From: Dehalococcoidia bacterium
GTDB lineage: Bacteria > Chloroflexota > Dehalococcoidia > Plut-88900
Direction of reading: 5' to 3'
Assembly: GCA_965207225.1 (NCBI GenBank)
Contig: CBDBLV010000004.1
Span: forward strand, 96,001 to 160,000
Length of the DNA stretch: 64,000 bases
The notes under the pieces: model-generated
Seen by the model: only the letters and a program-made list of their open reading frames with translations
The model's database searches: none
What the model was told of the DNA's origin: nothing
Program-made: the position numbers and the translations under genes
Shown: positions 1 to 64,000 of the stretch, piece by piece
Position numbering within the stretch: position 1 is the first letter of the stretch
Layout: every line of letters starts with the position of its first letter

Positions 1-399
1 TTTCGGGGAGGGGCGGCGGTCGAAGGCCCGGACGGCGAGAAGAGAGAAGGCAAAGCCCAACAAGCCGCCTCCTGCGCCAAAGCCGATGGTCTCCCACATA
101 CACCCCTGCCAGAACCTTGCGGCGGTGCCCTCGGGGCAGAAGAAGGCATCGGCCACGGCGACCCCGATCAGTCCGAAGGCGAACACGCAAAAGAGTCCAA
201 CCACGAATCGGCCAATTGACCATTGGCGAGTAAACCAGACACCGCGTGCATAGAGGCCCCTTATCCACCGGTGACGGTACACGGGCCGGGGCACGACCGC
301 ACGTTGAGGCGGCGCGAAGAGGACCTCGTCCGGATAAGGAAGGACTTCTTGGGAACTGCTGGCGGCAGGATTGGGACCGCCAAGGCTTTCGTCGGGCAA
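1..399 (-). CDS. Hypothetical membrane protein (3' end runs off the window)
   Basis: Translated by hand: TTG at 399 after GAGAGG, frame open to base 1. Two hydrophobic segments (FVVGLFCVFAFGLIGVAVA; IGFGAGGGLLGFAFSLLAV). Starts 13 bp after the MFS stop. Confidence 0.6.
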   Translation of the reverse strand, partial: MPDESLGGPNPAASSSQEVLPYPDEVLFAPPQRAVVPRPVYRHRWIRGLYARGVWFTRQWSIGRFVVGLFCVFAFGLIGVAVADAFFCPEGTAARFWQGCMWETIGFGAGGGLLGFAFSLLAVRAFDRRPSPK

Positions 400-411
400 T
401 TCGCAGACCTC

Positions 412-1881
412 TCAGGGGTTCGGGAGGGGCGGGGCGGTTTCGCCGGGCCCGCTACCTTTTAATTTTACATCACCGCCGGGGCGTTTCATAAGGAAGGTCG
501 GGAGGAGGGCGGCGAGGGAGACTATGAGGGCGACGATGAAGAAACCGCGGAAGACGGTGAGGCCAGCCTGAGAGACCTGGGAGACGTAGTCGGGGTCTGT
601 GAAGGAAAGGTCGATGCCACGGACGAGGAAATCGAAGCGGTCGGTGCCCCAGGCGGCGATGGCGGCAAGGCCCACGGTCATACCCATCAACCGCATTACG
701 GTGAGAAGACCCGAGGCCGATCCCCGGTGCTCGGTGGGGGCGGAGTCGACGGCGGCGGCGGCGATGGGGGCGATGACGAGGCCGAACCCGAAGCCGCCGA
801 TGACGAGGTGGATAGTGAGGTCGGGGTCGGCGAGGGTGGTGTCCCAGCCCTGCATGAGGAAGAAAGAGACGGCAGCGAAGATGAGGCCGAGGGCGGTCGG
901 GAGCCGGTAGCCGAGTCGGGACACGGCCAGCCCTCCAAGGATTCCGCCGACGGGCACGGCTGCAGTGAAGCGGACCAGCCTGAGACCACCTTCGAGGGAG
1001 TCTTCGCCCATGACGGTGTTGGTTATTAGGGGCACGTTGACCATGGCGATGATTAGGCCGACTCCGATAAGGAAATGGGTGAGATTTGCGCCGGAGAAGG
1101 TGGCGCGCTGGAAGAGCCGGGGGTCGATGAGGGGATAGGGGATGCGCTTTTCCCTGATGATGAATCCGGCGGCGAGGGCCAGGGAGAGGACTATACCGAC
1201 GGCGGCGAGGGGTGGGGAGTCGGACCAGCGGGAAATGGACAGGGTGAGGATGACGAGGGCGAGCATGAGCCAGAAGCCGCCCAGGTAGTCGACGGGGGTC
1301 TTGCGGCCGGTGCCACCGGGGACAAGGAGCAGGAGGAGCAGGATGGAGAGAGCTACGAGGGGCACGTTGATCCAGAAGACCCATCGCCAGTCCAGGAAAC
1401 GGTCGATGAGGGCGCCCCACATGGGGCCTATGACGCCTCCGAACTCGGCGGAGGCACCGAGAAGGCCGAGGGCGGGGGCCCGGCGGCCGGGGGGGAAAAG
1501 GTGGCCGATCATGGCGATAGTGACCGGGATGACAGCTCCTCCCCCAACGGCCTGGAGGATTCGGTAGCCGACCAGGGGCCAGAGGTCGTTGGCTATGGCG
1601 CAGAGGACGGAACCGCCGGCAAACAGGAGCATGGCAGAAACGTAGACCTGCCGGTGGCCGTAGACGTCGGATAGCTTACCGATAAGGGGCATACCGCAGG
1701 TGTAGCCGAGGAGGTAGCCAGTGATGATCCAGGAGACCTGGCTCAGATCGTCGACGCCGAGGCGGAAGTCGCCCATGATGCTGGGGAGGATGGTGACGAC
1801 GACGACCTGGTCGTCGGCGGCGATGAAGACGCCGAAGCAGGCGGCGAGGATGGGGACGTAGGGGCTTCGGGGGCGAATCAT
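412..1881 (-). CDS. MFS transporter, DHA2 (14-TM EmrB/QacA, P55/Rv1410c-like)
   Basis: GKLSDVYGHR motif A, D-Q-x-VVVTILP in TM1, WRWVFWINVP, about 14 hydrophobic segments. Start reset to ATG 1881. Confidence 0.9.
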   Translation of the reverse strand: MIRPRSPYVPILAACFGVFIAADDQVVVVTILPSIMGDFRLGVDDLSQVSWIITGYLLGYTCGMPLIGKLSDVYGHRQVYVSAMLLFAGGSVLCAIANDLWPLVGYRILQAVGGGAVIPVTIAMIGHLFPPGRRAPALGLLGASAEFGGVIGPMWGALIDRFLDWRWVFWINVPLVALSILLLLLLVPGGTGRKTPVDYLGGFWLMLALVILTLSISRWSDSPPLAAVGIVLSLALAAGFIIREKRIPYPLIDPRLFQRATFSGANLTHFLIGVGLIIAMVNVPLITNTVMGEDSLEGGLRLVRFTAAVPVGGILGGLAVSRLGYRLPTALGLIFAAVSFFLMQGWDTTLADPDLTIHLVIGGFGFGLVIAPIAAAAVDSAPTEHRGSASGLLTVMRLMGMTVGLAAIAAWGTDRFDFLVRGIDLSFTDPDYVSQVSQAGLTVFRGFFIVALIVSLAALLPTFLMKRPGGDVKLKGSGPGETAPPLPNP

Positions 1882-1891
1882 TGCCTTTGGG

Positions 1892-2635
1892 TCAAGAGTC
1901 AGCCCCGAGGTCGGGCATGGCGATTTCGACGGGGATATCGAAGTCGGAGGGAAGGATGGTGCGGGTGATGTCGGGGGCCTCGTCGGAGGACATGGGGCCG
2001 ACCATGTGGATCCTGTAGACGAGGGAGCCGTCCTTGCCAATCCAGATGCCGACATCGATGGGGAGGCCGGGCTCGGCGGAGGGGGCGATGGAAGTTAGCT
2101 GGGCGGAATCGATGACCGAGGTGATGTGGTAGGTTGCCACGCCGTCAACCTCGGCTTCGCCTTCCAGGACGGGGTCTACAGCGTCGCGGATGATGCCGCT
2201 GATGCCGGTTGTGGGGTCAAGCAAGGCAGAGCTAATGACTCCACCTTCGATCTCCTCGAATTCCTTGGTGAAGGGGTTGGTGAGGAAAGTACGGTCGCCT
2301 ATAGCGACGAGGGTGACGTCGAAGAAGAGGTTTCCGGCAAAGGCCCCTATTTCTGCCTGGAGACGGTCTGGGGCGGCTACGTCACCGGTGACATCCTCCA
2401 TTACAAGGCCGAAGGCGATGGGGGTGCCGCCGTTTTCGTGGGTCATGGTGAACTTGAAGAAATCCAGGGCTTCGAAGCGGTCGGCAGCATCAGCAAGGAT
2501 AACGACCGGGTCGGGGGCGGGGGGCGGGGTGGTTGTCGGGGCTTCGGGTTCCGCCGTCCCACACGACACGAAGAGGGAGAAGCCGATAATGGCCAGGATG
2601 CCGATGAAGAGCGTTGTCCGGCGCTTGTAGGGCAT
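1892..2635 (-). CDS. LppX/LprAFG (LprG-like) family lipoprotein
   Basis: Basic N-terminus, hydrophobic stretch, lipobox FVS-C25, Pro/Thr linker. Motifs GDVAAPDR, LLDPTTGIS, EVDGVATYHI, IWIGKDG and SDFDIPVEI resemble the family. Confidence 0.75.
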   Translation of the reverse strand: MPYKRRTTLFIGILAIIGFSLFVSCGTAEPEAPTTTPPPAPDPVVILADAADRFEALDFFKFTMTHENGGTPIAFGLVMEDVTGDVAAPDRLQAEIGAFAGNLFFDVTLVAIGDRTFLTNPFTKEFEEIEGGVISSALLDPTTGISGIIRDAVDPVLEGEAEVDGVATYHITSVIDSAQLTSIAPSAEPGLPIDVGIWIGKDGSLVYRIHMVGPMSSDEAPDITRTILPSDFDIPVEIAMPDLGADS

Positions 2636-2791
2636 GTCTTTAGGTGGAGGGTCTCGGGGGCCTGGGTTGGGGGCATGTTATAGCAACGGACAGGGGCGCG
2701 CCACAATATGCAGGGGCCGAGCCCCTTCCCCCGTGATAGAATGCCGCGCGAGCCCTTCTGCCGGTCCGTACTGCACCAAGGGGAGCTTTCT

Positions 2792-3436
2792 ATGGAAGAC
2801 GCACCAATCCTGGCATTGATACTTGTTGCGCTCGGCGGGTTTGTAATCGGGTCGGTCCCGACGGCTGTCCTCGTTGTCAAACGATTTACAGGGAAGGACG
2901 TGATGACGCTGGGCACGGGGAATGTCGGGACGATGAATACGCTGCGAGCGACGAACTCGAAGAAGTTGACTCTCCTGGTGCTCTTTGGGGACATGAGCAA
3001 GGGAGCGCTGGCGTTATTGTTGGGATGGGGAGTGGCGACGGGATTCGGGTACGTGCCGAATCTGGTGATGACGGTGGGAGGAATAGCGTCGATTGTCGGG
3101 CACAACTACTCGGTCTTTCTGAAGCTCAAGGGCGGAAAAGGGCTGGCGACGGGGGTCCCGGTGCTGCTGCACATAGAGCCGGCGCTAGTGGGTGTCTGGA
3201 TAGCGGTGTTCCTGATCACGGTGGCGCTGACCAGGCTGATGGTCGGGGGGCAGATAATGGGGACGGCCGCTGCAGCGCTGGTAGGGTTGTTTGTCTATCC
3301 ACAGACGGCGATTCCGGCGGGAATCCTGGCGGCGATTATCTTTGTGAAGCACGCCCCGCGGATCAAGAACATCATCGAGGGGACCGAGCCGAAGATGTAC
3401 TACAAAATCCGGAAATCGGGAGGGGAAGGGGGCTGA
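2792..3436 (+). CDS. plsY: Glycerol-3-phosphate acyltransferase PlsY
   Basis: GSVPT, GTGNVGTMNTLR, DMSKG, GHNYS, KGGKGLAT and KHAPRI motifs. Confidence 0.9.
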   Translation: MEDAPILALILVALGGFVIGSVPTAVLVVKRFTGKDVMTLGTGNVGTMNTLRATNSKKLTLLVLFGDMSKGALALLLGWGVATGFGYVPNLVMTVGGIASIVGHNYSVFLKLKGGKGLATGVPVLLHIEPALVGVWIAVFLITVALTRLMVGGQIMGTAAAALVGLFVYPQTAIPAGILAAIIFVKHAPRIKNIIEGTEPKMYYKIRKSGGEGG

Positions 3437-3464
3437 GGTTTGAGTGGGGGATTGCAGTCGGAAT

Positions 3465-3523
3465 GGACATAAGGCCTTTGGCTGGACATAAGGATGGCGG
3501 ATTTCAGGGTTGAGGGACATAAG
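3465..3523 (+). repeat. Three direct repeats of GGACATAAG
   Basis: Copies at 3465-3473, 3484-3492 and 3515-3523. Confidence 0.8.
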
Positions 3524-3714
3524 ACGGGGGGCCGGGGTCGGGTTGTTGGGGTGGTGAAACGTTTGGTGGTCAGCGCGATTTCATAGCTGGATTAAGGGAA
3601 TTTGGAGGCCGCCAGGATACTTGCGAAACGACAGAACTTCATGCTGATCAAGGTGTTACTTTACCAAGGTTATATGAATTATTATGTCTAGTATCTATGC
3701 CTTCTTTGGTATGT

Positions 3715-3742
3715 AGCTGACATAACAGATATAGTGCGAAGT
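3715..3742 (-). other. dif-like (XerC/XerD) recombination site
   Basis: Minus strand reads ACTTCGCACTA-TATCTG-TTATGTCAGCT (11-6-11), similar to known dif sites, inside an AT-rich patch. Confidence 0.4.
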
Positions 3743-3840
3743 GTTGTTGATGGGTGTTTGGGGGTGGGGGAAGTCGGATTTTGATGAGGTGCATGGAGTG
3801 GGGTTGTGGGTGACGATGGTGAGTGGTGGGCCAGCGCCTT

Positions 3841-4034
3841 AGATCCCTCGCGGGGCATCGGGATGGGAGGGGGGAGGGAACGCCTCCTGACCCCACGGGG
3901 AACCCTCTCCCCCTTGATCCCCCTCTCCCTTAGGGCCTTTGAGGAAGAGGGGGAGAGAAGAACAAAGGCAGACGCACTGTGCTTCAGCACTGGGAAGGCG
4001 AGGGATGGATTCCGGCTCCGGGGCTGGAGTGAGG
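3841..4034 (+). repeat. Cluster of REP-like palindromic elements
   Basis: AGATCCCTCGCGGGGCATCGGGATG (3841), CCCTCTCCCCC...GAGGGGGAGAG (3903-3957) and GGATGGATTCCGGCTCCGGGGCTGGAGTGA (about 4003). Each type recurs elsewhere in the window. Confidence 0.7.
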
Positions 4035-4049
4035 GATTAGAGGCGATTA

Positions 4050-5033
4050 TCAGAAGGTTTCGGGGTGGAGGAGGGTCTGGAGGAGTTGCTGGGCGGCGGT
4101 GTGGGGGTCCAGGGCGCCGGATGCGACCTCGTCGACGAGGTTGGAGAGGGTTGGGTCGGAGGAAAGGAGGTGTTGGGCTTCCCGGTCGACGTGGTTGCGG
4201 ATGGCTTCGAAGAGTTCACGCTTGCGTCGTTCGCTGCGGCGTCGGGCCAGGAGTCCCGATTGCTCTGATACACCTCTGTGCTCGACTATAGCGTCGACCA
4301 GGGCGTCGATGCCGACACCTTCCACGGCCTTTGTAGACAGGACCCTGGGGACCCATTCCCTGGGCCTGGTATCCCAGCTGATGGCGGCGGTGATATCGCG
4401 AACGACGGCATCGGCGCCCGGGCGGTCGGCCTTGTTGACGACGAAGAGGTCGGCGATCTCCATGAGGCCGGCTTTCATGGCCTGCATGGCATCACCACCT
4501 TCGGGGACAACGGCGACGATCACGGTGTCGGCGAGGCCCATGATGTCTAGCTCGGCCTGACCTACGCCCACGGTCTCTACTATGGTTACATCGGTGCCGA
4601 AGACGTCGAGGAGCTTCACGGCGTCACGGGTACACCTGGGGAGGCCGCCCTGACTGCCCCTGGTGGCCATGCTTCGGATGTAGACGCCCGGGTCCTTGTA
4701 GTGTCTCTGCATGCGGACGCGGTCGGCGAGGATAGCGCCTCCGGTGAAGGGGCTGGTGGGGTCGGCGGCGAGAATGCCAACCTTTGGAGCAACGGATGAG
4801 CCGTTCCAGCCCTCTTGCGACCTCAGGTGGGAGGCGATCCTATCTACCAGCGTGCTCTTGCCTGCACCGGGTGGCCCCGTGATGCCTACGGTGTAGGAGC
4901 GGCCGACGTGGGGGCTGATGTGCCGGAGGAGGGTTTGGGAGTCGGGGCCTGATCTTTCGACGAGGGTGATGGAGCGGGCCAGGGCACGCTTGTCTCCGGC
5001 GAGGAGGTTATCTATGAGGTTGGGTTCGAGCAC
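4050..5033 (-). CDS. meaB: Methylmalonyl-CoA mutase-associated GTPase MeaB
   Basis: GITGPPGAGKST, DPTSPFTGGAILADRVRM, ETVGVGQ, KAGLMEIAD and NKAD. Confidence 0.93.
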   Translation of the reverse strand: MLEPNLIDNLLAGDKRALARSITLVERSGPDSQTLLRHISPHVGRSYTVGITGPPGAGKSTLVDRIASHLRSQEGWNGSSVAPKVGILAADPTSPFTGGAILADRVRMQRHYKDPGVYIRSMATRGSQGGLPRCTRDAVKLLDVFGTDVTIVETVGVGQAELDIMGLADTVIVAVVPEGGDAMQAMKAGLMEIADLFVVNKADRPGADAVVRDITAAISWDTRPREWVPRVLSTKAVEGVGIDALVDAIVEHRGVSEQSGLLARRRSERRKRELFEAIRNHVDREAQHLLSSDPTLSNLVDEVASGALDPHTAAQQLLQTLLHPETF

Positions 5034-5231
5034 TCAGGATGTCTTTTCTAAGGAGGTGATGGGAAATCCGGGTGTGGGGCCCAGTACCGGATTCCTAGCG
5101 GAGCATCGGGATGACAGTTGTTCATCGGGACAGATTATAAGGGTAATGGTGGGGTGTCGGAGTTTGGCACTATTGTAGAATTGGTCATTCCCATAACGCC
5201 CGCCGTGCGCCAGCTTGAGAGGAGAGACGAA

Positions 5232-6434
5232 ATGGACCAAGTCGAATACCTGCGGCAGCTCCGGAGCGGTCCGATAGAGAAGGAGCTTCCATTCACGCAA
5301 GAGGAGTACGACGCTCGGGTCAACAAGGTAAGGGCCGAGATGGCGGCGGACGGGCTGGATGGGTTGATCGTGATGTCGCCGGCGAACCTACACTATCTTT
5401 CGGGGTACTACACGTTCTCGGTCTCCAACCTGACTGCGCTGGTGCTGCCGACTGAGGGTGAGGCGGGTGTGGTGACGGCATCGTGCGAGATCCCGGCAGC
5501 GGTGCTGTCGGGATGGGTGGAGGACGTGGTGAGCTTTGCCTGGGACGAGGGAGGCCTGGTGGCGTCCAAGGTGGCGGCGATGCTCGAAACTCGGGGGTTA
5601 GGGGACAAGCGTATAGGTATAGAGATGGACCGTGGAGGACCGGTACCGGAACTGGTTGCAGAGCTGGGGCGGATTATGCCCAATATGTCGATAGTGGATG
5701 CATCAGACCTGGTGACTAGGGTGAAGAAGATCAAGTCGGCGAAGGAACTGGAATACATGCGGGAGGCGGGGAGGATGTCGGTTGCGGGGGCTAATGCGTC
5801 ACTTCAAGCGATCGGGCCCGGGGTGACGGACAACGAGCTGGCGCAGGTGGGATATTCAACGATAATCGGGGCGGGGAGTGAATTTATGTCAACTGACCCG
5901 ATAGTGACGACCGGGGCTCGGGCGAGCTGGCACCATACAACGTTTCGCAGGCTGCCGTTGAATCAGGGTGACGTGGCTTTCCTGGAATACAGCGGCTGTT
6001 ACCACAGGTACAACGCCCCGATCATGAGGACGGGGGTGCTGGGCGAGCCTTCGGGTGACGTGCGCAGGATAGCGGATGCGGTGGAGAGGACGCTCAACCT
6101 GGTGATAGAGAATGCGAAGGGCGGCCGGACCTCCCACGACGTGGCCCTGGCTGTGCACAAAGGTTATGCAGGGATGGAAGATGAGATGTGGTTTATGGGG
6201 ATATGCGGGTACAGCGTCGGGGTCGGGTTCCCGCCGACGTGGGCGGACGGGGCGGCGTTCATAGCCGAGGGGAACGATACGGTGCTGGAGCCGGGCATGA
6301 CGTTCCACTTGCCGATCATGTTTCGGGTGCCGCGGAAGTTCGGGGTGGGGATGAGTGAGACGATTGCGATAACGGAGGATGGGTGCGATGTGCTCACGGA
6401 AGAGAGTCGGGGGTTGTACGTGGGTGGGGTGTAA
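5232..6434 (+). CDS. M24 (Xaa-Pro peptidase/creatinase/ectoine hydrolase-like) family protein
   Basis: PFTQEEYDARV N-domain, KSAKELEYMREA, LEPGMTFH, GMSETIAITEDG. Canonical metal ligands are largely missing, as in DoeA/creatinase types. Confidence 0.85.
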   Translation: MDQVEYLRQLRSGPIEKELPFTQEEYDARVNKVRAEMAADGLDGLIVMSPANLHYLSGYYTFSVSNLTALVLPTEGEAGVVTASCEIPAAVLSGWVEDVVSFAWDEGGLVASKVAAMLETRGLGDKRIGIEMDRGGPVPELVAELGRIMPNMSIVDASDLVTRVKKIKSAKELEYMREAGRMSVAGANASLQAIGPGVTDNELAQVGYSTIIGAGSEFMSTDPIVTTGARASWHHTTFRRLPLNQGDVAFLEYSGCYHRYNAPIMRTGVLGEPSGDVRRIADAVERTLNLVIENAKGGRTSHDVALAVHKGYAGMEDEMWFMGICGYSVGVGFPPTWADGAAFIAEGNDTVLEPGMTFHLPIMFRVPRKFGVGMSETIAITEDGCDVLTEESRGLYVGGV

Positions 6435-6460
6435 GGGCGCCTTAGGAGCGGACATCTCCC

Positions 6461-6538
6461 CCCGCTCGTACTTCGAGAGCCTCAGCACGAGCGACCCCAT
6501 CCTGGGGATGGATTCCCGATCGGAGTCGGGAATGACGG
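6461..6538 (+). repeat. Composite REP-like element (CGCTC..CTTCGA..CTCAG..GAGCG plus GGATTCCCG..CGGGAATGAC)
   Basis: The first 38 bp are identical to 48883-48920. Lies between convergent genes. Confidence 0.85.
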
Positions 6539-6548
6539 AGTAAAGTAG

Positions 6549-7304
6549 CTATTGGGCGGTCCAGCCTCCGTCAACGGGCATGGCGTGGCCGGTGACGAAG
6601 GATGCGGCGTCGGAGCAGAGCCAGACTACGGTCTCGCCGATCTCTTCGGGTCGGCCCATTCGCCCGGAGGGTGACAGGCCGGTGACCCAGGGCTCGAGGC
6701 CCGGGTCTTCATCCATCAGCTTTCTCACGGAGGTGGTGGGGACGTGGGCGGGGCAGATGGCGTTGACGCGGATACCCTGGTCGGCGTATTCGAGGGCGGC
6801 GGCCCTGGTCAGCCCGACCACGCCGTGCTTGGCGGCGACGTAGGCGGCGGTCCCGACGGCCCCGGCGATACCGTAGATGGACGAAGTGTTGACTATGGCG
6901 CCGGCGCCCTGCTCGAGCATTATGGAGATCTCTCGCCTCATGCAGTACCAGATGCTGTTGAGGTTGATCTCGACAACGTGAAGCCAGTCCTCGACGCGGT
7001 ACTGGTGGGTCATGGGTCGGCCCATGCCGCCGCCACCGCCGGCGTTGTTGTGAGCGCAGTCAAGGCGGCCGTAGAGTTCGATAGTCTTCTGGACCAGGGC
7101 GTCGACCTGCTCGACGCTAGTGACGTCGCAGGGGACAAAGGTAGCTTCGCCGCCGGACTCACGTATCAGGGCGACGGTTTGTGAACCGCCGACCTCGTCG
7201 ATGTCGGAAACGACGACCCTTGCACCTTCACGGGCAAAGGCCCGGGCGGAGGCGCGGCCAAGGCCATCGCCTGCTCCGGTGACGAGGGCGACTTTGTTCT
7301 GCAT
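6549..7304 (-). CDS. Short-chain dehydrogenase/reductase
   Basis: TGAGDGLG, NNAG, YVAAKHG and VDGG. Confidence 0.93.
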   Translation of the reverse strand: MQNKVALVTGAGDGLGRASARAFAREGARVVVSDIDEVGGSQTVALIRESGGEATFVPCDVTSVEQVDALVQKTIELYGRLDCAHNNAGGGGGMGRPMTHQYRVEDWLHVVEINLNSIWYCMRREISIMLEQGAGAIVNTSSIYGIAGAVGTAAYVAAKHGVVGLTRAAALEYADQGIRVNAICPAHVPTTSVRKLMDEDPGLEPWVTGLSPSGRMGRPEEIGETVVWLCSDAASFVTGHAMPVDGGWTAQ

Positions 7305-7349
7305 TGCTCCCACGAATCCAGTCCTCCCGGCTAGTCTATTCGAAGATGT

Positions 7350-8672
7350 TCAACCAGTCGAGTAGGATCGTTCCTTCAGGGAGTTGATGAGCTCCGGTCG
7401 GTGGTCGGGGTGGGCGATGTTGATTAGGGCCTGAGCGCGCTGGGTGTTGGTCTTACCGAGGAGGGCGGCGACACCGTACTCGGTGACTACGTAGTCGGCG
7501 AAGCTGCGGGGGATGGTGACAGAGGCCCCAGCGTCGAAATGATGCAAGATCCTTGATAGGCCGTCGGGGGTGGTGGAGCGGAGGACTGTGATGGAGCGAC
7601 CTCCCCTGGAAGCGAGGGCCCCGATGACGAACTCCTGCTGGCCACCGGGGCCGTTGATGGGCCGGGGGCCGGGGGCGGACTCGACGTTGATCTGGCCTGT
7701 GAGGTCGACGGAGGCGGCGCCGTTGAAGGCGACCATGTTGTCGTGAGCGGAGATTACGCTTAGGTCGTTGGTGTAGTCGACGTCCCGGACCTCTACCTTG
7801 GGATTGTCTGCGGCGAGGTCCATCTCCTCACCCGCTCCGGCGAGGGCCGAGGTGACAGCGATGCCCCTGTTGAGGGTCTTCCGGCTACCGTTGATGACGC
7901 CTTCTTCTATGAGGGGCAGAATCCCAGGGCACATCACCTCGCTATGGATGCCGAGGTCGGACTTGTTGTCGAACAGCCCGGCCCGGGGGAGGGACATGCC
8001 GACGCGGCCCCAACCTATCTGGATGGTGTCGCCGTCGCGGAGGAGGGTGTTGGCGTGGCGGGCGATTTCTCGGACAAGGTTGTCGGGGGGCGGGACGGAG
8101 TGGTAGAGGACGGGGCCGGTGTCGGGGTTGAGGACGAAGTAGTCGATGTCGGAGACGTGGATGGAGTTGGTGCCGAAGGTGCGGAAGGTGCGGGGGTCGA
8201 CCTCGGCGATTACGAGCCGAGCGGCGGAGGCGTAGGAGCGCTTGTTCCAGAGGCTGTGGCCGAAGCTGCAGAAGCCGTTTTGGTCGGGAGGGGAGACGAC
8301 GGTGAAGAAGATGTCGGGGCGGTGGTCTTCCAGGCCGCGCTCCTGGACGTTCTTGAACATGAGGGTGAAGAGGGCGGGCATGTAGTCGGCGCGTCCGTCC
8401 TCGAGGAAGGGACGGTAGGTATAGCGGTAGGAGTTCTGGACCTGAACGTTGAAGGCAGGGGCGATGCCGGGGTCGAACCAGCCGAGCTCGTTGGCGGGGC
8501 CTGCGCAGAGGATGGTTACGTTCTCGATATCGCCAGCCCGGGCCTGGAGGGCGGAGGAGAGGAGTCGGGGCTCTTCGCCGAGGGTGATGACGACTCGGTC
8601 GCCGGATTTGACGTGGGAGACGGCTTGTTCAAGGGATACCGTGCGGGAACGGTAGTGGTCGGGCCAGCCCAT
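7350..8672 (-). CDS. Acetyl-CoA hydrolase/transferase family (4-hydroxybutyrate CoA-transferase-like)
   Basis: VSPPDQNGFCSFG, DGDTIQIGWG, DLGIHSE, VDLTGQ, GGQQEF and VVTEYGVA. Confidence 0.9.
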   Translation of the reverse strand: MGWPDHYRSRTVSLEQAVSHVKSGDRVVITLGEEPRLLSSALQARAGDIENVTILCAGPANELGWFDPGIAPAFNVQVQNSYRYTYRPFLEDGRADYMPALFTLMFKNVQERGLEDHRPDIFFTVVSPPDQNGFCSFGHSLWNKRSYASAARLVIAEVDPRTFRTFGTNSIHVSDIDYFVLNPDTGPVLYHSVPPPDNLVREIARHANTLLRDGDTIQIGWGRVGMSLPRAGLFDNKSDLGIHSEVMCPGILPLIEEGVINGSRKTLNRGIAVTSALAGAGEEMDLAADNPKVEVRDVDYTNDLSVISAHDNMVAFNGAASVDLTGQINVESAPGPRPINGPGGQQEFVIGALASRGGRSITVLRSTTPDGLSRILHHFDAGASVTIPRSFADYVVTEYGVAALLGKTNTQRAQALINIAHPDHRPELINSLKERSYSTG

Positions 8673-8692
8673 GTGCTGAACCCCCTTGGAGG

Positions 8693-9841
8693 CTAGGCTG
8701 CTACGGTGGCTTTTGCCAGCTTTTGGACGATTAGCCTTTTGAGGTCGGGGAGGCCGGTGGAGCGGAGGGCGGAGATGGCGACCATGTCCTCGGGCATGTC
8801 GAGCCAGTCGGGACCCGGGGTACCGTTGGTGGGGCCGTGGCCGTTGGATGGGAGGAGATCCATTTTGTTAAGGACTACGATGGAGGGTTTCTTTGATAGT
8901 CCAAGCTCGTCTAGGATACGGTGGACTTCTTCGACGTGCTCGGGGGCGTTGGGGTGAACGACGTCTACAACATGGAGGAGGAGATCGGCGTCGGTTAGCT
9001 CTTCCAGGGTGGCCCGGAAGGCGGCGACGAGGATTGCGGGGAGTTTCTGGATGAAGCCCACGGTATCGGTGAGGAGGACGGGGCCTATGGGGTCGATGTG
9101 CCAACGTCGGGTGACGGGGTCCAGGGTGGCGAAGAGCTTGTCTGCAGCGAGGACTCCGGCGCCGGTCAGGGTGTTAAGGAGTGTGCTCTTGCCGGAGTTG
9201 GTATAGCCGACGAGGGCCACGACGGGCAGGCCGCGCCTGCGCCGGTCCTCCCGGTAGAGGTTGCGGTGGGTCCTGACGTCCTCGATTTCCTGCTTCAGTC
9301 GATGGATCTTTGCGCGGACGAGGCGGCGGTCGGTCTCGAGCTGGGACTCACCCGGGCCCCGGGTGCCGATGCCACCGCCGAGCCTCTCCAGGTGTTTCCA
9401 CTGACCTGCGAGCCTCGGGAGGAGGTATTCGTGCTGGGCAAGTTCAACCTGAAGCCGGCCTTCCCGGGTCCGGGCGCGGTCGGCGAAGACATCGAGGATG
9501 AGGGCGGTGCGGTCGATTACCTTAACTTTGAGCTTGTCTTCGAGGGCGCGCTGCTGGGAGGGTGAAAGCTCGTCATCGACGATGACGGTGCGGTAGTGAA
9601 GTTCACCCTTGAGGGCCTTGACCTCTTCGATCTTGCCCTTGCCGAGGTAGGTCTGAACGGGCCGGGGGAGCTGTTGGGAAACGATTCCCACCACCTCTGC
9701 GCCGGCGCTTTTGGAGAGTTGGGCAAGTTCGTCAAGGGAGTCCTGGAGGCGCCACAAGCTGTCGGCGCCCTTGACGGCTGATCCGATGAGGAGGGCTTTC
9801 TCGGGGGTGGGGTGGGTGGATATGGATATGGTGCGGCCTAT
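8693..9841 (-). CDS. hflX: GTPase HflX
   Basis: GIGTRGPGESQLETDRR, GYTNSGKST, LFATLD, DTVGFI and NKMD. The N-terminal EKALLIG lies upstream of the first canonical start, so the probable start is ATA at 9841. Confidence 0.95.
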   Translation of the reverse strand: MGRTISISTHPTPEKALLIGSAVKGADSLWRLQDSLDELAQLSKSAGAEVVGIVSQQLPRPVQTYLGKGKIEEVKALKGELHYRTVIVDDELSPSQQRALEDKLKVKVIDRTALILDVFADRARTREGRLQVELAQHEYLLPRLAGQWKHLERLGGGIGTRGPGESQLETDRRLVRAKIHRLKQEIEDVRTHRNLYREDRRRRGLPVVALVGYTNSGKSTLLNTLTGAGVLAADKLFATLDPVTRRWHIDPIGPVLLTDTVGFIQKLPAILVAAFRATLEELTDADLLLHVVDVVHPNAPEHVEEVHRILDELGLSKKPSIVVLNKMDLLPSNGHGPTNGTPGPDWLDMPEDMVAISALRSTGLPDLKRLIVQKLAKATVAA

Positions 9842-10134
9842 GGGTGCCTCCCCTGCATTGAGGTAAGGGACTCACGGGAACCGGAAAGAACCAGCTTTTT
9901 TTCTAGTCGGTCGAGTTGGCGCATGTGGCGAGCAAACATACGCTGGTGGATTCTGTGTTCCTTGAATACCATCTGATCATGGGCCCGGGCCATGTCAAGC
10001 TCTTCCTGGGAGATAAATACACCCATGCAGGTGCGGGCCCACTGCTCATGCCTGGTTTCGACTTCTTCTATTAGACGCCGCAGTGCCTTCTTGCGGGCCT
10101 GTACGTATCCATATGTGCCTTGAGGAGTCATCAT
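9838..10134 (-). CDS. Hypothetical protein (98 aa, helical, basic)
   Basis: Fills the dapL-hflX gap. Its stop overlaps the proposed hflX start. No recognised motif. Confidence 0.55.
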   Translation of the reverse strand: MMTPQGTYGYVQARKKALRRLIEEVETRHEQWARTCMGVFISQEELDMARAHDQMVFKEHRIHQRMFARHMRQLDRLEKKLVLSGSRESLTSMQGRHP

Positions 10135-10201
10135 CTATAGTTCAGTGAACTAACTGCCACAGGGTTTTCCCGCGGGCAAGTAGGTTCGTGAGACCCTGAG
10201 A

Positions 10202-11362
10202 TCAAGAGGCGAGGGACTCAATGCGGGCGAGGGCTTCGTCTATGCGGTCGTCGGGGAGGGAGAAGGAGAGGCGGATGTAGCCCTCGCCCTGCTGCCCGTA
10301 GCCCGAGCCGGGGGTGACGACGACGGCAACTTCGTCGATGAGTTTGGAGCAGTACTCGGCGGAGGTGTAGCCCTCGGGGACCCGGGCCCAGATGTAGAAG
10401 CTGGCCTGGGGGACCTGGACCCGGAGGCCGAGCTTGGCAAGACCGGCGACGAGCTTGTCGCGGCGGCGCTGGTAGATGGCCACGTTCTCCTCGACGCAGT
10501 CCTGGGGGCCTTCAAGGGCCTCGAGGGCCATGTACTGGATGGCCTGGGGCAGGCCGGAGTCCATGTTGGATTTGACGGTGTTAAGGGCGTTGATCAGCTC
10601 GGCGTTGCCGACGGCCATAGCGACTCGCCAGCCGGTCATGTTGTAGGTCTTGGAGAAGGAGTGGAACTCAATTCCCACGTCCTTGGCGCCAGGAGCTTCC
10701 AAGAAGCTGTGGGGCCGGTAGCCTTCGAAGCCGATCTCGCTGTAAGGGGCATCGTTGCAGACCGCAATGTCGTGCTTCTTGGCGAAGTCGACGACCTGGG
10801 AGTAGAAGTCAACGCCGGCCACTGCGCCGGTAGGGTTGTTGGGGTAGTTAATCCAGAGCACCCTGGCCCGGTCCATAATGTGGGAGGGGATGTCTTCCAG
10901 GTCGGGGAGGTAGCCGTTCTCCTCCATGAGAGGCACGGGATAGCTCTCTCCGCCTGCAAAGAGGGTGCCCATGGAGTAGACGGGGTATGCGGGGTCGGGG
11001 ACGAGGGCGATATCGCCGGGGTCGATGAGGCAGAAGGCGACGTGGGCGATACCCTCCTTGGACCCAATTAGCGAGATAACTTCGGAGTTGGGGTCGAGAT
11101 CGACGTCGAACCTGGACTTGTACCAGTCGGCGACGCCCTTGCGGAATTCGGGGAGGCCGTCGGACTCGGGATAGCGGTGGTTGGCCGGGACCTGGCTTTC
11201 CTTGTGCAGGCGTTCAAGCAGGTGGGGCGGGGTGGGGAGGTCGGGGTCACCGATGGCGAAGCTTATGACATCGTGGCCTTCAGCCTTTTTCTGGGCGATC
11301 TTCTGGTTTATGGCGACGAAGAGGTAGGGGGGTATGGCGTCGAGGCGCTTGGCGATTCTCAA
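10202..11362 (-). CDS. dapL: LL-diaminopimelate aminotransferase
   Basis: IPPYLF, IGDPD, IGSKEG, NYPNNPTG and EFHSFSKTYNMTGWR. Adjacent to dapF. Confidence 0.9.
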   Translation of the reverse strand: MRIAKRLDAIPPYLFVAINQKIAQKKAEGHDVISFAIGDPDLPTPPHLLERLHKESQVPANHRYPESDGLPEFRKGVADWYKSRFDVDLDPNSEVISLIGSKEGIAHVAFCLIDPGDIALVPDPAYPVYSMGTLFAGGESYPVPLMEENGYLPDLEDIPSHIMDRARVLWINYPNNPTGAVAGVDFYSQVVDFAKKHDIAVCNDAPYSEIGFEGYRPHSFLEAPGAKDVGIEFHSFSKTYNMTGWRVAMAVGNAELINALNTVKSNMDSGLPQAIQYMALEALEGPQDCVEENVAIYQRRRDKLVAGLAKLGLRVQVPQASFYIWARVPEGYTSAEYCSKLIDEVAVVVTPGSGYGQQGEGYIRLSFSLPDDRIDEALARIESLAS

Positions 11363-11379
11363 TCCTGTCTCCTTTGGAA

Positions 11380-12240
11380 TCAGTTGTAGTTGGGCTCTTC
11401 CCAGACGCCGGTGAAGACGTATTCGGCGGGGCCGGAAAGATAAACGTTGCCCTCTCCTTCCCAGTCGATGACGAGAGTGCCGCCGGGAAGCGTGACGTTG
11501 GTACGGTTATCGGCGGGGCCGTGGAGCCGAGAGGCGACGCCGATGGCACATGCGCCGGTGCCGCAGGCAAGGGTCTCGCCGACACCGCGCTCCCAGACCC
11601 GGGCCTTTACCTGGCCCTTTTCGATTATGTTAACTATTTCGAAATTGACCCGGGCGGGGAAGAAGGGGTGGTGTTCCATTCGAGGCCCGACATCGTGGAG
11701 GGGAAACTCATCGACGGGGGTGTCGGTGAAGTGGACGGCGTGGGGGTTGCCCATAGAAACGCAAGTGACGGACACGGTGCGGTCTCCCAGTTCGACAGGG
11801 TAGTCCTTGACGATATCCGGGCCCTCATCAAGGGCGACCGGGACATCGGAGGGCCGGAGGCGGGCGGGGCCCATGGAGGCACGGACTGAGGAGACACTGC
11901 CGTTATTTCGGAACAGCTCTATCTCGCCCACTGCACCCAAGGTCTGGACTACGAGCCGATCCTGAGGGGCTGAAACCACGCCTTGCTCGACTACGTACTT
12001 GGAGAACATACGGATACCGTTTCCGCAGGCCTCGGCCTCCGAGCCGTCAGGGTTGTAGATTTGCATACGGCAATCGGCGACATCCGAGTCACGGATGAGG
12101 AGGATGCCGTCGCCGCCGACGCCGAAGTGCCGGTCGCAGATATCAACGGCCAGTCGGGACCAGTCCTTTTCGACTTCTCGGGCGTCGATGAGGATGTAGT
12201 CGTTGCCGATGCCGTGCATCTTAGTAAAGTTTATGGTCAT
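11380..12240 (-). CDS. dapF: Diaminopimelate epimerase
   Basis: FTKMHGIGNDY, EACGNG, SMGNPH and ERGVGETLACGTG. Confidence 0.97.
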   Translation of the reverse strand: MTINFTKMHGIGNDYILIDAREVEKDWSRLAVDICDRHFGVGGDGILLIRDSDVADCRMQIYNPDGSEAEACGNGIRMFSKYVVEQGVVSAPQDRLVVQTLGAVGEIELFRNNGSVSSVRASMGPARLRPSDVPVALDEGPDIVKDYPVELGDRTVSVTCVSMGNPHAVHFTDTPVDEFPLHDVGPRMEHHPFFPARVNFEIVNIIEKGQVKARVWERGVGETLACGTGACAIGVASRLHGPADNRTNVTLPGGTLVIDWEGEGNVYLSGPAEYVFTGVWEEPNYN

Positions 12241-12243
12241 GGC

Positions 12244-13170
12244 TTACTCTTGTGTCTCCGATACAAACCCGGTCACCAGTTTGGTTACCTGATCGACGTA
12301 GTTTTCGCTTATATCATACCAGTTGATCCTGTGATCACCGGCCTTGAACCAGGCGGCTTGATGGCGGATAAGGCGATGGGTCTCGGTCTTTGTTTTCTCG
12401 GTTGCCTCTTCGAGGGTTGATTCGCCGCTCAGGTACGAACCAAGCTGTTTATAACCCACTCCCGACATTGAAGGCAAGTCGAGGCTGTAACCGCGCATGA
12501 GCAGGTCGCTGACCTCGTCCACGAAGCCTGCTTCGATCATGGCGTCGACACGGGCATCGGAGCGTCGGTGGAGGAGGTCCCGGGGGGCGGTGAGGCCGAT
12601 TATGAGAGTGGGATAGTCGAGGCCTTTCTTACTCACCTGTTTGGAGAAGGGGATGCCGGAGATTTCGAAGACTTCCAGGGCTCGGATGACGCGGCGGACG
12701 TTGCGGGCATCTATGGTAGCTGCGGCGTCGGGATCCACGGCGTTGAGCCGGTCGTGGAGAGCCCGGTTTCCGAGTGTCGCGGCTTCATTTTCGAGGCGGG
12801 CGCGGAGGTTGGGGTTGGGGGGGACGTGGGGGATGGACATGCCTTCTAGGAGGCCCCAGACGTAGAGGCCGCTGCCGCCAACGAGAACGGGAAGCTTGTT
12901 CCGGGACTGGATGTCTTCAACGACGGCGTGGGCGCTTTCCAGGTAGAGGGCGAGGTTGAACTGCTCGTCGGGGTCTATGAGGTTGTAGAGGTGGTGGGGG
13001 ACTCGGGCGAGGTCCTCGGGAGGGGGCTTGGCGGTGCCGATGTCCATGTGGCGGTAGACCTGCCGGCTATCGGCGTTGATTATTTCGCCGGGGAGGGTCT
13101 CGGCGAGGTGCAGCGCCAGGGCGCTCTTGCCCGTGGCGGTGGGCCCGACTATGGCGACAAGACCGGGCAA
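12244..13170 (-). CDS. miaA: tRNA dimethylallyltransferase
   Basis: GPTATGKS, DSRQVYRHMDIGTAKP and VGGSGLY. Confidence 0.97.
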   Translation of the reverse strand: MPGLVAIVGPTATGKSALALHLAETLPGEIINADSRQVYRHMDIGTAKPPPEDLARVPHHLYNLIDPDEQFNLALYLESAHAVVEDIQSRNKLPVLVGGSGLYVWGLLEGMSIPHVPPNPNLRARLENEAATLGNRALHDRLNAVDPDAAATIDARNVRRVIRALEVFEISGIPFSKQVSKKGLDYPTLIIGLTAPRDLLHRRSDARVDAMIEAGFVDEVSDLLMRGYSLDLPSMSGVGYKQLGSYLSGESTLEEATEKTKTETHRLIRHQAAWFKAGDHRINWYDISENYVDQVTKLVTGFVSETQE

Positions 13171-13172
13171 GG

Positions 13173-13937
13173 TCAGCCTGGGCGGGAGGTGGCGGTGACT
13201 ATGCCGGTGAAGTCATCGGGGTCGAGGCTAGCACCGCCGACAAGAGCGCCGTCAATCCCGGGAGAGGAGATGAAGTCGGCGATGTTGGAGGACTTGACGC
13301 TGCCGCCGTAGAGAATTCGGGCGCTCTGGGCGGCCGTCTTGCCAAGTTTCTCGGAGATTGTGCGGCGGATTAAGGATATGGCTTGCTCAGCGTCGGATGC
13401 GGACGCGGCTTTTCCGGTCCCGATGGCCCAGATAGGCTCGTAGGCAACGACAAAGTTGGCGTCCGCCGACACTTCGTGCAAGCCCCTCGTGACCTGCCGG
13501 GTGAGTACATCATCGGTAGTGCCCGATTCGCGTTGGTCAAGGCTTTCCCCGACGCACATGATTGGAGTCAGGCCGTGGGCCAGTGCAGCGTGGACTTTGC
13601 GGTTGACGAAGGCGTCGTCCTCTCCAAAGAGGGTGCGGCGCTCTGAGTGGCCAATGATGACGTAGTGACAGAGGCCTGAGAGCATGGTAGGGGAGATTTC
13701 GCCGGTGAAAGCGCCCCTGGGGTCGGGGTGGAGGTTCTGGGCCCCTAGCTTGAGGGTTGTGCCCTTGATGGCTTCACCTACGGTTGTGAGGGAGATGTAG
13801 GGAGGACAAAGGAGGGTTTCAACGTCAGAAATGCCGTTGAGGTTGGATGCCAGGGCCTCGGCGAGGGTGCGGGCTTCCTGGACAGTGGTGTTCATTTTCC
13901 AGTTGCCGGCGATCAGGGGGAGTCGGGTGGGGGGCAT
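13173..13937 (-). CDS. tpiA: Triosephosphate isomerase
   Basis: AGNWKMN, GHSERR, AYEPIWAIGTG and LVGGASL. Confidence 0.98.
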   Translation of the reverse strand: MPPTRLPLIAGNWKMNTTVQEARTLAEALASNLNGISDVETLLCPPYISLTTVGEAIKGTTLKLGAQNLHPDPRGAFTGEISPTMLSGLCHYVIIGHSERRTLFGEDDAFVNRKVHAALAHGLTPIMCVGESLDQRESGTTDDVLTRQVTRGLHEVSADANFVVAYEPIWAIGTGKAASASDAEQAISLIRRTISEKLGKTAAQSARILYGGSVKSSNIADFISSPGIDGALVGGASLDPDDFTGIVTATSRPG

Positions 13938-13957
13938 CGAGCTACTATCTCCGTGGG

Positions 13958-15178
13958 CTATGCACCGAATTTGATTAGCTTGCCGGCGTGGGCGAGGGCC
14001 AGGGGCATGACGTCGGTGGCGGGGAATTCACCGAGGACACCTTGGGCGCAGGCCCATTCGGTGAACTCGGTGACGGGGTCGGGTCGGGACCAGGGGGCCC
14101 ACATCATGAAGGGGACCGGGTGCCAGCTGTGGTTGGCCCAGGTGGCGGGCGTGGAGTGGTCACCGGCGACTAAAAAGACGTCGGGGTGGAGGTCGATGAT
14201 CTTCTTTAGCGGGACGTCAACCTCTTCCAGCGCTCTTACCTTGGCGTCAAAGTTGCCGTCTTCGCCTGCGGTGTCGGCGCCCTTGTAGTGGATGAAGAAG
14301 AAATCGTGGTTGTTGTAGTTGGCGATCATTGCGTCGACTACGTCGGCGAATCCGGGGCCCTTGGCCATGACCTTCATGCCAACGAGTCGTGCAAGGCCCC
14401 GGTACATGGGGTATGTGGCGATGCCGAGGGGGTTGAGCTTGTAGACCTCTGACATGGAGGGCATATCCGGGAGCTTGGAAAAACCGCGGAGGGTCACCAT
14501 GTTTGCGGGGCTTTCGGCGTCCTTGAGGACCTCTTTGATCTTGTCGACGGCGGCGTTGACGATGTCTGCGGTGGGTTGGGCGTCGGGGTGGGTGGGGCGG
14601 ACGGGAGGAGGAACAACGCCGTTGACCTGATCGTCGGTATCTGCGAGGTGTTCGCTGAGGCCTGGGCCCCGGAAGACGATTACGAAGCGGTGGGACTCGA
14701 CAGGGTGGACCTCAACCTTTGCACCTTCGACCTCAATGTTGTCCAGGAGACGGCATAGCTCCCGGGACTCGCTGGAGGCCAGGCGGCCGGCGCGGCGGTC
14801 AGTGATCACGCCGTCCTCGTCGACGGTGCAGAAGTTGCCACGTGCGGCAAGGTCGTCGGGGATGAGTTCCACTCCGATGCCGGCAGCCTCAAGGACACCG
14901 CGCTTTATGAGGTTGGTGACGGGGTCGTAGCCGAAGAGGGAGAGATGGCCGGGGCCGCTGCCAGGAATGATGCCCCGGGCCACGGGGATTGTGAGGCCGC
15001 ACATTGCTTGAGAGGCAATGTAGTCCAAATTGGGGGTGTTGGCAGTCTCCAGCTCGGCCTTGCCCGTATCGGGGTGGGGGAGTCCGCCGAGGCCGTCAAT
15101 GACGAGAAAGACGATCTTTGAGTCGGTGACACGGGAGACCTGGGAGATTAGCTGCTGGCTTCCGTTGAAGTTAACCAT
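13958..15178 (-). CDS. apgM: 2,3-bisphosphoglycerate-independent phosphoglycerate mutase (ApgM type)
   Basis: DGLGG, TPNLD, PGSGPGHLSLFGYDP, DRRAGR and GDHSTP. Confidence 0.93.
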   Translation of the reverse strand: MVNFNGSQQLISQVSRVTDSKIVFLVIDGLGGLPHPDTGKAELETANTPNLDYIASQAMCGLTIPVARGIIPGSGPGHLSLFGYDPVTNLIKRGVLEAAGIGVELIPDDLAARGNFCTVDEDGVITDRRAGRLASSESRELCRLLDNIEVEGAKVEVHPVESHRFVIVFRGPGLSEHLADTDDQVNGVVPPPVRPTHPDAQPTADIVNAAVDKIKEVLKDAESPANMVTLRGFSKLPDMPSMSEVYKLNPLGIATYPMYRGLARLVGMKVMAKGPGFADVVDAMIANYNNHDFFFIHYKGADTAGEDGNFDAKVRALEEVDVPLKKIIDLHPDVFLVAGDHSTPATWANHSWHPVPFMMWAPWSRPDPVTEFTEWACAQGVLGEFPATDVMPLALAHAGKLIKFGA

Positions 15179-15181
15179 TAA

Positions 15182-16369
15182 TCAGGCGTCCATAAGTGCG
15201 GCAACACCGGGGAGGATGCTGCCGCCGAGGAATTCGAGGGATGCACCGCCGCCCGTGGAGACGTGATCCATCTTGTCGGCGAGTCCGAAGGCGGCTACGG
15301 CGTCGGCGGTGGAGCCGCCGCCCACCACTGTCGTGGCGTCGGAATCTGCGAGGGCCTGCGCCATCTGTCGGGTGCCGTAGGAGAAGGCGGGGAATTCGTA
15401 GACGCCCATAGGCCCATTCCAGAAGACGGTCTTCGCACGCATTATGTAATCTTTGAAGAGGGTAACGGTTTCGGGGCCGATGTCCAGGATGAGGGAGTCG
15501 GGGGGCACCTGGGTTGCGAGAACGGTCTCGGGCGCAGCGTTGGCGTCGAACTCCCTGGCAACCACAACATCGCGGGGAAGGGCCACGGTCACGCTTCCCT
15601 GTTCACCCTGGGCCATGATGCCGGAAACGAATTCCAAGGAATCCTCTTCGAAAATCGAGCGGCCGATCTCGAGTCCCATGGCCTTGAAGAAGGTGGCGCA
15701 CATTCCGCCGCCAACCAGAAGAACGTCCAGCTTTTTCATGAGCCTCCGGGCGACGGCGATCTTGTCGCTGATCTTAGCGCCGCCGAAGAGGACGGTGAGG
15801 GGTCGGGCGGGGTTTTCGGAGGCCAAGCCGAGGTATTTCAGCTCCTTGTCCAGGAGCAACCCTGCAACCGAGGGGAGGTGGTGGGCGACGCCCTCCGTGG
15901 AGGCGTGGGCGCGGTGGGCCGCTCCGAAAGCGTCGTTTACAAAGAGATCCGCCAGACCCGCTAAAGAAGCGGCGAAGCCAGGGTCATTGGATTCTTCGCG
16001 GGAGTCGAAGCGGAGGTTTTCGAGGAAGAGGATGTCGCCGGGAGAAAGAGATGTGGCTTGCGACATTACGCCGTTGCCCACAATGCCGTCAGCGAGGGGC
16101 ACGGGCAAGTCGATGAGTTCGGAGAGGCGTCGGGCGACGGGGGCGAGGCGCAATGATTCGTCGATCTTACCCTTGGGTCGACCCATGTGGGAGCAGAGGA
16201 CAAGGCTCGCGCCGCGGTCGAGGAGGAGTCGGAGGGTGGGGATGGATGCGCGGATGCGGCTGTCGTCGAGGATGGCGCCGGTGTCGGGGTCGAGGGGGAC
16301 GTTGAAGTCGACGCGGACGAGGACCCGCTTGCCGGATACGTCTATGTCGTTAACCGTTTTCTTGGGCAT
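15182..16369 (-). CDS. pgk: Phosphoglycerate kinase
   Basis: RVDFNVP, LENLRF, NDAFGAAHRAHAS, WNGPMG and STGGGASLE. Confidence 0.98.
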   Translation of the reverse strand: MPKKTVNDIDVSGKRVLVRVDFNVPLDPDTGAILDDSRIRASIPTLRLLLDRGASLVLCSHMGRPKGKIDESLRLAPVARRLSELIDLPVPLADGIVGNGVMSQATSLSPGDILFLENLRFDSREESNDPGFAASLAGLADLFVNDAFGAAHRAHASTEGVAHHLPSVAGLLLDKELKYLGLASENPARPLTVLFGGAKISDKIAVARRLMKKLDVLLVGGGMCATFFKAMGLEIGRSIFEEDSLEFVSGIMAQGEQGSVTVALPRDVVVAREFDANAAPETVLATQVPPDSLILDIGPETVTLFKDYIMRAKTVFWNGPMGVYEFPAFSYGTRQMAQALADSDATTVVGGGSTADAVAAFGLADKMDHVSTGGGASLEFLGGSILPGVAALMDA

Positions 16370-16379
16370 AGTTGGAAGG

Positions 16380-17003
16380 TTAGGGGGCTACGGTAAGGCC
16401 GCATACTTCTTCGATGGCCTCGCGGGAGATTGCTCCCTGGCGCAGAATGGCGGGGGAGTCGCCAGAGACGTCGACGATGGTGGAGGGAAGGGCACCGGGG
16501 CACGGGCCCCGGTCGATAATCAGGTCAACTTTGCCGTCAAGTTGTTCGGCGACATCCTGGGCGGTGATGGGGTTGGGGCCTCCACCAAGGTTCGCACTGG
16601 TGCCGGTTATGGGGGCGCCGAGTCGAGCGCATAGTTCTCGGGGTACTGGATGATCGGGGACGCGGACGGCGACTGTCGTGCCCCAACTGTTGGCGAGGCT
16701 TGGGATGTCGAGGCGACAGCGGACTACGAGGGTGAGGGCGCCGGGCCAGAAGGCGGACGCCAAGGCTTGAGCAAGACCTCCTGTTTGGTCGGAGACGAGG
16801 GACAAGTCGTCGGGGGAGGAGAGGAGGAGGGGGACGGGCTTGGAGTCAGGCCTGCCCTTGGCTTGGTAGAGGCGTCGGACGGCGGAATCGATGAAAGGGT
16901 GGGCGCCGAGGCCGTAGAGGGTGTCGGTGGGGAAGGCGACGAGGCCGCCGCCCTGAAGAATGGTAATTGCCTGTTCGATGTCCGGTGCGCCGGAGGTTGA
17001 CAT
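16380..17003 (-). CDS. tsaC: L-threonylcarbamoyladenylate synthase (YrdC/Sua5)
   Basis: FPTDTLYGLG, KGRP, WPGALT, TSAN, STIVD and LRQGAI. Confidence 0.95.
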   Translation of the reverse strand: MSTSGAPDIEQAITILQGGGLVAFPTDTLYGLGAHPFIDSAVRRLYQAKGRPDSKPVPLLLSSPDDLSLVSDQTGGLAQALASAFWPGALTLVVRCRLDIPSLANSWGTTVAVRVPDHPVPRELCARLGAPITGTSANLGGGPNPITAQDVAEQLDGKVDLIIDRGPCPGALPSTIVDVSGDSPAILRQGAISREAIEEVCGLTVAP

Positions 17004-17042
17004 TGAGCAGCTGCGTGGACGTGTTTTTGAGGCGAATTTGCC

Positions 17043-17071
17043 TTGACTGAGTATAGCACGGGTGCTAATCT
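17043..17071. promoter_or_regulatory. Back-to-back divergent sigma70-type promoters (guaA and tsaC)
   Basis: Plus strand: TTGACT-17 bp-TAATCT with an extended TG. Minus strand: TG-C-TATACT at 17058-17050. Confidence 0.55.
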
Positions 17072-17096
17072 GAGACAGAGATCACCAGGAGGTTCC

Positions 17097-18779
17097 TTGG
17101 CGGACAAGGGAGCCACAAATGCAAGCCGCAGAGTAGCGGTTTCCGATGATCTAGAAGTCTCCACCTACCTAGAAATAGCGGGCCGTAAGGTAGGGCAATC
17201 GGAGACCCCCCACACCGGCGCGGCGCCTGAGCACGCCTCCCAGCCAGAGACGGTTGTCGTCCTGGATTTCGGGTCGCAGTACAGCATGTTGATAGCGCGA
17301 CGGGTGCGGGAGTGCAACGTCTACTGCGAAATCCTGCCTTTCGACGCGCCGCCCGAGCAGGTAGCCAGGCTCAAACCCAAGGGGTTCATCCTTTCGGGGG
17401 GTCCGGCGAGCGTGTACGAAGCCGATGCTCCGATGGCGCCAGCGTACATCTACGAAAGCAAGGCGCCAGTGCTGGGCATCTGCTACGGGATGCAGGCGCT
17501 GACTCACCAGCTGGGGGGCCGGGTGTCGTCGGGGCTGAAGAGGGAGTACGGGCACGCCGTGCTGAGGCAGAACGTGGCCGACCACCCGATATTTAAGGGT
17601 TTGCCGCTGGAGATGCCGGTGTGGATGAGTCACGGGGACGAGATCTCGGAGCCTCCGCCGGGGTTTTCGAGCCTGGCATATACGGACAATGCACCGGTGG
17701 CGGTGCTGGGAAACGACCAGGGAATAATCGGGCTCCAGTTCCACCCGGAGGTGTCCCACACGCCCAACGGTACGGACATCCTGAAGAACTTCCTGTACGA
17801 AGTGTGCGGGTGCAAGGGGACGTGGACCCCGGCGAGCTTCATTGTAGAGGCGACGGACAGGATCCGGGAACAGGTCAGGGGAGGGAAGGTGATCTGTGCG
17901 CTGTCCGGGGGTGTGGACTCGGCGGTGACGGCGGCGCTGGTGCACAGGGCTATCGGGGACCAGCTGACATGTATTTTCGTAGACAACGGACTATTGCGGC
18001 GGGAGGAAGCGGAGAGGATAAAGACAGTATTTGAGCGACACTTGAACCTGAACCTCATGTATGTGGATGCCGAGGACCAGTTTCTAGAAAAGCTGGAAGG
18101 GGTGACGGACCCTGAGAAGAAAAGACACATCATCGGGGAGGAGTTCATCAAGGTATTCGAGGATATGGCCGGGGAACTGGGAGAGGTGGACTACCTAGCG
18201 CAGGGGACTCTGTACCCGGACGTAATCGAGAGCCTGCCGCCGAAGGACGCTCCGTCAGTGACTATCAAGACGCATCACAACGTCGGGGGGCTGCCGGAGG
18301 TGATGAAGCTGTCGCTGGTGGAGCCGCTGAGGCAGCTGTTCAAGGACGAGGTGAGGGAGGTGGGTGACGAGCTTGGTATGCCAGAGGAGATGGTGTACCG
18401 GCAGCCGTTCCCGGGCCCCGGGCTGGCCATCCGCATCATCGGGGAGGTGACTAGAGAGAGGCTGGAGATGCTGCGGAGCGCCGACTGGATTGTGATGGAC
18501 GAGATAAAGGCCAGCGGTCTGTACAGGAAGCTGTGGCAAAGCTTTGCGGTACTGACGCCACTGCAGACGGTGGGTGTGATGGGAGATTTTCGCACCTACG
18601 GGAACATGGTCGCGATCCGGGCCGTGACCAGCGAGGATGCTATGACCGCAGACTGGGCCCGTCTCCCCTACGACGTGCTGGCCCAGATTTCAAATCGCAT
18701 CGTGAACGAGGTCCCGGGCGTTAACCGGGTGGTGTACGACATTTCCAGCAAGCCGCCTTCGACCATTGAGTGGGAGTAG
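17097..18779 (+). CDS. guaA: GMP synthase (glutamine-hydrolyzing)
   Basis: [34 protein letters not shown] and [12 protein letters not shown] start after AGGAGG. Confidence 0.98.
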
Positions 18780-18812
18780 GACGAGGGAGAACTCGACCGG
18801 GGTGAAACACAC

Positions 18813-20096
18813 GTGAACATCCTGGTCGTTGGAAACGGGGGTCGGGAGCACGCGCTGGCCTGGAAGCTGGCCCAGAGTCCACGTACCAACAAGCTGTTCG
18901 TCGCGCCCGGGAACGGGGGCACGAGGCAGATCGCTGTGAACCTGGATATTTCGGCGACTGATATTGATAGGCTCTTGACGGCTGTGGAAAAGCATAGGGT
19001 TGACTTGACGGTGGTCGGGCCGGAGGCGCCGCTGGCCGAGGGCCTGGTAGACCGGTTCGAGGGGCTGGGGCTGCGGGTTTTCGGGCCGACCAAGGCCGCG
19101 GCCCGGCTGGAATCGTCCAAGATATTCGCGAGGGAAGTGATGAGCCGGGCGGGGGTGCCGTGTGCAAACGGCAGGGATTTCTCATCGGCGGAGGAGGCGC
19201 ACGGCTATTTGGACGAGGTCGGGGCTCCGGTGGTGGTGAAGGCCGATGGATTGGCGGCGGGAAAGGGTGTGACGGTGGCATCGACGTTGGAGGAAGCGCA
19301 CCAGGCAGTCGAGGAAGCGATGGTGGGTCGGGTGTTCGGGGAGGCGGGGGAGAGGGTGATCATCGAGGAGTGCCTGGAGGGTCGAGAGGTCAGCCTGTTC
19401 GTGTTCACGGACGGGATGGCGGTGTCGGGGCCGGTGACGGCGTGCGACTACAAGAGGCAGCTAGACGGAGACAGGGGCCCCAACACAGGGGGCATGGGCT
19501 GCTACAGCCCGGCGGAGTTCCTGACCGAGACGCAAGAGCGGGAGCTTCGGGACACGATCACCTTACCGATAATCCAGACCATGTCGAAGATGGGATGTCC
19601 TTACAAAGGCGTCCTGTACACGGGCCTGATGATGACGGAGGAAGGGCCGAGGGTGCTGGAGTTCAACGTCAGGCTGGGGGACCCGGAGGCGCAGGTTGTG
19701 CTGCCGAGGCTGGAATCGGACCTGGTGGAAATCATCGATGCGGTGGTGAGCGATCGGCTGTCGGAAGTCGAGGTGAAATGGAGCCCTGAGTCCATGATGT
19801 GCGTGGTGCTGGCGTCGGGGGGGTATCCGGGGAAGTATGAGACGGGGCAGACGATTTCAGGGTTGGATTCTTTGGAGCCCGAAGCCCTAGTTTTCCATGC
19901 AGGAACATTTTATGATTTTGAGTCGGAGAAGTTAGTGACCTCCGGCGGCCGCGTGCTGAGCGTGGGCGGTGGGGAGCGGAGTTTAGAAGAGGCTCGGGAG
20001 CGGGTCTATGAGAACGTGGGAAAGGTCGGGTTTGAGGGGGCGCAATATCGTAAGGACATTGGCCTCGCGGGAGAGGCCGTAACAACAGGAGATTAG
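18813..20096 (+). CDS. purD: Phosphoribosylamine-glycine ligase
   Basis: [25 protein letters not shown] and GPNTGGMG. Confidence 0.98.
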
Positions 20097-20097
20097 G

Positions 20098-20562
20098 ATG
20101 CCTTTAGTCGGAATAATTATGGGTAGCCCATCGGACGAACCCTACGCCAAAGAAACTACGGATATCCTGGACAAGCTGGGGATATCCCATGAGGTGAATT
20201 TCCTATCGGCGCACAGGACACCGGAGAAGGCCCGGGAGTACGGGATAACGGCCCGGGAGAGAGGCCTGGAGGTGCTGATAGCCGGGGCAGGAATGGCTGC
20301 CCATTTGCCGGGCGTTATGGCAAGTTGGACAACCCTGCCAGTGATCGGCGTGCCGCTGCCGGGAAGCGACCTTGACGGGCTCGACTCCCTCCTAGCAATA
20401 GTGCAGATGCCGGCGGGAATCCCGGTGGCAACGGTGGCCATAGGGAAGGCCGGGGCCAGGAATGCAGCGTTCTTCGCTGCGCAGATCCTTGCGCTCAAGC
20501 ATCCGGAGATTGCAGAGGCGCACGAAGCACACCGGGCGCGCCTGAACTCGGGCCAGCGTTAA
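20098..20562 (+). CDS. purE: N5-CAIR mutase
   Basis: MGSPSD, SAHRTP, AAHLPG and [11 protein letters not shown]. Confidence 0.97.
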
Positions 20563-21878
20563 TGATCCCTCGGTACTCAAGGCCGGCAATGGCCCGGGTG
20601 TGGGCTGATGATGCCCGTTATGACAAGTGGCTGCAGATAGAAGTCGCCGTCTGCGAGGCTTGGGCTGAAGAGGGAGTTATACCCGCCGAAGAGATGGAGC
20701 TGATCCGCGGCGCCTCCTACGACCTCTCGATATTCGACGAGGCGATGAAGGAGACGAAGCACGACATGACGGCGTTCCTGAGGGCCATGTACCCGAGCGT
20801 CGGGGCGGGGGCGCGATACCTGCACCTTGGCCTGACGACATCGGACGTGTGGGACACAGCGCTGAGCATGCAGATGGTGGAGGCCGTGGACCTGCTGCTG
20901 GTGGAGGTTGACCGGCTGATAGGAGCGCTGGAAACGCAGGCAAGGAAGCACAAGGACACGGTGATGATCGGACGGACGCACGGGGTGCACGCCGAGCCGA
21001 TCACCTTCGGGCTGAAGCTGGCGCTCTGGGTGGACGAGATGAGGCGGAACCGGGAGCGGATGGAGCGTGTCAGGGAGTCGGTGGGTGTGGGGAAGATCTC
21101 GGGGGCGGTGGGTACTTATGCGCTGGTGTCGCCTGAGATTGAGGCGAGGGTTTGCCGGAGGCTGGGATTGAGGCCCGCTCAGATATCGAGCCAGATTGTG
21201 CAGCGGGACATCCATGCGGAGTTTGCTATGACGCTTGCGCTGGTTGGGGCTTCGCTGGAGAAGTTCGCCACGGAGCTGCGGGGCCTGCAGCGAACGGAGA
21301 TCCTGGAGGTGGAGGAGCCGTTCGGGAAGGGGCAGACGGGGTCTTCGGCGATGCCGCACAAGCGTAACCCAATCATCGGGGAGAGGATTTGCGGGCTGGC
21401 GAGGGTCATGCGTGGCAACGTGGTGGCGGCGCTGGAGGACGTGGCGCTGTGGAACGAGCGAGACATCAGCCACTCGTCAGTTGAGCGGATCATATTGCCG
21501 GATACGTGCCTGGCGCTGGACTATTGCCTGGACTTGTTCACCGGGGTCATAGAGGGTATGGCGGTGTACAGCAACAACATGCTCAGGAACCTGGAGTCGA
21601 CGCGGGGGCTGGTGTTTTCACAGAGGGTGTTGACGAGGCTCATCGAGTCGGGGCTGGACAGGAACGAGGCATACGGGATCGTACAGAAGCACTCGCTGGC
21701 GGCCTGGACTGAAGGCAAGGACTTCAGGAAGCTGCTGGTCGAGGACCGAGAAGTAACGGAACGGCTCTCAAAAGAGGAATTGGAATCACTATTTGAATAC
21801 GGGTTCTATCTGCGCCACGTCGACGAGGTGTTCAGTCGGCTTGGCTTGAATAAGGTTGAAACAGGTGGAGAAAGATGA
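20562..21878 (+). CDS. purB: Adenylosuccinate lyase
   Basis: MIPRYSR, GRTHGVHAEP, GSSAMPHKRNP and ERDISHSS. Confidence 0.97.
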   Translation: MIPRYSRPAMARVWADDARYDKWLQIEVAVCEAWAEEGVIPAEEMELIRGASYDLSIFDEAMKETKHDMTAFLRAMYPSVGAGARYLHLGLTTSDVWDTALSMQMVEAVDLLLVEVDRLIGALETQARKHKDTVMIGRTHGVHAEPITFGLKLALWVDEMRRNRERMERVRESVGVGKISGAVGTYALVSPEIEARVCRRLGLRPAQISSQIVQRDIHAEFAMTLALVGASLEKFATELRGLQRTEILEVEEPFGKGQTGSSAMPHKRNPIIGERICGLARVMRGNVVAALEDVALWNERDISHSSVERIILPDTCLALDYCLDLFTGVIEGMAVYSNNMLRNLESTRGLVFSQRVLTRLIESGLDRNEAYGIVQKHSLAAWTEGKDFRKLLVEDREVTERLSKEELESLFEYGFYLRHVDEVFSRLGLNKVETGGER

Positions 21879-22768
21879 CGACTGCTCTTACGGACTCCGG
21901 AATGGCCAACATATTGTACCGGGGCAAGGTGCGAGACACGTACGAGGTTGAAGACAAGCTGCTTATGGTGGCAACGGACCGGATTTCGGCGTTTGACGCG
22001 GTGCTGCCGACGGGGATACCAGGCAAGGGGAAGATACTGTCACTGATGTCGGCGTTCTGGTTCGGGCTGACGGAGAAGCTGGTGCCTAACCACTACATCG
22101 CGATGGCGGGGGACTCTGAGGGTCTAGGAGAGCTGGCGGGGGCGGTGGAGGCGATGAACGTGCCGCAGGAGGTGCTGGACAGGGCGATGGTGGTGAAGAA
22201 GGCGGAACGCATCGACATCGAGTGCATAGTGAGGGGGCACATCACGGGATCGGCGTGGTCGGAGTACAAGAGGCAAGGCACGGCAGGAACGCTGCCGATG
22301 CCCGCCGGGCTGCAGGAGTCGCAGGTGTTCCCTGAGCCGCTGTTCACGCCCACCACAAAGGCGGAAGAGGGTCACGACGAGAACATGACCTACCAGCAGG
22401 TGCAGGACATGGTCGGGAACGAGATGGCGGACCTGCTCCGGGACACTAGCATTGCTGTCTACAGCTATGCCCGGGAGTTCGCGGCGGAGCGGGGGATAAT
22501 CATCGCCGACACGAAGATGGAGTTCGGGATGATCGACGGGAAGCTGCACCTGATTGACGAGCTGCTTACACCGGACTCGAGTAGGTTCTGGGATGCGGAT
22601 GATTTCGAGGTGGGGAAGTCGCAGCAGAGCTTCGACAAGCAGTACGTGAGGGACTGGCTGGTGGAGTCGGGGTGGGACCGAGAGCCGCCCGCGCCACCCC
22701 TCCCCGACGAGATAGTTAACCGAACCGCCGAGCGTTATGAGCAGGCTTATCGTCGGTTGACAGGCTGA
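21875..22768 (+). CDS. purC: SAICAR synthase
   Basis: GKVRD, DRISAFD, ADTKMEFG, DELLTPDSSRFW and DKQYVRD. Confidence 0.97.
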   Translation: MTTALTDSGMANILYRGKVRDTYEVEDKLLMVATDRISAFDAVLPTGIPGKGKILSLMSAFWFGLTEKLVPNHYIAMAGDSEGLGELAGAVEAMNVPQEVLDRAMVVKKAERIDIECIVRGHITGSAWSEYKRQGTAGTLPMPAGLQESQVFPEPLFTPTTKAEEGHDENMTYQQVQDMVGNEMADLLRDTSIAVYSYAREFAAERGIIIADTKMEFGMIDGKLHLIDELLTPDSSRFWDADDFEVGKSQQSFDKQYVRDWLVESGWDREPPAPPLPDEIVNRTAERYEQAYRRLTG

Positions 22769-22819
22769 AAGCCGAAATGGGATACTGGATTGTGAACTCA
22801 GGTACGAATAGAGGCTAAA

Positions 22820-23452
22820 TTGGCAAGACGCAGAGGGCCCGTGGGCCCGCCTTCCGGCAAGTCCTTCTGGCAGAAATACCAGTGGTTTATCATCGCTGGC
22901 GTGGCGCTGTTCTTCGTGATCACGGTGATTGCGCCCGCATTGACCAACACCCCCGAAGAGGAAATGACGACGGACGAAACACCTGTTGATCCGGGCGCCG
23001 TTACCTCCGTTCCCGGGGAGTTCTATTTCAGGGCCACCAGCGCTGAGCATATAGAGTGGGGTGCGCGGGGTTCCGGGTACGCGTCGGACCCGCCGACGTC
23101 GGGGCAGCACTACTCGGTGCCCGGGCAGGCGCCGACGAACTGGGGGGCCTACTCCAGCCCGGTACAGGATGAAATACTGATTCACAACATGGAGCATGGC
23201 GGGATAATCGCCTACTACCTGCCGTCGGCGCCGCCGGCGGACGTGGAACAGCTGCGGCAGTTCATCACGAACCAGCCGGGATATCCGCGAGGGTTTGTAA
23301 TGGCGCCCCGCTCCCGACTTCCCGCCAACATTACCCTGGCCGCGTGGGAGTATTACCTGCCGGTTTTCCAGTACAACGAGGCCACCATGCAGGCGTTCAT
23401 CGACGCGCACTACGACCGGGGCCCGGAAACCCTGGACGGGACCTTGAGATAG
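22820..23452 (+). CDS. DUF3105-like membrane-anchored protein
   Basis: N-terminal TM helix, PPTSGQHY, HNMEHG, LAAW and GPE. Confidence 0.8.
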   Translation: MARRRGPVGPPSGKSFWQKYQWFIIAGVALFFVITVIAPALTNTPEEEMTTDETPVDPGAVTSVPGEFYFRATSAEHIEWGARGSGYASDPPTSGQHYSVPGQAPTNWGAYSSPVQDEILIHNMEHGGIIAYYLPSAPPADVEQLRQFITNQPGYPRGFVMAPRSRLPANITLAAWEYYLPVFQYNEATMQAFIDAHYDRGPETLDGTLR

Positions 23453-23470
23453 GGTCCCGAACGCGCCCGG

Positions 23471-23719
23471 ATGTACCTTGCAAAGGTCCGCGTAACTCTT
23501 AAGCCGACCGTGAACGACCCCCAGGGCCTTACGATCCTGGGGGCTCTTCATTCCCTGGGATTTTCATCGGCGCGTGAAGTCAGGGCGGGGAAGTATTTGG
23601 AGGTGCGGGTGGATGAGGGGAGTCGGTGGGAAGCCGAAGCGAAGGTGGAGCAGATGTGTGAGAAGCTGCTGGCGAACCCCGTGATTGAGAGCTATTCGTT
23701 CGAGGTGGAGGAAGGGTAG
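23471..23719 (+). CDS. purS: FGAM synthase subunit PurS
   Basis: LKPTVNDPQG, VRAGK and MCEKLLANPVIE. Confidence 0.95.
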   Translation: MYLAKVRVTLKPTVNDPQGLTILGALHSLGFSSAREVRAGKYLEVRVDEGSRWEAEAKVEQMCEKLLANPVIESYSFEVEEG

Positions 23720-23781
23720 GGAGCGGCTCCGGGCGATCTTGGTCGCCTGAGGCTTAGGGGACGTTTGGCGGTTGTGGGCCA

Positions 23782-24019
23782 CCCCCACGCTCACACTTCG
23801 AGTGCCTCAGCATGTGCGGCCCCACCCAGGGGATGGGGCAGGAGACACGTTGACGGGCATGAATATGTTGACCGAGGGAGTGATGCTTGAGATCCCTCGC
23901 GGGGCCTCGGGATGACAGGGCAATAGGTGGGTGGTGGGAGGTAGAACGCGTCGGGTTGTTTGTACCTGGGCCACTCCCCTCCGCTCGACCCTTCGACCCT
24001 GCTCAGGGTGAGCGGCCCC
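23782..24019 (+). repeat. Cluster of REP-like palindromes
   Basis: CGCTC-type copies at 23782-23823 and 23981-24019, and GAGATCCCTCGC..GGGATGAC at 23889-23917, between convergent purS and hisB. Confidence 0.8.
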
Positions 24020-24067
24020 ACACCGGGGAGGGAGGTTTGCAGATTCTGCCCCAAGAAGAACTGGGAC

Positions 24068-24667
24068 CTAGGTCTCGATGACGCCCTTGGTGCTGGGGAC
24101 CTGGGAGGCGGTGCGGGTGTCGATGCGGGAGGCGGCATCCATCGATTTGGCGAGGGCCTTGAATAACGACTCTATTTTGTGGTGGTCGTTGAGTCCGGCG
24201 ATGAACTTGGCGTGGATATTGAACCGTCCCTCGATGGCGAAGGTCTCGAGGAAGTGCCGGGCCATGTCTGCGGTGAGGCCACCCACGACGGGCTGGGTGA
24301 AGGAAACGTCGACCTCCGCGTAGCCCCGACCCCCGAGATCCAAAGCGACCAGGGACAGGGCCTCGTCCAATGGGACGAGGGCGTGGGACATCCTGACTAT
24401 GCCCTTGCGGTCGCCGAGGGCCTGACCGAAGGCCTGCCCCAGGAGGATGGCTACGTCCTCCACGACGTGGTGGCCGTCGGGGTCCGAGGTGCTTTTGGCA
24501 CGGACGTTGAGGTCGAAGGCGCCGTGTCGGGCGAGCTGGGAAAGCATGTGGTCGAGCATCGGGACACCAGTCTCAACACTGTACTGGCCGGTGCCGTCTA
24601 TCTTCACCTCGATGGAGATGTCGGTCTCTCCGGTCTTGCGTTCGAGGAGGGCGTGCCTGTCAGCCAT
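24068..24667 (-). CDS. hisB: Imidazoleglycerol-phosphate dehydratase (monofunctional)
   Basis: RKTGETDI, DHML, HHVVED, PLDEAL, NDHHKIE and PSTKG. Confidence 0.97.
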   Translation of the reverse strand: MADRHALLERKTGETDISIEVKIDGTGQYSVETGVPMLDHMLSQLARHGAFDLNVRAKSTSDPDGHHVVEDVAILLGQAFGQALGDRKGIVRMSHALVPLDEALSLVALDLGGRGYAEVDVSFTQPVVGGLTADMARHFLETFAIEGRFNIHAKFIAGLNDHHKIESLFKALAKSMDAASRIDTRTASQVPSTKGVIET

Positions 24668-25784
24668 TGATCTCCGGGCCTATCTCCGTGAGGGCATCGG
24701 CGAGGCGGTCGGTCTCTTCCGGCCTCCCGACGCTGATGCGGAAGCAGTTCTTCAGGTTTGGCCTATCATAATACCGGACGAAGATCTTGCGCTGCTTTAG
24801 GAGCCGGTAAATCTGCTCTCCGTCTCCACGGGTCACGTTGCAGAGGATGTAGTTGCCCTCCGAGGAGACGGGTGAGAGGTAGTCCAGGTCCTGCAGGATG
24901 TCAAAGAGTCGGGCTCTTTCGCTCACCAGGGCCCTTACGTTGTCCATAAGGTAGTCCAGGTCTCCCAGGGACTCCAGAGCGGCGATTTGGGCGAAAACGC
25001 TGACGTTGTAGGGCTGCTTGATCTGGTTGAGGTAGGCGTAGACCTCGGGGGAGACGATGGCGTAGCCGATGCGGACTCCGGCGAGGCCCGCCCACTTGCT
25101 AAATGTGCGCACGACCATGAGAGTTTCGTAGTCGTTGACGAGGTCGGCGACAGTGTGGCCCGCGAACTCGTAATAAGCCTCGTCGATTACGACATAGAGG
25201 CCCATCTCCAGCAGCTCGACGACCTGCTCCCGGGGGATGCTGTTGCCGGTAGGGTTGTTGGGGGAGGCCAGAAAGATGAGCTTGGTGCGCTCGTCAACGG
25301 CGGCACGGATGGCATTGAGGTCTATGGCGTAGTCAGGGGTGCGATCAAGCTCGACCAACTGTCCACCAGCGACATCGGTGAGGAACTTGTACATGCCGAA
25401 AGTGGGTACGCAGCTCAAGACCTTGTCGCCGGGTTCCAGAAGGAGGCGGACGATCATGTCGAGGACTTCGTCGGAGCCGTTGCCAACGATAATGTTCTCG
25501 GGGGCGAGGCCCGCGTACTCGGCGAGGGCGGAGCGGAGGGTGCGCTGCTCAGCGTCGGGGTAGGCGTGGAGAGCCTCACTTTCGGCGATGGCCTTGAGGA
25601 CTCGGGGGGAGGGGCCGTAGGGGTTTTCGTTGGCGTCGAGCTTGACCGGCGGCAACTGCTGCGACGACTCCTCGGGCTCGGCGACGAGGCGTTCTACGGG
25701 GACGACAGGGGTGTAACCCGTAAGGTGCCGGAGGTCGGGGCGCATGAGGTCTCGGATTGACGGTCGAGATTTTTCGCTGGTCAT
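24660..25784 (-). CDS. hisC: Histidinol-phosphate aminotransferase
   Basis: KLDANENP, GNGSDE, SPNNPTG, DEAYYEF and RTFSKWAGLAGVRIG. Confidence 0.96.
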   Translation of the reverse strand: MTSEKSRPSIRDLMRPDLRHLTGYTPVVPVERLVAEPEESSQQLPPVKLDANENPYGPSPRVLKAIAESEALHAYPDAEQRTLRSALAEYAGLAPENIIVGNGSDEVLDMIVRLLLEPGDKVLSCVPTFGMYKFLTDVAGGQLVELDRTPDYAIDLNAIRAAVDERTKLIFLASPNNPTGNSIPREQVVELLEMGLYVVIDEAYYEFAGHTVADLVNDYETLMVVRTFSKWAGLAGVRIGYAIVSPEVYAYLNQIKQPYNVSVFAQIAALESLGDLDYLMDNVRALVSERARLFDILQDLDYLSPVSSEGNYILCNVTRGDGEQIYRLLKQRKIFVRYYDRPNLKNCFRISVGRPEETDRLADALTEIGPEING

Positions 25785-25786
25785 CT

Positions 25787-27133
25787 TCAGTCCCTGGTGT
25801 TGCTGAGGGAAGGCTGGGGTGTACGGACCTCCAGGGAGCGGGCGTGGGAGTCGAAGCCCTCCTGCCTTGCGATCCGGATTCCATGGGGCAAGAGGGGGGT
25901 CGATTCCTCCTCCGAGAGGGAGATGATGGAGGTCGATTTGAGGAAATCGTTGACGCCGAGCGCGGAGCTAAAGCGGGCTGCGCCGGCGGTGGGGAGGGCG
26001 TGGCTCGGGCCTGCGACGTAATCCCCGAGGACGTGGGGAGAGTGGTCTCCCAGGAAAAGGGCCCCGGAGTTCCTCACCAGATCCACGTAGCTTTCGGAAT
26101 CTTGAACCATGAGGCAGAGGTGCTCCGGGGCATATAGGTTGGACAGTTCAATGGCCTGCTCTATGGAGTCGGTCACGATGATTGCGCCGTTGGCGTCCAT
26201 GGACCTGGTGAGGATATCAAGTCGCTCGGAGCGGCTTCGGAGGTCGGAGAGTTCGGATTCTACGCTTTGGGCTAGAGATGGAGAGTTGGTGATGAGGATG
26301 GAGACGGAGTCGGGGTCGTGTTCGGCCTGCGCGAGGATGTCGGCGGCGCACCAGGCCGGTGAAACGTGTTCGTCGGCGATGGTGACGGCCTCAGTCGGGC
26401 CCTGGATGGTGTCGATGCCGACCGTTCCAAAGACCATGCGCTTGGCGGTCTGCACGAAAACGTTGCCGGGGCCGAATATCTTGTCGACGGCGGGGACGGA
26501 TTCGGTGCCGTAGGCGAGGGCGGCGATTGCCTGTGCTCCCCCGACGGCAAACACCCTATCCACACGAGCGATAGCGGCAGCAGCGAGGACTACGGGAGCG
26601 ATTGAGCCGTCCGGGCGGGGGGGTGTGACCAGGATCACTTCCCGGACGCCGGCAACTCGGGCGGGGATGGCTGTCATGAGGACGGTGGATGGGTAGACAG
26701 CGGTGCCGCCGGGAACGTAGAGGCCAGCCCTCTCGATGGACGTGACCCGCTGCCCAAGTCCCTTGCTCCTGAAATCACGGATGGCGTGGCGTGCTAGCTC
26801 GGTCTGGTAGGCCTCAATGCGTTGGGCGGCGAACCTGAGGGAATCGGCGACGTGGACCGGGATTTCATCCAGGGCTTCGTTCAACTGGGACTGGGGAACT
26901 TCAAAGCGGTCGGGGGAGAGATCGTGGATACGGAAAACATAGTCAAACAGGGCAGAGTCGCCCTTGGTGCGGACGTCGTCGAGGATGCGAGATACGGCGT
27001 CGGACAGGGAGAGAGGCTCGCCGAATACGCGCTCAATGCCGGCGGCGACCCCGGGGTTAATGGAGTCGTCGGGGGCGGCGTGAAGGCGGTGGAGGAAAGC
27101 GCGGGCCTCGTTGAGGTCGGTAATAACCCTCAC
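25787..27133 (-). CDS. hisD: Histidinol dehydrogenase
   Basis: YVPGG, GPGN, GPTE, QAEHD, APEHL and GDYVAGPSHALPT. Confidence 0.97.
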   Translation of the reverse strand: MRVITDLNEARAFLHRLHAAPDDSINPGVAAGIERVFGEPLSLSDAVSRILDDVRTKGDSALFDYVFRIHDLSPDRFEVPQSQLNEALDEIPVHVADSLRFAAQRIEAYQTELARHAIRDFRSKGLGQRVTSIERAGLYVPGGTAVYPSTVLMTAIPARVAGVREVILVTPPRPDGSIAPVVLAAAAIARVDRVFAVGGAQAIAALAYGTESVPAVDKIFGPGNVFVQTAKRMVFGTVGIDTIQGPTEAVTIADEHVSPAWCAADILAQAEHDPDSVSILITNSPSLAQSVESELSDLRSRSERLDILTRSMDANGAIIVTDSIEQAIELSNLYAPEHLCLMVQDSESYVDLVRNSGALFLGDHSPHVLGDYVAGPSHALPTAGAARFSSALGVNDFLKSTSIISLSEEESTPLLPHGIRIARQEGFDSHARSLEVRTPQPSLSNTRD

Positions 27134-27876
27134 GATAGATACTCCCCGGCAATGACGACGAACTGGTCGATAGCCTTGGCCCGATAGGCGGCAATGACAT
27201 GGTCGGGGGCCTGAGCCCTGGCTTTCTCGAGGAGGTCGGGGCCCCGGGCGATGACGGAATTCATGGTGTTTTCGTCGTCTTTAAGGTGTTGGGGGAGGGC
27301 CTTCCTGACGAATCGCCTGAGGTGGTCCCAGCCGAGGTCCATGGAGGTGCGCTCGGTCATGACCTCCTTCCAGCGGCCCAAGAGTTCGGGGTCTATGAAG
27401 GATACGTTGACACCGACATCGGAGCTTTTGAGGGCATCGAGAACGGCGTCCAAGTCCCGGATGCCGTTGCGTTCCCGCTTGTCCATGTCGAACTGGAGGA
27501 CACGGTCGAGGACGTTGGTTATGGGGTCGGAGGGGGCCTTTTTGCCGAAGCAGGGGCGATAGACCTGGGCTATCCAGTATTCGTCGGTGACGAGGTGGCA
27601 CATATAGCCGAGGACGAAGGCGCGGGTCTCGTGGCCGAGGCCTGCGGCGTCGGCTAGCTCGGGGTAGGTCTCGAAGAGGCCCTGGATGCCCCTGCCAGGC
27701 TCGTCCTTTGCGAGGTCAAAGAAGTGGGTGCTGTAGCGGTCCCACCCGGCGAGGTTCCGGACGTCGGGGGCGGTGGAGCCGAGGAGGTAGCTGCCGGAGT
27801 AGTCGGACAGGAGGGGGTGGCCCAGGGCTCGGGCGGCGTCATCGGCAAAGGAGATGTGAAGCGAGGTGTTGGGCAT
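27130..27876 (-). CDS. Zinc-dependent phospholipase C-family (S1/P1-fold) hydrolase
   Basis: MPxxxxH N-terminus, LGSTAPD, THFF and GYMCHLVTD. Start reset to ATG 27876, 7 bp after hisG. Confidence 0.75.
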   Translation of the reverse strand: MPNTSLHISFADDAARALGHPLLSDYSGSYLLGSTAPDVRNLAGWDRYSTHFFDLAKDEPGRGIQGLFETYPELADAAGLGHETRAFVLGYMCHLVTDEYWIAQVYRPCFGKKAPSDPITNVLDRVLQFDMDKRERNGIRDLDAVLDALKSSDVGVNVSFIDPELLGRWKEVMTERTSMDLGWDHLRRFVRKALPQHLKDDENTMNSVIARGPDLLEKARAQAPDHVIAAYRAKAIDQFVVIAGEYLS

Positions 27877-27883
27877 CCGACCG

Positions 27884-28903
27884 CTATACGGAAGTCTCAA
27901 CGGAGGCCCGGCCGAGCTGTTCGAGCAGGTTGTCGTATGCCGAGCACTTTGCCTCGAATACGTAGGTGGTCGGGAACAGGATGATGCCGTTGCCGCCGAT
28001 TGCACGAAGGTGGTCAAGGGCGGTGATGACCTTATCCCGGCCAACCACCATGGTAACGGCGTACCAACCAGTCTGGCCCTCCTTGCTGAATACCTGGGAG
28101 ACGGTCGGGCCTTCGATGCCGGCGATCTCGGGGTGGTCCTGGATGTGGCCGGCGATCTGCTCGGGGGAGTCTCCACGGATGTTGGCGATAATGCTGTAGT
28201 ATTCGGAGGCCCGGAGATGTCCTTCAATAAGTTCCAGCATTATCCGGACGCCAGCGAGGGCTTCTTCATCATTGCTGAGAAGGTCTCGGTTGGCAAACAA
28301 GCAGGCCTGAGATTTTACGACCGTCCCGCCGGAGATGGTCTTGAGCTGGTTCTCCCGCAGGGTGTTGCCGCTGGACGTGATGTCTACGATGAAGTCGGCG
28401 TAACCCATGGCGGGAGCGGCTTCCAGGGTGCCGCCCGCTTCGATGATAGAGAACTTGGAGACACCCCGTTCTTGCAGGTATTTTCCGGTGAGTCGGGGGT
28501 ACTTAGTGGCGACACGGAGGGGTTTGCCCTGGGTGACGTACTTCCCCGAAAGGTCCACGAGGTCATCTGCATTGGAAATATCTTCCCAGGACTCGGGGAC
28601 GGCGATCACGAGATCGGCCCCGCGAAAGCCCAGGCTTTCAACGAGGAGCATGCCAGCGCCATCATCGGGGTGGGCTTCAAGGTACTGGTCCAGGCCTGCA
28701 ATGCCTATCTCGGCGGCGCCGGCTTCTACCTGGCGCGGGATATCGGCGGCGCGCTGGAAAAGGACTACGGCGTCCGGGACGGCGGGCATGCGGCCCGTGT
28801 AGCGTCGGGAGGTGACCCTCTGAACAGCGAGGCCACAGGAATCAAGGAAATCAAGGGTCGGGTCCTGCCAGTCGGCGTTGCTGGGGAGGGCTATGCGGAG
28901 CAT
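27884..28903 (-). CDS. hisG: ATP phosphoribosyltransferase (long form)
   Basis: LRIALPS, RAADIP, VATKYP, GTLEAAP and DITSSGNTLREN, plus the C-terminal regulatory domain (GPTVS). Confidence 0.95.
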   Translation of the reverse strand: MLRIALPSNADWQDPTLDFLDSCGLAVQRVTSRRYTGRMPAVPDAVVLFQRAADIPRQVEAGAAEIGIAGLDQYLEAHPDDGAGMLLVESLGFRGADLVIAVPESWEDISNADDLVDLSGKYVTQGKPLRVATKYPRLTGKYLQERGVSKFSIIEAGGTLEAAPAMGYADFIVDITSSGNTLRENQLKTISGGTVVKSQACLFANRDLLSNDEEALAGVRIMLELIEGHLRASEYYSIIANIRGDSPEQIAGHIQDHPEIAGIEGPTVSQVFSKEGQTGWYAVTMVVGRDKVITALDHLRAIGGNGIILFPTTYVFEAKCSAYDNLLEQLGRASVETSV

Positions 28904-28977
28904 GGTCTCTGGGGAGGGTTGTAGAGCGGTCTATTCATAAGTTCAAGCGGGTAAATTCTAACCTAGGTGGGAAGGGG

Positions 28978-29394
28978 TCAGCGGGCGCAGAGGAATTCGA
29001 ATTCCACGAAGAAGCCGGGTCGGGCGAGGGCGGCGATTCTTCTCAGCTGGCCTGCGGCAGGTTTAACTTCTACGTCCTTGAAGCAGTCAGCCCATATCTG
29101 GAAGATGGCGGGGTGATGCTCTGCCATGTCGACTTCCATGGTGTAGGTGGCTTCGACGCGGATTACGTCATCAAGGGACCAGCCTTCGTCGTTTAGCATG
29201 CCGACCAGTGAGTCGAAGACGGCCCGGGTCTGGGCTACGGGGTCGCCGGGGTGGCGGACGTTGCCTTCGGGGTCGGCGTCTATCTGGCCGGTAAGGAAAA
29301 GAAGCTCGCTAAAGTTGGAGACTTTAAGCCCCCAATTGAATACGTGGCTACGGTCGGGGGCGTTTGGCTGGAGCAGGGCTTTCTTGGTGGCCAT
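28978..29394 (-). CDS. RidA/YjgF/UK114 family protein
   Basis: LFLTGQI, AQTRAVF and LARPGFFVEFE. Confidence 0.85.
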   Translation of the reverse strand: MATKKALLQPNAPDRSHVFNWGLKVSNFSELLFLTGQIDADPEGNVRHPGDPVAQTRAVFDSLVGMLNDEGWSLDDVIRVEATYTMEVDMAEHHPAIFQIWADCFKDVEVKPAAGQLRRIAALARPGFFVEFEFLCAR

Positions 29395-29572
29395 GGTTGT
29401 GGCTCCTTTGTTGGTTTGTTGTGCTTAGGGACTATGCGGGCGGAGAGTCGGGCGACCAGCCGGTCGCCTCTGCGGGGGAATAGAAGGGCAGTGGGACAAT
29501 TTGGAAGTTGCTGTAGTTAGTGGCGCATTGGAAGTCCTCGGGGCCTTGGAATGAGCATTGAAGGGCAGAGGT

Positions 29573-30286
29573 TTAAGTGCGGATCATGATGCCGCCGTCT
29601 ACGAAGAAGGGTTCGCCGGTAGTGAAGGAGCAGGAGTCGGAGGCGAGATAGACGAGGACGCCGGCAAGGTCCTCGGGCCTGCCCCAGCGCTGGGTCGGGA
29701 TGTAGCGCCGGACCTTGTCGGGGAGGGCGTCATCGGAGTCGACGATCCAGCCGCCGACGATGGCGTTGACGCGGATGTTGTCCCGGGCCCACTCGAGGCC
29801 CAGGGCCCGGGTGAGGTGAATGACCCCCGCCTGGGCGGCGGAGAAGGCGGCCTCGTTGACAACCACCCGGGCACCCAGGCCGGAGGCAATATTGACGATG
29901 TGGCCGCTCTGCTGGGCGAGCATGCGGCCGGAGGCAGCCTGACAGGAGACAAAGACAGAGTCTAGGTTATGGTCTATTGCCCTGCGCCATTCTTCGTAGG
30001 ACATTTCGGAGAGGGGCTTGGCGAAGTCTTCCGCAAGGTCATTGACCAGGATGTCAATGCCAGCCATTCCGGCCATGGCGCTGGCAACGGCGGGCTGGAG
30101 GCCGGATGCATCCCGGAACCAGGGGACTGCAGCGGAGGCGGGGGGAGGGGTGACTCCCTCCGGGTGGACGACGGTGAGGATTGCGCCGGCTTCGGTCAGG
30201 GCGTCAGCCAGGACGGAGGCGTTGATGCCGCAACGGGTGACCAGGACGGTCTTCTTGTCCTTAAGGTTGAAGGGAGCGGGGGACAT
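29573..30286 (-). CDS. SDR family oxidoreductase (degenerate motifs)
   Basis: IVNIAS, NIRVNAI, RWGRPED and VDGG are present, but TGxxxGxG and YxxxK are degenerate (TRCG, FSAAQ). Confidence 0.8.
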   Translation of the reverse strand: MSPAPFNLKDKKTVLVTRCGINASVLADALTEAGAILTVVHPEGVTPPPASAAVPWFRDASGLQPAVASAMAGMAGIDILVNDLAEDFAKPLSEMSYEEWRRAIDHNLDSVFVSCQAASGRMLAQQSGHIVNIASGLGARVVVNEAAFSAAQAGVIHLTRALGLEWARDNIRVNAIVGGWIVDSDDALPDKVRRYIPTQRWGRPEDLAGVLVYLASDSCSFTTGEPFFVDGGIMIRT

Positions 30287-30287
30287 G

Positions 30288-31103
30288 TCAGGCCTCCGGG
30301 GTCGGGGTGAGGGGCTGGTAGCCCCATGGCGCGTATGCGCCGATGAGGGCAGCGCCGTCCACCATGACGTTCTCGCCGGTCATGTAGGAAGAGGCATCGG
30401 AGCAGAGGAGGAGGACGAGGTCGACGAGATCCCTGGCCGTAGCGACGTAGCCCACGGGGATGAAACGGTGGGAACGATCTTCTATGGGCTTTTCCATGTC
30501 CTCCGGGAGGGTGTGGAAGAGGCCGGGGACGACGCAGTTGACGTTGACGTTGTCCCGGGCCCACTGCATGGCAAGGACCCGAGTTAGCTGGATGACGCCC
30601 GCCTTGGCCACACCGTACATGACCTGACCGCGTTGGGTGCCATAGCCGAATCCCGACGAAACGTTGATGATCTTTCCATACTGCTGCTCGACCATGTACT
30701 TGCCCGCGGCCCGGGCACAGAAAAAGGAGCCTGTGAGCTCGCCGTCTATGCCCCTGTGCCAAACCTCGTCGGTGATTTCCCAGACGGCTTTTTCAGGGTC
30801 GTCGGCGCCGGAGATTCCGGCGTTGTTGATGAGGATATCGATGCGGCCGAAATGGGAGACGGTACGGTCTACGAGGGCATTTACCTGGGAGGAGTCGGTG
30901 ACATCGGTGGGGACGGCTAAAGCCCTATGCCCCGTGGCATGTATGTCGTCCACAGTCTGCTGGAGGGGCCCTGGTCTACGACCTGCTACAACGACCGAAG
31001 CGCCGAGCTTGCCCAGCCCAATGGCCACCTCCCTGCCCAGACCCGAGCCACCGCCCGTGACAAGGGCCACGCGTCCCGAAAAGTCGTATGGGTCAGTAGT
31101 CAT
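30288..31103 (-). CDS. SDR family oxidoreductase
   Basis: TGGGSGLG, NNAG and YGVAKAG. Confidence 0.92.
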   Translation of the reverse strand: MTTDPYDFSGRVALVTGGGSGLGREVAIGLGKLGASVVVAGRRPGPLQQTVDDIHATGHRALAVPTDVTDSSQVNALVDRTVSHFGRIDILINNAGISGADDPEKAVWEITDEVWHRGIDGELTGSFFCARAAGKYMVEQQYGKIINVSSGFGYGTQRGQVMYGVAKAGVIQLTRVLAMQWARDNVNVNCVVPGLFHTLPEDMEKPIEDRSHRFIPVGYVATARDLVDLVLLLCSDASSYMTGENVMVDGAALIGAYAPWGYQPLTPTPEA

Positions 31104-31113
31104 CAGTTCAGCC

Positions 31114-31920
31114 TCAAGTGTGCAGGGTCACTTCGCCGGAAACGAGGGTTTTGAGTTCGCCGTCTTCGGTGCGGAGAAGCAGTCGGCCGAACTCGTCAAC
31201 GTCTTTAGCGAGGCCCACTTCGACGAAACCGGCCATGTCCTCCCTGCGCCATTGTACACGAACCTGCTGTCCCAAGGTGACCAGATATGAGCGCCACAGG
31301 TCCAACAGGTCCGCGCCTGAGAGGGCTTCCAAATAGAGTTTCTCCAGGTGAAAAAGGAGCGCGCAGAAGACTTGGACACGGGAGACGGGTTGGCCTAGCT
31401 GGGCACGTAGCGCTGTAGCAGGTGGAGAGATTTGGGCGAGGGATTCGGGGGTCTGGTTTACATTGATGCCTATGCCTGCGTTGACGTAGGGCTTGCCGCT
31501 GCGGTCTCGGCTGGAGGTGAGGAGAATACCCGAGGTCTTCTTGCCATTGAGCAAAACATCATTGGGCCACTTGATGCGCGGTTCCAGGCACGTGGCGGTC
31601 TCTATGGCGCGGGCGACGGCGAGGGAACAGACGATGTGGAGCCGGGCGGTGATGGGGGGTGGGGGGCGCAGGATGATGGAAACGGCAATGGTGGTGTTTT
31701 TCTCGGCGACCCACTCCCGTTCGAAGCGGCCGCGGCCGGCAGTCTGGTCATCGGCCACAACAGCCGTGCCCTCGGGGGCGCCGGCCAGGGCCTTCATGTC
31801 GGCGACGTCCATGGTGGTGGGGAGGGATTCGTAGAAGAAAAGCTCGCGGCCGATGAAGGAAGTGGAGAGGTTGCGGCTTATGAAGTCGTAGGTGAAGGGT
31901 TCGGAGTCGGAAGGGGTCAA
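31114..31920 (-). CDS. birA: Biotin-[acetyl-CoA carboxylase] ligase (no HTH domain)
   Basis: QTAGRGR, KWPND, KKTSGIL, GIGINVN and SGEV. The TTG start overlaps the upstream stop. Confidence 0.93.
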   Translation of the reverse strand: MTPSDSEPFTYDFISRNLSTSFIGRELFFYESLPTTMDVADMKALAGAPEGTAVVADDQTAGRGRFEREWVAEKNTTIAVSIILRPPPPITARLHIVCSLAVARAIETATCLEPRIKWPNDVLLNGKKTSGILLTSSRDRSGKPYVNAGIGINVNQTPESLAQISPPATALRAQLGQPVSRVQVFCALLFHLEKLYLEALSGADLLDLWRSYLVTLGQQVRVQWRREDMAGFVEVGLAKDVDEFGRLLLRTEDGELKTLVSGEVTLHT

Positions 31921-33446
31921 GAAGCGAGCTCCATGTCCCTGAGGATGGCGTGAGCGGCGTTGTGGCCAGGGGCACCGGAAACGTAGCCGCCCGGGTGAGT
32001 GCCAGCGCCGCAAAGATAGTAGTTTGCGATGGGAGTGCGGTAACTGTTCCAGCCGCGGAGGGGCCGGGAGGCGAAGAATTGCTGGGGAGTCATGTCCAAG
32101 TGGAGAATATCGGCGTTGGTCATGCCGAGCTCCCCGATTATATCGAGCGGAGTTAGGACCTGCCTGTCGATAATGGCGCCCCTGATGTTGGGGGCGTAGA
32201 CGGAGAGGGCGTCCACGATGAGATCGGCTGCCTGGTCCCGGGCGTCGTCCCAAGAACCGTCGGCGAGATGGAGGGCAGCGGTCTCGACCCATACGGACAT
32301 ACTGTGCTTGCTCTCGGGGGCCATGGAAGGGTCGATAGCTGAAGGGATTTGCATAATCATGGAGGGATGGTGGGGAAGACGGCCGGCATCGGCGTCGGCG
32401 CGGCCGGCTTTGACGTAGTCGAGGCCCGGGCACATCCTCACCCTACCCAGGTAGCTGAGCTGCCATTCATCGCCGAAATAGTGGCTAAGGTCTGGGGGTT
32501 CGGAGAGGGAGGCGTGGAGCTTCATGGAGGCCCGCATGTTTTTCAGGGAGCGGATACTGGCCCGGAAGTCGCCGGGCAGGTGCGCATCGTCGACGATATT
32601 CAGAAATGACTGCTTGGGGTCGAGGTTGGAGACGACGGTACCGGCGCGAACCTGGCGTCCGTCGGAGAGCTCAACGCCGATGGCTGAGCCGTTTTCGACG
32701 AGGACGCGTCGGACCTCGGCGCTGGTCTCGAAGTGGGCCCCGTGGGAGCGGGCAGCGGCCTCGATGGCGCGGGGCAGGCTTCCCATGCCGCCCCGGACGA
32801 TGCCCTGGCAGCGGGGGTCACCGAAGCGGGCGGTCTCCAGGCGGGCGAAAAAGAGGGGGGCGTCGTTGAAGGAGAAGGCGAACACGCCCTTGACCTGCTC
32901 GGACTCGAAGTATTGGTCGAGCATGTCGTAGGCGGAGCCGAAGAGGATACTTTCGAGGATAGCCTCGTCGTCGGTACCCTGGACGGAGGCCATTAACTCG
33001 GCAAGGGTGGGTGGTTCGCTAAGCATGTAGGGGTAGATGATTCCGGCGGCACGTTCCCAGAAGGCGGCCCATTTGAGGTAGGCGTCGCCGTCGGGGCGGT
33101 AGATGCGGGCGATTTCTTCGGCGGTCTGTTCATCGGTGTTCCAGACGCGGACGGCCCGGCCGTCGGGGAAGGGATGGATGCGTTCGGGGTCGAGGTTGAG
33201 GATGTGGAGGCCATGCTTTTCGAGCTCAAGGTCCTGGACGACCTTACCTTCAAGGAGGAGGGAGGCATAGGAGTAGCGGGGGACCCGGAAGCCGGGGAAG
33301 ATTTCGTCGGTCTGGGTTGCGCCGCCGACGATTGCATTACGCTCGAGACCTAGGACTCGGAGGCCGGCTTTGGCGAGGTATGCGGCGGCGGTGAGGCCGT
33401 TGTGGCCTGCACCGATGATGATTACGTCGTAGTCGGTATCAGGCAA
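31917..33446 (-). CDS. Phytoene dehydrogenase-like NAD(P)/FAD oxidoreductase
   Basis: IGAGHNGL, GGMGSL and YLCGAGTHPGGYVSGAPGHNAA. Confidence 0.88.
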   Translation of the reverse strand: MPDTDYDVIIIGAGHNGLTAAAYLAKAGLRVLGLERNAIVGGATQTDEIFPGFRVPRYSYASLLLEGKVVQDLELEKHGLHILNLDPERIHPFPDGRAVRVWNTDEQTAEEIARIYRPDGDAYLKWAAFWERAAGIIYPYMLSEPPTLAELMASVQGTDDEAILESILFGSAYDMLDQYFESEQVKGVFAFSFNDAPLFFARLETARFGDPRCQGIVRGGMGSLPRAIEAAARSHGAHFETSAEVRRVLVENGSAIGVELSDGRQVRAGTVVSNLDPKQSFLNIVDDAHLPGDFRASIRSLKNMRASMKLHASLSEPPDLSHYFGDEWQLSYLGRVRMCPGLDYVKAGRADADAGRLPHHPSMIMQIPSAIDPSMAPESKHSMSVWVETAALHLADGSWDDARDQAADLIVDALSVYAPNIRGAIIDRQVLTPLDIIGELGMTNADILHLDMTPQQFFASRPLRGWNSYRTPIANYYLCGAGTHPGGYVSGAPGHNAAHAILRDMELAS

Positions 33447-33591
33447 GGGTGCGCTCCCTGCGGAATTTCGGGGAATGGTAAGGGGCGGGGGTGGAGGGGG
33501 TCAATATGGGATGAGGCTCGGGGTGACGGGGCGGGGAGGGGGTGGGTATAATCGCCGTCATCCCAAGGTAGATAAAACGAGGAGACCACCT

Positions 33592-34623
33592 ATGAAATTC
33601 GGGGCTTTCTTTCTTAATCAATCGCCAGAGATGAGGCCGGCGGAGGAAGTCTACGCCCGCACCGTGGACATGGCGGCGTTCGCCGACCAGCTGGGGTTTG
33701 ACTCGGTGTGGCTGGCGGAGCACCACTTTTCCAGCTATGGCTACTGCCCGAACCCCCTGCTGATGGCCGTGAAGCTGGCGGAAAGAACCAGGAAAGCCCG
33801 GATCGGCATAGCGGTGATGGTGGTACCCTTCTACCACCCGCTGAGGCTGGCGGAGGAGATTGGGATGGCGGACCAGCTGACCGAGGGACGGATGGACTTG
33901 GGGGTGGGGCGGGGTTATCAGCCTTACGAATTCAACAGGTTCGGGGTGCCGATAAAGGAGAACTTCGAGCGGTTCAACGAATACATGGAGATCGTGACAC
34001 GGTGCCTGTCGGGGGAGGGGTTGGCATACAATGGGAAGTACTTCCGGTTCCCGACGACGTGGACGTTCCCCGGGGCCCTACAGAAGCCGCATCCTCCCTT
34101 CTGGCATGCCGGAAGCAGCCCAGCCAGCATGAGGCTGAGCGGCGAGCGCGGCTACCACACTATCTGCTCGGGTCCGATGGAGAATTTGAAGAGCAATAAC
34201 CGGACTTTCAAGGAGGCGCTGGAGGCCAACGGCTGGGGCGAGAGGGAGTTCACGATCCTGAGACACACCTATGTCTCCCACGACCCGGAAGAGGCGGCGG
34301 GCCAGTTCGAGAACGGGATGTACGTGAGGAGGACGGCGGGCCGGCTCCGGGCGGGGACGGAGAGGGTGGTTGGGGGTCGGGCGTTTTCCGACCCGCTACC
34401 CGATGAGGCGCCGATGGAGGAGCTTCTCGAGACCACGCTGATGCTGGGCACGCCCGAGGAGTGCATACGCAAGATCCGGGCCTTCAAGGAAGAGGCGGGT
34501 GTGACAACGCTGCTCTGCCAGTTCGACATCGGGGGGCTGGAGACGGAGAGGGCGATGGTGTCGATGGAGCTGTTTGCGAAAGAGGTGATGCCCGCGCTCC
34601 GGGCGGCAGGGGTGGGGGTTTAG
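33592..34623 (+). CDS. LLM-class flavin-dependent oxidoreductase
   Basis: MKFG, WLAEHHF, HPLRLAEE, GRMDLGVGRG and FAKEVMP. Confidence 0.93.
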   Translation: MKFGAFFLNQSPEMRPAEEVYARTVDMAAFADQLGFDSVWLAEHHFSSYGYCPNPLLMAVKLAERTRKARIGIAVMVVPFYHPLRLAEEIGMADQLTEGRMDLGVGRGYQPYEFNRFGVPIKENFERFNEYMEIVTRCLSGEGLAYNGKYFRFPTTWTFPGALQKPHPPFWHAGSSPASMRLSGERGYHTICSGPMENLKSNNRTFKEALEANGWGEREFTILRHTYVSHDPEEAAGQFENGMYVRRTAGRLRAGTERVVGGRAFSDPLPDEAPMEELLETTLMLGTPEECIRKIRAFKEEAGVTTLLCQFDIGGLETERAMVSMELFAKEVMPALRAAGVGV

Positions 34624-34676
34624 GGCGCTATTCGACATGACCATGGTGGGAAGAACACGGGGGCGCGCTAGCCCCA

Positions 34677-34713
34677 CCGCTCATACTTCGAGAGTCTCAG
34701 CACGAGCGGCCCC
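34677..34713 (+). repeat. REP-like palindrome (CGCTC family)
   Basis: CCGCTCATACTTCGAGAGTCTCAGCACGAGCGGCCCC, nearly identical to the copy at 6461. Confidence 0.85.
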
Positions 34714-34787
34714 ACAGCCCCACCGGGTTGGACTCATTGCCGGGGCAGGCTGAGATTTCCCCGGGACTGCAAGAGGAATGAAAGGAA

Positions 34788-35708
34788 GTGGGTTTGAATA
34801 AGGAACGGGTTGTTTACATCAATGGGGAGATAGTGCCGGAGAGCGAAGCGAAAGTCTCGATCCAGGACAGGGGTTTCAAGATGGGCGACGCGGTGTTCGA
34901 CAACACGCGGACGTTCAACGGCAAGGTATTCAAGGTCAGGGAGCACCTCGACAGGCTGTACAGGTCTTGCCGGTACCTGAGGCTTGACCCCGGCATGACC
35001 AAAGAGCGGATGGCGGAGCTCACCCACCAGGTGGTGGAGGCGAACCTGCCGTTCTTGGAAGAGGGTGGCGACTACTGGGTTATCCAGAGGGTGACCAGAG
35101 GCGTCGATCCACCTTCACACAACCCGAACGAGACTGGCAGCAGCACGGTGATTATCCAGACTGACCCGATACCGTTCAGGCAGAGGGCAAACCTGTACCG
35201 GGACGGGATCCGGGTGATCACCCCTTCAGTTCGGCGGACGCCGCCTTCATCGATGAGTCCCCGGGCGAAGACACACAATTATGTAAATATGGTGCTGGCG
35301 GACCTGGAGGTGAAAGCGCAGGACCCGGAGGCCTGGGCCGTGTTGCTAAACGAAAGCGGCACCCTGGCCGAAGGGGCGGGGAGCAACATCTTCCTGGTGA
35401 AGAACGGGGCAATACACACGCCTATAGACCGGTTTACGTTGGAAGGCATCAGCCGACAGACGGTGCTGGACCTGGCCCGGGAGTTGGGCATCGAAACGGT
35501 GGAGACGGACCTGGACCTGTTCGACGCTTACAACGCCGATGAGGTATTCATTACGTCAACAAGTTTGTGCATCTGTCCGGTTTCGAGCGTGAACGGTGCA
35601 CCGATTGCGGACAGTCGGGTGCCGGGGCCGGTGACGTCGAGGCTGGAAAGGGCGTACAGCGGGTTTGTCGGTGTGGATATCTTCGATCAGTACTTATCGA
35701 AGTTGTAG
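34788..35708 (+). CDS. Aminotransferase class IV (BCAT/D-amino-acid aminotransferase-like)
   Basis: DRGFKMGDAVFD, EHLDRL, KTHNY, EGAGSN, LEGISR and ADEVFITST. Confidence 0.92.
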   Translation: MGLNKERVVYINGEIVPESEAKVSIQDRGFKMGDAVFDNTRTFNGKVFKVREHLDRLYRSCRYLRLDPGMTKERMAELTHQVVEANLPFLEEGGDYWVIQRVTRGVDPPSHNPNETGSSTVIIQTDPIPFRQRANLYRDGIRVITPSVRRTPPSSMSPRAKTHNYVNMVLADLEVKAQDPEAWAVLLNESGTLAEGAGSNIFLVKNGAIHTPIDRFTLEGISRQTVLDLARELGIETVETDLDLFDAYNADEVFITSTSLCICPVSSVNGAPIADSRVPGPVTSRLERAYSGFVGVDIFDQYLSKL

Positions 35709-35733
35709 GGGTGAGATGAAGGGGCCCAGCCCC

Positions 35734-35950
35734 AGATTCCTCGCGAGACTACGGAATGACAGGAAAGGGCGTAGATGGAGCTGGGTGGAAGTGATGGAAT
35801 GGTCGGGCGCGTACCTCCCACTCCCACGCTCATACTTCGAGTCACCTCAGCATGAGCGGCTTCCTCACGGGGATGGATTCGTGCCTCCCCAGTAAAGATA
35901 GTGTGACGATGAGCGACCGGGAAAGGCAAGCACGAGACCTGCCCCTACAG
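35734..35950 (+). repeat. Cluster of REP-like palindromes
   Basis: AGATTCCTCGC..GGAATGAC (35734), CGCTC-type (35826), GGATGGATTC (35871) and GGCAAGCACGAGACCTGCCCCTAC (35925, GTAG-type). Confidence 0.8.
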
Positions 35951-35987
35951 GGAATGGAGAAAAGGTGAAGGAGAGAAAGGGTGGGGG

Positions 35988-36719
35988 CTAGAGTTCCATT
36001 AGGGAGAAGCCGACGGCATAGTCACAGCCGGCGGATTCGCCGATGGCGGCGGCACCGAAGCTGAGGAACATCTCGGGGTCAAAGTCCTGGGAAAGGTTGT
36101 CGATGTAGACCTTGTGCTCCTGGAGGGACGCTATACCCTTGTCTATGGAGTCGGTGACGTCGACGTAGTGGGTGGTGATGGGCGGGGAGGTGGTGAAGAT
36201 GTACTTTAAGTCATGCCAAGGCTCGATACCCTCATCCATGAGCTCGGGGAAGATCCAACGGTTATCGGCGTCCCGGGCGGCATCGAGTACGGCGACGCCG
36301 ACGGCGCGGTGGTCGGCGAAGTTGAAGTTGCCGCCGGGGAAGAACATCTCGAAGTTGCCGCTAATGAGGACGTCGGGCTTGAATTTTCGGATGGCGCGGG
36401 AGATGTCCCGGCGGAGGGGAAGGCCGTATTCGATCACACCGTCCTTGTAGTCGAGGAACTCCACGGAGTCGACCCCCACGACGCGGGCGCTGTTTATCTC
36501 CTCCTGCATGCGGAGCCGGGCGGTTTCGTCGGGGTGCATGGAGTCGATGCCTGCCTCGCCCTTAGTGACCATGAGGTAGCCGACCTCCTTGCCCTGGGAA
36601 GTCCATCGGGCGATGGCGCTGGCTGCGCCGTACTCGAGGTCGTCGGGGTGGGCGGCGATGGCGAGGGCTCGGGACCAGTCTTCGGGGAGGGGGAGGAGCT
36701 TGGCAGGTTGCTCAGGCAT
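35988..36719 (-). CDS. PIG-L/LmbE family deacetylase
   Basis: AHPDD, TKGEAG, ADHR and VDVTD. Confidence 0.9.
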   Translation of the reverse strand: MPEQPAKLLPLPEDWSRALAIAAHPDDLEYGAASAIARWTSQGKEVGYLMVTKGEAGIDSMHPDETARLRMQEEINSARVVGVDSVEFLDYKDGVIEYGLPLRRDISRAIRKFKPDVLISGNFEMFFPGGNFNFADHRAVGVAVLDAARDADNRWIFPELMDEGIEPWHDLKYIFTTSPPITTHYVDVTDSIDKGIASLQEHKVYIDNLSQDFDPEMFLSFGAAAIGESAGCDYAVGFSLMEL

Positions 36720-36797
36720 AGTCTGGGGTCTCCTGTCTGGGGTGTGAGGGAGAGTATATACTAGGCGCCGGAAATCAGCTTTTAACGGCAGACACTC

Positions 36798-38078
36798 ATG
36801 GCATTTGACAAGGACTCGATGGCTCTCGGGCCGTACAAGGCGCTGGACCTGACGGAGGGCGGGTACAACTGGTGCGGGAAGGTGCTGGCCGACCTGGGGG
36901 CGGACGTTATAAAGGTCGAGCCTCCTAGCGGGAGTCCGACCCGCTACCATTGGCCTCTTCACCCGGGCCAAGAGGAGCCCGACAGAAGCTGGTTCTGGGA
37001 AGCCTACTGCTTTAACAAGCGCGGGATTACCCTAGACATTCGGAAGCCGGAAGGGGCTGAGCTGCTGAAGAAACTGGTCTCGGACGTGGATTTCCTGATG
37101 ATCTCGTCTGGGCAGAGGCACATGGAGTCGTTGGGGCTGGGATACGAGGAGCTGAGCAGGGACAATCCGAGGCTGGTGATGGCGTCGATGACGCCGTTCG
37201 GGGAGTCGGGGCCGTATTCGGGGTACAAGGCGACGGACCTTGTATCGTGGGCGATGGGTGGCATGGCATACATTAGCGGGGACTCGGACAGGCCACCGGT
37301 AAGGATCGGCTTTCCACAGGCCGAATTGCACGCCGGGGCGCAGGCCGTGGTGGGTTCGATGTGCGCTTTCTGGAAGGCGCGGAACTCGGGCGAGGGGCAG
37401 GTGGTGGAGGTGTCGACGCAGGTGGCAGTGTACTGGACGATGATGAATGCAGGCCAGTTTCCGCAGCTAGAGGGGTACAACGTAGAGCGGTTGGGGCAGT
37501 ACAACAAGAACGGAGACCTGGACGTTCTGGCCATCTTCCCATGCAAAGACGGATACGTGAGCTTCACGCTGGCAGGGGGCATGCACGGGTTCCGGATGGA
37601 GGGGTTGGTGAGGTGGATGCACGAGGAGGGCGCCGCCCCTGACCTGATGCTGAGCATGGACTGGGAGAAATGGGGAGGCTGGGACGAAGATGAGAGCACG
37701 GGCCCACCGGGAGAGAAAGAGCAGCAAGAGATCAATATGGTTGCGGGACATATCCGTGACTTCTTCATGACCAAGACCCGAGATGAGCTTTTCGACCGAT
37801 CCATCCAGGAAAGGGTGCTCCTAGCCCCCTGCAATGCGGCCAACGACGTACTGCAAGACGTTCAACTAGAAGCTCGTGGGTACTGGTTGAAGGCCGACAC
37901 GAGGGGCCAGGAAAATCCTCTCAGCTTTCCTGGGCGCTATATTTCGATGCCGGAGTGCCCGATATCGTTCAGGCATCGGGCGCCAGGCGTGGGGGAACAC
38001 AACCGGGAGGTGTTTATCGACGAATTGGGGCTGGAGGAGGCGGAGTTCAAGTCGTTGAGGGAGTCGGGGGTGATATAG
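36798..38078 (+). CDS. Family III CoA-transferase (CaiB/BaiF), BbsE-like subunit
   Basis: LADLGADVIKVEPP, NKRGITLD and APGVGEHN. The catalytic Asp position appears substituted (QAELHAG). Confidence 0.88.
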   Translation: MAFDKDSMALGPYKALDLTEGGYNWCGKVLADLGADVIKVEPPSGSPTRYHWPLHPGQEEPDRSWFWEAYCFNKRGITLDIRKPEGAELLKKLVSDVDFLMISSGQRHMESLGLGYEELSRDNPRLVMASMTPFGESGPYSGYKATDLVSWAMGGMAYISGDSDRPPVRIGFPQAELHAGAQAVVGSMCAFWKARNSGEGQVVEVSTQVAVYWTMMNAGQFPQLEGYNVERLGQYNKNGDLDVLAIFPCKDGYVSFTLAGGMHGFRMEGLVRWMHEEGAAPDLMLSMDWEKWGGWDEDESTGPPGEKEQQEINMVAGHIRDFFMTKTRDELFDRSIQERVLLAPCNAANDVLQDVQLEARGYWLKADTRGQENPLSFPGRYISMPECPISFRHRAPGVGEHNREVFIDELGLEEAEFKSLRESGVI

Positions 38079-38109
38079 GGTGGTACCGGGCGAGGACACG
38101 GGTAAGGGG

Positions 38110-39360
38110 ATGGCCCTGGAAGGGCTGAAGGTCCTGGACTTCACGTGGGTGGCGGTCGGGCCGATCACGATCAAATATCTGGCCGACAACGGGGCCACTG
38201 TCATCAGGGTGGAGTCGGTGACTCGACGCGACGACCTGCGAGGGGCGCCGCCACACAAGGACGGGGTCCCGGGAATCAACCGTAGCCAGTTTCCAGCGTC
38301 TTACAACACGAGCAAGTACGGGCTGGGCGTCAACATGTCCAAGCCAGAGGCCCGGGCCGTGATCCGAAGGCTGATCAAGACCTGGCAGCCCGACGTGGTG
38401 TCGGAGAGCTTCACGCCGCCAGTGAAGAAGAGGTGGGGGCTGGACTACGAGAGCCTGAGAGAACTGAAGGAAGACATCATCCTGTTCAGCGCGTGTCAGC
38501 AGGGCCAGACCGGGCCGAAGGCGGCGTTTGCGGGTTTCGGGATGCAGGCGGCGGCGCATGCGGGCTTCTACCACCTGACGGGCTGGCCCGACCGAGGCCC
38601 CTTGCCGCCTTACGGGGCATACAGCGACTTTATCAACCCCCCGAACGGAGCGGCGGCGATCCTGGCAGCACTGGAGTACAGGGACAGAACGGGCAGAGGA
38701 CAGCATATTGATTTGGCACAGTTTGAGTGTGCGATCCAGTATTTGTCGCCGCTGGTGCTGGACTACCAGATGACGGGTCAAGCGATGACTCGCAATGGAA
38801 ATGGGGACCCTGGCTACGCGCCACATGGGGTCTACCCCTGCGCGACCCCGGAAAATGAACCGGAGAAGCCGATACGCACGGGCGGGCACTGGTGTGCAAT
38901 TGCGGTAACCAGGGAGGAGGAGTGGGGGGCACTGTGTGAGTCGATGGGGATGCCGGAGTTGAAGAGGGACAGACGGTTTGAATCGATGGGGAAGAGGTTG
39001 GAGAACTCGGAAGAGTTGGACGGGATAATATCGGGGTGGACGTCTGGGTTTGAGTCCCGGGAGCTGATGGAGAAGCTACAAGAGGCGGGGGTCCCGGCGG
39101 GGGTGGTGCAGAGCCAGTCGGAGTTGTGGAACGACCCGCAGCTGGCGCATCTCGGGTTCTTTCAGATGCTGGAGCACACGGAATGCGGCCTCATGCCCTA
39201 CGACGGCCTACATTTCCAGCTATCGAAGACTCCGGCCCGGTTGAGGTGGGCGCAGGCACTTATCGGGGAGCACAACGAGTTCGTGCTGAAGGAGTTCGCG
39301 GGGCTGGACGATGATGAGATTGCGGAGCTTATTGCGGCGGAGGCGCTGGAGTTTTCTTAG
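38110..39360 (+). CDS. Family III CoA-transferase (CaiB/BaiF), BbsF-like subunit
   Basis: LEGLKVLDF, LADNGATVIRVES, AYSD (catalytic Asp), GQHIDL and GEHN. Confidence 0.9.
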   Translation: MALEGLKVLDFTWVAVGPITIKYLADNGATVIRVESVTRRDDLRGAPPHKDGVPGINRSQFPASYNTSKYGLGVNMSKPEARAVIRRLIKTWQPDVVSESFTPPVKKRWGLDYESLRELKEDIILFSACQQGQTGPKAAFAGFGMQAAAHAGFYHLTGWPDRGPLPPYGAYSDFINPPNGAAAILAALEYRDRTGRGQHIDLAQFECAIQYLSPLVLDYQMTGQAMTRNGNGDPGYAPHGVYPCATPENEPEKPIRTGGHWCAIAVTREEEWGALCESMGMPELKRDRRFESMGKRLENSEELDGIISGWTSGFESRELMEKLQEAGVPAGVVQSQSELWNDPQLAHLGFFQMLEHTECGLMPYDGLHFQLSKTPARLRWAQALIGEHNEFVLKEFAGLDDDEIAELIAAEALEFS

Positions 39361-39446
39361 GAAAATCTCATCCTCACCTTAGCCCATTTTCGTCAAGGGA
39401 GAGGGAGTAAGATCCCGCTCCACTAACCCTCGGGCACTGATTGAAT

Positions 39447-40583
39447 CTACACGGTCACGAATAGGTTCGAGGTGTCGAAGCGGTCTGAGAGGAGTCGGGG
39501 GCCGTCTTTGGTGATGTGGACCATGTCCTGGAGGTGCCAATAGTCGACGTAGGGCTCTAATGCGAGCACCATGTTCTCGGCGATTTCGACATCCCAGCCC
39601 TTGATCAGGAAGGGCTCCTGCTGGTGCCACCAGGACCCGACGCTGTGCCCGACAAAGGACGCCGGGTTATGAGGAAATCCCTTAGCCAGCAGCATCTCCC
39701 TTCCATAGAAGTAGAGCTCGCTGACCTTAGTCCCTATGGTGCATTTCTCTATGAGTTTAAGGTAGATGTCCCGGTAGTCGGCGTAGGTGCGGGCCTGTTC
39801 GGAGGAGGGTTCTCCGACGACGGCCATGCGGGACTGGTGGCCCGGATAGCCATTGAGGTAGGAGACGTAGTCGGTGCGGATGATGTCACCGGCTTCTATG
39901 ATTAGGTCGCTTTCGCCCAGGTACATGGAGGCGTTACGGTGGGAGGTGAGGACGCCGTGGACGAAGTGACAGCCCCGTTCGATGTGGCTTCTTAGAAATC
40001 GGGCGTGTGCGTCACGTTCGCGGTCGCCGGGGCGGATGGTTGGGAAGACTTCGAGATGGGCATCGTCCTGGATGTCGGCGGATTCCTTGAGAAGAGCGAT
40101 CTCGGCGGGGGTCTTGATCCAGCGGACGGAATTCATCATGGAGGTGCAGTCGACGAACTGGGCGTCGGGGAGGAGGGACTGAATCTCGGCCCAGCGGGCG
40201 GCGTTGACGTAGGAGGCCTCCATGCCGATCTTCGCCTTGTCTATGCCCATGTCCTTGAGTACTGAGACGAGCTTTGTGCGGGGCGATTCGACGTAGTCCT
40301 GGACGACCTGCACGTTAGTAATCCATGAGTCCCGCTCAATTACGGGAACGCCGAGGGCGTTGCTTATGACGGCGGGTTCGCCATCCAGGGGCCAGATGCA
40401 GAAAACGTCACGGGGGGAGTCGGGGAGGTCCAGGTGCCGGGCGAGGGTGCCGGGGAAGGCTACACCTGAGAGATAGGAGAAATTCTTGCCGGACCGGGCC
40501 ACGACGGCGGCGAGACCCTCGGCGGCCATGTGCTCCTTGAGGCGTTCGATGTTGGCGAGGGGTTGTCGGGGTTGGTGCGGCAC
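39447..40583 (-). CDS. M24 family peptidase-like protein
   Basis: IKTPAEI, GDIIRTD, GHSVG, LALEP and HLQD. GTG start after AAGGAG. Confidence 0.85.
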   Translation of the reverse strand: MPHQPRQPLANIERLKEHMAAEGLAAVVARSGKNFSYLSGVAFPGTLARHLDLPDSPRDVFCIWPLDGEPAVISNALGVPVIERDSWITNVQVVQDYVESPRTKLVSVLKDMGIDKAKIGMEASYVNAARWAEIQSLLPDAQFVDCTSMMNSVRWIKTPAEIALLKESADIQDDAHLEVFPTIRPGDRERDAHARFLRSHIERGCHFVHGVLTSHRNASMYLGESDLIIEAGDIIRTDYVSYLNGYPGHQSRMAVVGEPSSEQARTYADYRDIYLKLIEKCTIGTKVSELYFYGREMLLAKGFPHNPASFVGHSVGSWWHQQEPFLIKGWDVEIAENMVLALEPYVDYWHLQDMVHITKDGPRLLSDRFDTSNLFVTV

Positions 40584-40611
40584 TTTGCGCTCCTTATGTC
40601 GAGTATAAAGG

Positions 40612-43600
40612 CTAGGAAGGGTCTGTTTCCACGGGGCTGAGGCCAAGGGCGCTCACCTGATCATTGAACCTGGCGACGCTGGTCTGGACGGTTTCCTCAA
40701 AGCGGGTGAGCTGCTGGTCGATGCGAGCAGAGATGTCACGGAAGACGGCCCGGGCCTGGTCTGTCGGAGGATAGTCGCCGGCGCCGACGACCTTGGTGAG
40801 CTCGGAGAGCTTCTTGTTGAGGCGGACGGGGTAGTGGAGGCGGTCCCGGGCGCCCTTGAATCGGGTCTGGACAAGCTCTTCCTCTATTGCGCCGAGGGAC
40901 TCCAGAATTTCGTCGGAGGTGAGGACTGCACTCTCGGCGCCCATGCCCGAGGCCCGCTCCCGCCACCGGGCAACCTGTTCGGTGATGCTGCGGAGCCTGA
41001 TGAGAGAGAGGTGGGTCTCGGAGACCTTGGCGTGGATTGCCATCATCATGTCGAACTGATCTACGAGATCCTGATCGGTGGCGGAGGAATTGGGGTCACG
41101 CACGATGGTGAACTGCTCTTCATGGATTACCCCGTCAACTTCAAGGCGCACTTTGTAGTCGCCGGGAGGGGCGAGGGGGCCGGAGGCGACGTCATCCTCG
41201 GTGGTCTTGTCACTGGGGAGACTCACTGCAGGAGGGTAATGCATATCCCAGACCAGGCGGTTTATTCCCTGATCGGCGGGGAGAGGGTTGTCCTCGGAGC
41301 CGATGGTGAAGGAGGCAGCGGCGCGGTTTTGGGAGTCGATGATACTGAGGGTGGCAGATTTAGGAGCATCCTGGAGGAAGTAGTCGAAGGCGACGCCCTC
41401 CTCGGGGTTTTGGCCGGCGTTGAGGAAGATGCGCCGGGGCTTCTGGCCCGGGCGGGGGGATTCGTAGTAGGTTGCTGGGGTCTCCAGGGCTATGCGGTAC
41501 TTCTTGCCGACTGCGCCCCCGACTCCGGCTGTGGCCTTGCCGCTGGTCTCCTTAGGGCCGGGCATCCTGAGGGTGTCCCTGGGATTGAAGAGATGGATTG
41601 CGCTCAATCCGTCCATGTCGACCAGCTGTCGAAGCAGATGGAGGTCGTCGAGGACCCAGAATCCGCGGCCGTGGGTGGCAATTGCCATCTCGTTGCCCTG
41701 GACAGTGAGGTCGTAGACGGGGACGTGGGGCAGGTTGGCGGCCAGGGGCTGCCAATGGGCGCCGTCGTCGGGTGAGAAGTAGATGGAGGTCTCCGTGCCG
41801 GAGTAGAGCAGGCTGGGATATTCGGGGTCCTGCTTGAGCACCCGGGTGAAGTCGTCCTCTGGGATGCCGTCAGTGATAGAGGTCCAGGTCTGGCCGTAGT
41901 CGGCGGTCTTGAAGAGGTAGGGACGGGTGTCATCGAGGCGGTAGCGGGTGGCGCAGAGGTAGGCGACGGCGGAGTCGTGGCGGGAGGGCTCGATGTTGCA
42001 GACGAGGGCCCAGTCGGGAAGCCCGTCGGGGGTGACGTTGGTCCAGGACTCGCCGCCGTTGCGGGAAACGTGAACCAGGCCGTCATCGGAGCCCGTCCAG
42101 AAGAGGCCCGGTCCTATGGGCGACTCGGCGAAAGCGAATATGGTGGCGTAGACCTCTGCGCCCGAGGTGTCCCTGGTTATAGGTCCGCCGGAGGGTTCCT
42201 GGGTCGATGGGTCGTTGCGGGTGAGGTCGGGGCTGAGGAGATGCCAACTCTGGCCCTGGTCCCGGGAGGAGAAGAGCCGGTTTCCGGCGACGTAGAGGGT
42301 GTCGGGATCGTGGGGGGAGAAGGAGATGGGGTAGGTCCACTGGAAGCGGTATTTCATCTCGCTGGCGCCGAGGCCGGTATAGAGCTCGGGCCAGACCGTG
42401 ACTATGCGGGTCTGGTCGGCGGCGTAGTCGTAGCGAAGGAGGTTGCCGCCCCCGCCTGGGGAGCTACCGATTGCCCCGGCAAAGACCACGTCGGGGTTGT
42501 TGGGGTGGACGGCGATGTGGCCGCTCTCGCCCGACCCAACTACGCGGCATTCCTCCCAGGTGATGGCGCCCTTGCGGTTGCGGGAAGGGACGCTGACGGA
42601 GGTGTTGTCCTGCTGGGTGCCATAGACGCGGTAGGGGGTCCGGTTGTCGGAGGTGATGTGGTAGAACTGGGGGGTCAACTGGTTGTAGATGGAAGACCAG
42701 GTCTCGCCACCATTGAAGGAGACGCATGCGCCACCGTCGTTGCCTTCGATCATGCGGAGGGGGTTTCGGGGGTCGATCCAGAGGTCGTGATTGTCATCGT
42801 GGGGGGTGGTGACTTCGAAGAAGTTGGCCCCGCCGTCGATGGACTTCCAGGTCTTGTAGTTGAGAATCCAAAGGGTGTCAGGGTCTTTGGTGTCTGCGAA
42901 GACATGCTGGTAGTACCAGGGTCGACCCTGGAGGTCCCGATTATCGCTGACCAGGGTCCAGGTGTCCCCGTAGTCGTCTGAGCGAAATAGGCCCGGGTCT
43001 TCGGATTCAATGGTGGCCCAAAGACGACCGGGCTTGGCAGGGGACACGGCTACCCCTATGCGACCCTTTATTCCCTCTGGCAAGCCTGGGTTGCCTGAAA
43101 TATCTTGCCAGGTCATCCCTCCGTCAGTAGAACGGTGGATGCCGCTGCCCGGGCCGCCGCTTGACAGGGCCCAGGGATAGCGCTGGACCTGCCAGAGGGC
43201 GGCGAACAATATGCGGGGGTTGTTGGGGTCCATTGAGAGGTCCGCGGCGCCGGTGGTGTCGTTTTTGTAGAGGATGTGGTCCCATGTTGAACCGCCGTCA
43301 GCGGAGCGATAGACGCCGCGCTCCGGGTTGGGGCCCCAGGCGTGGCCCAGGGCGGCGACGTATACGAGGTCGGGGTTGGTGGGGTGGATGCGGACGCGGG
43401 ATATGTGCCGGGTGTCCTTCAGGCCGATATTGGTCCACGAGCGTCCGGCGTCGGAGGAGAGGTAGACGCCATCGCCGTGGGAGACGTCGGTGCGGATGCA
43501 GGCTTCTCCCATGCCGGCATAGACGACGTTGGGGTCGGAATCGGCGACAGCAATTGCTCCGACGGCAGCGGTCTTGAAGAATCCGTCGGAAACGTTCTGC

Positions 43601-43767
43601 CAGTAGGCGCCCCCGTCGTCCGACTTCCAGACGCCTCCGGCACAGGCGCCGAAGTAGAAGGTCATGGAGTTGACGGGGTCTCCGGCGACGGCTACGACGC
43701 GCCCGCCCCGGGGCGGGCCTATGCACCGCCATTCGAGGGTGCATAAAAGGGACTGGTCAACGGGCAT
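40612..43767 (-). CDS. BNR/Asp-box repeat (VPS10/sortilin-like) glycosyl hydrolase-like protein
   Basis: WRCIGPPRGGR, many SxDxGxTW boxes and ATHGRG. 1051 aa, no signal peptide. Confidence 0.88.
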   Translation of the reverse strand: MPVDQSLLCTLEWRCIGPPRGGRVVAVAGDPVNSMTFYFGACAGGVWKSDDGGAYWQNVSDGFFKTAAVGAIAVADSDPNVVYAGMGEACIRTDVSHGDGVYLSSDAGRSWTNIGLKDTRHISRVRIHPTNPDLVYVAALGHAWGPNPERGVYRSADGGSTWDHILYKNDTTGAADLSMDPNNPRILFAALWQVQRYPWALSSGGPGSGIHRSTDGGMTWQDISGNPGLPEGIKGRIGVAVSPAKPGRLWATIESEDPGLFRSDDYGDTWTLVSDNRDLQGRPWYYQHVFADTKDPDTLWILNYKTWKSIDGGANFFEVTTPHDDNHDLWIDPRNPLRMIEGNDGGACVSFNGGETWSSIYNQLTPQFYHITSDNRTPYRVYGTQQDNTSVSVPSRNRKGAITWEECRVVGSGESGHIAVHPNNPDVVFAGAIGSSPGGGGNLLRYDYAADQTRIVTVWPELYTGLGASEMKYRFQWTYPISFSPHDPDTLYVAGNRLFSSRDQGQSWHLLSPDLTRNDPSTQEPSGGPITRDTSGAEVYATIFAFAESPIGPGLFWTGSDDGLVHVSRNGGESWTNVTPDGLPDWALVCNIEPSRHDSAVAYLCATRYRLDDTRPYLFKTADYGQTWTSITDGIPEDDFTRVLKQDPEYPSLLYSGTETSIYFSPDDGAHWQPLAANLPHVPVYDLTVQGNEMAIATHGRGFWVLDDLHLLRQLVDMDGLSAIHLFNPRDTLRMPGPKETSGKATAGVGGAVGKKYRIALETPATYYESPRPGQKPRRIFLNAGQNPEEGVAFDYFLQDAPKSATLSIIDSQNRAAASFTIGSEDNPLPADQGINRLVWDMHYPPAVSLPSDKTTEDDVASGPLAPPGDYKVRLEVDGVIHEEQFTIVRDPNSSATDQDLVDQFDMMMAIHAKVSETHLSLIRLRSITEQVARWRERASGMGAESAVLTSDEILESLGAIEEELVQTRFKGARDRLHYPVRLNKKLSELTKVVGAGDYPPTDQARAVFRDISARIDQQLTRFEETVQTSVARFNDQVSALGLSPVETDPS

Positions 43768-43817
43768 TCAGAGCCTCCGGTGTCGGAAGGTGTTGAAATG
43801 GGAACGGTTGCGGGATA

Positions 43818-44036
43818 TCAGGCCCGGGAGTCGGCGGTTTTGCTCCATCCGAAGAGACGGAGGGCAAAAGAGAGCACGGCGTCTATGACGAACCAGGTGG
43901 CGAAGAAGGCGGCGAGTTCAAGGGTGAAGCTGCCGAACTTGTAGAGAAGCTCGGCGATCAACCAGGAGCCGGCGAGGGCCGGGCCGTGGGCGGCGAGAAT
44001 AGAGCGAAGGGGCAGGGAGCGGATAAGCGTGTACAC
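43818..44036 (-). CDS. Small two-helix membrane protein (72 aa)
   Basis: GTG start after AAGGAGG. Hydrophobic core LIAELLYKFGSFTLELAAFFATWFVID. Confidence 0.7.
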   Translation of the reverse strand: MYTLIRSLPLRSILAAHGPALAGSWLIAELLYKFGSFTLELAAFFATWFVIDAVLSFALRLFGWSKTADSRA

Positions 44037-44112
44037 GGGCGTCCTCCTTGGGGGGCGGGCGCGAAGATGAGACGAGGATAGCACCGCTGATTTTGGGGGT
44101 CAATTTGGGGGG

Positions 44113-46452
44113 TCAGTCAGCGGTTACGGGTACTGCGGGTTCCTTTACGGCGATGTCCTCTCGGGGGCCAGCTTTCGACCAACCAGTGGAGAGGCCGATT
44201 ACGAACCAGCCAATGGCCAGAATGCCCAGGGCGAAGATCGTGTCGCCTATGGAGCGGAGCCAACGGATTGCTTCCAGCACGTCGTTTTGCAGGAACTCGG
44301 CGGAGCGGGCGTACCACATGCCGTGCTCGAAGCTGGCCCATGTCTGGGCAAGCCCAACCGGCAGCAAGCTGAGCAGCACCATCAGTGCGAGACCTATGTT
44401 CACGGCCCAGAATGCGAAGGAGAGAGACCGGGTATTCCACTGGGTGCGCACCGTGAGAATGCGAAGGCTGAGCAAGGTGAGTCCGAGACCCAGGTTCCCG
44501 TAAACCCCGAACAGGGCAGCATGGGCATGCACGGAGGTCGTGTTCAGCCCCTGCATGTAGTAGAGGGCAATGGGCGGGTTGATGAGGAAGCCGAACAACC
44601 CGGCCCCGACCAGGTTCCAGAAGGCTGATGCCACGAAGAAATAGACCGGCCACTTGTAGTGCTGGATCCAGGAGGTGCGCCTTGTCATGGACAGGTTATC
44701 GTAGGCTTCGTAGCCGATCATTACCAGGGGCATCAGCTCCAGGGCGCTCATGGTGCCGCCGATAACGAGAATGATGGGCGTCGTTCCCGTGAAGTAGAGG
44801 TGATGGAACATCCCCAGCACGCCGCCGGTCAGGTAGAGGATGGTGGTGAAGAAGATAGCCATGGTTGCGGACCTGACGTGGACGAGACCGAGCCGCACGA
44901 AGGTCAGCGCGATAACCGTGGTGGCGAACACTTCGAAGAAACCTTCGACCCAGAGGTGGACTACCCACCAGCGCCAATACTCTGCGATGGCGAGGTTGGT
45001 GTGCTGGCCTGGGATGAGGCCGGGGGCGTAGAAGAGGGCGATGGCGGCCACGGAGAGCATGAATATCAGGAGGAACTGCCTGCGCCTCGGGTCTTCCTTG
45101 GCCGACCGCCAGGCCCCAAATAGCGGCCTGAGCATGAGGGCCAGCCAGAGCAAGAGGCCAATGAAGAGTAACGCCTGCCACATCCGGCCCAGATCCAGGT
45201 ATTCATATCCCTGGTGCCCGACCCAGAAATTGATGTCGTTGCCGAGGAGCTGGTGGATGGCGAGAGCCTGGCCAATCATGGAACCCGCCACGACAACGAC
45301 GAGGGCCACGAGCAGGATGTTCACGCCGAGGGCCTGGAACCTCGGCTCCCGGCCTGCGACCAGGGGCGCAAGGCACAGGCCGGTAGCCAGCCAGGAGGTC
45401 GCAATCCAGAGCATCCCCAGCTGGATGTGCCAGGTACGGGCAAGGGAGTAAGGCACGATTTCGGCGATGGGTATGCCGTAGAGTGCGGTGCCCTCAACGC
45501 CGTAGTGGGCGATAACGATGCCGGCGATAATCTGGGAGACGGCTAATGCCCCGACCACCCAGAAGTACTTGCGGGATGCGTTCATGGACGGGGTTGGCGT
45601 TATGTCCAGCAGGGGGTCGGCGGGTAAACCCTCGCCCTCTGTTCGCCAGGAGTTACGTCGGGATGCGTAGAACCAACCAAGCGCACCGATCCCACCCAGC
45701 AGCAGCACGAAGCTAATCACGGAAACCACGATCATGACGGCCGTGGGGCCGTTGCCCACCAGGTCCTCTGGGGGCCAGTTGTGGGTATAGGTGATTTCGT
45801 GGTCCGGGCGCTCGGTGACGCAGGCCCAGGATGCCCAGAAGATGAACGCGGTGAAGTGCTCGCGACGTTCGAGGTCCGGGATCACGTCGTCGGGCATTGC
45901 GTAGCTTTCCCTGAGGTCGGCGAGAACAGGGTCGTCGCCGAAGAGGGCAAGGTAGTGGTCCTGCACGGCCTCGATAGCCCGTGCCCTGAGTGGTGAGATG
46001 GTTATGGTCTCGGTAGACGGAACGTAGGTGTTTGTGCGTAGCTCGTTGGCGAGCCTGGCCCGGAGGCCGGCGGCCTGCTCGTCGGGGAGGTCTTCGAAGG
46101 TTGACCCATACTCTCCGAGGGCCCAGTAGTCGGCGATCCATTCAGCTTCCCTGTGGAGCCAATCGGCGGTCCAGTCGGGGGCAGTGTAGGCCCCGTGGCC
46201 CCAGACCGAACCCAGTTCGTGTCCCCCGATGGAACGCCATACGTCCTGCCCGGCACGGATGTTGTCGCCGGTGAAGATGACCTCACCGTCGGTGGTGATG
46301 ATTTGCTCGGGGGTCGGTGGGGACTCCTGGTATATCTCGTTGCCGTAGTAGAGCAGGGCCCCGAAGGAGCCGAGCACTATGACGATGAGGCCGATCCAGA
46401 GGAGTCGGCGGCCACTAATGAAGGGTTTCGAAATGGCTGCTTCGGTGGTCAA
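44113..46452 (-). CDS. norB: Quinol-dependent nitric oxide reductase (qNor, NorZ type)
   Basis: GSVWGHGAY, APDWTADWLH, YTHNWP, RTWHIQ, VHLWVEGFFEVF, GMFHHLYF, SALE, INPP, HAHAALFGVYG and WLRSIGD. Confidence 0.96.
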   Translation of the reverse strand: MTTEAAISKPFISGRRLLWIGLIVIVLGSFGALLYYGNEIYQESPPTPEQIITTDGEVIFTGDNIRAGQDVWRSIGGHELGSVWGHGAYTAPDWTADWLHREAEWIADYWALGEYGSTFEDLPDEQAAGLRARLANELRTNTYVPSTETITISPLRARAIEAVQDHYLALFGDDPVLADLRESYAMPDDVIPDLERREHFTAFIFWASWACVTERPDHEITYTHNWPPEDLVGNGPTAVMIVVSVISFVLLLGGIGALGWFYASRRNSWRTEGEGLPADPLLDITPTPSMNASRKYFWVVGALAVSQIIAGIVIAHYGVEGTALYGIPIAEIVPYSLARTWHIQLGMLWIATSWLATGLCLAPLVAGREPRFQALGVNILLVALVVVVAGSMIGQALAIHQLLGNDINFWVGHQGYEYLDLGRMWQALLFIGLLLWLALMLRPLFGAWRSAKEDPRRRQFLLIFMLSVAAIALFYAPGLIPGQHTNLAIAEYWRWWVVHLWVEGFFEVFATTVIALTFVRLGLVHVRSATMAIFFTTILYLTGGVLGMFHHLYFTGTTPIILVIGGTMSALELMPLVMIGYEAYDNLSMTRRTSWIQHYKWPVYFFVASAFWNLVGAGLFGFLINPPIALYYMQGLNTTSVHAHAALFGVYGNLGLGLTLLSLRILTVRTQWNTRSLSFAFWAVNIGLALMVLLSLLPVGLAQTWASFEHGMWYARSAEFLQNDVLEAIRWLRSIGDTIFALGILAIGWFVIGLSTGWSKAGPREDIAVKEPAVPVTAD

Positions 46453-46480
46453 CTTGCACTTGTCTTGTTGAGGAGCCGGG

Positions 46481-47518
46481 CTAGCCCTGAAAACGGGGCA
46501 TTATCTCCTCTTTGATCGCTTTCATCTGGCCCAGCTTGTCCACAATAGTGAACATCACCGTGGAGATGTTGGCAACTCCTAACTCGCCCAGTTCCTGGAT
46601 TCTCTCGTTAATGTCGTCGGGTCTGCCGGTGAGGTGGAAGTAGTCGATGAGGGTGGCAGTGACATGCCTGGCCCAGGGAGCGTCCAGGCGTTCAACACCA
46701 TAAGGCTCGTAGGCACTGGCGACCTTCCTGGAGTCGGAGACGAGATCTTCGGCGAGGCCGGGGAATGAGCGATTCAGGCCCATGCGCAGATCGTTGGCCT
46801 CGGGGGTGTCCTGTTCGAGAAGCGTATGAAGGTGGCCGTAGGCGAGAGGATAAGGGGCGACCTCTTCCCGGACATCCTCCTTGTTGTCGGCGACATATAT
46901 CATGGTGCGGACCCAATACTCGACTTCCGCCGGGTCCCGACCGGCCTTGAGAGCGCCCTGCTTGACAAGGTCCATCTTCCACTTGACCCATTCGGGGTTG
47001 GTGCCGATGGATATCACGCCGTCGGCGATTTCGCCGGCGAGCCGGAGCATTCTCGGGCGTTCTGCGGCGATGTATATGGGTACCGGCTCCCGGACCCATT
47101 CAGAGTGAGCCTTAACGCCCTTGTATTCTCCTTCTTCGCCGGACATGAACCTGCGGATGAAGTTCACCGTTTCGCGCATCTCCTTGACGGGGGAAACGCG
47201 GCCGACCACGGTCTCGAAGGGGCCGCCGACTCCCAAACCGACGAAGGCTCGGCCCCCGGAGAGCTCGTTGATGCTGGCGGTGGCGTTGGCAATGGACATC
47301 GGGTGGAAGAGCACCGGGGTGGTCACGCCGTGACCTATGAGGATGCTCCTGGTGTTCAGCGCGGACATGGCCATCAAGGTATGGACGTCCCGACCGACAA
47401 AGGGCATGTCGATAAGGGTCAACTGTTTGAAGCCGCTCTCCTCCGCGACTCTGGCGTAGTCGCCAATTTCGTGTGCCGACTCAGTTCGGCCGAGTCCTAC
47501 GCTAAAGTCCAATTTCAT
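46481..47518 (-). CDS. LLM-class (Mer-like, possibly F420-dependent) oxidoreductase
   Basis: AEESGF, GVTTP, ELSGGRAFVGLGVG, PIYIAA and AGEIADG. Confidence 0.88.
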   Translation of the reverse strand: MKLDFSVGLGRTESAHEIGDYARVAEESGFKQLTLIDMPFVGRDVHTLMAMSALNTRSILIGHGVTTPVLFHPMSIANATASINELSGGRAFVGLGVGGPFETVVGRVSPVKEMRETVNFIRRFMSGEEGEYKGVKAHSEWVREPVPIYIAAERPRMLRLAGEIADGVISIGTNPEWVKWKMDLVKQGALKAGRDPAEVEYWVRTMIYVADNKEDVREEVAPYPLAYGHLHTLLEQDTPEANDLRMGLNRSFPGLAEDLVSDSRKVASAYEPYGVERLDAPWARHVTATLIDYFHLTGRPDDINERIQELGELGVANISTVMFTIVDKLGQMKAIKEEIMPRFQG

Positions 47519-47599
47519 CGGTGTCTCCGCTAATCAATGTTTATCTCGCGGACAGCGCACCCAGTTAAATCGTGACAAGCAGGGCGCTCTGGAGTGGCG

Positions 47600-47629
47600 A
47601 TTCTATAAGGCAAGTTGGCTAAGGGTCAA
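47600..47629 (-). promoter_or_regulatory. Sigma70-type promoter upstream of the LLM-qNor genes
   Basis: Minus strand TTGACC-18 bp-TAGAAT, about 80 bp before the ATG at 47518. Confidence 0.55.
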
Positions 47630-47664
47630 TCGAGTTCACTGAGTACAGGGAGGGGTTAGTCGGG

Positions 47665-48843
47665 CTAAGACAGGTTGAGGAGAGCGCCCGCGCCACCAGT
47701 TAGGACGACAACTAACCAGGGCGGCGCTTGCCAGAAGGCCAGTAGGGCAAAGGCAGCCGCGGCGAGGGCAAAGTCTTCCGGCTCGTTGATAGCACTGGTG
47801 AAGACGGGGTCGTAGAGGGCGGAAAGGAGGACGCCGACGACGGCGGCGTTTACACCCGTAACGGCGGCCCGGGCCCGAGCAAAGCCGCGGAGCCGGTCCC
47901 AGAAGGGCAACACTCCGAATACCAGCAGGAAGGCGGGCAGGAAAATGCTTCCTAAGCCCAACAAACCTCCGGCCCAGCCGGGAGACAGATTGCCGGTTGT
48001 AGTGCCGAGGTAGGCCGAGAAAGTGAACAGGGGCCCCGGGACTGCCTGGGCCGCGCCGTAACCGGCCAGGAAGTCGTCCTTCGAGACCAAGCCATTCGGG
48101 ACTACTTCCGCCTCTAGGAGGGGCAGTACGACGTGACCGCCACCAAAAACCAGGGAACCGGAACGGTAGAAGCTGTCGGCGAGGGCGAGGGGGTCGTTAT
48201 CAATGAGCTCGGTGAATACCGGCAAGGCTATCAAGAGAGCAAAGAACAGGAGAAGGGCCGCGCCACCAAAGGCAGCGCCACCGGCCTTCTCGGGGGTGGG
48301 ACTGGGGGTGGAGTCTGCCGGACGGAGGAAAACGAGACCCAAGACCGCGCCGCCGGCGATCACGGCAAGCTGGACAATCGCTGTACCGGTGAAAAGAAGC
48401 ACAACGGCAGCGAGGACGGCGATGGCAATTGTTGGTCTGTCTGGGGTTAAGGTCTTGCCCATGCCCCACAGGGCCAGGGCGACGACAGGCACGGCGACGA
48501 CCTTCAATCCGTGGAGCCATTCCGTTGCTTCACCACCGAGGGCGTCTACGCCATAGGCAAAGAGGATGAGGGCGACGGCGGAGGGTAAGGTGAATCCAAG
48601 CCACGCGGCAAGGGCTCCTGGGTATCCGGCCCGGCCTAGTCCTATGGCGATGCCTAGCTGGCTGCTGGCGGGGCCGGGGAGGAATTGACAGAGGCCCACA
48701 AGTTCGGCGAAGCGCTGTTCGGAGAGCCATTGGCGTCGGGTGACGTACTCGTCGCGGAAGTAGCCGATGTGCGCTATGGGCCCGCCGAAGGAGGTGAGGC
48801 CCAGTCGGAGGGCAACGAGGAGGACTTCTAAGGTGCGGGGCAC
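47665..48843 (-). CDS. chrA: Chromate efflux transporter ChrA (long chain)
   Basis: SFGGP, CQFLPGPASSQ, FGGGHVVLP and AQAVPGP. Confidence 0.95.
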   Translation of the reverse strand: MPRTLEVLLVALRLGLTSFGGPIAHIGYFRDEYVTRRQWLSEQRFAELVGLCQFLPGPASSQLGIAIGLGRAGYPGALAAWLGFTLPSAVALILFAYGVDALGGEATEWLHGLKVVAVPVVALALWGMGKTLTPDRPTIAIAVLAAVVLLFTGTAIVQLAVIAGGAVLGLVFLRPADSTPSPTPEKAGGAAFGGAALLLFFALLIALPVFTELIDNDPLALADSFYRSGSLVFGGGHVVLPLLEAEVVPNGLVSKDDFLAGYGAAQAVPGPLFTFSAYLGTTTGNLSPGWAGGLLGLGSIFLPAFLLVFGVLPFWDRLRGFARARAAVTGVNAAVVGVLLSALYDPVFTSAINEPEDFALAAAAFALLAFWQAPPWLVVVLTGGAGALLNLS

Positions 48844-48882
48844 GGGGCTAGGGGTCGCGGGTGTGGATTTGATAACGCACCC

Positions 48883-48920
48883 CCCGCTCGTACTTCGAGA
48901 GCCTCAGCACGAGCGACCCC
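48883..48920 (+). repeat. REP-like palindrome (CGCTC family)
   Basis: Identical to 6461-6498. Confidence 0.88.
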
Positions 48921-48997
48921 GCCCCTTCCAGTGCGGTTGATGTGGGTGCTCTAGTACTGGGTAAGGCGCCATATTAGATTTCGTTGGAAAGGAACAG

Positions 48998-50575
48998 TTA
49001 GCGAGACTTTTCCATGTCGGCGAGGACCCGGCGGAGGATTTTGCCGGATGGACTCTTGGGGATTTCGTCGGTGAATTCGACCTCACGGATCTTCTTGAAG
49101 CCGGCGACGCGTTCAGCGACGAAGGCCATCACATCGTCGGCAGTGAGGGAAGAGGACTTGGCAACGACGTAGGCCTTGGGGAGCTCGCCGGCTTCTTCGT
49201 CGGGCTTGCCTACCACTGCAGCGTCGGCGACGTTAGGGTGTTCGAGGAGGAGGGCCTCCACCTCGGCGGGGGCGACCTGGAACCCCTTGTACTTTATGAG
49301 CTCCTTCTTGCGGTCGACGATGTAGACGTAGCCGTCGGGGTCCATGCGGGCCATGTCGCCGGTGTAGAGCCAGCCGTCCTTCAGGGTCTCAGCGGTAGCC
49401 TCGGGGTTGCGCCAGTACCCCTTCATCACCTGGGGGCCGCGGATGAGCAGTTCGCCGACTTCTCCGGGAGAGAGTTCTTTGCCGGCGTCTTCGGGGTCGA
49501 CGATTTTCTCATCTGTGTCGGAAATGGCGGGGCCGATGGAGCCCGTGCGCCGGAGGTCGGGTTCGACGAAGTCCATGTTGGTTACGGGAGAGGTCTCGGT
49601 GAGGCCGTAGCCCTGGACGGTCGGGACTCCGGTGAGTCTTTCGAAGCGAGACTGGAGCTCCTCTGATAGGGGCGCTGCGCCGGAGAGGCAGAGGCGCAGG
49701 GAGGAGAGATCATGGGACTCGATGCCCGGGACCTGGGCCACGCCGAGAACGACGGGCGGAACGGTGTATAGCATGGAGATGCGGTGTCGGGGGACGAGGT
49801 CTAGAAAGAGGTCCATGTCGAACCGGCCCATGTGTACCTGGGTGGCCCCTGCGGCAATGGCGGCGTTCATCAGGACGGTCATGCCGTAGCTGTGGAACAG
49901 GGGTAAATGGACGAGGAGAACGTCCTCCTCGGTCATGGCAGAAACCTCACCGGGGCGGTTAATGGTCTGCTCCAGGTTGCTGGTGAGGTTGAAGTGGGTG
50001 AGCATGACGCCTTTGGGGAGTCCTGTCGTGCCGCTGGAGGAGGGCAGGGCGGCGAGGTCCTCTCGCGGGTTAATAGTGACGGAAGGTGGTCGCTGAGCAT
50101 TGTCGGCGAGGAGTTGGTCGAAGTTGGGGGAGTCGGGGGCAGGGGGGCCGATGTTGATCACGGTGTCGAGGGCAGGGAGGTCGGGGCGGGCGGCTTCGAC
50201 AACGGAGAGATTACTCTGGTGGCATACGAGAATTCGGACACCGGAGTTGTCCATCTGGTGGGTGAGTTCTCGGGCGCGGTAGGCCGAGTTGGCTGGGGCC
50301 ACGGCGGCGCCAGTCTTGAGAATTCCGAAGTAAGCAATGACGAACTCGGCGCAGTTGGGAGCGAAGAGCCCGACCCGGTCACCCTTCTCCACCCCCAGCC
50401 CCGCCAGGGCAGTCGCGAACCTGTCACTCAGTTCGTCAAGCTGGGCGAAGGTGAAAGAACGGTTGCCGTCGATGACGGCGGTCTTGTCAGGGATACGGGA
50501 GGCGGTGCGCCGGAGGACATCGAAGAGAGGGTATGCCTCGTAGGGTGCGAGGGAGGGGCGGAGGGGGGTGTGCAT
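48998..50575 (-). CDS. AMP-binding acyl-CoA ligase (4-coumarate-CoA ligase-like)
   Basis: SSGTTGLPKG, QGYGLTE, GPQVMKGY, TGD, DRKKELIKYKG and GKILRR. Confidence 0.92.
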   Translation of the reverse strand: MHTPLRPSLAPYEAYPLFDVLRRTASRIPDKTAVIDGNRSFTFAQLDELSDRFATALAGLGVEKGDRVGLFAPNCAEFVIAYFGILKTGAAVAPANSAYRARELTHQMDNSGVRILVCHQSNLSVVEAARPDLPALDTVINIGPPAPDSPNFDQLLADNAQRPPSVTINPREDLAALPSSSGTTGLPKGVMLTHFNLTSNLEQTINRPGEVSAMTEEDVLLVHLPLFHSYGMTVLMNAAIAAGATQVHMGRFDMDLFLDLVPRHRISMLYTVPPVVLGVAQVPGIESHDLSSLRLCLSGAAPLSEELQSRFERLTGVPTVQGYGLTETSPVTNMDFVEPDLRRTGSIGPAISDTDEKIVDPEDAGKELSPGEVGELLIRGPQVMKGYWRNPEATAETLKDGWLYTGDMARMDPDGYVYIVDRKKELIKYKGFQVAPAEVEALLLEHPNVADAAVVGKPDEEAGELPKAYVVAKSSSLTADDVMAFVAERVAGFKKIREVEFTDEIPKSPSGKILRRVLADMEKSR

Positions 50576-50621
50576 GGTTGTCTCCTGTAGTTCATTAGCA
50601 GGCGGCAGCCATGATACAGGA

Positions 50622-51701
50622 TCAGCCGGAGGCCTGGTCCTTCAGACCGGAACCCGTAATCGGCACAAGGACAGTCTCGTCGCTCTCGATGGCGCCAGCC
50701 TCGATCAGCTTCGAGAGCCCTGCGAGAGCTGCTGCGGAAGTGGGTTCGCAGAAGAGGCCCTCAGTGCGGGCGAGCCGAGACTGCCAGGACGTGATTTCGG
50801 AGTCGGGGACGGAGAGGGCTTGACCACCACATTCTCGGAGGACACTTAGCACGTGCAGGAGACGCGGAGGGTCAGCGACGGAGATACCGCCTGCGATTGT
50901 GCGTTTGGTCGGGTCAGGGGCCCAAGGTTCACCTTTGAAGGCAGCAACTATGGGCATTACGGCATCGGCTTGAATGGCGTGGAGTTTGGGGAGGGCGTCG
51001 ATGCCTCCTCGGCGTTTGAGTTCGTGGAGGCCGATCCACGTGCCCAGAAACAGGGAGCCGTTGCCTACGGGCATTACTAAGTGGTCGGGGAGAGAGTCGG
51101 GGAAGTCGGCGGGTAGCTCGTGGGCGAAGGTCTTTGTGCCTTCCAGGAAGTAGGGGCTGAGGTTGTGGGAAGCGTAGACGAGGTCGTTCTCCTTGCAGAA
51201 GGCGAGGGCAGCATCGGCAGCGGCTTCCCGGGGGCCGGGGATGAGGTGGGTCTCGGCCTCGTAGATCTTGATCTGGTTTAACTTGGCTCGGGGGGCGGAG
51301 TCGGGGGCGAATATGTGGGCCCTTATACCGCACCGGGCCGAATAGGCTGCGACGGAAGCCCCAGCGTTGCCGGAGGAGTCCTCGACCATCTCGTGGACGC
51401 CGAAGTGTCGGGCGGAGGCGATCATGGCGGCCGTGCCGCGATCCTTAAATGAGCCGGTCGGGGAGACGAACTCCAGCTTGGCGTAAAGGGATGTCAGGCC
51501 GAGGGATTCGGCGATGGAGGGCAAGGGTACGGCGGGTGTACGACCTTCCCCCAGGGAGATGAGAGGGATGCCGAGAATAGGGTTTGCGTGTTGTGGGTAG
51601 GTGACGACCAGGGGGGCGCTGCAGTGGCTGCAGGAGAGGGTACGGATGTTTGGAGAGTGGTCTCGGCAGCAGGAGGTGCATTGGAGAGTATGGGAGTTCA
51701 T
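50622..51701 (-). CDS. thrC: Threonine synthase (PLP, N-terminal CxxC..CxxC)
   Basis: SLGEGRTP, PTGSFKDRG, SSGNAG, EPTSA and TGSGLK. Confidence 0.8.
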   Translation of the reverse strand: MNSHTLQCTSCCRDHSPNIRTLSCSHCSAPLVVTYPQHANPILGIPLISLGEGRTPAVPLPSIAESLGLTSLYAKLEFVSPTGSFKDRGTAAMIASARHFGVHEMVEDSSGNAGASVAAYSARCGIRAHIFAPDSAPRAKLNQIKIYEAETHLIPGPREAAADAALAFCKENDLVYASHNLSPYFLEGTKTFAHELPADFPDSLPDHLVMPVGNGSLFLGTWIGLHELKRRGGIDALPKLHAIQADAVMPIVAAFKGEPWAPDPTKRTIAGGISVADPPRLLHVLSVLRECGGQALSVPDSEITSWQSRLARTEGLFCEPTSAAALAGLSKLIEAGAIESDETVLVPITGSGLKDQASG

Positions 51702-51816
51702 GGTGGATGAATAGACCTGGGTGTCGGGTTTCGTATAGTATCCCATCCTGTCGGGGCGGAGGTGTAGGGCCCTCGCCCCGATTAAACTCACAGCATTCCA
51801 TCAGGGAGGACTCAAG

Positions 51817-52200
51817 ATGCCGAAGAAAGAGATCATCAACGTAGACATGAAAGGCGGCAATCCGAACCTTTCGCCGGGGGCGAGGTTTGGAGACCTGGTT
51901 TTCGTGGCGGGTCAGACGGGGACGCATCCCGACACCGGGAAGCTGGGGGAGGGTGTCGCGGAGCAGACCCGGTTCACCATCGAGCGGATCAAGCGGGTGC
52001 TGGAGGCTGCGGGTACAAACCTAGACAACGTGTTGTCGGTGAACTGCTGGCTTACGAAGCGGGAGGACCTGGCGGAGTTCAACGAGGAGTACGGCAAGCA
52101 ATTCGTGGAGAACAAGCCGCCTCGGGCGACGGTGGAGGTGATGTTGAACAGGCCCGACTTGCTGGTGGAGATCATGGTTACGGCCTGTATTCCCAGCTAG
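51817..52200 (+). CDS. RidA family protein
   Basis: VFVAGQ, EQTR, FNEEY, PPRATV and LVEI. Confidence 0.9.
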   Translation: MPKKEIINVDMKGGNPNLSPGARFGDLVFVAGQTGTHPDTGKLGEGVAEQTRFTIERIKRVLEAAGTNLDNVLSVNCWLTKREDLAEFNEEYGKQFVENKPPRATVEVMLNRPDLLVEIMVTACIPS

Positions 52201-52226
52201 GTCGGGGTACAGGACTGTCTCCCCCA

Positions 52227-52303
52227 GTTCGCCCTTCGACTTCGCTCAGGGTGAGCGGCCCCATCCCACGGGATGGATTCCGGCTCGGAGGTCGGAGTGA
52301 TGG
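52227..52303 (+). repeat. Composite REP-like element
   Basis: CCCTTCGACTTCGCTCAGGGTGAGCGG plus GGATGGATTCCGGCTCGGAGGTCGGAGTGA, the same layout as 6461-6538. Confidence 0.8.
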
Positions 52304-52305
52304 TG

Positions 52306-53649
52306 TTAGTTGGTTTCGGGGAAGAGGGGACCGCGGCCCAGTTCGGTGAGGACGCGCGACGCGGAATGGACGGCGGCATCCATTCCGGAACCTGCAGTGT
52401 AGTCACCGGCGAAGTGGATGTTGGCGGTCGGGGCCTGGATGTTGGGAACGTTAGGCAGGCGACCGACCAGCCACGGGCTGCCACCGTGCTCCCAGTGCTT
52501 CAGTGCACCGGTTATGACGCGGCCCCGGGTGTCGGGGAGGACTTCGTACATGGACTCCATCAGGGATTCCAGGGCCTCGCCGTCTGAAAGCTTCTGGAGG
52601 CGCTTGGACTCGACGTCGCCGGTGTAGACCCGCAGGAGCCCTTGCCCTGTGCGCTCCTTGACCTCCCTGGGGAAGGTGATGGTGGGGTTGGTGACGGAGA
52701 CCAGGGGACTTCTAACCGTGGGCACCCGCCATACGCCCTCGCCGAGGAAGTCCTCGGAGGGGCGGTCCAGGAGGAAACCGGCGCTGGTTATGGAGCCGTA
52801 GGTGGCGGCGGCGAGTGCTGTTCGCTTCCAGTCGGGAAGAGGGTCAACGATGTTGAGAGCCAGGGGCGCGGGGACGGCCATGACGCACTTCCCGGCCCGG
52901 ACCGTGTGGGTCTGGCCGCCCTGATTATAAGTGACGGTGACGCCATCTGCGGACTCTTCGACCCTCGACACCTCTGCCGAAGTCTTAATCCTATCGGAGA
53001 GGCGGTCCCAGAGGGCTCGGGCGATCTGCCAGGTGCCGCCATTGACGAAGTATTCCTTGGCTACGAAGTGTAGGAATGTGTTGATAGGGTGGTAGGCCGA
53101 TGACTCTCCGGCGTCGGTGGTGGTCGTGGCGAGGGCGACGGTGTCCCAGAGATCCCGGAGGTCACCGGGCTTGAGATTCAGGTATTGGGCGAGGGTCATG
53201 GAGTTAAGGTGGATGATCTTGGGGTCATTGATGTCGGGGAAGTCCTTGCGGAAGCCGCCGTACTTGCGCCTGAGGTTGAAGACGTCCCATCCGAGCTTGA
53301 TCTTGTCGGTGATAGAGATGGGAAGCTGCCACAAGAAGGACGGCTCGTTGGAAGCGGCGACAAGTTTTCCCTTCATGATTACGGGGAGTTTGGTCTTGCC
53401 GATGAGGCTGCGGTTAACGCCCAATTCGTTAGTGAGTGGAGCCACGAGGCTGTCATCCCCGTTCACGACCTGGGCGCCCATATTGTAGATGTACTCGCCC
53501 ATCTGCTTCGAAAGGGTGCGCCCGCCGCAGTAGTCCTCCCTTTCGAGGAGCAGGGTTTCTTGGTCCTGGAGTCGGTAGGCTACGGTGAGGCCGGCGAGGC
53601 CCCCGCCTACGATAACGGTGTCGAAGGTCTTGGGGGTGGTTGCGGGCAT
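52306..53649 (-). CDS. FAD-dependent amine oxidase/protoporphyrinogen oxidase-like oxidoreductase
   Basis: VGGGLAGL, E..CGGRT, GGTWQI, FAGDY and GMDAAVHSA. Confidence 0.85.
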   Translation of the reverse strand: MPATTPKTFDTVIVGGGLAGLTVAYRLQDQETLLLEREDYCGGRTLSKQMGEYIYNMGAQVVNGDDSLVAPLTNELGVNRSLIGKTKLPVIMKGKLVAASNEPSFLWQLPISITDKIKLGWDVFNLRRKYGGFRKDFPDINDPKIIHLNSMTLAQYLNLKPGDLRDLWDTVALATTTTDAGESSAYHPINTFLHFVAKEYFVNGGTWQIARALWDRLSDRIKTSAEVSRVEESADGVTVTYNQGGQTHTVRAGKCVMAVPAPLALNIVDPLPDWKRTALAAATYGSITSAGFLLDRPSEDFLGEGVWRVPTVRSPLVSVTNPTITFPREVKERTGQGLLRVYTGDVESKRLQKLSDGEALESLMESMYEVLPDTRGRVITGALKHWEHGGSPWLVGRLPNVPNIQAPTANIHFAGDYTAGSGMDAAVHSASRVLTELGRGPLFPETN

Positions 53650-53757
53650 GGCGAGCTCCAATGATGGATGTGGGAAGTCGGGGGTGGGGTCGGGTATATA
53701 ATAGCACCCCGCCTATCTAACCTTCGACCAAAGGAACACCGGAAGGATACCCGCAGT

Positions 53758-54750
53758 ATGCCCAGAACAAATTACGGGATAAGCCTGTCCAACCGCTCGG
53801 TGGTGACGGGGGACAAGACGGTGGAGGAGCTGGTGGGCATGGCGGAAGTGGCAGAGGAGTCGGGGTGTTTTGATGGGGTGTGGGTAGGAGACAATCTGCT
53901 GTCCAAGCCGAGGTTCGATTACCTCGTGCTCCTCTCAGCTATCGCCGCCCGAACGAACAGGGTGAAACTGGGCACCATTTGCATGGCGACTTTCCCGCTA
54001 CGCAACCCGGTCCAGCTAGCCATTCAGTGGGCCAGCCTGGACGTGCTGTCGAATGGTCGGACGGTCCTAGCTGTCTGAACTGGAGGTCCGGCCCGGTACG
54101 GGCCGCTGTTCGCCAAGGAGCTGGAAGTGATGGGAGTGGAGTCGAACGAGAGGGTCGGGAGGATGCTCGAGGGGATGCGGATACTCAGGCGGCTGTGGTC
54201 GGAAGAGAAGGTCACTCATGAAGGGCGGTTTTATAAATTCCAGGACCTCGACGCCCTGCCGAAGCCCGCCCAGGCCCGGATCCCGATCTGGCTGGCGGTT
54301 AACCCCAAGGGTGATGTAAAGCCGGAGTTGCTTGATCGGGTCCTGAAGCGGGTGGCGAAATACTCGGATGGGTGGCAGACGGATGCGATTACAGCGGAGG
54401 ACTTCCGGGAGAGGTTCGACCGCATCAAAGCGTATGCGGCGGAGATGGGTCGGGATGCGGACGCACTGGACTCGAGCCTGCACCTGATGGTCAACATCCA
54501 CGATGACCGGGACACGGCATATCGGCAGGCCCACGACTTCCTGGTCGGGTACTACGGTTCGGCGTTCATGAGGCCGGGCCTAATCGACCTCTGGGTTGCC
54601 TACGGCCGCCCCGAGAACGTGGCGGAGAAGATCCAGTCCTACGTGGACGCTGGGTGCACGACTCCCGTACTGAGGTTTGTCGGACCGGATATGACGGAGC
54701 AGGTGGGCCGGTACGTCGAAGAGGTGGCGCCGCTGTTGGATAAGAGATGA
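53758..54750 (+). CDS. LLM-class oxidoreductase with an in-frame TGA, probably selenocysteine U107
   Basis: The two ORF-track pieces (to 54078 and from 54127) share one frame. Read-through gives a 330-aa LLM barrel (VWVGDN, RVKLGT, LDVLSNGRTVLAV-U-TG, PKPAQ..PIW, DGW). A SECIS-like hairpin follows the TGA. Confidence 0.8.
54089..54105 (+). promoter_or_regulatory. Putative bacterial SECIS hairpin
   Basis: CGGCCCG-GTA-CGGGCCG, a perfect stem starting 10 nt after the TGA, with a G/GU-initiated loop 16-17 nt from the TGA. Confidence 0.7.
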
Positions 54751-55898
54751 GGATCTTGGTCCTCGGGTGCGGGTTCCACGGACGGGGGATCGCCTACCAG
54801 ATAGCAGCAGAAGGCGAGGATGTGGAGCTGGTGGCGGCGGACAAGGATGGGGAACGGGCGCGTCGGGTGGCGGAGAGGACGGGCGGGGAGTGGATGGAAT
54901 TGGATGTTAAGGATGAGTCGGGGCTGAGGGAGGCTTTGAACGGGGTAGATACGGTATTCAACGCCACGGGGCCCTACCATCTGCTGGGTTTGAAGGTGGT
55001 TGATGCGGCAATTGTAACTAACACTCATTATGTAGACATGGCCGATGACCATGAAATGACCGAGGAGCTGTTTTTCAACCCGGCGTGGGACCGGCGAGCG
55101 CGGGAGGCGGATGTCGCGGTGCTGTCGGGGTGCGGGATTATGCCGGGGCTCAGCGGGGTGCTAGCCAGGCACGGATACGACGAAATGGACGAGCCACGAA
55201 AGATAAACATCTGGTTTACGTGGAATTATTCGCTGAATTATCCTTCCGCTATACATCACTTCCTGAGGATCAACAACGGGTTGGCACCGCAGTTTATGAA
55301 TAGTGGTTATGTTAAGCCTGGGGCTTTCGCAAACAGAGAAACTATAGACTTTTTGCTGCCGGTCGGGGGTAAGGAGGTGTACTATACGGGCGTGCCGGAC
55401 CCGGTGAGTATTTCGCAGTCGCTGCCGGGGCTAAAAGAGGTCACGGCAAGTGGGGGACTGCACCAGCCCGAGGGCAACGACTTCATGGAGTCGATGGTCA
55501 GGTGGGGGTTCACCTCGTATGAGAAGGTCCCGGGTTTTGACCGGAGTCCGATGGAATACCTGATGGCCTATCTAAAGTCTGGCGAGGGAAAGCAATACTT
55601 CGACATCGAGCCTCTGGGCCAGCCTATGGCGGTGCGGGTTAGAGTAGATGGGATGAATGAAGGAGAGCCATGTCGTCGGGTGTTCGAGGTGCAGGACTAT
55701 TCGAGGAGGGGCACCACTTCGGTGGCGGCGCTGGCGACCTTGATGGTGGCGTCGGAAGAGATTCAGAGGAGAGGGGTGGGGAGTCCGGAGGGGTGGCTGG
55801 ATGCGGAGTCGTTCCTAAGGCGGATGGACCGGGAGCCGGGAGTGGATCTGTTTGAGCTGGTGGGGGGTGGGGAGGCTAAGGCCTTGTTTGAAAGGTAA
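54747..55898 (+). CDS. Saccharopine dehydrogenase-family NAD(P)-binding oxidoreductase
   Basis: LGCGFHG, NATGPY, HYVD and GCGIMPGLS. ATGA overlap with the LLM gene. Confidence 0.85.
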   Translation: MRILVLGCGFHGRGIAYQIAAEGEDVELVAADKDGERARRVAERTGGEWMELDVKDESGLREALNGVDTVFNATGPYHLLGLKVVDAAIVTNTHYVDMADDHEMTEELFFNPAWDRRAREADVAVLSGCGIMPGLSGVLARHGYDEMDEPRKINIWFTWNYSLNYPSAIHHFLRINNGLAPQFMNSGYVKPGAFANRETIDFLLPVGGKEVYYTGVPDPVSISQSLPGLKEVTASGGLHQPEGNDFMESMVRWGFTSYEKVPGFDRSPMEYLMAYLKSGEGKQYFDIEPLGQPMAVRVRVDGMNEGEPCRRVFEVQDYSRRGTTSVAALATLMVASEEIQRRGVGSPEGWLDAESFLRRMDREPGVDLFELVGGGEAKALFER

Positions 55899-55960
55899 GG
55901 GTGAAATTCCCCCTCATCCCAACCCTTTCTCATCGAAGGAAAGGGAATTAAGCGGAGGCA

Positions 55961-56872
55961 ATGATGGGCAATTACGATGACTTTACGGCGTATTTTAACG
56001 GGGAGTGGGTCCCGTATAGCGAGGTTAGGTTCCCGCCCCACGATCGGGGTTTTGCGGTTGCGGACGTTGTCTTCGACCAAGGGCGCACTTTCGGAGGGGT
56101 TCCGTTCCGGTTGGAAGACCATATCAATCGGCTATACAGGTCGCTGAAGTATGTGCGGGTAGATCCCGGGCTCACTGAGGACGAGATGGTGGAGGTGTGT
56201 CGGGAGGGGGTAGCGAGAAACGACCACCGCCGGGACTCTGTCGGAGACTTTGCCATCAATCCGATCATCACCAGGGGAACATCGGTGAGTGGGCCACCTA
56301 GTGTTGCGGTGATAATCAAGCCTATAGATTTCAAGGATTTTGCGAGGTTCTACGTGGACGGCGCCCACGCCATTGTTACCAAGGTGCGCAGCTACTCCAG
56401 CGCCATGCTGGATGCAAAGGTAAAGCACCACAGCCGGATGAACTTCGTACTGGCGGAGCTCGAGGCCCGGGACGTAGACCCCGAGGGCTTGCCCCTTCTC
56501 ATGGACATGGAAGGGAACGTCACCGAGGGGCTCGGATACAACGTTTTTATCGTTACGGACGGAGTGCTTAGGACGCCCAAGGACGACAACATCCTGCAGG
56601 GCGTATCCCGACAGACCGTGTTCGATCTGGCCGAGGGTCTCGGGATTCCGGCCTCGGAGGAGGACCTGCAGCCATACGACCTTTACACGGCGGACGAGGT
56701 GTTTTTCAGCAGGACGAGTCCACGAATCGTGCCAGTGGCAAAGGTAGACACCCGGCCGATCGGGAGCGAGATACCGGGTCCAATCACGCAACAGTTGCTG
56801 GCGGCGCACAGCGAGCTTGTAGGTGTGGATATTGTCGGGCAGAGTCTGCATTATGCGGGGGTCGAGGGGTGA
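55961..56872 (+). CDS. Aminotransferase class IV
   Basis: HDRGF..D.VFD, DHINRL, KHHSR, EGLGYN, LQGVSR and ADEVF. Confidence 0.9.
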   Translation: MMGNYDDFTAYFNGEWVPYSEVRFPPHDRGFAVADVVFDQGRTFGGVPFRLEDHINRLYRSLKYVRVDPGLTEDEMVEVCREGVARNDHRRDSVGDFAINPIITRGTSVSGPPSVAVIIKPIDFKDFARFYVDGAHAIVTKVRSYSSAMLDAKVKHHSRMNFVLAELEARDVDPEGLPLLMDMEGNVTEGLGYNVFIVTDGVLRTPKDDNILQGVSRQTVFDLAEGLGIPASEEDLQPYDLYTADEVFFSRTSPRIVPVAKVDTRPIGSEIPGPITQQLLAAHSELVGVDIVGQSLHYAGVEG

Positions 56873-56914
56873 GCGGGTTGATTTGCTAAGGGACCTGCCA
56901 TCAGGAGGAAAACG

Positions 56915-57679
56915 ATGGCTGACAGCATGAATGGTAGGGTTGCGCTGGTCACGGGCGGGGGATCCGGGATTGGGAGGGCGACATCGCTAGTGTTTGCAAG
57001 GGAAGGGGCGAAGGTCGTGGTGGTAGACCTTGCGGAAGGGCCCGTGCAGGCAACTGTAGACCTAATCGCGGCTGGGGGTGGGGAGGCGTCGGGGGTGACG
57101 GCGGACGTGTCGAATACTGAAGACGTGAAGCGTATGGTTGCGGAAACGGTGTCGAGGTTCGGGCGGTTGGATGCTGCGTTTAACAATGCAGGCATCCATA
57201 CCGGCGTCCGAATCCCGTTCCACGACTATCCGGAAGACGAGTGGGACAGAGTAATCGACGTGAACCTAAAGGGCGTGTGGCTGTGCATCAAGTATGAGGC
57301 GCCGGTGATGTTAGAGCAGGGTGGCGGGACAATTGTTAACACAGCCTCGGTGGCGGGGCTGGTAGCGGGGCAGGGGACTTCGGCATACACGGCGAGCAAG
57401 CATGGGGTTGCGGGGCTGACCAAGAGTGCAGCCATGGACTACGCCAGACAAGGTATCCGGGTGAACGCGGTGGCCCCAGGGGAGATAACCACCCCAATGA
57501 TGGACCTGATAATCAGGTCTAACAACTTCTCGAAGGCCCAGAAGGACGAGGAGCAGCCCATCGGCAGGATGGGCAAACCCGAAGAAATCGCGGAGGTGGT
57601 GGTCTGGCTGTGCACCGACGCTGCGTCCTACGTCACGGGCCACGTGTTCCCGGTGGACGGCGGATACATGGCAACCTAG
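56915..57679 (+). CDS. SDR family oxidoreductase
   Basis: TGGGSGIG, NNAG, YTASKHG and VDGG. Confidence 0.93.
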   Translation: MADSMNGRVALVTGGGSGIGRATSLVFAREGAKVVVVDLAEGPVQATVDLIAAGGGEASGVTADVSNTEDVKRMVAETVSRFGRLDAAFNNAGIHTGVRIPFHDYPEDEWDRVIDVNLKGVWLCIKYEAPVMLEQGGGTIVNTASVAGLVAGQGTSAYTASKHGVAGLTKSAAMDYARQGIRVNAVAPGEITTPMMDLIIRSNNFSKAQKDEEQPIGRMGKPEEIAEVVVWLCTDAASYVTGHVFPVDGGYMAT

Positions 57680-57714
57680 AGAAGACTAATTGTAGGAAAA
57701 CAGAGGCCCGATAG

Positions 57715-58857
57715 ATGATCAAGCATTTCTCTTCGCTGTACGTGGGCCATATCGAACTGGAGAACGTCGGCGCGAATGGCACATCGCCCGAGGACCGGCT
57801 GTACCCCAACGAGCGGCTCACGGAGTGTTTCGGGATGGCCGAGGCTATAGCCAAGCAGATGGACTCCCAGGGCTACTACGCGCTGTGGATGGCCGAACAC
57901 CATTTCCAGAGGGAGGGATACGAGTGCATACCCAACCTCCTGATGCTCAGCACGTACCTTTCAACGCAAACGAAACGGCTAAAGTTTGGGTGTGCATTCA
58001 ACATCGTGCCGATGTGGCATCCGTTGCGGCTGGCCGAAGACTTCGCGATGGCGGATATTTTGTCGGGGGGTAGGGTGATATTCGGGGTTGGTCGGGGCTA
58101 CCACACCCGAGAGGTCGAGACTTTCGGGTCGCCAATGCAGGACAATGACGCCAACAAAGAGCTGTTCATGGAGCAAATGGAGATAATCTTCAAGGCGTTC
58201 AACGAGGACTCATTCACCTACAGGGGCAAACACTACAACCTCCCGGCCCAGGTGCCTTACAGGGGCTACGATTTGAAGGACATTACACTGGTCCCGAGGC
58301 CCCTCCACAGACCCGTTGATGTTTGGCAGCCAATAGCAAGCCGACGCACGCTCAGATACATAGCCCAGACGGGAATAAAGGGTGTGGTACATGGGACGGG
58401 AGAGAGGCTGGTAGACGATGTGTTTCGCGAATACCAGGAGGCGGCGGGCGAGGCGGGTCGGGAGCTGGGGTTGGGCGAGGACCTGGCCCTAGGGTTGTTT
58501 TTCTACATAGATGAAAACCAGCCAAAGGCAATGGAGCGGGCCAGGCTATTTCACGACGAGCGGTACAAGTGGTTCGCTCCCTTCGGGCTGGTGCGGTATA
58601 CGGATGCCGAGGGTCGGCCGTGGGGTACGCCGGGCGCACCCAGCCGGGCCCCGACGCTGGAGGATGGCGTAGACCAAAAAGTCTGGCTTTGCGGGGACTC
58701 GAAATACGTTACTGAGGTGCTGAAAGAGTTCGAGGCCAAGTATCCGGGGCTGGAACATGTGATACTGCACTGGCCCGAGGGAATGTCGCTGGCGGAATAC
58801 TCGGAGCAGCTGACACGGTTCCATGAAGAAGTCATGCCGGTTTTCGGGGCAGGGTGA
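57715..58857 (+). CDS. LLM-class flavin-dependent oxidoreductase
   Basis: WMAEHHFQREG, HPLRLAED, GRVIFGVGRG and EEVMP. Confidence 0.93.
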   Translation: MIKHFSSLYVGHIELENVGANGTSPEDRLYPNERLTECFGMAEAIAKQMDSQGYYALWMAEHHFQREGYECIPNLLMLSTYLSTQTKRLKFGCAFNIVPMWHPLRLAEDFAMADILSGGRVIFGVGRGYHTREVETFGSPMQDNDANKELFMEQMEIIFKAFNEDSFTYRGKHYNLPAQVPYRGYDLKDITLVPRPLHRPVDVWQPIASRRTLRYIAQTGIKGVVHGTGERLVDDVFREYQEAAGEAGRELGLGEDLALGLFFYIDENQPKAMERARLFHDERYKWFAPFGLVRYTDAEGRPWGTPGAPSRAPTLEDGVDQKVWLCGDSKYVTEVLKEFEAKYPGLEHVILHWPEGMSLAEYSEQLTRFHEEVMPVFGAG

Positions 58858-58871
58858 GATACAGACAAGCC

Positions 58872-59222
58872 ATGAAGGTCAGGCGAATCGTCTCGAATAT
58901 CTCGGCCAACACCATAGAGAAGGGACGAAGTTTCTATTGTGACGTGTTGGGGCTGGAACCAGTCATGGACCTTGGATGGATTGTGACACTGGCCTCGGAC
59001 GAAAGTGCTCCGGTCCAGATCAGCATCGCAGCCGAAGGGGGTTCGGGTACACCGGTCCCCGACCTTTCAATCGAGGTCGATGATGTTGATGAGGCGTTTC
59101 GTAGAACGCGTGCCGGAGGATTCGAAATAACCTACCCGTTGACTGACGAGCAATGGGGAGTCAGGCGGTTCTACGCCCGAGATCCCTACGGAAAACTGGT
59201 CAACGTGATGTCCCACATTTAG
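58872..59222 (+). CDS. VOC/glyoxalase family protein
   Basis: FYCDVLGL, SIEVDDVD and WGVRRFYARDPYG. Confidence 0.92.
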   Translation: MKVRRIVSNISANTIEKGRSFYCDVLGLEPVMDLGWIVTLASDESAPVQISIAAEGGSGTPVPDLSIEVDDVDEAFRRTRAGGFEITYPLTDEQWGVRRFYARDPYGKLVNVMSHI

Positions 59223-59260
59223 GTGCAGTTGCCTAAATCTATCGAAAGAAGGAAATCAAG

Positions 59261-60301
59261 GTGAGCAAGCGATTGGTGTTCGTCGGGGCGGGGGCGGTGG
59301 GGAGCTATATTGGCGGTCTGATTTCTGAGGCTGGAGAGGATGTTACGTTAATTGACCCTTGGCCCGACCATGTGAATGCGATAAAGAGGGATGGCTTGCG
59401 CGTCTCGGGTACGCAGGGGAGGCACCACGCCCGGCCCACCGCACTCCACATCAACGAAGTCCAGGGCCTGATCAAGTCGCCAGTGGACATCGCCTTCATA
59501 TGCACCAAGTCCTACGACACAGCATGGGCTTCCTATCTTATTCGAGACTACATTGCGGATAACGGATTTGCGGTCTCAATCCAGAACGGGATCAACGAGG
59601 ACACGATTGCAGCGGCGCTGGGTAGGGAGCGGGTGCTGGGGTGCATTGCCAGCAACATAGGAGTGGGGCTGGTGGAGCCGGGGCACGTGACCCGGACGGC
59701 GGCCGCCGGAGGCAAGGCCCACACGGTCTTCAGGGTTGGGGGGATGGATGGAAAGATGACCGCGAGGTTGCAGGAAGTAGCGGAGTTACTGGAGGTAGTA
59801 GACAGCACGAAGGTAACAACGAATTTGAACGGAGAACGGTGGAGCAAGCTGGTGGCCAACTCCATGGGGAACGGGTTGCAGGCAATCACGGGGTTGAGCA
59901 GCAAAGACATGGCCATGACCGCAGACGTCAGGAGGCTGACCATCCGATTGGCGGCAGAGGCAGTGGAGGTCGGGCAGGCGATTGGGCTTTCGCTGGTGCC
60001 GATAGGGGGCAAGGACCCGGAGGTGTGGCTGGCGGCGGGACGGGGCGAGGGGCTGGAAGAGCTGGAGCTTTCGATAATGCAAGCGGCGGAGCGGTACCAG
60101 GAGTCGGGGCGGTCATCTACGGCGCAGGACATGGAGAAGGGTAGACGGCTGGAGATCGAATATCTGAACGGGCTGGTGGTGTCCAAGGGTCGGGAGGCGG
60201 GGGTGGACGTGTCAGTTAACGAGGCCCTTGTTGCAAAGGTGAAAGCTGTGGAACGCGGAGAGCTTGCGGTCGGGGTCGGGGCGGCGGAGGGGCTGGGGTA
60301 G
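59261..60301 (+). CDS. Ketopantoate reductase (PanE/ApbA) family protein
   Basis: GAGAVG, KSYD, QNG, WSKL..N and SSTAQD..KGR..EI..LNG. Confidence 0.88.
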   Translation: MSKRLVFVGAGAVGSYIGGLISEAGEDVTLIDPWPDHVNAIKRDGLRVSGTQGRHHARPTALHINEVQGLIKSPVDIAFICTKSYDTAWASYLIRDYIADNGFAVSIQNGINEDTIAAALGRERVLGCIASNIGVGLVEPGHVTRTAAAGGKAHTVFRVGGMDGKMTARLQEVAELLEVVDSTKVTTNLNGERWSKLVANSMGNGLQAITGLSSKDMAMTADVRRLTIRLAAEAVEVGQAIGLSLVPIGGKDPEVWLAAGRGEGLEELELSIMQAAERYQESGRSSTAQDMEKGRRLEIEYLNGLVVSKGREAGVDVSVNEALVAKVKAVERGELAVGVGAAEGLG

Positions 60302-60327
60302 CAGGTAGGGCCACCTACCGGTTACCC

Positions 60328-61290
60328 CTACAAAGATTCAGGCTCCAGCTTTTCCCGCAGGTTGGCGAGCATGTCGTCGACCATGGTGGGGAGGTCGTAC
60401 TGGGGTTGCCAGTCCCATTCTAGGCGGGCCGGGGTGTCGTCTATGGAGTCGGGCCAGGAGTCGGCGATGGCCTGGCGAAGGGGGTCTACCTCATAGTTGA
60501 TCTGGAAGCCGGGGATTCGGGCCTCTATTTCCCGGGCGATCTCGTCGGGGGTGAAAGAGAAGGCACGGAGGTTGAAGTTGGCGGAGTGGATGAGGCGCGA
60601 GGAGTCTGCCTGGTCGAGGAGAATGAGGGAGCGGATGGCGTCGGGCATGTACATCATGGGGAGGGCGGTGTCGGGGCGGAGGTAGCAGGTGTACCGACCC
60701 TCCCTAATGGCGCCATAGAAGATGGCGACGGCGTAGTCGGTGGTGCCGGCGGTGGGCTCGGTCTTCCAGCTGATTATCCCCGGTAGCCGGGTCCCGCGCA
60801 CGTCGAGACCCAGATGTCGGTAGTAGGCGCCCACGGTCTCGCCGTAGACTTTGGAGACGCCGTAGAGGGAGGTCGGGTTCAGGGAGACGTCGTTGGGGGT
60901 ATTAATGGAAGGGGCGTCGGCGCCGAAGACGGCGATGGAACTGGGGAGATTAACCCTTTTCACTCCGCTGGCAAGGGCGGCTTCCAGAATGTTGAAGTTG
61001 CCGGTGAAATTGACGGCGTAAGCGAGGAGTCGGTTGGCCTCGGCAAGGGCGGAGAGCAGGGAGCTGAGATGGTAGATTACGGTGATGCCGTTCACATTGA
61101 TGACCCTCTCCACGTCTTCGTAGCTGCGGACGTCCAGAGTGATGCAAGGCCCCGAGGCCCGGATGTCCTCGGGCAAGGGTGTCACGTGGCCCGCCGCTAG
61201 GACGTTGTCATCGCCGTGGATTCTTCGGAGCTCGGGCACAAGGTCAGAGCCTATCTGGCCTGCGGCGCCGGTTACGAGGATTTTGTCCAC
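60328..61290 (-). CDS. NAD-dependent epimerase/dehydratase, SDR-type L-threonine 3-dehydrogenase
   Basis: GAAGQIG, LLSA, YGVSK, GTTDYAV, PMMYMPD and RQAIADSWP. Confidence 0.85.
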   Translation of the reverse strand: MDKILVTGAAGQIGSDLVPELRRIHGDDNVLAAGHVTPLPEDIRASGPCITLDVRSYEDVERVINVNGITVIYHLSSLLSALAEANRLLAYAVNFTGNFNILEAALASGVKRVNLPSSIAVFGADAPSINTPNDVSLNPTSLYGVSKVYGETVGAYYRHLGLDVRGTRLPGIISWKTEPTAGTTDYAVAIFYGAIREGRYTCYLRPDTALPMMYMPDAIRSLILLDQADSSRLIHSANFNLRAFSFTPDEIAREIEARIPGFQINYEVDPLRQAIADSWPDSIDDTPARLEWDWQPQYDLPTMVDDMLANLREKLEPESL

Positions 61291-61299
61291 CGGCAGCTC

Positions 61300-62139
61300 C
61301 TACAGGGCTTGCCAATAACGCTTGCCCGCCATCCTGACGATGCGACCGGTATGGCGGTCGGGGTGGAAGTGTCCGGCGGCAATGGTATAGCCATCGTTCT
61401 CGGCCTTGGAAAGTACGGTCTCCCGGCTCCTGCGACTGTCGTCCTTGTTGATGTCTACCCGGGCGCACCAGTCGGGCTCATAAACTTGGGCCATGGTGTG
61501 AAGAACGTCTCCGACCACCATGGCTTTCTCGCCCTGGGAGCTGACGAGGATGACCTGGTGCCCCGGGGTGTGGCCGGGGGTGGGGAGGGTGGATATCTCG
61601 TCCGTGAGTGTTGCTTCGCCGTCGATTAGCTTCATATTGCCGAGTTTTTCCAGGGGAATTACATAGTCCCGGACATAGGGCGCCGACTCCAGATTCTTGG
61701 GGTCCGTGAAGTGGTCCCAGTCTTTCTGGGGGACAAGGTACTCGGCGTTGGGGAAGTTGGGGACCGCCTTGCCGTCTTCGAAGCGGAGGTTCCAGCCCAC
61801 GTGGTCGGGGTGGAGGTGGGTGTGGACTACGATGTTTACGTCCTCGGGCTCGAGGCCCTGCCCTTTGAGCTGGTTGATGAGGTCGCCGGTGCGATTCTCG
61901 CGGTCGGGGTGAGGCCCGGGACCCATGCCCGTGTCCACTAGGACGCACCTGTCCGCCGTCCTCACGAAAAAGCAGCCGAAATACAGCTGAAGCCGCCCCT
62001 CTTCGAGGATGTCGTCGGCGTAGGGGGCCCAGGCTTCGAGGGTGGTTTCCGGGAAGAAGGTGGTCGGGTCCCGTGAGGGGGGAATCATGTCCAGGACTCC
62101 TACGAGTTCGGCGTTGCCTACGGACATTCGGCTGGGCAT
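61300..62139 (-). CDS. MBL-fold metallo-hydrolase
   Basis: VDTG, THLHPDHVG, PGHTPGH, GDVLH and GHF. Confidence 0.92.
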   Translation of the reverse strand: MPSRMSVGNAELVGVLDMIPPSRDPTTFFPETTLEAWAPYADDILEEGRLQLYFGCFFVRTADRCVLVDTGMGPGPHPDRENRTGDLINQLKGQGLEPEDVNIVVHTHLHPDHVGWNLRFEDGKAVPNFPNAEYLVPQKDWDHFTDPKNLESAPYVRDYVIPLEKLGNMKLIDGEATLTDEISTLPTPGHTPGHQVILVSSQGEKAMVVGDVLHTMAQVYEPDWCARVDINKDDSRRSRETVLSKAENDGYTIAAGHFHPDRHTGRIVRMAGKRYWQAL

Positions 62140-62423
62140 TCGGGCCTCCTAGGGGTGTGGGTGGGGAGTATTGTAGCGGGTTTGGAGAGGAGGTGGGGCC
62201 GGAAAAGGGCTTGCAAGGGATTGATCGATAAGCAAAGGGCGCTGTTCAGGCAGTCCCAGGTCGGGGCTCGATTGTCTCCCGGATAGATAGCTGTCCTGCT
62301 ATTGCTTCCGAGCTTATAATAATGATGTCCAACGATATCGAGAGTTACCCGTACCCCTCGGCCCGACACACTGAGAGTAAGCGGTTCCTCCAGCAATCGA
62401 CGGATAGAAAAAAGGAGAACCGC

Positions 62424-62702
62424 ATGAAGATCTATGTAGGAAATCTAAATTACGACACACACGAAGAGGGCCTTCGCGAGGCATTTTCGCCATACGGCAC
62501 GATAGAGGATGCCGTTGTAATCACCGACCGGGACACGGGCCGCTCCCGCGGCTTCGGATTCGTCGAAATAGCCGATGACAACGCTGCCAGGTCGGCAATC
62601 GAAGCGCTCAATGGGACGGCAATCGACGGCCGGACCGTGACGGTAAACGAAGCGAGGCCCCGGGCCAACAGGCCCCCCTCGGGCAACCGTCGCTCCTGGT
62701 AA
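62424..62702 (+). CDS. RRM RNA-binding protein
   Basis: RNP2 IYVGNL, RNP1 RGFGFV and VNEARPR. RBS AAGGAG. Confidence 0.95.
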   Translation: MKIYVGNLNYDTHEEGLREAFSPYGTIEDAVVITDRDTGRSRGFGFVEIADDNAARSAIEALNGTAIDGRTVTVNEARPRANRPPSGNRRSW

Positions 62703-62725
62703 TCCGCGAAGTAAATACAATTGAG

Positions 62726-62762
62726 AGGGGCCTCTCGTGTCGGGAGGGGCCCCTTTTTCTTT
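62726..62762 (+). terminator. Rho-independent terminator
   Basis: AGGGGCCTCTC...GGGAGGGGCCCCT hairpin followed by TTTTCTTT. Confidence 0.8.
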
Positions 62763-62935
62763 AGTGGCTTTCTCCTGCGCATTGTCATTTTGGGGCCAAC
62801 CGGGACGTCGCCTCCCCGTGTCTACCTAGTCCACAAATCTCAATGGGCCCGATTGTATATAATCCCTCCAGCCCGACTGCCACTAAGCCGGGACAGCGGC
62901 GAACCAAATAGCCTGGATTGAGAGGGAGGAGTGCG

Positions 62936-64000
62936 ATGGAATACAAGGTTATCTCGGGGGATTCCCACGTTGACTTGACCTGGCTGCCCGGCGACCTCTT
63001 CGCCTCCAATGCACCCGACTCCATGAAGGCGAAGATGCCGCGGGTGGTCGAGGACGAGAAGGGAGCGTCCTGGCGGGCGAACGGGATCGAACTGGGAGGC
63101 GTGGGAGGGCTGGGTTTCACGGGCGAGAAGGTGGAGAAGGGGTGGTCCAAGCGGCTGGACCGGATGATCTCCACCGGATTCTACGAAGATGGTTCCAAGG
63201 GCCTGTTTCACCCCACCACTCCCGAGCTCCGAGAGAGGGACCAGGACATGGACGGGGTGCAGGCAGAGGTAATCTACGGCATCCTGGGGGTCGGGCTTAA
63301 CCTGAAGGACCAGGAAGCGATGACCGAGGTCTATCGCATCTACAACGACTGGGCAGCCGACTTCTGCAAGTCCAACCCCGACCGCTTCAGGGCACTGGCC
63401 TGCATACCCAACCACGACCCTGCCGAGGCGGCGGAAGAGCTGAAAAGGGCCTCGGGGATGGGGCTGAGGGGGGCGGACTTCGCCGTTGCCTCGGCGAGCA
63501 AGCCGATGTACTATGACAGTTGGGATGTGCTCTGGGAGGCGGCAGAGGAAACCCGGGCGCCGATTTCTTTCCATACGGTCGGGCTCCCAAACCGACAACC
63601 GGACCCAGAGGAAGCTGAGGCGTACGAAAGACGCTACAGGGCGGTGCGGATAACGATGTTCCAGCTATCCGGCGTGGAGTACCTGGCCAGCGTAATTTTC
63701 TCGGGCGCGTGTGACCGGCACCCGGGGCTCAGGTTCGTGTTGGGGGAAAGCGGAGTGTCGTGGCTGCCTTACGTGCTGGACAGGATGGACCACGAATACG
63801 AAGACCGGTTCTACCACCTGAACCTGTCCATGACTCCCAGGGAGTTCTGGCTGAGGCAGGGGTACTCCACCTACCAGAAGGAGACCGTCGATCCTGCCAT
63901 GGTGCCGCTGATGGGCGAGGACAATATCATCTGGGGCTCCGACTACCCGCATCCGGACGGCGTCTGGCCCGATTCCCTGGCGATAATAGAAGAGAACCTG
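62936..64000 (+). CDS. Amidohydrolase family protein (partial, runs off the window)
   Basis: Translated by hand: MEYKVISGDSHV, DQDMDGV.AEVIY, YNDW..DFC, FH, GESGVSW and WGSDYPHPD. RBS GGAGG. Confidence 0.9.
   Translation, partial: MEYKVISGDSHVDLTWLPGDLFASNAPDSMKAKMPRVVEDEKGASWRANGIELGGVGGLGFTGEKVEKGWSKRLDRMISTGFYEDGSKGLFHPTTPELRERDQDMDGVQAEVIYGILGVGLNLKDQEAMTEVYRIYNDWAADFCKSNPDRFRALACIPNHDPAEAAEELKRASGMGLRGADFAVASASKPMYYDSWDVLWEAAEETRAPISFHTVGLPNRQPDPEEAEAYERRYRAVRITMFQLSGVEYLASVIFSGACDRHPGLRFVLGESGVSWLPYVLDRMDHEYEDRFYHLNLSMTPREFWLRQGYSTYQKETVDPAMVPLMGEDNIIWGSDYPHPDGVWPDSLAIIEENL

What the first reader, a model, noticed from the sequence alone, without database searches (positions are those of the whole stretch)
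53758..54750. Probable selenocysteine-containing luciferase-like (LLM) oxidoreductase
Seen: one in-frame TGA (54076-54078, codon 107) interrupts an otherwise intact 330-aa LLM ORF (GRTVLAV-TGA-TGG). There is no frameshift and no other stop, and the 3' end is coupled to the next gene by ATGA. A perfect 7-bp hairpin (CGGCCCG-GTA-CGGGCCG) starts 10 nt downstream. Established: bacterial Sec insertion uses a hairpin just 3' of the UGA with a G(U) in the apical loop, as in E. coli fdhF. The TGA sits at the end of beta-strand 4, where Vibrio LuxA has the reactive Cys106 (GRFRFGICRG). From memory, related LLMs read LAVCTG here. Inference: this is a Cys-to-Sec variant. LLMs are not among the classic selenoprotein families I know, and gene callers would split this gene into two fragments.
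Basis: partly seen in the sequence, partly recalled or inferred. Interest (0 to 1): 0.93.

Follow-up and report, generated by a model that had tools for sequence, protein, structure and literature searches.

The report
Selenocysteine in a luciferase-like oxidoreductase
An uncultured Dehalococcoidia bacterium very probably makes a luciferase-like (flavin or F420) oxidoreductase with selenocysteine in place of a cysteine conserved in all its close relatives, an enzyme family not found on the published selenoprotein lists checked here, and public gene calls cut the gene in two.

Summary
A 330-codon LLM gene (53758-54750, Pfam PF00296 E 1.3e-49) has one in-frame TGA at 54076-54078. A perfect 7-bp hairpin with a GUA loop starts 10 nt after it. 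All 9 genomes of the genus carry TGA at the same column, and so does a 63.6%-identical metagenomic homolog (L081). These TGA forms make one clade nested among Cys forms. 119 of 119 full-length homologs and 28 of 28 more distant loci have Cys at that column. dN/dS is 0.13-0.18 downstream of the TGA, about the same as upstream, with dS 0.7-1.6. The 17-nt hairpin is the longest nucleotide-invariant run in the gene. A hairpin of this design follows only 27 of 111,681 TGA triplets in the genome, and selD's Sec codon has the same design. The genome has selA, selB, a TGA-containing selD, tRNA-Sec(UCA) and at least nine other TGA-bearing selenoprotein genes. No compensatory base-pair change was available, there are no RNA or protein data, and the substrate and cofactor are unknown. 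I found no selenoprotein LLM in the literature I could search. I classify it as a new selenoprotein family of the ordinary bacterial kind.

The parts
53758..54750 (+). Full coding sequence of the LLM-class oxidoreductase, 330 codons read through one UGA. Its own stop is TGA at 54748-54750.
   Evidence: PF00296, 169.7 bits, residues 10-266. Homolog lengths of 328-350 aa align from residues 1-4. dN/dS is 0.08-0.18 on both sides of the TGA. AF2 model has pLDDT 80.9 and a TIM-barrel fold.
53741..53747 (+). GGAAGGA, a possible ribosome-binding site 10 nt upstream of the ATG.
   Evidence: Read from the sequence. Inference only.
54076..54078 (+). In-frame UGA, proposed selenocysteine codon (residue 107, last residue of beta-strand 4).
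   Evidence: TGA at the same column in 9 of 9 genomes of the genus and in L081 and L082. Cys at this column in 119 of 119 and 28 of 28 homologs. Strand assignment.
54089..54105 (+). SECIS-like hairpin CGGCCCG-GUA-CGGGCCG (7 bp, 3-nt loop). The loop begins 17 nt after the UGA.
   Evidence: It is the longest nucleotide-invariant run of the gene in 8 orthologs, and all 5 synonymous-capable codons inside it are identical, against 58 of 225 gene-wide. Genome-wide frequency of such a hairpin after TGA is 0.024%. selD has the same design. It is absent from the Cys forms.
54747..55898 (+). Translationally coupled (ATGA) gene for a saccharopine-dehydrogenase-like NAD(P)-binding protein, a conserved partner in the Sec clade.
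   Evidence: Pfam PF03435, E 2.2e-13. Follows the LLM in L044, L045 and L047 (84-93% identity) and in L081 (60% identity). Not seen next to the Cys forms examined.

Best explanation
The gene at 53758-54750 encodes one 330-residue LLM-class (TIM-barrel, flavin- or F420-dependent) oxidoreductase. UGA-107 is decoded as selenocysteine. Proposed mechanism: SelB carrying Sec-tRNA(Sec, anticodon UCA) binds the hairpin at 54089-54105 in the mRNA and delivers Sec to the ribosome stalled at the UGA 10 nt upstream of the stem. Translation then continues to the true stop at 54748. Sec replaces a cysteine that is invariant in this LLM subfamily. It sits at the C-terminal end of beta-strand 4, on the face of the barrel where LLM enzymes hold the isoalloxazine or deazaflavin ring, so it is most likely a catalytic redox or nucleophilic residue. 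Shown here: the conserved TGA, the Cys column, purifying selection across and after the TGA, the constrained hairpin, and the Sec machinery. Inferred: actual Se incorporation, SelB binding, the catalytic role, the cofactor and the substrate.
For: (1) TGA is at the identical column in own + 8 of 8 same-genus genomes at 78-97% aa identity. It is also in the metagenome contigs L082 and L081; L081 is 63.6% identical and has the same downstream neighbour. (2) 20 of the 120 listed short protein clusters (176 passed the E-value threshold) end exactly at residue 106, at 97% down to 63% identity. (3) Cys is at the column in 119 of 119 full-length homologs and in 28 of 28 loci at 39-52% identity. (4) The 9 TGA rows form one clade (SH-like 99) among 119 Cys rows, needing one change. 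(5) dN/dS in 5 pairs: 0.08-0.14 upstream, 0.12-0.27 in codons 108-124, 0.13-0.18 in codons 125-328, with dS 0.7-1.6. (6) The hairpin is the longest invariant run, and 5 of 5 of its codons are identical against 58 of 225 gene-wide. Such hairpins follow 27 of 111,681 TGAs. selD's UGA is followed by GGACCUG-GUG-CAGGUCC. The UGA-to-loop distance of 17 nt lies within the 12-27 nt I measured for the best simple hairpin after nine other TGA sites of this genome. (7) selB 326.6 bits, selA 556.2, selD 387.4 with its own TGA, tRNA-Sec 66.4 bits with anticodon TCA. selA is in 12 of 12 genomes of the family. (8) TGA is still an ordinary stop here: it ends this very gene.
Against: There is no direct evidence of translation or of selenium: no RNA run was listed and there are no proteomics. 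No compensatory base-pair change supports the hairpin. It is invariant within the genus. In L081 the apical G-C pair is replaced by U/U and the closing C-G by C/U, leaving a 5-bp stem with a 5-nt UGGAU loop, so the shape is only loosely conserved. The 61-nt region is not more stable than shuffled sequence. No Rfam family matches it. Part of the hairpin's invariance could come from the conserved Gly115-Pro116 codons. One of the nine orthologs (G006) also has a 1-nt deletion in a G-run. The GU-loop examples from my scan were selected for GU, so only selD and the homology-found Prx genes are independent comparisons, and several of those have less regular structures.
Confidence: 0.9

Rival explanations
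1. Split gene: the UGA is a true stop and the cell makes a 106-residue N-terminal piece and a separate C-terminal piece of about 206 residues, started at Met125 (ATG 54130; the ORF listing begins this ORF one codon earlier at GTG 54127). The two pieces assemble into a barrel. This is how public annotation reads it.
For: Gene callers produce exactly these pieces (P0122; P0003). An in-frame ATG exists 17 codons after the TGA.
Against: Codons 108-124 would be untranslated, yet they stay in frame without indels in 8 orthologs and L081. They have dN/dS 0.12-0.27 and keep residues invariant in the Cys forms (G109, G115, P116, E121). The stop sits exactly on an invariant Cys column. A split gives no reason for a constrained hairpin or for the match with selD's design.
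Confidence: 0.03
2. Read-through without selenium: the UGA is suppressed at some level by a near-cognate tRNA (Trp, Cys or Arg), perhaps stimulated by the hairpin, giving a non-Sec full-length enzyme.
For: The comparative data (conserved TGA, purifying selection downstream) show only that translation continues, not which residue goes in. Downstream hairpins can stimulate read-through in other systems (general knowledge).
Against: The organism has a complete Sec system and at least nine other TGA-bearing selenoprotein genes. The column is invariant Cys in relatives, the classic Sec/Cys signature. The hairpin has the spacing and GU loop of this genome's selD SECIS. A TGC codon would give Cys far more efficiently, so keeping TGA through dS of about 1 argues that Sec itself is selected.
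Confidence: 0.05
3. Pseudogene or sequence error: a nonsense mutation or an assembly artefact in an otherwise ordinary Cys-type LLM.
For: TGC/TGT to TGA is a single-base change. These are metagenome-assembled genomes, some from long reads. One ortholog (G006) does show a homopolymer indel. A different homolog (G058) has a TGA at invariant Trp42 that does look like a lesion or an error.
Against: The same TGA is in 9 genomes, 2 metagenome contigs and contigs of 4 runs from 4 studies. The ORF is intact with dN/dS of about 0.14 after the stop, at near-saturated synonymous divergence.
Confidence: 0.01

Closest known systems
Bacterial selenoproteins that are Cys-to-Sec variants of redox enzymes, decoded through a SECIS hairpin just 3' of the UGA (E. 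coli fdhF is the textbook case; SelD, Prx, Grx, SelW-like and ArsC-like in this same genome)
   Same: In-frame UGA at a column that is Cys in homologs. A stem-loop begins about 10 nt downstream and has GU in the apical loop. selA/selB/selC/selD are present. The hairpin has the same design as this genome's selD.
   Different: The host protein family. LLM / PF00296 is absent from Table 1 of the 2026 review of prokaryotic selenoprotein families (passages seen; 0 hits for luciferase, LLM, monooxygenase, flavin, PF00296). It is also absent from the other surveys I could search. There is no CxxU or UxxC motif. Sec sits alone in V-U-T/N-G-G at the end of a barrel strand.
F420-dependent LLM oxidoreductases (Mer, FGD1/FGD2, Adf; NCBIfam TIGR03619 / TIGR03560)
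   Same: These are the best sequence and fold matches: Mer 8qpm E 1.1e-19; FGD2, FGD1 and Mer at TM 0.74-0.76; TIGR03619 at 136.4 bits. The genome makes F420 (cofD 330 bits, cofH 527 bits).
   Different: All NCBIfam scores are below their cut-offs (136.4 against 166.9). Mer has Gly at the Sec column. The Cys75 + Cys/Sec107 signature is missing from the remote LLMs. The cofactor is not established.
Bacterial luciferase LuxA and its reactive thiol Cys106
   Same: Same fold. The Sec column is the x of the G-I-x-R-G register at the end of beta-4, as aligned to the LuxA-family chain 8cbb. Foldseek's top hit is that homodimeric luciferase.
   Different: NF052254 (luciferase alpha) scores 42 bits against a cut-off of 600. 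8cbb has Gly at the column. That V. harveyi LuxA has Cys106 there is recalled, not tested. There are no lux genes nearby.

Membership tests
Bacterial selenoprotein (UGA decoded as Sec) | In-frame UGA conserved in orthologs, with an intact, selected ORF downstream | tested here: met
   9 of 9 genomes of the genus, plus L081 and L082. dN/dS 0.13-0.18 downstream.
Bacterial selenoprotein (UGA decoded as Sec) | Cys-containing homologs aligned at the UGA column | tested here: met
   119 of 119. 28 of 28 loci at 39% identity or more. L089.
Bacterial selenoprotein (UGA decoded as Sec) | SECIS stem-loop shortly 3' of the UGA with G/GU in the apical loop | tested here: met
   7-bp stem with a GUA loop that begins 17 nt after the UGA. 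It is nucleotide-invariant in the genus and rare genome-wide. The same design follows selD's UGA. The bSECISearch distance rule of 16-37 nt is recalled.
Bacterial selenoprotein (UGA decoded as Sec) | Structure of the SECIS supported by compensatory changes | tested here: inconclusive
   The stem is invariant in 9 orthologs. In L081, two pairs are lost without compensation and 5 pairs are kept.
Bacterial selenoprotein (UGA decoded as Sec) | selA, selB, selD and tRNA-Sec in the genome | tested here: met
   all over cut-off; anticodon TCA; selA in 12 of 12 genomes of the family.
Bacterial selenoprotein (UGA decoded as Sec) | Selenium shown in the protein | not testable with these tools
   Needs 75Se labelling or mass spectrometry. 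No RNA run was listed.
Luciferase-like monooxygenase superfamily (PF00296) | Pfam score over the gathering threshold, and a TIM-barrel LLM fold | tested here: met
   169.7 bits against a threshold of 27.9. Foldseek hits to LLM structures at probability 1.00 and TM 0.70-0.76.
F420-dependent LLM subfamilies (TIGR03619, TIGR03560, Mer) | Score over the curated NCBIfam cut-off | tested here: not met
   136.4 against 166.9; 109.3 against 231.4; 106 against 276.
F420-dependent LLM subfamilies (TIGR03619, TIGR03560, Mer) | F420 available in the organism | tested here: met
   cofD and cofH are over their cut-offs. This permits F420 use but does not prove it.
Bacterial luciferase alpha subunit | Score over the NF052254 cut-off | tested here: not met
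   42.2 bits against 600.

The most novel reading that the evidence does not exclude
Sec107 and the co-invariant Cys75, which lie at the ends of the neighbouring barrel strands beta-4 and beta-3, form a selenenylsulfide/selenol-thiol redox centre directly beside the flavin or F420. This LLM subfamily would then be a (deaza)flavin-linked Cys-Cys/Sec reductase, comparable in logic to thioredoxin reductase but built on a TIM barrel. That chemistry is not known for the luciferase-like superfamily. The subfamily's Cys form is widespread in marine and sediment metagenomes.
Probability: 0.25. Interest if true: 0.75.

Novelty: new member of a known kind. Interest (0 to 1): 0.6.

Why it matters
It would add the luciferase-like (flavin/F420 TIM-barrel) superfamily, one of the largest oxidoreductase families, to the enzymes that use selenocysteine. 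It also points to a catalytic residue (Cys/Sec107, probably acting with Cys75) in a large uncharacterised LLM subfamily. My first protein search returned 3,691 relatives, and all 119 full-length ones among the 120 listed carry the Cys. Sec sites mark redox-active or nucleophilic residues, so the finding gives a starting hypothesis for the chemistry of that subfamily. LLM paralogs are numerous here: 54 tblastn matches in this genome. In practice, the gene is split into two fragments in public gene calls, so annotation pipelines and selenoprotein catalogues miss it.

Tried and rejected
Whole-region folding gave z 0.72. I rejected it as a test because GC-rich sequence folds anyway, and replaced it with a genome-wide count of the specific hairpin design.

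An Rfam scan of 53950-54250 gave no SECIS family, only a chance miRNA hit at E 2.4. This is uninformative, because bacterial SECIS elements are poorly covered.

The search for more divergent TGA forms to obtain covariation found little:
- The codon pattern matched only the genus among 401 class genomes.
- It matched only the own genome among 318 phylum genomes. I had set min_completeness to 99, so that sample is narrow.
- The single metagenome scan gave only L081 and L082.

Sequencing runs: no RNA holder was listed. All four laid runs were contigs, so nothing can be said about expression. 85 differences were not shown.

Formate dehydrogenase (TIGR01553) and CMD/AhpD (PF02627) gave no TGA-containing hits, so they added no SECIS examples.

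Model coordinates are not exposed, so the Cys75-Sec107 distance could not be measured.

The alignment with V. harveyi LuxA itself was not obtained. Only 8cbb appeared among the printed alignments.

Genetic-code reassignment of TGA was considered and rejected, because TGA ends this gene and the next ORFs.

Literature. Searches for selenoprotein/selenoproteome together with luciferase-like, LLM class, or methylenetetrahydromethanopterin reductase found nothing relevant. For SAR202 + selenocysteine I saw 3 listings only and none was read. Term look-ups (passages only) in PMC13188914, PMC13326102, PMC12013277, PMC2398784, PMC9312934 and PMC5029168 found no LLM. Supplementary tables, the BSepDB website, the groundwater-MAG study cited in the review, and the two Haft papers (not held) could still list it.

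Full report
**Observation**

The frame 53758-54750 (+) translates into a 330-residue protein with a single internal stop, TGA at 54076-54078, in the context GRTVLAV*TGGPARYG. Read through, the protein is a luciferase-like (LLM) oxidoreductase: Pfam PF00296, E 1.3e-49, residues 10-266.

The gene ends with its own TGA (54748-54750), which overlaps the ATG of the next ORF as ATGA. So TGA is still an ordinary stop in this organism. Ten nucleotides after the internal TGA lies the perfect hairpin CGGCCCG-GUA-CGGGCCG (54089-54105).

**Organism and Sec machinery**

Close orthologs come from records titled uncultured Dehalococcoidia bacterium MAGs. The window's own genome (4.03 Mb, 5 contigs) holds the full Sec machinery:
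- selB, 326.6 bits;
- selA, 556.2 bits;
- selD, 387.4 bits, itself with one in-frame TGA;
- tRNA-Sec, 66.4 bits, with anticodon TCA.

selA is present in 12 of 12 genomes of the taxonomic family.

Other selenoprotein genes found here are six AhpC/TSA-family genes with one TGA each, an Rdx/SelW-like protein with CxxU, and an ArsC/Grx-like protein with UxxC. The BSepDB paper (passages seen) lists Dehalococcoidia MAGs with 46-49 selenoprotein genes, so a rich selenoproteome is expected in this group.

**Conservation of the TGA**

All 8 other genomes of the genus hold an ortholog (78-97% aa identity) with exactly one TGA. It is at the same column in all nine genomes.

A codon pattern requiring TGA at that column matched only these nine among 401 genomes of the class. 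It matched none of 317 other genomes of the phylum (that sample was restricted to completeness of 99 or more).

The one metagenome scan returned two contigs:
- L082 is a close relative, cut by the contig end.
- L081 is AT-richer and 63.6% identical. It has a complete gene, TGA at the same column (SILVV*NGGSALDGPQF) and the same downstream neighbour gene.

Independently, 20 of the 120 listed short protein clusters found with the 106-residue N-terminal piece (176 passed the threshold) end exactly at residue 106, at identities from 97% down to 63%. The stop-at-107 form is therefore wider than the genus.

Contigs from four runs of four studies cover the site with no alternative letter among the 40 listed differences (85 differences were not shown). 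One of the four is identical to the window and may be this DNA's source, so it adds no independent support.

**The Cys column**

119 of 119 full-length homologs (58-64% identity) from the first protein search carry Cys at the column, in the motif RTIL[AS]VCNGG. The 120th hit, P0003, is the 206-residue C-terminal fragment as gene callers cut it.

28 of 28 more distant loci (39-52% identity; Binatia, Thermodesulfobacteriota, Acidobacteriota, and Dehalococcoidia paralogs) have TGC or TGT there. So does the one close Cys form found in the class (L089).

Homologs at 35% identity or less have Gly (6 of 7) or a gap at the column, and Mer also has Gly. The Cys therefore defines a subfamily.

In a FastTree of 135 rows (9 TGA, 119 Cys, 7 outgroups), the TGA rows form one clade with SH-like support 99. 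One change explains the distribution.

**Translation continues past the TGA**

Nei-Gojobori estimates on five ortholog pairs:

| Region | dN/dS |
|---|---|
| Upstream of the TGA | 0.08-0.14 |
| Codons 108-124 | 0.12-0.27 |
| Codons 125-328 | 0.13-0.18 |

dS is 0.7-1.6 across these pairs. The 17 codons between the TGA and the next Met stay in frame. They keep residues that are invariant in the Cys forms: G109, G115, P116 and E121. This excludes a pseudogene and argues strongly against a two-piece (split) gene.

**The hairpin**

In an ungapped alignment of 8 orthologs, the 17-nt hairpin is the longest nucleotide-invariant run of the gene. Only 58 of 225 amino-acid-invariant degenerate codons are identical in all eight, yet all five inside the hairpin are.

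Genome-wide, a stem of at least 7 Watson-Crick pairs with a 3-nt GUN loop within 10-33 nt follows 27 of 111,681 TGA triplets (0.024%). The rate after other triplets is similar.

selD's Sec codon, found by homology alone, is followed by GGACCUG-GUG-CAGGUCC, the same design. The homology-found Prx genes have more varied hairpins. Across the nine other TGA sites (these Prx genes, selD, and the Rdx/SelW-like and ArsC/Grx-like genes), the best simple hairpin I could draw has a UGA-to-loop distance of 12-27 nt, and most of these loops contain GU. The LLM hairpin has the lowest energy of the ten examined, at -12.7 kcal/mol.

Cys-form homologs lack the hairpin.

Evidence on the weak side:
- The region as a whole is not more stable than shuffles.
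- Rfam has no match.
- There is no compensatory change.
- In L081, two pairs are lost without compensation, leaving GGCCC-UGGAU-GGGCC.

**Structure and function**

The AF2 model (pLDDT 80.9, pTM 0.84) is a TIM barrel with strands E7-10, E40-43, E70-73 and E102-107. Residue 107 is therefore the last residue of beta-4. Foldseek finds LLM structures: a homodimeric luciferase, FGD1/2 and Mer, at TM 0.70-0.76.

By sequence, the nearest curated families are F420-type LLMs, but all score below their cut-offs. The genome can make F420. The cofactor remains open.

Cys75, just after beta-3, is invariant together with Cys107 in 28 of 28 subfamily loci. It occurs in only 1 of 7 remote homologs, and only 2 of 54 LLM matches in the own genome have the pair.

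From general knowledge of LLM structures (recalled, not tested here), the C-terminal ends of beta-3 and beta-4 line the flavin or deazaflavin site. My inference is that Sec107 is a catalytic redox or nucleophilic residue, possibly paired with Cys75.

The gene is translationally coupled to a saccharopine-dehydrogenase-like gene. That pairing is conserved in the Sec clade, including L081. Around them lie an amine oxidase, a RidA, a threonine-synthase-like PLP enzyme, a class IV aminotransferase, an SDR and another LLM. This hints at amine or amino-acid metabolism, but no substrate can be named.

**Comparison and novelty**

Mechanistically this is an ordinary bacterial selenoprotein. The novelty lies in the protein family.

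Table 1 of the 2026 review of prokaryotic selenoprotein families has no entry matching luciferase, LLM, monooxygenase, flavin or PF00296 (passages seen). Term look-ups in five other surveys were also negative. Full-text searches combining selenoprotein terms with LLM terms returned nothing relevant.

NCBIfam release 20 gave no family over its curated cut-off for this protein (31 families matched, best 25 shown), and no selenoprotein-specific LLM model appeared among them.

**Verdict**

I classify it as a new member of a known kind. Interest is 0.6: the evidence is solid and useful for annotation and for the enzymology of a large LLM subfamily, but new bacterial selenoprotein families are reported regularly.

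Noticed in passing
G000 C5:649975-650898(-); C4:603369-603752(+); C5:682780-683157(-); C5:1170187-1170552(-); C5:1169624-1169989(-); C5:297044-297406(+); C5:1690552-1690905(+); C5:211048-211323(+); C5:75337-75690(+): Besides the LLM, the genome has at least nine other genes with an in-frame TGA at a redox motif. They are selD, six AhpC/TSA-family genes, an Rdx/SelW-like CxxU protein and an ArsC/Grx-like UxxC protein. Their downstream hairpins vary in shape.
   Followed up: partly
G000 C5:295687-296655 and C5:297044-297406: The Cys-type paralog of this LLM (42% identical, with Cys75 + Cys107) is followed about 390 nt later by a Prx-like gene with an in-frame TGA (W-U-PYC). This may link the LLM subfamily functionally to thiol/selenol peroxidase chemistry.
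   Followed up: no
L032 (G006:C1:2140239-2141212), near codon 235: The G006 ortholog has, besides the conserved TGA, a 1-nt deletion in a G-run (4 G where L030 has 5). This splits the match into two frames. It may be a long-read homopolymer error or a real frameshift.
   Followed up: partly
L034 (G058:C17:229-1185): A 44%-identical Cys-form homolog in another family of the class has TGA in place of the invariant Trp42 (WDSV*VGD). It looks like a nonsense mutation or a base error, not a Sec site.
   Followed up: partly
window 54475-54490 (codons 240-245): A second nucleotide-invariant run of 16 nt (GCCTGCACCTGATGGT) is found in the 8 orthologs, nearly as long as the hairpin. It has five consecutive identical codons and no obvious structure. 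Unexplained.
   Followed up: no
window 48998-58857: The neighbourhood is rich in amine and amino-acid enzymes: an AMP-binding ligase, a threonine-synthase-like PLP enzyme, RidA, a flavin amine oxidase (divergent from the LLM), a saccharopine-DH-like gene, a class IV aminotransferase, an SDR and a second LLM (57715-58857). The order is conserved in L044, L045 and L047.
   Followed up: partly
one search run list: Runs labelled sponge, coral or marine metagenome hold parts of the gene. Only four runs were laid, and I drew no habitat claim from the small shares.
   Followed up: no
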